In this document: positions 1-34,120 of the stretch, piece by piece | Position numbering within the stretch: the first letter of the stretch is position 1 | Layout of the letters: each line of letters begins with the position of its first letter | Notes under the pieces: generated by a model | Seen by the model: the letters and a program-made list of their open reading frames with translations, nothing else | The model's database searches: none | Told to the model about the DNA's origin: nothing | Translations under genes and position numbers: made by a program | Assembly: GCA_051657225.1 (NCBI GenBank) | Contig: JBOFKH010000255.1 | Coordinates: 1-34,120, forward strand | DNA: 34,120 nucleotides | Reading direction: 5' to 3' | Source of the DNA: Alphaproteobacteria bacterium | GTDB lineage: Bacteria > Pseudomonadota > Alphaproteobacteria > Holosporales > JBOFFI01

Positions 1-1898
1 TTGATCTGAAGCAGAATATTTTGGAAAAACTTAAGGTTTCTCAGCGGATTGAGTTAATCATAGGTTATATCAATACTGAGATTGAACTATTCAAAGCGGA
101 AAAACGCATTCAGAACAGGATTCGTAACCAGGTTGAGCAGAATCAGCGAGAGTATTACCTGACAGAGCAGCTGAAGGCGATTCAAAAAGAGCTTGGAGAA
201 TCTGACGAAGCTCGGGATGAGTTGCGGGAGCTGGAGGAGCGGATCGAAAAGACGAAGCTTTCCAAGGAAGCCAAAGAGCGCGCGAAATCTGAGCTCAAAA
301 AGCTTAAAAATATGAACCCCATTGCGGCAGAAGCGACAGTGGTTCGGAATTATTTAGATTGGTTGCTTTCCATTCCTTGGGATAGCCGAACAAAAGTTCG
401 CAAAAATCTCTCAAAAGCTGAAGCTATTTTGAACGAAGACCACTACGGCCTTGAGAAAGTTAAAGAACGCATTTTAGAATTTTTGGCTGTTCAGACCCGT
501 GTTGATAAGGTGAAGGGGCCCATTTTATGTTTAGTAGGGCCTCCAGGCGTGGGAAAAACATCCCTTGGAAAGTCTATTGCTAAAGCCACCGGGCGCCAAT
601 TTGTGCGCATTTCCGTGGGCGGGTTGCGCGACGAATCTGAGATTCGAGGACACCGCCGGACGTACATTGGCTCAATGCCGGGCAAAATTGTCCAAGGCAT
701 GCGGAAATCGAAGTCTTCTAACCCTCTTTTCTTGCTAGATGAGATTGATAAAATGGGTTCGGACTGGCGTGGGGACCCTTCTTCGGCGTTGTTGGAGGTA
801 CTGGACCCGGAACAAAACACCGCGTTTAATGATCACTATTTAGAGGTAGACTATGATCTCTCAGATGTCTTGTTCGTGACCACGGCTAATAGTTTGAATA
901 TGCCGCTCCCGCTTTTAGACCGGATGGAGATTATTCGCATCTCTGGTTATACAGAAGATGAAAAGGTTGTGATTGCTCAGCGTCACTTGGTCCCTAAACA
1001 GCGGGAGCTTCATGGGCTGAAGGAAGATGAATTTTCTATCAGTGAAGAAGGTCTAAGAATCCTGATTCGCAAATATTGCCGCGAATCAGGTGTTCGAAAC
1101 CTAGAACGTGAGATTGCAAGCCTTTCTAGAAAAGCGGTTAAAAGCATTGTGCTGAAGAAGGTAGATCACCTCAAATTGACCAAGACAAATCTTGAGAAAT
1201 ATGCAGGCATCCCTCGATATCGTTTTGAGGAAGCAGACCTTACAGATTTGCTGGGCATTACCACAGGCCTTGCCTGGACAGAGGTGGGGGGGGAGCTTCT
1301 TTCTATTGAGGCGGTGATGCTTCCTGGGAAGGGCAAGATCATGACGACGGGTAAGCTGGGAGAGGTGATGCAGGAGTCTATTCAGGCAGCATCTAGCTTT
1401 GTACGTTCCCGGGCTGCGGCCTATGGCATCAAGCCCACTTTATTTGAGAAAAAAGATATTCACGTTCACGTGCCTGAAGGGGCGACGCCGAAAGACGGAC
1501 CTTCAGCCGGTGTTGCTATGTGTACGTCTATTGTTTCAGTTTTGACCGGTATTCCCGTTAAGGGGAACGTGGCTATGACGGGAGAGATCAGCCTGCGAGG
1601 GCGCGTACTTCCCATTGGTGGCTTAAAAGAGAAACTGTTAGCGGCCCACCGTGGAGGCATCAAAGAAGTCTTGATCCCAGAAGAAAACCTAAAAGATCTT
1701 GAAGAAATCCCAGAAAACGTGAAAAAAGGCTTGCAGATTATCCCCGTTGCTAAAGTGGATGAAGTGTTGGAGCATGCCCTGGTTCGTAAATTCACGCCAA
1801 TTGAGTGGATAGACGAAAATCTGGGGGACCATCTTGTGGCAAACGTTTCACCAGGAGGCGAATCATCTGCTATAGAGCCGTCTCCTACGACCCATTAG
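1..1898 (+). CDS. lon: ATP-dependent Lon protease, 5'-truncated by the window edge (AAA+ and protease domains present)
   Basis: The frame is open from the window start, so the listed start at 21 is internal. Walker A is [11 protein letters not shown] and Walker B is [10 protein letters not shown]. The protease-domain Ser motif is [11 protein letters not shown] and the Lys motif is [14 protein letters not shown]. Confidence 0.97.
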
Positions 1899-1924
1899 GT
1901 TTTTACCAGATTGAGGAATATTTT

Positions 1925-2665
1925 TTAAAGCGCGGTTGGGCGGAAACGCCGGGCTATGTACATCATAGGGGTATGCAAGAGTAAGATCAGAGCCCTGATG
2001 GTGTAAGCGCCTAAAATATAGCTCCACCAAAGGGTATTCCAGCCCATGGGTGTGGAAGCAAAAACCACCCAGGCTAGGAGGCTGAAGATAACGTGATCCA
2101 CAAATCCAGACACAAGATTTGAAAGGCTTGTGCGGAACCACAGGTGCTGGCCTTTTGTCAAACGCTTAAGCGCTGCAAAAATCCAAATATCATTATACTG
2201 GCTCATCATATAAGCCAGCAGGCTTGCTGCAACAAGGGAAGGCACTGGCAAGAAGATTTTTTCCATAGCGTCCTGTATCCCTGCTTGGCAGGGGGTTGGG
2301 GCTTTTGGATGCGCCACTGTTATCAACATCCAAACCATAAAAAGAATCAAAGCACCAAAATGAATCCAGATGGCTTTCTTGGCTTTTTCAACTCCATAAA
2401 ATTCAGTCAATATATCACTGCATAAATAGAGGGAACTGAACACAATGGTCCCCAGGGCAACGGGCTCAGGAAAATAATCACAAGGAGAAATTTTTAAAAC
2501 TTGGAGCGTTGCGGCGATGATGGCAACCACGCCATAGGCAATAATCCCAAACGACCCCCATAACCTAAAAGCGAGAAGCAAGGCTATATTTGAGATTAAA
2601 AACGTCAAAATTATGAGGATTTCTGAAGAAAAAGGCAGGCTGGAAAGGAGGGGTGGTGAAAACAT
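1925..2665 (-). CDS. yhhQ: VUT/YhhQ (DUF165) family membrane protein, likely a queuosine-precursor transporter
   Basis: 246-aa polytopic membrane protein. Family-typical motifs are DILTEFYG and SNLVSGFVDHVIFSLLAW. It converges on lon with a 26-bp gap. Confidence 0.7.
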   Translation of the reverse strand: MFSPPLLSSLPFSSEILIILTFLISNIALLLAFRLWGSFGIIAYGVVAIIAATLQVLKISPCDYFPEPVALGTIVFSSLYLCSDILTEFYGVEKAKKAIWIHFGALILFMVWMLITVAHPKAPTPCQAGIQDAMEKIFLPVPSLVAASLLAYMMSQYNDIWIFAALKRLTKGQHLWFRTSLSNLVSGFVDHVIFSLLAWVVFASTPMGWNTLWWSYILGAYTIRALILLLHTPMMYIARRFRPTAL

Positions 2666-2711
2666 AAAACTCTTTTTAAGAAAAAAAATAAAAAAACCCC
2701 TAACGATGGGA

Positions 2712-2741
2712 TTGACGTGGATTAACTTTCATCGCTAGTAT
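2712..2741 (+). promoter_or_regulatory. Candidate sigma70-type promoter for hup (TTGACG-N18-TAGTAT)
   Basis: The -35 TTGACG is at 2712-2717 and the -10 TAGTAT is at 2736-2741, about 90 bp upstream of the hup start. Motif match only. Confidence 0.3.
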
Positions 2742-2828
2742 GCAGAAAAAGGCCGTTCTTGGGAATAGGCCGTGGGAAAAGTTTGGATAATTGGCCTTTT
2801 TCCACTTGGAAGATAATTAAAGGAAATA

Positions 2829-3119
2829 ATGAAAAGGATCATGGCCGTGAATAAAGAAGATTTAGTTACAGAAGTTGCAAATGCTGCTGGGATATCTAAA
2901 ACAGATACACGAAGCGTTATTGACGCTTTTATTAACGTTGTTACAGACGTACTTAAAAGAAATGACGATGTTCGCTTGGTTGGTTTTGGAACTTTCCTCG
3001 CCACGCATCGTAAAGAGTCTGAGGGACGTAACCCCCGGACCGGCGAGAAAATCAAAATCAAAGCTGCAAAAGTTCCTAAGTTTAGACCTGGAAAGCAATT
3101 AAAAACACTCATCAACTAA
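2829..3119 (+). CDS. hup: Nucleoid-associated DNA-binding protein HU
   Basis: 96 aa with HU/IHF signatures VRLVGFGTF and GRNPRTGEKIKIKAAKVPKFRPGKQLK. An AAGGA RBS lies 5 nt upstream of the ATG at 2829. An alternative start at 2841 is possible. Confidence 0.95.
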   Translation: MKRIMAVNKEDLVTEVANAAGISKTDTRSVIDAFINVVTDVLKRNDDVRLVGFGTFLATHRKESEGRNPRTGEKIKIKAAKVPKFRPGKQLKTLIN

Positions 3120-3359
3120 GATTATTTTTAAAAAGCCTTCTCGTGTAGAAGTGATTTGGCAGCATGCCTTTAGTTATCTTGGTTAAAGCTTTTGTTGTTG
3201 TCACGAGCGCTGAAAAATTATTAAATTCGACGTATGTTTTTGGGGATTCATAGGTTGAGTTACTTTCACGCGCTCGTTGACAATGCATAGCTTTAGAGAA
3301 AGTAAAAAACGACAGAAGATTGAGGTAGGCGCTTTAAGGCATGAAGACGCAAAAAAAAG

Positions 3360-3508
3360 AATAGACCTCTTTCGAAACTTCCTTTTATGGGCCGATGGGT
3401 GCGTCACTCCGGTGCTCAGATCCTCATGTACCCTAAGTACACTCCGGTCTTGCGCTCCGTTAGTTCCGCCCCTCAGTTCCCTAAAAGTGGTTTCGAAAGA
3501 GGTCTATT
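3360..3508 (+). mobile_element. MITE-like palindromic repeat element, copy A (~149 bp)
   Basis: Perfect 19-bp terminal inverted repeats: AATAGACCTCTTTCGAAAC at 3360-3378 and GTTTCGAAAGAGGTCTATT at 3490-3508. The whole element recurs reverse-complemented at 18797-18959. No ORF of its own. Confidence 0.8.
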
Positions 3509-3732
3509 GATTGCGTCAACTTTATCAAGCTTCATAGGAATTTGACACCGGACTTACTGTTGCAAGAGATCTATTAAAAAGGTGAAAGAAACTAGCTTGC
3601 AGGAGCCCCGTAAGCACTTAATTTATCTGGCTTGGTGACTTGTGCGAGTTTACCGCCTGTATCTGGACTAGCTTTTTTAAAAAAAATCAACTAGAATGAG
3701 ACTATCTTACTCTAAAAGAGGTTGTTGAGGCG

Positions 3733-3915
3733 GTGTCTTTTTGTTTTATGCTAACCGCAATGATTTTGGTTTTGGCTTCCCTCGTTGGGGGGCTTTTTCT
3801 TTTTGGACGTAGTTCCCCAGAGGCTTCCGCCAAGGGGCAAATACTGATGCGCTTGAGAGTTCTTTTTCAAGGCGCTGCGTTGCTTTTTTTTCTGATCGCT
3901 GTGAGCTTGGGTTGA
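3733..3915 (+). CDS. Twin-transmembrane-helix small protein (HIG1 domain family)
   Basis: 60 aa with two hydrophobic helices flanking the family motif LMRLRVLFQGAAL, and a GTG start. This protein type is typical of alphaproteobacteria. Confidence 0.6.
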   Translation: MSFCFMLTAMILVLASLVGGLFLFGRSSPEASAKGQILMRLRVLFQGAALLFFLIAVSLG

Positions 3916-3972
3916 TTACATTACGCCTAAAATTTTTCGTGGTGTCTTTTACCCCTTGCTTCTTAAAGTGCG

Positions 3973-3989
3973 AGCCCTAGCGGGGCTTT
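3973..3989 (+). terminator. Weak hairpin plus TTT downstream of the HIG1-like gene
   Basis: AGCCC / GGGCT stem with a 5-nt loop, followed by TTT. The stem is short, so this is tentative. Confidence 0.2.
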
Positions 3990-4047
3990 GATAGCCAAGC
4001 TTCTTCACCCCTAACCCTGTACTATTTACTCATGAGGATCTGTGCTG

Positions 4048-4299
4048 ATGTATGATTTTGTTTCGATGACATTTGAGAAAGCTCTACACGAGATGGAGGA
4101 ACTCATCAATTTGATGGAGAACCCTCAAACAACGTTGGAAGAGGCTATTCTGGCTTATGAAAAAGGAGCAAGTCTCAAGCATTTTTGTGAGGGAGAGTTG
4201 AAAAAAGCAAGGCTGCGGGTTTCTCAAATCAATATTGCCCAAGATGATCAGCTAGACCTTCAACCGTTTGATATGGCATTGCGTGGGGGAACTGCGTGA
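4048..4299 (+). CDS. xseB: Exodeoxyribonuclease VII small subunit
   Basis: The sequence MTFEKALHEMEELINLMENPQTTLEEAILAYEKGASLKHFCEGELKKARLRV matches the XseB helical-hairpin pattern. A GAGGAT RBS precedes the ATG at 4048. The ORF is open from the GTG at 4042, and an alternative ATG is at 4066. Confidence 0.85.
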   Translation: MYDFVSMTFEKALHEMEELINLMENPQTTLEEAILAYEKGASLKHFCEGELKKARLRVSQINIAQDDQLDLQPFDMALRGGTA

Positions 4300-5168
4300 G
4301 CCCTTTGCTTCAAGAAGCGCAACGGGAGGTAGAAAAATCTGTCCGGGGGTTTTTGAAGGAGCTGTTGGAGGCACTTCAAGGCCCCAGTTCGCTGAGAGAG
4401 GTCATGGCTTATGCCGTTCTTGGACCTGGCAAGTGCTTTAGGCCATTACTTGTTTTTGGAGCTGGGGAGCTGTTTCGCCTTCCAGCGTCGCAGCTTCTTC
4501 GGGTTGCCGCTTCTGTTGAGGTGATTCATGCTTATTCTTTAATTCATGATGACCTTCCCGCAATGGATGATGCGGATATGCGCAGGGGAAGGCCCTGCGT
4601 CCATAAAGCTTTTTCAGAAGCTTTGGCGATCTTGGCCGGGGATGCCTTGATCCCTTTGGCTTTTGAAATTATCACAACCCCACACACCAGCCCTTTTCCT
4701 GAAAAAAGACTTGAGCTTTGCCGCTTATTGGCGCAATTGATCGGCTCTGAAGGGCTTGTAGCAGGGCAAGTCTTAGATATCTGTGCAACGCTTTCCGACA
4801 CAACACCTGAGCAATTGCGAAAAATTCAGATCCTCAAAACAGGCACGCTTTTCTCTTATTGTCTTCAAGCAACAGCGCTTTTGGGAGATGCTTCTCCTGA
4901 ACAGCGCCAAGCCCTCCAGGTTTACAGCGATAACCTGGCGCTTGTTTTTCAAATGGCAGATGACCTGCTGGAATTAGCTTCAGTGTCTCAAACAGGAAAA
5001 CAACACGCCCATATATCGGTTACCTGGCCCACTTTGGTGGGGGAGGTTGAAACACATGAGGCAAGAGACAGGTGCGTAAAACACGCCCTTGATGCGCTCA
5101 CCCTTTTCGGGAAAGAGGCTCAGCTTTTACGAGAACTTCTTCAATTTTCAGCGTTTCGAACCCATTGA
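4296..5168 (+). CDS. ispA: Polyprenyl synthetase, farnesyl-diphosphate synthase type
   Basis: The first Asp-rich motif is LIHDDLPAMDDADMRRG and the second is FQMADDLLE. The GTG start overlaps the xseB stop (GTGA), and xseB-ispA is a conserved pairing. Confidence 0.9.
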   Translation: MSPLLQEAQREVEKSVRGFLKELLEALQGPSSLREVMAYAVLGPGKCFRPLLVFGAGELFRLPASQLLRVAASVEVIHAYSLIHDDLPAMDDADMRRGRPCVHKAFSEALAILAGDALIPLAFEIITTPHTSPFPEKRLELCRLLAQLIGSEGLVAGQVLDICATLSDTTPEQLRKIQILKTGTLFSYCLQATALLGDASPEQRQALQVYSDNLALVFQMADDLLELASVSQTGKQHAHISVTWPTLVGEVETHEARDRCVKHALDALTLFGKEAQLLRELLQFSAFRTH

Positions 5169-5261
5169 ATTTATCTAAAAATCACCCTTGACGTGGTGTT
5201 AAGAATGGCAGAGAGTAGGTTTTGTCGCGCCGTTGGTTAGTTAGATTAGGTAATTTGTGTT

Positions 5262-6113
5262 ATGACGTCATTTTCTTCTCTGCTTCAGCTTGTTCCTTCG
5301 TTAGAAAATATAGCCTCCCGCTACCAGATTTTTTTGGTTGATGTGGTGGGCGTTGTCCATGATGGCATAGCCCCCCACCCAGAAGCTGTTCATGCCCTCA
5401 ATCAGCTGTTGCTTCAGCAAAAAACCATCATTTTTATCTCAAATAACCCCAGGCCCCAGCAACTCGTTTCCCAAAGCCTGTTGCGTTACGGATTAAATCC
5501 AGGTTTTTTTGTTTTTACGTCGGGGGATTTAACCCGTTTTCTACTGACTAACGCTTTTAAAAATCAACCTATTTTCCACTTAGGAGCTTCCCGAAATCTT
5601 GAGCTGACCCAAAATTTAGAGCTGCATCTGGTGGATGATGTTGCAGACGCTTCTTTGATGTTGCTCACGGCTTTTTTGGAGGAAGAAGAGGATATCCACG
5701 AATTTGACCCCATCATCAAAACCTTAGTTGAGAAAAAGATTCCGGTTTTGTGTGCAAACCCTGACATGATTGCCATGCATGGCCCCAAAACTCACCGATG
5801 CGCTGGAACCATCGCAGCCTATATCCAAGAGCAAGGAGGCGAGGTCATCTTTGCTGGAAAGCCCCATTTAGCGATCTATGAACAGCTTCCTCTGGTGTTC
5901 CCTGAAATAATGTTTGAAAAATCAAAGATGGTGATGATTGGAGATACGCTGGAAACAGACGTTTTAGGCGGGGTGCAATTTCACATTGATACACTCCTCG
6001 TTCTAACGGGGAATACAGGCAACTTACTTCGAGCACAAAAACAAGACCTACCCACCTATCTCGCTGAATATCCCCAGCTGGTGCATCCAACATTTTTCAG
6101 CGAGACGCTCTGA
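5262..6113 (+). CDS. HAD-superfamily subfamily IIA hydrolase (substrate unknown)
   Basis: N-terminal HAD motif I-like FLVDVVGVVHDG, a C-terminal IGDTLETDVLGG Asp motif, and a cap region between them. Confidence 0.7.
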   Translation: MTSFSSLLQLVPSLENIASRYQIFLVDVVGVVHDGIAPHPEAVHALNQLLLQQKTIIFISNNPRPQQLVSQSLLRYGLNPGFFVFTSGDLTRFLLTNAFKNQPIFHLGASRNLELTQNLELHLVDDVADASLMLLTAFLEEEEDIHEFDPIIKTLVEKKIPVLCANPDMIAMHGPKTHRCAGTIAAYIQEQGGEVIFAGKPHLAIYEQLPLVFPEIMFEKSKMVMIGDTLETDVLGGVQFHIDTLLVLTGNTGNLLRAQKQDLPTYLAEYPQLVHPTFFSETL

Positions 6114-6156
6114 CGCATTAGATCCCAATCTAACGTTTGGAAAGATAGGATTTGTT

Positions 6157-7599
6157 ATGGAAATTTCTCCCATTCTCCTTTGGTTTCGCCAAGACCTTCG
6201 CCTCCAGGATCACCAAGCCTTGCAAGAGGCTTGTCGCACAAAATGTCCTGTTCTTGCTGTGTTTATTGAAGACCCTGGGTTTCCCATAGGGGCTGCTTCA
6301 CAGTGGTGGCGTTTCCATGCCCTTCAAGATTTAGAAAACCAATTGGCCCATCTGGGAATCAGGCTGATCATCCGACAAGGGGACAGCCTTCAACACCTGG
6401 CTCAGCTTATGGAGCAAACACAAGCCAAGCATCTTTTTTTTCACCGACGCTATACCCCAGCCGGGCAGCAGCAAGACAAGCTGATTCAACAGCATTTTGA
6501 AAAACAAGGCTGTTGTGTCAAGACTTACCCAGGTTTTTTATTGGCAGAGCCTTGGGAAATTGTGAATCAGCAAGGGAAGCCCTATCAAATTTTCACACCT
6601 TTTTGGAAAGCGTTGGAGCGGCGCTTAAGCTTTCAAACACCTTTTTTGGCTGAGGCCCCTAAAGCCATTTTCCCTTACACCCATCAAGGTGATCTAGAAA
6701 GCGTGAACTCGACGACGCTTTTTCAGGAACCTGCTTGGGCAGGCTCCTTGGGCGCATTTTGGGAAGTGGGTGAAGCAGCTGCTCACAAGCACTTCAGAAA
6801 TTTTTTACAAAAACCCGTTGAAACGTATCAAAGGGATAGAGATATACCTCATCTGGCAGGAACCTCTTTTCTGTCACCCTACCTTCACCTGGGGCAGATC
6901 AGCATCCATCGCCTTTATGCTGAGACCCGCAAGGCTTCACTCCAGACAAATTTTACATTTGACGGCTTTGAAACATTCTTGAAAGAACTAGGGTGGCGAG
7001 ATTTTTCCTATCACCTGTTGCACCAGTTTCCTTCCCTCAAAACCCATCCTTTCCGGCGTAAATTCGAACAATTTCCCTGGGAAGAAAATGCAGCCTGGTT
7101 AGAAAAATGGCAAACAGGTCAAACGGGTTATCCCTTGGTGGATGCAGGCATGCGTCAGCTTTGGAAGCTGGGGTGGATGCACAACAGGGTGCGGATGATC
7201 ACGGCTTCTTTTTTGGTTAAACATCTACGCATCCCTTGGCAGCAAGGTGAAGCATGGTTTTGGGACACCCTTGTGGATGCAGACCCTGCAAGCAACCCCG
7301 CCAATTGGCAATGGGTGGCGGGCTGCGGGGCAGATGCAGCCCCCTATATACGCATCTTCAACCCCCTTTCCCAAGGAGAGAAATTTGACCCTGAAGGTCG
7401 TTATATCAAAACATTTGTCCCAGAATTAAAAGACCTGCCTGCCCCGTGGGTTCACAGGCCTTTCGAAGCCCCCTCTTTTCTTCTGGCCCAATCAGGCATT
7501 GAGCTGGGAAAAACCTATCCTTTTCCCTTTGTTACCCACGATAAAGCACGGCAACACGCCCTCCAGCTTTATCAAACCTTCACAACTGACCCACGCTAG
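6157..7599 (+). CDS. phrB: Deoxyribodipyrimidine photolyase (class I CPD photolyase/cryptochrome family)
   Basis: N-terminal LLWFRQDLRLQDHQAL. FAD-binding domain motifs are TGYPLVDAGMRQL, WMHNRVRMITASFL and DADPASNPANWQW. Confidence 0.93.
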   Translation: MEISPILLWFRQDLRLQDHQALQEACRTKCPVLAVFIEDPGFPIGAASQWWRFHALQDLENQLAHLGIRLIIRQGDSLQHLAQLMEQTQAKHLFFHRRYTPAGQQQDKLIQQHFEKQGCCVKTYPGFLLAEPWEIVNQQGKPYQIFTPFWKALERRLSFQTPFLAEAPKAIFPYTHQGDLESVNSTTLFQEPAWAGSLGAFWEVGEAAAHKHFRNFLQKPVETYQRDRDIPHLAGTSFLSPYLHLGQISIHRLYAETRKASLQTNFTFDGFETFLKELGWRDFSYHLLHQFPSLKTHPFRRKFEQFPWEENAAWLEKWQTGQTGYPLVDAGMRQLWKLGWMHNRVRMITASFLVKHLRIPWQQGEAWFWDTLVDADPASNPANWQWVAGCGADAAPYIRIFNPLSQGEKFDPEGRYIKTFVPELKDLPAPWVHRPFEAPSFLLAQSGIELGKTYPFPFVTHDKARQHALQLYQTFTTDPR

Positions 7600-7810
7600 C
7601 TCTATATCAAGCTGTAAAAAATATGTCTCTTTTGGATAAAAACAAAAGCTATCAAACGGCTATAGGATTCATTTTTCATTCATTCTTTATTTGCTTATAT
7701 TCACTTTGGTTGTTTTTTTTAGTTAAAAATAAGGGAATAAATAGTGTCAAAAAAAATAGTATCTTCTTTAATCATTGCAAGTTGTTGCTTCAACAGTCTG
7801 CCGGTTTATG
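7586..7810 (+). repeat. Duplicated 5' block, copy 1: last 14 bp of phrB, the intergenic region, and the first 22 codons of the downstream gene
   Basis: By eye it aligns with 9609-9833 at a constant offset of 2023 bp with about a dozen differences. The encoded MSKKIVSSLIIASCCFNSLPVY is identical in both copies. Confidence 0.9.
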
Positions 7811-15099: not shown

Positions 15100-15684
15100 G
15101 TGGTGCATCGCCTCCCCCATCTCCCGAATATTTTGACGTTTTCAAGAATTGCAGCAATTCCGCTGATCATGTTTTTCTTCTATTATCCATTTTATCTTTC
15201 TTCTTTACTTACGGCATGCTTGTTTGCGCTCGCCTGCTTAACTGACTATTTTGATGGATATTTAGCCAGAACCTATCAAAACGTCTCACGACTAGGGGCA
15301 TTTCTAGACCCAGTTGCGGACAAAATTTTGGTTGCTGTAACCCTATTGATGTTAACAGACTCCCAGACCATTCAGGGGATTTCAATTATTCCAGCTGCGC
15401 TTATTTTATCACGTGAGATGATGGTTTCGGGATTAAGGGAGTTTTTAGCAGCGCTTCAGGCATCCCTCCCTGTCAGCCGCTTTTCGAAATGGAAAACAGG
15501 GATTCAAATGCTCTCTTTGGGCCTTCTTTTGGCCTCCCGAGAAGTTGCTCTGCCTGATTTTTTTCAACCTATTCTCTTCTTTGCAGGAATCTATACCCTT
15601 TGGGTAAGCGCTTTTTTAACTGTGATGACAGGGTATAACTATATCAAGGCTTGCAAAGTTTACTTTGTAGAAGGATCGCGCTAA
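15100..15684 (+). CDS. pgsA: CDP-diacylglycerol--glycerol-3-phosphate 3-phosphatidyltransferase
   Basis: The CDP-alcohol phosphatidyltransferase motif is DYFDGYLARTYQNVSRLGAFLDPVADK. The protein is multi-TM, has a GTG start, and follows uvrC as is common in alphaproteobacteria. Confidence 0.9.
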   Translation: MVHRLPHLPNILTFSRIAAIPLIMFFFYYPFYLSSLLTACLFALACLTDYFDGYLARTYQNVSRLGAFLDPVADKILVAVTLLMLTDSQTIQGISIIPAALILSREMMVSGLREFLAALQASLPVSRFSKWKTGIQMLSLGLLLASREVALPDFFQPILFFAGIYTLWVSAFLTVMTGYNYIKACKVYFVEGSR

Positions 15685-15900
15685 TTTTTGAAAAAGATGC
15701 GGCCCCTAGATTGCATAATAGGAAAAACATCTTTAGAATGAGGATGCTGGGAGCTTTTTTAGAAAATTATCTATTTTTCAGGCGCTTCCTTCTATATGAA
15801 ACTTTCCCATCTTGGGTCGTGCCTCAACGTGGGAAGGGTTGTTACGCCATTAACGCGATTTTTCCGGCCGCATAAGAAAAATCATAGAGGAATAGAAACA

Positions 15901-17640
15901 ATGACACGTGCCAATGCACATCCTGAGATAAACGATGAAGATTTTGAAAAACTTTTGGAAGATTCTCTCAAACAACGTGATATTATTGAGGGGAATGTTC
16001 TGAAAGGACGAATCGTCGCCATTGAAAATGACGAAGTCTTGATTGACGTAGGCCTAAAATCTGAGGGACGCGTTCCCCTGAAGGAATTTTCAATCTCAGG
16101 TCAAGAAGCCCAACTGAAGGTAGGCGATGAAGTTGAAGTTTACCTGGAAAAGGTCGAAGACAAAAACGGTCAAGCCCTTCTAAGCCGTGAAAAGGCTAAG
16201 CGTGAAGCTGTTTGGCAGCAACTGGAGGCTTGCTCGAAAGACAACCAATATGTCGAAGGCACGATTACCCATCGTGTTAAAGGTGGATTTACGGTTGACC
16301 TTGGGGGAGCCATTGCCTTCTTGCCTGGCAGCCAGGTTGATATTCGTCCTATCAAAGATGCAAACCCATTGATTGGTGTTACACAGCCTTTCCAAATCTT
16401 GAAGATGGATCGCGCCCGCAGCAACATTGTGGTCTCCCGTCGCAGCATTATGGAAGATTCACGGGCAGAAGCTCGCACTGAACTGGTAGCAAACCTTGAA
16501 GAAGGTCAGGTCATTGCAGGTATCGTGAAGAATATCACCGATTACGGCGCCTTCATTGATCTGGGTGGCGTTGACGGCCTCTTGCACGTTACAGACATTG
16601 CTTGGAAACGGGTGAATCACCCAAGCGACGTTTTAACAGTTGGCCAGACGGTAACTGTGAAGATCGTCCGTTTTAACCGGGAAACCCAACGAATTTCCTT
16701 AGGTCTTAAGCAACTAGATTCAGATCCGTGGGAGAAGGTCGCAGGACGTTTCCCCATTGGCTCTCGGATCAAAGGAAGGGTTACTAACGTCACAGATTAC
16801 GGTGCATTCGTAGAACTTGATGAAGGGATTGAAGGCCTGATTCACGTTTCTGAAATGGTCTGGAGCCGGAAAAACATTTCTCCAAGCAAGATAGTTTCCA
16901 CCAGTCAAGAGGTTGAAGTGATGGTGCTGGATCTTGATATGACAAAGCGGAGAATTTCTCTAGGCCTCAAGCAGTGCACAGAGAATCCTTGGAGCAAAAT
17001 CATAGAAAAATATCCGCCTGGTACTGTTTTTGAGGGTGAGATTAAAAATGTTACGGAATTTGGCCTTTTTGTTGGCATGACGGATGAAGTGGACGGCATG
17101 GTTCACCTTTCTGATCTGTCATGGGAAAAGCCAGGGGAAGAAGCCTTAGCAACCTACCAAAAAGGCGTGACCATCCAAGTGAAGGTGCTGGACATTGATG
17201 CTGAAAAAGAACGCATCAGCTTGGGCGTGAAACAACTTACAGCAGACCCTTATGAATCCAAACTAGGTGAGTTTAAAAAGGGCGCTGTGGTGACCTGTGA
17301 AGTCCTGGAGGTTTTGGAAGCCGGCATTGAAGTTTCCCTTTCTGGGGGCACGACAACAGGGTTTATCCGAAAGGGTGAGCTATCACGGGATCGGAGCGAG
17401 CAGCGTTCATCTCGTTTTGCCGTGGGAGAAAAGGTAGACGCAAAAATCATTGCGTTTGATAAAACGTCTCGCAAGGTCAACCTCTCCATCAAAGCACGGG
17501 AGATTGAGGAAGATCGTCAAGCCCTTGCAACCTATGGTTCCTCAGATAGTGGCGCCAGCTTAGGTGATATCTTAGGGGCTGCGATGAATCGCGCCCAAGA
17601 AAAAGCCCGCAGCGAAGCGGAAGATGAAGCCAAAGATTAA
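15901..17640 (+). CDS. rpsA: 30S ribosomal protein S1
   Basis: Six S1 OB-fold repeats, for example GRIVAIENDEVLIDVGLKSEGRVP and GIVKNITDYGAFIDLGGVDGLLHV. The start is set at the ATG at 15901, which follows an AGAGGA RBS. The ORF-track start at 15796 is judged a spurious upstream extension. Confidence 0.95.
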   Translation: MTRANAHPEINDEDFEKLLEDSLKQRDIIEGNVLKGRIVAIENDEVLIDVGLKSEGRVPLKEFSISGQEAQLKVGDEVEVYLEKVEDKNGQALLSREKAKREAVWQQLEACSKDNQYVEGTITHRVKGGFTVDLGGAIAFLPGSQVDIRPIKDANPLIGVTQPFQILKMDRARSNIVVSRRSIMEDSRAEARTELVANLEEGQVIAGIVKNITDYGAFIDLGGVDGLLHVTDIAWKRVNHPSDVLTVGQTVTVKIVRFNRETQRISLGLKQLDSDPWEKVAGRFPIGSRIKGRVTNVTDYGAFVELDEGIEGLIHVSEMVWSRKNISPSKIVSTSQEVEVMVLDLDMTKRRISLGLKQCTENPWSKIIEKYPPGTVFEGEIKNVTEFGLFVGMTDEVDGMVHLSDLSWEKPGEEALATYQKGVTIQVKVLDIDAEKERISLGVKQLTADPYESKLGEFKKGAVVTCEVLEVLEAGIEVSLSGGTTTGFIRKGELSRDRSEQRSSRFAVGEKVDAKIIAFDKTSRKVNLSIKAREIEEDRQALATYGSSDSGASLGDILGAAMNRAQEKARSEAEDEAKD

Positions 17641-17672
17641 GCGCTGCTTGATTTGAGTGGAGATTCGCCTGG

Positions 17673-17696
17673 AAGCCCTCTTTCATGAGAGGGCTT
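17673..17696. terminator. Hairpin between convergent rpsA and the small Cys-rich gene (possible bidirectional terminator)
   Basis: 9-bp perfect stem AAGCCCTCT / AGAGGGCTT with a TTCATG loop. There is no clear U-tract on either strand. Confidence 0.35.
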
Positions 17697-17735
17697 TGGG
17701 CGGGTGTTTCGTAAGAGGAATAGCCAAACTTCCAG

Positions 17736-18011
17736 CTATTGCTCCGTATACGTCGGCTCTGGGATGAGAGGTGGTGTTTGGCCTTTTGATTTTTCTGGGA
17801 TGAAAGGTGGCGTCCGACCTTCTGTTTTTTGACGATATGCAAGGCATTTTTCATAGCTTTTTGGAAAATGCTTGTCGCACTCAGAATAGATGCGAGAGCC
17901 TGGAAGACATGATTCTGTATAACATTGAACAATGCTTACAGCCCTTCCATCTGTTACATGACCTAAATTTAAGCATATAAAGCCTGCTGCGGCGTAAATA
18001 GAGTGCTTCAT
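17736..18011 (-). CDS. Small secreted Cys-containing protein with a Pro-rich repeat tail (hypothetical)
   Basis: 91 aa. The hydrophobic N-terminus is MKHSIYAAAGFICLNLG, and there are 4 Cys after it. The tail is KTEGRTPPFIPE / KSKGQTPPLIPE. The ATG lies 2 nt after the stop of the upstream gene (TAACCATG), and a GGAGGA RBS sits inside that gene's 3' end. Confidence 0.55.
   Translation of the reverse strand: MKHSIYAAAGFICLNLGHVTDGRAVSIVQCYTESCLPGSRIYSECDKHFPKSYEKCLAYRQKTEGRTPPFIPEKSKGQTPPLIPEPTYTEQ
17759..17830. repeat. 36-nt tandem repeat x2 (encodes the TPP[FL]IPE repeats)
   Basis: Units at 17759-17794 and 17795-17830 are identical at 29 of 36 positions by eye. Confidence 0.75.
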
Positions 18012-18013
18012 GG

Positions 18014-18688
18014 TTAGTAATCTATCCTCCGATCTGGAATGGTTCTGTAAGCTTCTGGCACGGGTTGTTCTGAAACGATTTCAGGTGAAGCTCCCATTCC
18101 ATGGATAGGAACAGTTGGTGGGGGACGCATATTGGTGTCTAAAGGTTCTAAGGGCTTTCGGTAAGGCGGAATGTTATCAGGCCCCATATTCTGAATCGGC
18201 TTTCGGTAAGGCGGAATGTTATTAGGCCCCATATTCTGAATTATGCGGGGACCAGGTGAGACGCCTTTTTCTATAATGAGGAGAGGTTTTTCTTCTAATT
18301 TTTTCTTTTCTAAGGCTCCTTCATAGGCTTTCTTGCAATTTACAACAGTATCTTTTGGGCAAGCGTCTAGACACAACCCTCCAAAGGCCTTGCTTGCAGC
18401 ACAAGCGCCTGAAGTGCAACTAAATTTGCAAAAAGTATTTTTTAATGCACCCAAGGCTTGAGTCAGCTTCACTTTATTAGTCTTGGCATGCGTATTTTGT
18501 TGATTGCAAGCAGCCAGCTTTGAAGCATCGCACTTCTCTTGACATCCTTTGTGAATGAAATCCAGTTGACACCATATCCCTTTACCACTTTCACACATTG
18601 TGTCGCAAAACGTATCTTTTGACCAAGCGCTATTTCCCAAGTGCAGCGCTAAAAGCCCCCCTACAATATAAGCGTATTTTTGGCCCAT
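18014..18688 (-). CDS. Secreted Cys-rich protein with a Pro-rich repeat C-terminus (hypothetical)
   Basis: 224 aa. The signal peptide is MGQKYAYIVGGLLALHLGNSAWS. There are 12 Cys in about 100 aa, then a KKKLEEK linker and a tandem RKPIQNMGP[DN]NIPPY repeat. An AAGGGAG RBS is present. No family recognised. Confidence 0.7.
   Translation of the reverse strand: MGQKYAYIVGGLLALHLGNSAWSKDTFCDTMCESGKGIWCQLDFIHKGCQEKCDASKLAACNQQNTHAKTNKVKLTQALGALKNTFCKFSCTSGACAASKAFGGLCLDACPKDTVVNCKKAYEGALEKKKLEEKPLLIIEKGVSPGPRIIQNMGPNNIPPYRKPIQNMGPDNIPPYRKPLEPLDTNMRPPPTVPIHGMGASPEIVSEQPVPEAYRTIPDRRIDY
18153..18242. repeat. 45-nt tandem repeat x2 (encodes IQNMGPxNIPPYRKP)
   Basis: Units at 18153-18197 and 18198-18242 differ at 2 positions. 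Confidence 0.9.
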
Positions 18689-18796
18689 GATTGTATCTCC
18701 CTTATTTTTATCGCGTTGTTTTTAAATGTTATATTTAGAATAAAAAAAACATCTTAATAAAAAACAAATCATAAAATTAAAGAGATCTTTATTTTA

Positions 18797-18959
18797 TTAG
18801 ACCTCTTTCGAAACCACTTTTAGGGAATTGAGGGGAAGGAACTAACGGAGCGCAAGACCTTCAGTCGTACTTAAGGTACATGAGGATCTGAGCACGAGAT
18901 ATAACCCTTGGTGACGCACCCATCGGCCCATAAAAGGAAGTTTCGACAAGAGGTCTATT
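18797..18959 (-). mobile_element. MITE-like palindromic repeat element, copy B (~163 bp, inverted relative to copy A)
   Basis: The termini are TAGACCTCTTTCGAAAC and GTTTCGACAAGAGGTCTATT. The interior matches the reverse complement of 3360-3508 apart from two short replaced or inserted segments. Confidence 0.8.
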
Positions 18960-19944
18960 GCAACAACCACGTCGCGAAGGAGAGATAAAGGGGAATTCCC
19001 AACATCACATTAAATGGAAAAGTGACGCCTAGAGAGAGGGTGAGGGCCACAGACGTGCGCGCTTCAGGGATCGCCAAGCGCATGGCCGGCGGAACGGCAA
19101 TGTAAGAAGCGCTGGCTCCAAGGGCCGCAACCAAAACACAGCCTCCAACCCCAAAATTTAAAACATAGTGGGCCACCAAAACCCCGAGGGCCCCTCCCAA
19201 AAGCGGCATCAAAATAGCGAAGCAAACGAGGGGAAGCCCTACTTTGGTAAACTCCCGTGCATAAAGCGCAGCATCTGCCCCCATGGCCAACAGAAAAAGG
19301 GAGAGGACACCTTGGAAGATTCCCGTATAGAAAGGCAATAAAGACTCTGTTCCCTGGGGCATACACAGATAACCTATCAACATGCTGCCCATCAGTAACA
19401 GGACGCTATCATTTTTGAGGCAACCTAAGAAAATATGTAGATTTTTGGAAGGAACTTGAGGGCTTCCTGTCAGGTTGTCGCGGGCCCTGGCATGCTGAGC
19501 CAAGAAAAGCCCCACGAAAATGCCGGGGGATTCCATAATCGCCAGCATCACAAAAGGGTAAGATTCATAAGAGATATGCTGGCTTTTAAGAAAAGCAACG
19601 GCTGTTAAAAAGGTCGCCAAACTGACGGAGCCATAGTGGGCTGCCAGGGCTGCGCTGTTAAGGGCATCCAACCGCCAAACATGCTTCAACAACAAATAAG
19701 AGAGCACTGTTTGCACAACACCTCCGCCAAAAGCCACCAACATTGCCTGGAGAGAGAGGGAAAGCTGATGCTGGCCCAGCTGCATGCCGCCATGAAGGCC
19801 AATTCCCACCATTAAATAGATTGACATAACCTTCACAAAATTGGCAGGAATCTCAAGCTCTGAACGAACCAAGCGCATCCCAAAGCCAAGCATGAAAAAA
19901 AGCAAAGGGGGCATCAACAAATTAGAAAAATCGACCATACACAT
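18955..19944 (-). CDS. Sodium-dependent bicarbonate transport (Sbt_1/DUF897) family permease
   Basis: 329-aa polytopic protein. The N-terminus LLMPPLLFFMLGFGMRLVRSELEIPANFVKVMSIYLMVGIGLHGG resembles this family. The substrate is not inferable. The stop codon lies inside the MITE terminus. Confidence 0.55.
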   Translation of the reverse strand: MCMVDFSNLLMPPLLFFMLGFGMRLVRSELEIPANFVKVMSIYLMVGIGLHGGMQLGQHQLSLSLQAMLVAFGGGVVQTVLSYLLLKHVWRLDALNSAALAAHYGSVSLATFLTAVAFLKSQHISYESYPFVMLAIMESPGIFVGLFLAQHARARDNLTGSPQVPSKNLHIFLGCLKNDSVLLLMGSMLIGYLCMPQGTESLLPFYTGIFQGVLSLFLLAMGADAALYAREFTKVGLPLVCFAILMPLLGGALGVLVAHYVLNFGVGGCVLVAALGASASYIAVPPAMRLAIPEARTSVALTLSLGVTFPFNVMLGIPLYLSFATWLLQ

Positions 19945-19998
19945 CCCGTGCCGTTGAACCGTATTACCAAAGAAGGGAAAGCTATGTTTAACAACAGG

Positions 19999-20075
19999 TG
20001 GTAGCGGAGGAGGGATTTGAACCCCCGACCTACGGATTATGATTCCGCCGCTCTAACCAACTGAGCTACTCCGCC
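19999..20075 (-). tRNA. tRNA-Met (anticodon CAT), elongator-like, CCA encoded
   Basis: The 77-nt cloverleaf was folded by hand: GGCGGAG TA GCTC AGTTGGTTA GAGC G GCGGA ATCATAA TCCGT AGGTC GGGGG TTCAAAT CCCTC CTCCGCT A CCA. It lacks the initiator hallmarks (1:72 mismatch and three G-C pairs in the anticodon stem). A lysidine-modified tRNA-Ile2 cannot be excluded from sequence alone. Confidence 0.9.
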
Positions 20076-20090
20076 GATCCTGATTCTCTT

Positions 20091-20119
20091 TTGATAGCTT
20101 GCCCCCAAGCTTCTGTCAA
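20091..20119 (-). promoter_or_regulatory. Candidate sigma70-type promoter for the tRNA gene (TTGACA-N17-TATCAA)
   Basis: On the minus strand the -35 TTGACA is at 20119-20114, the spacer is 17 nt, and the -10 TATCAA is at 20096-20091. The -10 ends 15 nt before the mature tRNA 5' end. Confidence 0.5.
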
Positions 20120-20192
20120 GAAATTGCTCTCATTTTTCGGTGAAAAAGTGTGGGCGATCTGTGCAACAAAACATCCATTTAGAAATCTTCTC

Positions 20193-20222
20193 TTGAAAGG
20201 TAGCGCTTTTTTTAGGTATAAG
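20193..20222 (+). promoter_or_regulatory. Candidate promoter for the methyltransferase gene (TTGAAA-N18-TATAAG)
   Basis: Motif match only, about 80 bp upstream of the ATG at 20301. Confidence 0.25.
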
Positions 20223-20300
20223 GGGCGTAGGGTTGGGGGCGCAGAATGCAAGGTTATTTTTGTCTCTGGTTTTATGGGTACACTGGGTTTGTGAGGTTAG

Positions 20301-20936
20301 ATGCTGTTACATAATTATTCAAGTGCAGTTTCTTGTAAGATCAATGCTTACCAAGAAAAAGTGCTCTTCTTCAAGCGCTGGTTAGATAAGCCATTTCAGC
20401 TGGGGGCTCTTTTCCCAAGCTCTAAAGTGCTAGCCAAAGCTGTTGCACAACATGTGGTCCGCGAACAGCTCCAAGAGAGAGAATATATTCTGGAAATTGG
20501 CGCGGGGACAGGTAGCTTTACCCAAGCGCTCCTAGAAGCAGGGGTAGAACCTCACCGGTTGATCTGCATTGAAGTTGACCAACAGCTGTATGAATATATG
20601 AAGCGCCGCTTTCCCAAGGTTCATGTAATTTGGGGAAATGCGTGCCAGCTTAAGCAATTGCTCCCTGAACACTTACATCAAAATATTGCGTTGGTTTTGT
20701 CTGGGATCCCCATGATGAGCGTTCCTCCCATGATTCGGGACGATATTATCGAGGGCTGCTTTCACGTTTTAAAGCCAGGGGGTAAGATTTTTCAATTTAC
20801 CTACAGTCCTTTTTCTTCTGTCTCTTCAAAAAATTATCGCCTCAAGCAGCAACGCTTAGGCACTGTTTTTAGAAATTTTCCTCCTGCGACGGTCTGGTCC
20901 TATGAACGCCAGGGCATTTTTAAATTAACGGCTTGA
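20301..20936 (+). CDS. Class I SAM-dependent methyltransferase (COG3963 phospholipid N-methyltransferase-like)
   Basis: SAM motif I is ILEIGAGTGSFT. The N-terminal LGALFPSSKVLAKAV segment is typical of this group. The substrate is not determinable. Confidence 0.65.
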   Translation: MLLHNYSSAVSCKINAYQEKVLFFKRWLDKPFQLGALFPSSKVLAKAVAQHVVREQLQEREYILEIGAGTGSFTQALLEAGVEPHRLICIEVDQQLYEYMKRRFPKVHVIWGNACQLKQLLPEHLHQNIALVLSGIPMMSVPPMIRDDIIEGCFHVLKPGGKIFQFTYSPFSSVSSKNYRLKQQRLGTVFRNFPPATVWSYERQGIFKLTA

Positions 20937-21020
20937 TTTTATTTTAATTTTTTTATTTTTTTTTAAGAATTCCTGTGAGAAAACTATAATTAAATAAAAT
21001 TTTGAAAGGGCTTCAGGAAC

Positions 21021-21899
21021 ATGATCTCGGTAAATTATTTTTTTTCGCTAGGATGTCTCGCTTTAACGCTTACTTCATTAGGGCACGCCGCTGAGACACC
21101 AGCAAGCCAAAGCCAACCCCTTGGAGAACAGCCCAAGGCAACGCTTTCTTTGCCAATAACCGAAGGTGTAAACAAAAATTCGGTTTTTACCCAGGAACAG
21201 CGCAAAGAGCTGGAAAATCATTTCGAAGCTTATATAAAATCTAATCCCCATGTGGTTAAGCAAGCCCTGGAAAAATTGATTACAGCTGAGGCTGCTGAAC
21301 AAGAACGCAAAGATAAAGAAATGGCAGAAACTCTCATTAAAACCCATGGAGCTGCTATCTTTAAAAACGAGGCGCTCCCAATGATAGGGAATCAGGTGGG
21401 AGAGAAAGTGTTTGCTGTTTTTGTCGACCCCTATTGTGGCTATTGCCAAGAATCCATTAAAGATTTGAAAGCATTTGTAAAAACAGATGGGCGCATCAGG
21501 GTTGTGGTGCATGATGTCGCCATTTTGGGAGAACCGTCAGAAATTGCCGTCAAAGCGCTTTTAGCGGCTAAGCTTTTGGGGAAATATGTTGAATTCCAAG
21601 AAGCCATGAAGCAGGCTAAAGCACCTTTGGACCTTCCAGGGTTGAAGAAAATTGCTAAAACCCTAGGCCTTGATGAAAAAGCCTTTGCTGAAGCGTTGGA
21701 AAAGAAAGAAGTAAAAGACTTATATAACGCCAACATGAAGCTTGTAGATGCTCTGAAATTGGATGCAACACCTACCCTCATCCATGGCCTTGAGATGATT
21801 CGTGGTTATATGCCGCTGGAAAGACTGAAGCAACGGTTAGGGTTTCCTACAGCGGAAAAAGGTGCAGAGAAATCGAGCGAAAAAGGCCAGCCCTCTTAA
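21021..21899 (+). CDS. DsbA-family periplasmic thiol:disulfide oxidoreductase
   Basis: It has a signal peptide, an N-terminal helical extension, and a thioredoxin fold with the active site CGYC (FVDPYCGYCQES). Confidence 0.85.
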   Translation: MISVNYFFSLGCLALTLTSLGHAAETPASQSQPLGEQPKATLSLPITEGVNKNSVFTQEQRKELENHFEAYIKSNPHVVKQALEKLITAEAAEQERKDKEMAETLIKTHGAAIFKNEALPMIGNQVGEKVFAVFVDPYCGYCQESIKDLKAFVKTDGRIRVVVHDVAILGEPSEIAVKALLAAKLLGKYVEFQEAMKQAKAPLDLPGLKKIAKTLGLDEKAFAEALEKKEVKDLYNANMKLVDALKLDATPTLIHGLEMIRGYMPLERLKQRLGFPTAEKGAEKSSEKGQPS

Positions 21900-21917
21900 A
21901 GGCACCCGCCTGAATTT

Positions 21918-22370
21918 CTAAGGGAGATGTTTTGTTTGACGCAGAGCCTCTCCCATCACCACCATGGCGGCACTGGCCATATTCAAAGAACGGCATTGGC
22001 CTTTCATAGGTATCTGCACTTCTAGCGTTGCCTGGGTTTGGATATGGGGCGGGAACCCGCTGCTCTCGCAGCCTACCCACAAATGATCATCGGGGTGGTA
22101 ATCTACGTCTAAATAGCTCTTCGTGGCCTGGGGAACCAGGGCAATGGTTCGTGTTTCAAGAGGCTTTTGGGCCCAGTAAAACTCAAAAGATGCATGTTTT
22201 TGATAATCAGCTTGATCCAGGTAATCCATGCCAGCACGCCGCAGGTATCGATTTGACCACAAAAACCCCAGAGGCTCGACCAAATCCACCCCAAATTCTA
22301 AACAAGCCGCAGCACGCAAGAGCGTTCCAACGTTTTGAGGAATTTCAGGGTGAACCAAGACCAAACGCAT
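21918..22370 (-). CDS. trmL: tRNA (cytidine/uridine-2'-O-)-methyltransferase, SPOUT/TrmL type
   Basis: 150 aa. The sequence starts MRLVLVHPEIPQNVGTLLRAAA and has the C-terminal knot motif IPMKGQCRSLNMASAAMVVMGEALRQ. Confidence 0.85.
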   Translation of the reverse strand: MRLVLVHPEIPQNVGTLLRAAACLEFGVDLVEPLGFLWSNRYLRRAGMDYLDQADYQKHASFEFYWAQKPLETRTIALVPQATKSYLDVDYHPDDHLWVGCESSGFPPHIQTQATLEVQIPMKGQCRSLNMASAAMVVMGEALRQTKHLP

Positions 22371-22399
22371 GGTGTTAATTACACACGTGGAGTTTTCTA

Positions 22400-24061
22400 T
22401 TACTCAGCATGAACCCTTAAAATCTGGACGTGGGTCATGGGCTTTTTCCCTCGGCTATAGAAAATAGCCTGGCGAGCTGCTTTTTTCAGCACCTCTGCAA
22501 CAACCCCATTGCTCGACCGCTCAGATGACGACAGCGATGAAAGGGCTGATGCTATCGCGCCTTCCACATCCATACGCAGATTTTCGTGATCTTCTGGCTC
22601 AGCAAGTCCCCATAGATCCACCTGGGTTCCCTTGAGTTTCCCACTGGAGGACAACGCGACGGAAGCCTGAATAAACCCACTTGTAGCCAGCTGAAGCCTG
22701 TTGTGCATCGTGACGCCATAATAGGGAATCAGCGCTTTTCCATCCAGAGCAATCCGCCCTGAAGCGAGCTCTCCCACACACTGGGCACCTTCTTCCCTAG
22801 ACAGCTCTATCACCTGACCGTTACGAGGCGGGAATGCATGGGGAACACCCAATTCAAGGGCAAGCTCTGCATGGGCGATGAGATGGCGGTCTTCCCCGTG
22901 AACAGGAACAGCAATATGGGGACGAATCCACCCATACATCTCCTTTAATTCAGAGCGAGATGGATGTCCTGAAACATGGATAAAATCAGTATCTCGGTGG
23001 GTGACGATATGAACCCCCTGACGCGCCAGTTGATTTTGCAGTGCAAAGATCGCCTTCTCGTTCCCAGGGATCACCCGGGAAGAGAACACAACCGCATCTT
23101 CCTCATCCAACCTAACCCTGGGATGCTTCTGTTGTGCAATACGAGAAAGGGCTGCGCGGGCCTCTCCCTGGCTTCCTGTACAAACGAGAAGTACTTTTTC
23201 CTTGGGTATTCTGGAAAGATCATGTTCCGTTAAAAACGGCGGTAGATTTTGAAAGTATCCAGCAGACCTTGCTGCTTGATCTACACGCTCCAACGACCTT
23301 CCCACAAGCGCTACCGAACGCCCTGTGGCTTCTCCAATGGCAGCACAGGTCGCAAGCCGCGCCGCATTGGACGCAAAACACGAGATCAGCACGCGGCTCT
23401 CGGGAAATCGCTTCACAACTTCCAGCAAGCTATCACGCACATCTCGTTCAGAACCTGAATGATTCTCTTCAAACACGTTGGTGGAGTCGCAAACCATTGC
23501 CAACACCCCTTCATCCCCAATTTTTTTGAGGGCTTCTTCATCGGTAAGCTCCCCTAACATCGGATCTGGATCGATCTTCCAATCTCCCGTATGCAACACG
23601 GTGCCAGCGGGGGTTCGAATCGCCAAAGCATTGGGTTCCAAAATGGAGTGGGTGAGGGAAATGAAGGTTATGTGAAAAGGATCTAAATCCAGGGTTCCAG
23701 AAAGCGGAATCTCTGTCAGCGGGGCCTTAATGTGATTCTCTTTAAGCTTATGCCGCAAGATTTCAGCCGTGAAAGGCGTCGCATAGAGGGGACACCTCAA
23801 CTGTTGCCACAAATGGGGAACAGCGCCAATGTGGTCCTCATGGGCGTGGGTTAAGACAACACCCACTAACTTGTTCACATAAGGCTTAAGGGCCTGGATA
23901 TCTGGCATGACAACTTCTATACCAGGGTTTTCGTCAAAGGTGACGCCTAAGTCCACCATCAACCATTTGCCATTATATTGATAAAGGTTGAGGTTCATCC
24001 CAATCTCGCCAGAACCCCCTAAGGGAATAAAATACAAGGTATTCTTTTTAAATTTAAGCAC
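22400..24061 (-). CDS. rnj: Ribonuclease J (metallo-beta-lactamase / beta-CASP)
   Basis: The HxHxDH motif is VLTHAHEDHIGAV, and beta-CASP and C-terminal domains are present. The GTG start is preceded by an AAGGAG RBS. Confidence 0.9.
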   Translation of the reverse strand: MLKFKKNTLYFIPLGGSGEIGMNLNLYQYNGKWLMVDLGVTFDENPGIEVVMPDIQALKPYVNKLVGVVLTHAHEDHIGAVPHLWQQLRCPLYATPFTAEILRHKLKENHIKAPLTEIPLSGTLDLDPFHITFISLTHSILEPNALAIRTPAGTVLHTGDWKIDPDPMLGELTDEEALKKIGDEGVLAMVCDSTNVFEENHSGSERDVRDSLLEVVKRFPESRVLISCFASNAARLATCAAIGEATGRSVALVGRSLERVDQAARSAGYFQNLPPFLTEHDLSRIPKEKVLLVCTGSQGEARAALSRIAQQKHPRVRLDEEDAVVFSSRVIPGNEKAIFALQNQLARQGVHIVTHRDTDFIHVSGHPSRSELKEMYGWIRPHIAVPVHGEDRHLIAHAELALELGVPHAFPPRNGQVIELSREEGAQCVGELASGRIALDGKALIPYYGVTMHNRLQLATSGFIQASVALSSSGKLKGTQVDLWGLAEPEDHENLRMDVEGAIASALSSLSSSERSSNGVVAEVLKKAARQAIFYSRGKKPMTHVQILRVHAE

Positions 24062-24130
24062 GAAACTCCTTTACATCCTTCTTTGTAAAAATAAATTGAT
24101 TCAAGCTGTACAGGCTAACGCATTTTTTCT

Positions 24131-24808
24131 CTAGAAGTCAAGGTTCCGATAATCAGGCGCAGGGGTAATGCCCGGAACAACCTCCATCAAAAACGGTCTA
24201 AAGGTTGGGCGAGACTTAATCCGCGCATACCATTCTTTCGCAACAGGATGTTTTTCCCACGGCACATCCCCCAGATAATCGATGCTGGACAGGTGGGTCG
24301 CCGCCACAATATCCGCCATGGAAAAAAAAGAACCTGCAAGCCAGTTGCGCTGATCACAAAGCCAATCGATATAGCCTAAATGTTCCTGGAGGGCGGTTCT
24401 ACCTCTGCGCAAAGCAGAAGAATCTGGTCCTCCATGACCTGCCTGACGTTTAAGGATTTTTTCAAACACCAAATTCACGGTAACGTTTTCGTAAAATTTT
24501 GTATTAAACCAGTGACAAAGGCGCCTGATTTCGTTTTTATCGCACAGCGCCTCCCCCATCAAAGGGATCTGAGGATAGCGCGCATCCAGATATTCTGAGA
24601 TGGCATAGTCTCCTACAACCAAGCTGGTTTCAGCGTCGATGCTATCCTCCAAGACCGGTAAAACCCCTGATGGATTTAAGCCCAATAACCGCTCAGAAAG
24701 CTGCCAAGCCTTCTCTTCTATCAAATGAACTTCTATCTTTTTTTCTTGCAGCATCAGCCGAATCTGACGAGAAAACGGACAAATGACCATATGGTAGAGG
24801 ATTTTCAT
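24131..24808 (-). CDS. Glutathione S-transferase family protein
   Basis: The N-terminal thioredoxin-like domain has a CPFS motif (KILYHMVICPFSRQIRLML), followed by a C-terminal helical GST domain. The start is set at MKILYH, and the ORF is open two codons further upstream. Confidence 0.75.
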   Translation of the reverse strand: MKILYHMVICPFSRQIRLMLQEKKIEVHLIEEKAWQLSERLLGLNPSGVLPVLEDSIDAETSLVVGDYAISEYLDARYPQIPLMGEALCDKNEIRRLCHWFNTKFYENVTVNLVFEKILKRQAGHGGPDSSALRRGRTALQEHLGYIDWLCDQRNWLAGSFFSMADIVAATHLSSIDYLGDVPWEKHPVAKEWYARIKSRPTFRPFLMEVVPGITPAPDYRNLDF

Positions 24809-24983
24809 CAACACTTTTTCCTTCTAACAGGTTAAAAACGCGATTTTTTTGACTATAAAATCGTCCCCTTATGTGTTATGGATCCATTTTAAAGATGTCT
24901 GGGATTGGGTCAATGGAAAAAAGATCTTAAAGGACATTTTTTGTGACTTATGCCAAATAGCAGATTTAAAAAAGGACGAGGTA

Positions 24984-25781
24984 ATGCCCCTTGATCAACT
25001 TGTGATTCTCGCGCTGATCCAAGGCATTACAGAGTTTCTTCCCATCAGCTCTTCGGGGCATCTTGTCTTGATCCCCGCCCTTATGGGGTGGAAAGAGCAC
25101 CCCCTTTTCATGGATGTGGCCGTTCATTTAGGAACCCTTGGTTCTGTGATGGTCTATTTTTACCGGGATATTGGGAAAATGTTTCTGGGGTTTTTCCATA
25201 CATTACAAAAAAAACCTTCACCTGAGCGCAACCTCTTTCTCAACCTTGTCTTAGCAACGCTTCCTGTGGTTTTGTGTGGCTATCTCATCGACCGCTATCT
25301 GGCCCATCTCTTGCGGGGAGTTGGAGTCATTGCCTGCTCCAGCATCGCCTTTGGCCTGCTGCTCTATGGGGTTGACCGTTACCAAAAATATGACACCCGA
25401 AAAATTTCCCAAATTTCTTGGGGACATGCTTTTGTCTGGGGAGTTTTTCAGGTTATCGCGCTGGTTCCCGGCGTTAGCCGCTCAGGCATCTGCATGACAG
25501 CGGGCAGATGGCTTGGGTACCATCGTGTCGAAGCGGCTCATTTTTCCTTTCTGATGGCGATCCCTACCATTTTAGCCGCCGGCACGTTGAAGACCTATCA
25601 ATGCATCCAAGCTGGGGATAGCCACCTCTTGCAACAAGGCCTTCTGGGGGGCGGCATTGCTTTTATAACGGGGCTGTGTGCTATTTCATGGATGATGCGC
25701 TGGCTGCGCCAAGGTTCTTTTCTGCCTTTCGTGATCTATCGCATCTGCCTGGGAATCATCTTGCTGCTTTGGTTTTTCTAA
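24984..25781 (+). CDS. uppP: Undecaprenyl-diphosphate phosphatase
   Basis: BacA/UppP motifs are GITEFLPISSSGHL and VPGVSRSG. The start is set at the ATG at 24984 after an AGGACGAGG RBS, giving 265 aa. The listed TTG at 24849 adds an atypical 45-aa extension. Confidence 0.92.
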   Translation: MPLDQLVILALIQGITEFLPISSSGHLVLIPALMGWKEHPLFMDVAVHLGTLGSVMVYFYRDIGKMFLGFFHTLQKKPSPERNLFLNLVLATLPVVLCGYLIDRYLAHLLRGVGVIACSSIAFGLLLYGVDRYQKYDTRKISQISWGHAFVWGVFQVIALVPGVSRSGICMTAGRWLGYHRVEAAHFSFLMAIPTILAAGTLKTYQCIQAGDSHLLQQGLLGGGIAFITGLCAISWMMRWLRQGSFLPFVIYRICLGIILLLWFF

Positions 25782-25878
25782 AAATACCCCCTAGAGAAGA
25801 AGAAGAAAATTTGCTAAGGAAGAGAAGGGTTTGGGCCCATGTTTGCTTGCCTACCCCAATTTGAAAGGAATTTACTCC

Positions 25879-27168
25879 ATGCGTGCCTCAGCCTATTTTT
25901 TCCCAACCCTTAAAGAGATCCCCAGTGAGGCTCAAATTGCTTCTCACCGTTTGATGTTGCGGGCGGGTCTGATCTGCCAGGTCACGGCGGGGGTATATGC
26001 GTGGCTTCCCCTCGGGCTGAAGGTGTTGCGCAAGATTGAACAGATTGTGCGAGAAGAACAAAATCGCGCCGGTTGCCTGGAAGTGTTGATGCCCACCATC
26101 CAACCCGCAGAGCTTTGGCGCAAAAGCGGACGCTATGACGATTATGGAAAAGAAATGCTGCGCTTCAAGGATCGGCATGAGCGCGACATGCTTTATGGCC
26201 CCACGGCGGAAGAAGTGATCACAGACATCTTCCAACAGCATGTCAAAAGTTACCGTGACCTGCCCAAGCGCCTTTACAACATCCAATGGAAATTTCGAGA
26301 TGAGATTCGCCCTCGTTTTGGCGTCATGCGGGGGCGTGAATTTTTAATGAAGGATACCTATTCCTTTGACCTCACCCCTGAAGCAGCTAAAGCTTCTTAC
26401 GTCGCCATGTTTAAAGCCTACCTACAAACCTTTCATCGCCTCGGGTTGCGGGCCATTCCGGTAAAGGCCGATACGGGGCCTATTGGAGGGGATTTAAGCC
26501 ACGAGTTCCACATCCTTGCAGAAACAGGCGAAAGCACCCTTTATTATGATGCGCAGTTTGAAGAGCTCCAAGCTCCTTTTTCTTTGGAGCAAATCGAAAC
26601 GCTCTACGCAGCGACTCAAGAGAAACACGTGCCTGAAAATTGCTCTGTACAGCCCGCCCACCTGCGCCAAGGCCGGGGCATTGAAGTAGGACACATCTTT
26701 TATTTTGGCACCAAATATGCGGAGCCCCTTGGCGCATTTGTTACCACCGCCGAAGGAAAGACGGCCCCCGTTGAGATGGGCTCTTACGGGATTGGCGTGT
26801 CTCGCCTGGTGGGGGCCATTATCGAAGCTTTCCACGATGAAAAGGGGATCATCTGGCCCAAAGCCGTTGCACCTTTTGACGGAGCGCTGATTAACATTAA
26901 GCCCCAGGATCCAACGTGCCGGAACGTCTGTGAAGAACTTTATCACCATTTTTCTGAGAAGGGGATCGAGCTTTTCTATGACGACCGGGAGGCGGTGAGC
27001 GCCGGCGCTAAATTCGCAGATATGGATTTAATTGGCCTACCTTACCAAATGATCGTTGGCCCCAAAGGCCTTGCCCAGGGCTTTGTTGAAGTGAAAAATC
27101 GTAAGACGGGGGATACCTTTCAGCTGACCGTGGAAGCCCTCAAACAAAACGGATTACCAGAAGAATAG
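25879..27168 (+). CDS. proS: Proline--tRNA ligase (short form without the INS editing domain)
   Basis: Class II motifs are present ([34 protein letters not shown]), along with a C-terminal anticodon-binding domain. The start is set at the ATG at 25879 ([13 protein letters not shown]), giving 429 aa. Confidence 0.93.
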
Positions 27169-27362
27169 GGAGTCTTGTATGTTATGAACGCGTACACGCA
27201 CACAGATCTCCTTGAAGTTTTAACCGTTTCTTTGTATCCTTGGGCAGTGGTACCCAGGCTTATGAGGCTTTTTGTGGGAGAGGCGGATCTTTTTCAAGAG
27301 CAAAAGACTCCCGCGATTGATATCACAGTTATAAATTTTAATTTGGGATAAGTGAAAAATCC

Positions 27363-29198
27363 ATGTCGTTTGAGAAATCCTTAAGAAATCTAGCCATCAT
27401 CGCCCACGTGGACCATGGTAAAACAACTTTGGTTGACGCGCTTTTGCGCCAAAGCGGTACGTTTCAAGACCACCAGCAAGTCAGTGAACGTATCATGGAT
27501 TCCAATGATCTTGAAAAAGAGCGTGGCATCACCATTTTGGCTAAATGCACCTCCATCCTCTGGCAGGGCCATCGTCTCAATATTGTGGACACACCAGGCC
27601 ATGCAGACTTTGGTGGTGAGGTCGAACGGATCTTATCCATGGTTGACGGCGTTCTTTTGCTGGTTGATTCTGCAGAAGGTGTTATGCCCCAAACAAAATT
27701 TGTATTGGCTAAAGCTCTGAAGCGTGGGCTCAAACCTATTGTGATTGTTAACAAGATTGACCGCCCAGATGCGCGCTCTGAAGACGTACATTTAGAGGTC
27801 TTAGAATTATTTTCCCTCCTGGATGCTTCGCCAGAACAGATGGATTTCCCCGTTTTGTACGCGTCAGGTCGTCAAGGATGGGCAGTTAAGGAACTAGGCG
27901 ACGCCCAAGAGAATTTGACGCCGCTGTTTGAGGAAATGGTTCGCAGCATTCCTGAAGTTCAAGGAAATAAAGAAGCACCGTTGCGGGTGTTGGTTTCGTT
28001 GCTGGAGGTTAACCCTTATCTGGGACGGATCTTGATCGGTCGCGTCGCTGAGGGAACTTTAAAAGTTAACCAAACCCTCAAGGCCCTTTCTTTGGACGGA
28101 AAAACTGTAGAACAAGCCCGCGTTACAAAGCTTATGCGTTTCCAGGGCATTGAAAAAGTTGCTGTAGAGGAGGTTCGCACAGGGGACATCATCGCCATTG
28201 CGGGGTTTGAAAAAGCTTCTGTCACCCACACCCTCTGTGCACCAGATGTAACAGAGCCCCTTGAGACGCTTCCCATTGATCCTCCCACCCTTTCCATCGT
28301 GTTTGCTGTTAATGATAGCCCGTTTGCAGGGAAAGAAGGCTCTAAAGTAACCTCACGAGCCATTCGTGATCGCCTTCTCCAAGAAGCCGAAGGTAACGTG
28401 GCGATTCAGGTTACAGAGACAGCAGAAAAAGATGCGTTTGATGTGGCAGGGCGTGGCGAACTTCAATTGGGCATTTTGATTGAAACCATGCGCCGGGAAG
28501 GGTTTGAGCTTTCGATTATGCGTCCACGGGTATTGTATCAAAAAGATCCCGAAACGGGGAAAAATTTAGAACCCCTTGAAGAATTGCAGGTAGATGTAGA
28601 TGAACCCTACACGGGTATTGTCATTGAGAAATTGAGCCTGCGTCGTGGTGAAATGGTGGAGATGAAACCTTCAGGAGGAGGCAAGGTGCGGCTTAGCTTC
28701 ATCATTCCTTCACGGGGGCTCATTGGGTATCAAGGGGAATTTTTAACAGACACCAGAGGCTCTGGCGTGATGAGCCGTCTGTTCCACGGCTATGCTCCCC
28801 ACAGAGGCCCCATTGAGGAACGACGCAACGGTGTGCTTATCTCCAATAGCACGGGTGTTGCCGCAGATTATGCTTTGTTCAACCTTGAAGAGCGAGGCGT
28901 CTTGTTTATTGGAGGGAACGTTCCAGTTTATGAGGGCATGATTATCGGAGAACATAGCAGAGAGAATGATTTAGAGGTCAATCCTTTGAAAGCCAAGCAA
29001 CTCACGAACTTTCGGGCTGCAGGTAAAGACGAGGCTGTGCGCCTTACGCCACCGCGGTTGATGACCTTGGAGCAAGCCATTACGTATATTCAAGGAGATG
29101 AGTCTGTTGAAATTACGCCAAAATCTATTCGGTTACGGAAAATTTTGCTGAATCCCCACGATCGCAAAAAAGCAGGACGATCTGGCAGAACTGATTGA
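27363..29198 (+). CDS. typA: Translational GTPase TypA/BipA
   Basis: GTPase motifs are G1 [10 protein letters not shown]3 DTPGHADF and G4 NKID. The protein is 611 aa and has the BipA-specific C-terminal domain. Confidence 0.96.
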
Positions 29199-29250
29199 AA
29201 AAAATAAATTTTTTATTTGCTAAAATTTAGTTTGTCGGTAGGATATTGGC

Positions 29251-29877
29251 ATGCCAGTGAATCTTTTGATGGAAAACGATTCTGCGATGTTTTTGAAGTT
29301 TTTTTTGTGCCTCATTTCTTACCTGCTGGGAAGCATTCCCTCTGGGCTTATATTGACGCGCCTTCATAAAATGGACGATATACGTCAAGCAGGATCTGGC
29401 AATATTGGCGCTACCAATGTCTTGCGGTTGGGGGGTAAAAAATTAGGGTTTTTAACCCTTTTAGCTGATTTCCTTAAAGGTTCGCTTCCAGTTGGTTCTG
29501 CTTTGGTGTTGTGCCCTGAAATAGCTTCCCTTTCAGCTATTTGTGCTGTCTTGGGGCACGTTTTCCCTGTTTGGCTTCAATTTCGGGGCGGAAAAGGGGT
29601 TGCCACCAGCCTTGGGGTTCTTTCGGTTCTTTCATTCACATCTACCGTATTGTGTTGTTTAGTTTGGTTAGGGGTTGTGCGGGTGACGCGCTATGCATCA
29701 CTGTCTTCGTTGGTTGCTTTTTCATGTCTTCCTATTTTCCTTCTTTTTCTTGAGGAAACGCACCTCTTGCTGATGAGTCTGATCCTGTTGGGGATAGCAG
29801 TTTATACCCACAGGGAAAATATCCACCGGTTATTTTTAAAAACTGAATTTAAAATAGGTGAAAAGAGGGAGTTATAA
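29251..29877 (+). CDS. plsY: Glycerol-3-phosphate acyltransferase PlsY
   Basis: PlsY motifs are YLLGSIPSG, GSGNIGATN and HVFPVWLQFRGGKGVAT. An alternative start at 29287 is possible. Confidence 0.92.
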   Translation: MPVNLLMENDSAMFLKFFLCLISYLLGSIPSGLILTRLHKMDDIRQAGSGNIGATNVLRLGGKKLGFLTLLADFLKGSLPVGSALVLCPEIASLSAICAVLGHVFPVWLQFRGGKGVATSLGVLSVLSFTSTVLCCLVWLGVVRVTRYASLSSLVAFSCLPIFLLFLEETHLLLMSLILLGIAVYTHRENIHRLFLKTEFKIGEKREL

Positions 29878-29881
29878 AAAA

Positions 29882-31039
29882 ATGGCACGTAAGCCTAAAA
29901 AAGCTTTGCAAAGGGGAGAAATTTTTAATTTTACTGAAGAGGCTAAACTGCATTGGTTGCGACTGTTGCGGACAGAAAACATTGGTCCTGTAACGTTCTA
30001 CCATTTATTGAACCGCTTTGGTACCGCAGAAGAAGCGCTTAAGCGGCTGCCTGACATCGCCCATCGCACGGGGCGCAAAACACCGCTCCAAATTCCTTCC
30101 CTAAAGGAAATTATAAAAGAATACGACAGCTATCAGGCGCTGGGGATTCATTTGATTGCACGTCCAGACCCAGATTATCCAGAAATTTTAGGAAAAATTT
30201 CGGATGCCCCGCCTTTATTGAGCGTGATTGGCCGTGTTGAATTGCTCCGCAAACCTATGTTTGGGATTGTGGGGGCTCGAAATGCTTCAGCTGTTGGAAG
30301 GCAAATGGCGGAAGATTATGCAGAAAAGCTTGGCTATGAAGGCATGGTCGTTGTATCAGGTCTTGCGCGTGGCATTGATACCCATGCCCATAAAGGCAGC
30401 CTAGCAACGGGCACCATTGCTGTGTTGCCTGGCGGTGTAGACCAAATATACCCACCCGAAAATAAAGTGCTTTACAAAACTATTTCGGAAGAAGGTCTCT
30501 TGATTTCTGAAGCTCCCCTTGGAATTGCTCCCCAAGCAAGCCTTTTCCCAAGGCGAAATCGCTTAATTTCAGGTCTTTCTTGGGGAATTTTAGTGGTGGA
30601 AGCTGCTTTAAAATCAGGCTCTTTGCTGACAGCCCATTTGGCAGCTGAACAGGGACGTGAAGTTTTTGCAATTCCTGGAAACCCTATGGACCCCCGTTCT
30701 CGTGGAACAAATGCGTTAATCCGCCAAGGGGCAGTTTTGGTTCAAAGTACAGAAGATATTTTGGAAGAATACCAGAAACACCGCTATGTTTCTCTGGCTG
30801 AGGAAGAAGATGGGTATAATGAGGAAGAAGAAGAAACTTTCGAAGCCATCTCTGATGACGTTATAGAGCAAGCTCGTCAAGAAATTTGGAAAGCCTTAAA
30901 TCAGGTTCCCATTACCCTAGAAGATTTGTGTAACGTGCTGCATATACCCATAGGGGTTACAAGAATTGCTGTTATTGAGATGGATGTTGCAGGCTTTATC
31001 GATTGGCATACAGGTGGAAAAATCTCCCTCGCATCTTGA
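29882..31039 (+). CDS. dprA: DNA-processing protein DprA (Smf)
   Basis: Rossmann-like core motifs are GIVGARNAS and VVSGLARGIDTHAHKG. The start is set at the ATG at 29882, which follows an AGAGGGAG RBS and lies just after the plsY stop. plsY-dprA is a conserved pairing. Confidence 0.9.
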   Translation: MARKPKKALQRGEIFNFTEEAKLHWLRLLRTENIGPVTFYHLLNRFGTAEEALKRLPDIAHRTGRKTPLQIPSLKEIIKEYDSYQALGIHLIARPDPDYPEILGKISDAPPLLSVIGRVELLRKPMFGIVGARNASAVGRQMAEDYAEKLGYEGMVVVSGLARGIDTHAHKGSLATGTIAVLPGGVDQIYPPENKVLYKTISEEGLLISEAPLGIAPQASLFPRRNRLISGLSWGILVVEAALKSGSLLTAHLAAEQGREVFAIPGNPMDPRSRGTNALIRQGAVLVQSTEDILEEYQKHRYVSLAEEEDGYNEEEEETFEAISDDVIEQARQEIWKALNQVPITLEDLCNVLHIPIGVTRIAVIEMDVAGFIDWHTGGKISLAS

Positions 31040-31070
31040 AGAAATAAATGTCTTTAGGTTTTTCATCACT

Positions 31071-31820
31071 TTAAGAACCTTCAGGAAACCCCACGTTTGT
31101 AAGGTAAAGCCCTTCAGGGGGTGCTGTGGGTCCAGCCAGGCGACGCTCCTTGCATAAAAGCATGTCTTGTATTTTGATGGGGGGCCAGAACCCCTCCCCC
31201 ACGCGCTTAAGGGAGCCAACCATAATGCGAACCTGGTTATGTAAAAAAGACCTGGATTGAATATCAAAGAAGACGTGGTGGCCTTTTCGGCTTATGGATA
31301 GCTGATCTAACGTGCGCATGGCTGAAGCAGCCTGACATTCACTGGAGCGAAAGCTGGAAAAATCGTGGTGACCCACCAAATAAGCAGCCCCTTCTTCCAT
31401 AGCCTCCAAGCAAAGAGGGCGATACACCCACCACACTCGTTTGCGCTCTAAAACGCTTTCGCTGGGCCGGTTTAAGATGATGTATTGGTAGTGTCTGGAA
31501 ATAGCAGAAAATCTAGCATGGAAAGTTTCAGGAACCTCCAGCGCTTCTAGAACTCGAACGGGAAGCTCGTGTAAATAAAAGTTGAGCCCCCGACGCCACG
31601 CATCGCAAGAAACAGGAGCATCGCTCTGGATGTGGGCCACTTGGCCCGTTGCGTGAACCCCTTGGTCTGTGCGTCCAGAACCTTGAACCTGAAGCAGCTT
31701 GCCGGTTAAAGAAAGTATGGCTTCTTCCAAGGCTTGCTGCACTGTGAACGCATCTTTCTGACGCTGCCAGCCAGAGAAAAAAGAGCCATCATATTCAAGG
31801 GTTAATTTATAGCGAGGCAT
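31071..31820 (-). CDS. truA: tRNA pseudouridine(38-40) synthase
   Basis: The sequence begins MPRYKLTLEYDGSFFSGWQRQ, and the catalytic Asp motif is GRTDQGVHATGQVAH. Confidence 0.93.
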   Translation of the reverse strand: MPRYKLTLEYDGSFFSGWQRQKDAFTVQQALEEAILSLTGKLLQVQGSGRTDQGVHATGQVAHIQSDAPVSCDAWRRGLNFYLHELPVRVLEALEVPETFHARFSAISRHYQYIILNRPSESVLERKRVWWVYRPLCLEAMEEGAAYLVGHHDFSSFRSSECQAASAMRTLDQLSISRKGHHVFFDIQSRSFLHNQVRIMVGSLKRVGEGFWPPIKIQDMLLCKERRLAGPTAPPEGLYLTNVGFPEGS

Positions 31821-31826
31821 CGTACC

Positions 31827-32954
31827 TTAAACGGGGTTAGAGATCCGGGTGTGATGATGGATCTCAACACAAAATAGAAACCCAAAGCCAATCAGCAACG
31901 TCAGCATAGACGTTCCACCGTAAGACATCAAGGGAAGGGGAACCCCCACCACAGGAAGCAACCCCATCACCATCGCCATGTTGATAAAGGCATGGAAAAA
32001 AAAGACGCTTGTAACCCCCAAGGCCAGCAGATGGGTAAAAATGAAGCGAGACCTAAGGGTAATTCGGTAAGACAAAATCAAGATACCTGCGTAAAGAGCC
32101 AAAAGGGCCAAACACCCCATCATCCCCATTTCTTCTCCCAACATGGTGAAGATGAAATCTGTTTGCTTTTCAGGAAGAAAATTGAGATGGCTCTGGGTTC
32201 CTGCCATAAACCCCTTCCCCCACAAACCACCAGACCCCAACGCAATCTTGGATTGCAAGATATGATATCCCGCGCCTAACGGGTCTTGCTCTGGGTCTAA
32301 AAAGATGAAGATACGTTTTTTTTGATAATCTCGCAGGAGGCTCCACAAAATGGGAAAAGCTGCCGCGCACGCTCCTCCACCTGCTATAAAAATCCACAGC
32401 CTAAACCCAGCTGCAAAACAAAGCACCAAGCCTACCAAGATCAAGATGCCTGCTGTTCCAAGATCGGGTTGCCGAAGTACCAACAAAGAGGGGACAGCAA
32501 TAAGAAGCACTGGGGTCCAGATATTTCTGAGCAACGGGATGTTCCGCTCACCCAGCCCATGAAAATAGCGGGCGAGGGCAAGGACTAAAGCTATTTTCAT
32601 CAACTCCGAAGGCTGGAGCTGAAATATGTAAAGGTCCACCCAACGCTGGGCTCCCATGCCAACAAACCCCAGTGCCTCAACACACGCCAAAAGGGCCAGG
32701 CAAGCCCCATAAAAAAAGTAAGCTTGGCCCATCCAAAACCGAATATCCACAAGGCTGATCCCAAGCATGAACGTGGCACCAAACCCAAAACGAATCATTT
32801 GTTTGAGCGTCCAAGGGGTCCAGCTTCCCCCAGCAGCAGAGTAAAGCAGCAAAAAACCAAAACAGGCCACGAGGATGATCATTAGAAGGAGCCACCACGG
32901 CAGAAGCCCCCACTTCTTTCCAAGGGACAATGCAGATGAAGAAAAAAGAGCCAT
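31827..32954 (-). CDS. rodA: SEDS-family peptidoglycan glycosyltransferase, RodA-like (FtsW not excluded)
   Basis: 375-aa protein with about 10 TM helices. Family motifs are LQPSELMKIALVLALARYF, GYHILQSKIALGSGGLWGKG and PEKQTDFIF. Confidence 0.75.
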   Translation of the reverse strand: MALFSSSALSLGKKWGLLPWWLLLMIILVACFGFLLLYSAAGGSWTPWTLKQMIRFGFGATFMLGISLVDIRFWMGQAYFFYGACLALLACVEALGFVGMGAQRWVDLYIFQLQPSELMKIALVLALARYFHGLGERNIPLLRNIWTPVLLIAVPSLLVLRQPDLGTAGILILVGLVLCFAAGFRLWIFIAGGGACAAAFPILWSLLRDYQKKRIFIFLDPEQDPLGAGYHILQSKIALGSGGLWGKGFMAGTQSHLNFLPEKQTDFIFTMLGEEMGMMGCLALLALYAGILILSYRITLRSRFIFTHLLALGVTSVFFFHAFINMAMVMGLLPVVGVPLPLMSYGGTSMLTLLIGFGFLFCVEIHHHTRISNPV

Positions 32955-32982
32955 GAAATTAACCTGTTTCTATCCTGAGACC

Positions 32983-34120: not shown

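Follow-up and report, generated by a model that had tools for sequence, protein, structure and literature searches.

A co-oriented gene pair for apparently exported, cysteine-rich proteins with proline-rich tails in a host-dependent alphaproteobacterium

Two neighbouring small genes of an uncultured alphaproteobacterium (Holosporales; assembly GCA_051657225.1) raise the question of whether they encode real, exported proteins, what their clustered cysteines build, and whether the products face a host or serve the bacterium's own envelope. The genes lie in positions 1 to 34,120 of contig JBOFKH010000255.1, a stretch of 34,120 nucleotides that is called the window here. The first-pass annotation, made from the letters alone, proposed a translationally coupled pair of secreted proteins aimed at a host.

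The gene pair, its junction and its export-type N-termini

Both reading frames occupy exactly the positions that had been claimed for them on the minus strand. The larger gene (18014..18688) encodes a 224-aa protein with two six-Cys modules between a predicted signal peptide and a Pro-rich tail, and the smaller gene (17736..18011) encodes a 91-aa protein with a signal peptide of its own, a four-Cys core and a Pro-rich tail. The 91-aa gene starts 2 nt past the stop codon of the 224-aa gene (TAA-CC-ATG), as first described. In seven sequences, the stop-to-start distance ranges from -4 to +2 nt and the junction takes the forms TAA-CC-ATG, TAA-C-ATG, TAATG or ATGA, with GGAGGA 13 nt upstream. This Shine-Dalgarno sequence of the 91-aa gene (18025..18030, minus strand) is located inside Arg-Arg codons at the end of the 224-aa gene and is conserved in the alignments. 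The Shine-Dalgarno sequence of the 224-aa gene, AGGGAGA (18696..18702, minus strand), lies about 7–8 nt 5´ of the ATG and is invariant in four genomes. Near-contiguous stop and start codons, a Shine-Dalgarno sequence within the upstream gene and conservation of this arrangement characterise a translationally coupled operon pair; as read from the sequence, the two genes are almost certainly co-translated.

Both ORFs are real, conserved and co-oriented. Four genomes of the genus have both genes intact, the reading frames are open in 4 (224-aa) and 6 (91-aa) sequences, and the NCBI annotation calls the 91-aa gene in GCA_051650945.1; the initial reservation that this small ORF might be unconserved is thereby answered. 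Orthologs of the 224-aa protein, with 75–83% identity, were found in the genus only. The pairwise dN/dS within the genus is 0.24–0.40 for the 224-aa gene and 0.16–0.70 for the 91-aa gene, against 0.03–0.10 for the flanking rpsA and sbtA. These values stay below 1 in every comparison of both genes, and the non-synonymous rate of the pair is 5–20 times that of the neighbouring genes. A competing 147-aa ORF (17489-17932), which overlies the 91-aa gene in another frame, was rejected; the length of this ORF varies among relatives (100, 79 and 150 aa), and part of it is antisense to rpsA.

The surroundings of the pair were described as A/T-rich and flanked by a MITE, and each statement holds in part. 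The 108 nt upstream of the operon (18689..18796, minus strand) contain 18.5% GC, but the coding regions (43.9% and 43.1% GC) are only marginally below the 45.8% of the window. The proximal ~85 nt of this region are conserved in four genomes. A sigma-70 consensus scan called no site on this strand, so this block is a presumed rather than a called promoter. Upstream of eight genes of the module family described below, no shared promoter motif was found, only A/T-rich low complexity. The MITE copy (18797..18959) lies on the upstream side only, as a neighbour and not a functional part of the operon, and has 8 near-full-length copies in the genome. The site is occupied in G000 and G002 but empty in G001, which still keeps the promoter-proximal block; in G003 the upstream sequence differs altogether and the contig ends there. 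At the other end, a GC-rich hairpin, AAGCCCTCT-N6-AGAGGGCTT (17673..17696), is located between the convergent rpsA and 91-aa genes and is conserved in four genomes. The hairpin has no T-run and the terminator scan did not call it, so it is put forward as a candidate shared terminator. An Rfam scan of the window returned one tRNA only. The tie of the pair to the genes at 7.7–11.5 kb and to the nearby DsbA gene extends to conserved synteny within the genus, but to nothing beyond.

Both proteins begin with the hydrophobic, signal-peptide-like N-termini that had been claimed, judged here by inspection and hydropathy. In the 224-aa protein, residues 1–21 (18626..18688, minus strand) read MGQKYAYIVGGLLALHLGNSA/WS, where the slash marks the predicted cleavage site; the signal peptide of the 91-aa protein is encoded at 17940-18011 (minus strand). 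The two N-termini, MGQK-YAYIVGGLLALHLG-NSA/WS (224-aa) and MKH-SIYAAAGFICLNLG-HVTDGRA/VS (91-aa), each comprise a short basic n-region, a hydrophobic core of 12–14 residues and small residues at -3/-1, with Kyte-Doolittle 9-mer maxima of 2.2 and 2.0, respectively. A basic n-region, a core of 10–15 residues and small residues at -3/-1 are the marks of a Sec (type I) signal peptide, and both proteins accordingly look Sec-exported by inspection. The 224-aa N-terminus is kept in all orthologs, including the G002 variant that has no Cys domain. Cys13 of the 91-aa protein does not stand in a lipobox ([LVI][ASTVI][GAS]C); all six variants read G-F-[IV]-C, with Ile or Val at the -1 position.

Twin six-cysteine modules and a rare protein family

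The 12 Cys reported for the 224-aa protein are present between residues 28 and 118. They fall within a domain of residues 24–125 (18314..18619, minus strand), the exact span of the profile match. The cluster is real, but the first-pass annotation overlooked that it consists of two copies of one definable module, C-x3-C-x4-C-x8/9-C-x3-C(P)-x7-C. Module A (18506-18607) and module B (18335-18430) are separated by a helical linker. Members of the family, as defined here, have modules behind a signal peptide that join this Cys spacing to a C-P after Cys5, to V-x-N-C at Cys6 and to a K-x-A-[YF]-E helix next to it, and the 224-aa protein fits this definition. Module B (residues 87–125) scores 58.3 bits (E = 4e-16) against the module HMM, a value that is partly circular because this HMM, which was built from 18 modules of 12 proteins, took in module B of the ortholog P0002. 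Module A carries the Cys pattern with x7 in place of x4 and scores 1.1 bits alone. The module A of a 144-aa paralog is intermediate (15.4 bits, E = 0.011); together with the Cys spacing, it suggests that module A is homologous to the module family. In the 91-aa protein, the four-Cys core (17844-17924, minus strand) holds the four Cys that had been counted, but this count applies to the mature part; the precursor has a fifth, C13, in the core of the signal peptide. All Cys of the gene pair are invariant in the open ORFs.

An AlphaFold2 model of the twelve-Cys domain (pLDDT 82.6) is all-helical and places the CX3C pairs on consecutive helices and on one helix face. The model of the 91-aa protein was uninformative (pLDDT 46.6) and was set aside. 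A cluster of 12 Cys in about 90 residues with this geometry could instead bind metal, as a periplasmic buffer or store for Cu(I), Zn or another metal in the manner of Csp1, metallothioneins or vanabins, and a paralog weakly matches Vanabin-2 (E = 0.77; 10.4 bits against a cut-off of 25). We hold this function to be improbable: no metal-binding family is matched significantly, the Cys occur strictly in sixes per module, His and Met are not enriched, and an oxidising compartment with DsbA and DsbB favours disulfides. The cysteines of vanabin itself are all disulfide-bonded.

Searches with the fold and the sequence bear out the initial impression that no known family, including a periplasmic housekeeping family, is matched. 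A structure search and a check of the Cys spacing had been suggested; the spacing resolves into the two modules, and Foldseek with the domain model returned 0 matches in the PDB at E ≤ 10 and one meaningless match in BFVD (E = 8.4). The sole sequence-profile matches in the PDB, to adenylosuccinate lyase, were rejected as chance (E about 0.4). Pfam and NCBIfam gave only sub-threshold noise (PAZ_4, Megourin, FpoI, Vanabin-2, Bacteriocin_II and Big defensin) for both proteins, three paralogs and ten family members, with Pfam scanned at E ≤ 1 for the two window proteins and the three paralogs and at E ≤ 0.5 for the ten family members. Three of these names (Megourin, E = 0.014, 91-aa protein; Bacteriocin_II, E = 0.049, P0007; Big defensin, E = 0.18, P0016) would suit antimicrobial or toxin-like Cys-stabilised peptides of the alpha-hairpinin, defensin or bacteriocin type, directed against competitors or host organelles; C-X3-C...C-X3-C is also the motif of plant alpha-hairpinins. 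Such a role is very unlikely, as every match falls far short of the curated cut-offs and spans a signal peptide or a Cys-rich stretch, the neighbourhood has no gene for immunity or processing, and competitors are few for an obligate intracellular bacterium.

The module founds a family that is rare, reaches beyond this gene pair and has not been described before. Among 1.84 billion proteins, a profile search recovered 13 clusters only, most of them with signal-peptide-like N-termini, each with 1–4 or more modules, and several with disordered tails that are Pro-rich or acidic. One cluster combines a class-3 lipase domain (Lipase_3) with three modules. Cys counts across the family are multiples of six, or even numbers. 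A word-indexed search with a 12-sequence family alignment added only close relatives. The paralogs that had been expected from the Cys spacing exist: this 1.45-Mb genome has at least eight candidate members, four of them firm. In a six-frame translation of the whole genome, the Cys-spacing regex matches 4 loci only, and of the eight ORFs that a local module HMM picks out in G000, five have E ≤ 2e-4 and the other three are weaker candidates with E of 0.006–0.4.

Proline-rich tails and variation at the locus

The tail of the 224-aa protein (residues 135–224; 18017..18286, minus strand) contains 22% Pro and the blocks GPxNIPPY, PPPxVPIHGM and EQPVPEAYR, which persist even in G002, where the Cys domain is gone. 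Tandem Repeats Finder recovered both repeats that had been noticed: a 45-nt unit in 2.0 copies (IQNMGP[ND]NIPPYRKP; 18153..18241, minus strand; 97% matches, score 171) and, in the 91-aa gene, a 36-nt unit in 2.0 copies (K[TS][EK]G[RQ]TPP[FL]IPE; 17758..17830, minus strand; 81% matches, score 97). Their number was compared across strains, as had been advised, and is 1 or 2 in both genes. The 45-nt unit is duplicated in G000 and G001 but single in G003, JBOFDY, G002 and the JGI contig; the 36-nt unit occurs once in two 77-aa variants (P0023 and P0024). This last motif of the 224-aa tail is conserved across genera, for the outgroup protein P0006 has GPENMP where the tail has GP[ND]NIP. The tail motifs were found nowhere else in the genome, and a combined PP-aromatic regex matches these two proteins only, although this uniqueness is not independent evidence since the regex was drawn from the two proteins. 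The tails match none of the curated eukaryotic-ligand models, and nothing in the sequence is demonstrably eukaryote-like, contrary to the character first attributed to the proteins. By eye, the loose SH3 patterns +xxPxxP and PxxPx+ can be read into RPPPTVP and PPFIPEK, which is pattern-spotting only.

The locus is a hotspot of variation, with changes in repeat number, domain loss and mosaicism. In G002, an in-frame loss has removed the entire Cys domain and left the signal peptide and the tail motifs, and in the MAG JBOFDY a +1 frameshift interrupts the small gene at its third codon; neither the Cys domain nor the small gene is therefore indispensable. Module A with the linker is a recombinant mosaic, with a dS of 0 between G001 and G003, against 0.44 for rpsA, and a dS of 0.63–0.77 between G000 and G001, against 0.055 for rpsA. 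The domain loss, the frameshift and a dN/dS of up to 0.7 in some pairs could also mark a decaying, lineage-specific locus with no current function. This would be most surprising for reading frames that remain open in 4 and 6 sequences with every Cys invariant and dN/dS below 1 throughout, and whose Shine-Dalgarno sequences, promoter-proximal block and tail motifs are conserved, the last even across genera.

Host interface or envelope, and likeness to known systems

The genomic background of the organism is host-dependent. The genome encodes an ATP/ADP translocase (585 bits), which is present in 21/22 genomes of the order (0.6–1.7 Mb), and the bacterium is probably obligately intracellular. DsbA is encoded in the window and DsbB on C60, and the two could oxidise both proteins. 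No dedicated secretion system, whether of type II or type IV, was identified; searches of this 93%-complete genome gave neither VirB4 nor the type II pseudopilin domain (T2SSG), and the two secretins and one T2SSE-family ATPase that it does have are assignable to no system and could belong to pili.

It is plausible from these features that the pair encodes host-interface proteins. The reading that we favour, at slightly below even odds, is a two-gene operon for small Sec-exported proteins that act at the interface between bacterium and host, with disulfide-stapled modules and motif-tuned tails. In the 224-aa protein, a signal peptide would be cleaved off to leave a compact all-helical domain followed by a Pro-rich tail of ~90 residues, probably disordered. 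We infer that each module is a twin CX3C helical hairpin with one further Cys pair, giving three disulfides, expected as C1-C5, C2-C4 and C3-C6, that are presumably formed by the DsbA/DsbB of the genome, and that the modules thereby provide, outside the cytoplasm, a stable domain for scaffolding or binding. The tail would display GPxNIPPY, PPPxVPIHGM and EQPVPEAYR as conserved short linear motifs. The 91-aa protein, whose translation would be coupled to that of the 224-aa gene, would add a signal peptide of its own, a core with four Cys and the related motif TPP[FL]IPE in its tail. Both tails may act beyond the periplasm as multivalent ligands for a partner at the host interface, and tandem duplication or loss of the motif unit would tune their valency. 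An expansion to at least eight candidate genes would be as expected for surface or secreted proteins of host interaction.

The same features allow an interpretation in which the proteins reside in the periplasm or envelope and serve the bacterium itself, as structural or cross-linking parts of the envelope, in concept comparable to OmcA/OmcB, or as holdase chaperones, in concept comparable to the small Tims, with the Pro-rich tails as spacers or contacts to peptidoglycan or the outer membrane, in concept as in TonB/TolA. The only visible export signal is of the Sec type, no dedicated secretion system was identified, and DsbA and DsbB are present. Family members elsewhere lie among ordinary housekeeping genes of unrelated Gram-negative bacteria, where they adjoin genes of the envelope, among them ExbBD, PBP1, YkuD, RseP and an RND pump, and the twin CX3C spacing, with 13–14 residues between the pairs, is that of the small Tims (PMC2064014). 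However, the distribution of the pair is confined to the genus, its non-synonymous rate is 5–20 times that of its neighbours, and the loss of the domain in one healthy-looking genome and the variable copy number are unusual for core envelope functions. Furthermore, the proteins have no lipobox, transmembrane segment or peptidoglycan-binding domain, and the lipase to which the module is fused in one cluster is of a secreted type, which points to an accessory binding module. An envelope role is thus possible but doubtful.

A bolder form of the host-interface reading, which we judge unlikely, makes the pair a bipartite host-targeting device. A new fold-level module would belong to the lineage-expanded secretome of ATP-parasitic intracellular alphaproteobacteria, and the tails (GPxNIPPY, RPPPTVP, TPPFIPEK) would mimic the poly-proline ligands of SH3, WW or EVH1 domains. 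The domains, locked by disulfides, would remain stable once outside the bacterium; gain or loss of tandem motifs would tune the avidity, and strains would exchange alleles by recombination.

If the favoured host-interface reading is correct, an undescribed disulfide-stapled helical module joins the catalogue of bacterial extracytoplasmic domains and offers a way to study how a deep-branching and uncultured order of ATP-parasitic alphaproteobacteria interacts with its hosts. The locus would also be a compact natural experiment, with domain loss, motif copy number and mosaicism between near-identical housekeeping flanks, in which one could ask whether the domain or the tail carries the function. 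Should both proteins instead be normal components of the periplasm, what remains is a new domain of unknown function.

Several known systems resemble parts of this arrangement. The small Tims of the mitochondrial intermembrane space (Tim8/9/10/13) are disulfide-linked helical hairpins with twin CX3C motifs (PMC2064014). The module likewise has a small all-helical fold and lies in a compartment with an oxidative folding system, and its two CX3C pairs are on consecutive helices in the AlphaFold2 model, 13–14 residues apart, within the 11–16 residues between antiparallel helices that define the twin-CX3C arrangement. In contrast to the small Tims, it has a third Cys pair and the C-P...V-x-N-C-K-x-A-Y-E signature, occurs in tandem behind a bacterial signal peptide and ahead of disordered tails, and gives no match to the zf-Tim10_DDP profile in Pfam scans at E ≤ 1 and E ≤ 0.5. 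The likeness is one of sequence spacing and model, and does not imply hexamers or a chaperone function.

Plant alpha-hairpinins are antimicrobial peptides or trypsin inhibitors of the pattern C-X3-C-Xn-C-X3-C that are cut from larger precursors and form a helix-loop-helix with two disulfides. They share the four-Cys core motif and the stapled helix-loop-helix with the module, but have no third disulfide pair, CP/NC signature or Pro-rich tail and no detectable homology. Vanabin-2 (PF11437), a vanadium-binding, disulfide-rich helical protein of ascidians, is also small with regularly spaced Cys, and is the only named Pfam family that surfaces, weakly, for the module family. The Cys spacing and the organisms differ, the 144-aa paralog is not a member by its score (10.4 bits, E = 0.77; cut-off 25 bits), and the 224-aa protein gives nothing. 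For the copper storage proteins Csp (DUF326), which are four-helix bundles lined with Cys, there was no Pfam match and no Foldseek match in the PDB at E ≤ 10.

Two systems of intracellular bacteria resemble the pair in gene arrangement and in tail design. Chlamydial OmcA and OmcB are exported Cys-rich proteins of an obligate intracellular bacterium, encoded by adjacent, co-transcribed genes, and the neighbouring genes for exported Cys-rich proteins are paralleled here. The sequences themselves do not match; unlike the lipoprotein OmcA, the 91-aa protein has GF[IV]C and no lipobox, and unlike OmcB, a 60-kDa beta-rich protein, the present domain is small and helical. Other intracellular bacteria carry FPPPP repeats (ActA) or Pro-rich regions (RickA/Sca2) on surface proteins or effectors. 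Surface exposure of the present tails is putative, and GPxNIPPY and TPPFIPE fit no established ligand consensus of EVH1, WW or profilin. What the tails have in common with ActA and RickA/Sca2 is tandem short Pro-rich motifs of strain-variable copy number in bacteria that live inside eukaryotic cells.

Gene pair, expression signals and export

The two ORFs described in the first-pass annotation lie on the minus strand at 18014-18688 (224 aa) and 17736-18011 (91 aa), separated by the junction TAA-CC-ATG. Full-length orthologs of the 224-aa protein (223, 210 and 209 aa; 75–83% identity) occur only within the same genus. The 91-aa ORF is uninterrupted in all four genomes of the genus (G000, which carries the window, and G001, G002 and G003) and has two 77-aa variants on metagenomic contigs; NCBI annotation also calls it in GCA_051650945.1. 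The dN/dS values (Nei-Gojobori) are 0.24–0.40 for the large gene and 0.16–0.70 for the small gene, compared with 0.03–0.10 for the flanking rpsA and sbtA-like genes, whose dN is 5–20 times below that of the pair. Both genes are thus constrained by purifying selection, yet they evolve rapidly. Conservation, selection and the junction identify both ORFs as real genes. In the MAG GCA_051647505.1 (JBOFDY), the small gene (locus L112, 1318-1449 of JBOFDY010000245.1) bears a single-base insertion at codon 3 that causes a +1 frameshift. The remainder hardly differs from G000, and either the assembly is wrong here or the gene was inactivated very recently. Decay of the locus as a whole is regarded as very improbable.

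The junction takes the form TAA-CC-ATG, TAA-C-ATG, TAATG or ATGA in seven sequences, where stop and start lie -4 to +2 nt apart. The large gene ends in a conserved RRID[YW], whose Arg-Arg codons contain a GGAGGA. This anatomy suggests that the two genes are translationally coupled. The first ~85 nt upstream of the large gene and an AGGGAGA Shine-Dalgarno sequence are conserved in the four genomes; neither a sigma-70 site nor a terminator was called by a consensus scan of the pair's strand. The convergent rpsA and small gene may share a terminator, for which a conserved hairpin between them (17673-17696) is the candidate. The proposed A/T richness holds for the 108-nt upstream region (18.5% GC) but barely for the coding regions (43.9% and 43.1% GC versus 45.8% in the window). 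Similarly, the MITE-like element said to flank the pair is present (18797-18959), but on one side only. Eight near-full-length copies with 81–100% identity were found in the 1.45-Mb assembly: two in the window (18797-18959 and 3360-3508), two on contig C35 and one each on C80, C47, C2 and C197. G000 and G002 share the copy upstream of the operon, which is missing from that site in G001; the element is therefore incidental.

By inspection, both proteins have signal-peptide-like N-termini as proposed, with a short basic n-region, a hydrophobic core of 12–14 residues, small residues at -3/-1 and putative cleavage sites NSA|WS and DGRA|VS, one per protein. Four Cys residues had been counted in the 91-aa ORF; this number fits the mature part, but the precursor has five, one of which is in the signal-peptide core. 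This residue, Cys13, is preceded by G-F-[IV] and is outside a lipobox. The pair forms a two-gene operon whose products are both exported and contain Cys; that they act as antimicrobial or toxin-like peptides is given very little credence. With a DsbA-like protein (window 21021-21899) and DsbB (contig C60) encoded in the genome, exported Cys-rich proteins could be folded oxidatively. Two genes, one of them on the opposite strand, and a tRNA gene (20002-20075, minus strand; Rfam RF00005, 71.4 bits; between the sbtA-like permease and a methyltransferase gene) separate the DsbA-like gene from the pair. This arrangement is kept within the genus, but a functional linkage based on proximity is unproven.

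A rare six-cysteine module

The 12 Cys residues noted in the large protein are all within residues 28–118 and form two copies (A and B) of one module, C-x3-C-x4(7)-C-x8/9-C-x3-C-x7-C. The whole 1.45-Mb genome, translated in six frames, has only four loci that fit a regular expression of this spacing: the 224-aa gene, a 144-aa signal-peptide protein on contig C291, a ~128-aa protein on C251 and the C-terminus of a 316-aa protein on C93. An HMM built from 18 module instances extended the paralogs to eight ORFs. Five were found at E ≤ 2e-4, comprising the four regular-expression loci and a ~135-aa signal-peptide protein on C251. The other three are weaker candidates (E 0.006–0.4) that were accepted for having the Cys pattern and signal peptides. 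One is a ~175-aa protein on C167; the other two are paralogs on C47 (221-aa ORF) and C247 (partial), in which two modules surround a Gly/Ala-rich hydrophobic stretch (…GAAVGVLPGALGGLLVGGGYA…) that could insert into membranes or be amyloid-like.

Two of these paralogs have further features. The 316-aa ORF (L004, 676-1626) consists of a ~260-aa N-terminal domain with no Pfam match and one C-terminal module; its N-terminus shows no clear signal peptide. The ~128-aa paralog (L003) has a good signal peptide (…KYLFASLVFFSLNINGTVA|R) with no ATG, GTG or TTG start upstream, and its G003 ortholog starts with ATG (MLSKIKT…); in G000 the start codon may be of a rare kind or may have been lost.

When 1.84 billion representative proteins were searched with a profile aligned from the regular-expression loci (A5), only 13 clusters, all of hypothetical proteins, were retrieved at E ≤ 1e-3. 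A signal-peptide-like N-terminus is clear in most of them; the C93 protein (P0008) is the exception. Members contain one to four or more modules with the canonical form C-x3-C-x4-C-x8/9-C-x3-C-P-x3-V-x-N-C-K-x-A-[YF]-E. In the architectures, a signal peptide precedes one module (66 aa), three modules, or two modules with an acidic, Pro/Lys-rich (P0012) or Pro-rich (P0006) tail; in P0009, three modules follow a class-3 lipase. P0006 comes from a related lineage, with neighbouring housekeeping proteins 71–91% identical to those of G000. Among 22 genomes of the order, the two-module domain is present in all four genus genomes, and a single C-terminal module is present in one genome of another family (G006); the nearest rpsA beyond the genus is just ~67% identical. 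As the first-pass annotation had supposed, the proteins belong to no recognised family: Pfam and NCBIfam gave no match for the pair, three paralogs or ten family members; the best hit of the module family was Vanabin-2 (E = 0.77). The module family is new, rare and expanded in the lineage of G000.

Repeat tails and variation at the locus

Both predicted repeats were recovered by Tandem Repeats Finder, the 45-nt x2 repeat at 18153-18241 (97% matches, score 171) and the 36-nt x2 repeat at 17758-17830 (81% matches, score 97), and the tail of the large protein is Pro-rich as described (22% Pro in the final 90 residues). Across strains, both genes have one or two copies. The 15-aa unit of the large gene is duplicated in G000 and G001 and single in G003, JBOFDY, a JGI contig and G002 (diverged); the 12-aa unit of the small gene is duplicated in five sequences and single in both 77-aa variants. 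The duplicated GP[ND]NIPP unit is recognisable as GPENMP in the tail of the outgroup protein P0006 and has a PP-aromatic core in common with the TPP[FL]IPE repeat of the small protein. The tails thus carry conserved short motifs of varying number. RPPPTVP and PPFIPEK look SH3-like, which we take to be pattern-spotting and not evidence.

The syntenic protein of G002 (L008, 1498-1806 of G002:C41, minus strand; 102 aa) has lost the entire 12-Cys domain in frame, so that the signal peptide runs straight into the Pro-rich tail, where the blocks IQDMGPDHIP, PPPPTVPIHGM and EQPVPEAYR remain. The 91-aa gene downstream is intact. Module A and its linker (window 18314-18619 compared with L006 and L007) have a dS of 0 between G001 and G003, versus 0.44 for rpsA, and of 0.63–0.77 between G000 and G001, versus 0.055 for rpsA. 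These values indicate that the segment is a recombinant mosaic, with allele exchange by recombination.

Host association, possible roles and structural likeness

An ATP/ADP translocase, a mark of obligate intracellular energy parasites, is encoded in G000 (C137, 3485-4906; 585 bits) and in 21 of the 22 genomes of the order, all of which are 0.6–1.7 Mb. The genomic background is host-dependent, and the whole order is likely composed of such parasites. Near P0006, the JGI 3300083086 contig (L026) encodes a 563-aa F-box-like/LRR protein (2206-3897) and a 1130-aa RP005_N-domain protein, eukaryote-like domains that are typical of intracellular bacteria. On ENA ERZ25039518 contig_47269 (L027, 5001-7037), a 678-aa protein with a signal peptide, a class-3 lipase and three C-terminal modules adjoins a eukaryote-type LRR protein (LRR_TMOD-LMOD).

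We tentatively favour host-interface proteins, at somewhat under even odds. The modules, as their attachment to a lipase and to other domains suggests, would provide a stable scaffold or binding domain, the tails would act as multivalent ligands, and the pair would function at the bacterium-host interface. Against this action, no dedicated route across the outer membrane was found: neither VirB4 nor the pseudopilin domain of a T2SS was detected in the 93%-complete genome; two secretins and one T2SSE-type ATPase are encoded and could belong to pili. A purely periplasmic or envelope role is a less probable alternative. The lineage-specific expansion of the module adds new knowledge on an uncultured order of intracellular alphaproteobacteria, and without a function the module stays a well-characterised domain of unknown function.

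AlphaFold2 predicted an all-helical fold for A5 (mean pLDDT 82.6), in which the C1/C2 and C4/C5 pairs are placed on consecutive helices, 13–14 residues apart. Three disulfides per module are expected. The Cys residues could instead bind metal, which is improbable, since Cys counts in strict multiples of six across the family favour disulfides over metal clusters. The A5 profile found nothing real in the PDB, and Foldseek with the model gave no PDB match and none of value in BFVD. Small Tim proteins are twin-CX3C helical hairpins linked by two disulfides (PMC2064014). The module has the same twin-CX3C arrangement but an extra, third Cys pair, and it resembles the small Tims without being a member because no profile match was obtained. 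In kind the pair is familiar: modular, disulfide-rich secreted proteins that end in disordered repeat tails and have a twin-CX3C-style helical hairpin. The module as such is extremely rare and has no earlier description.
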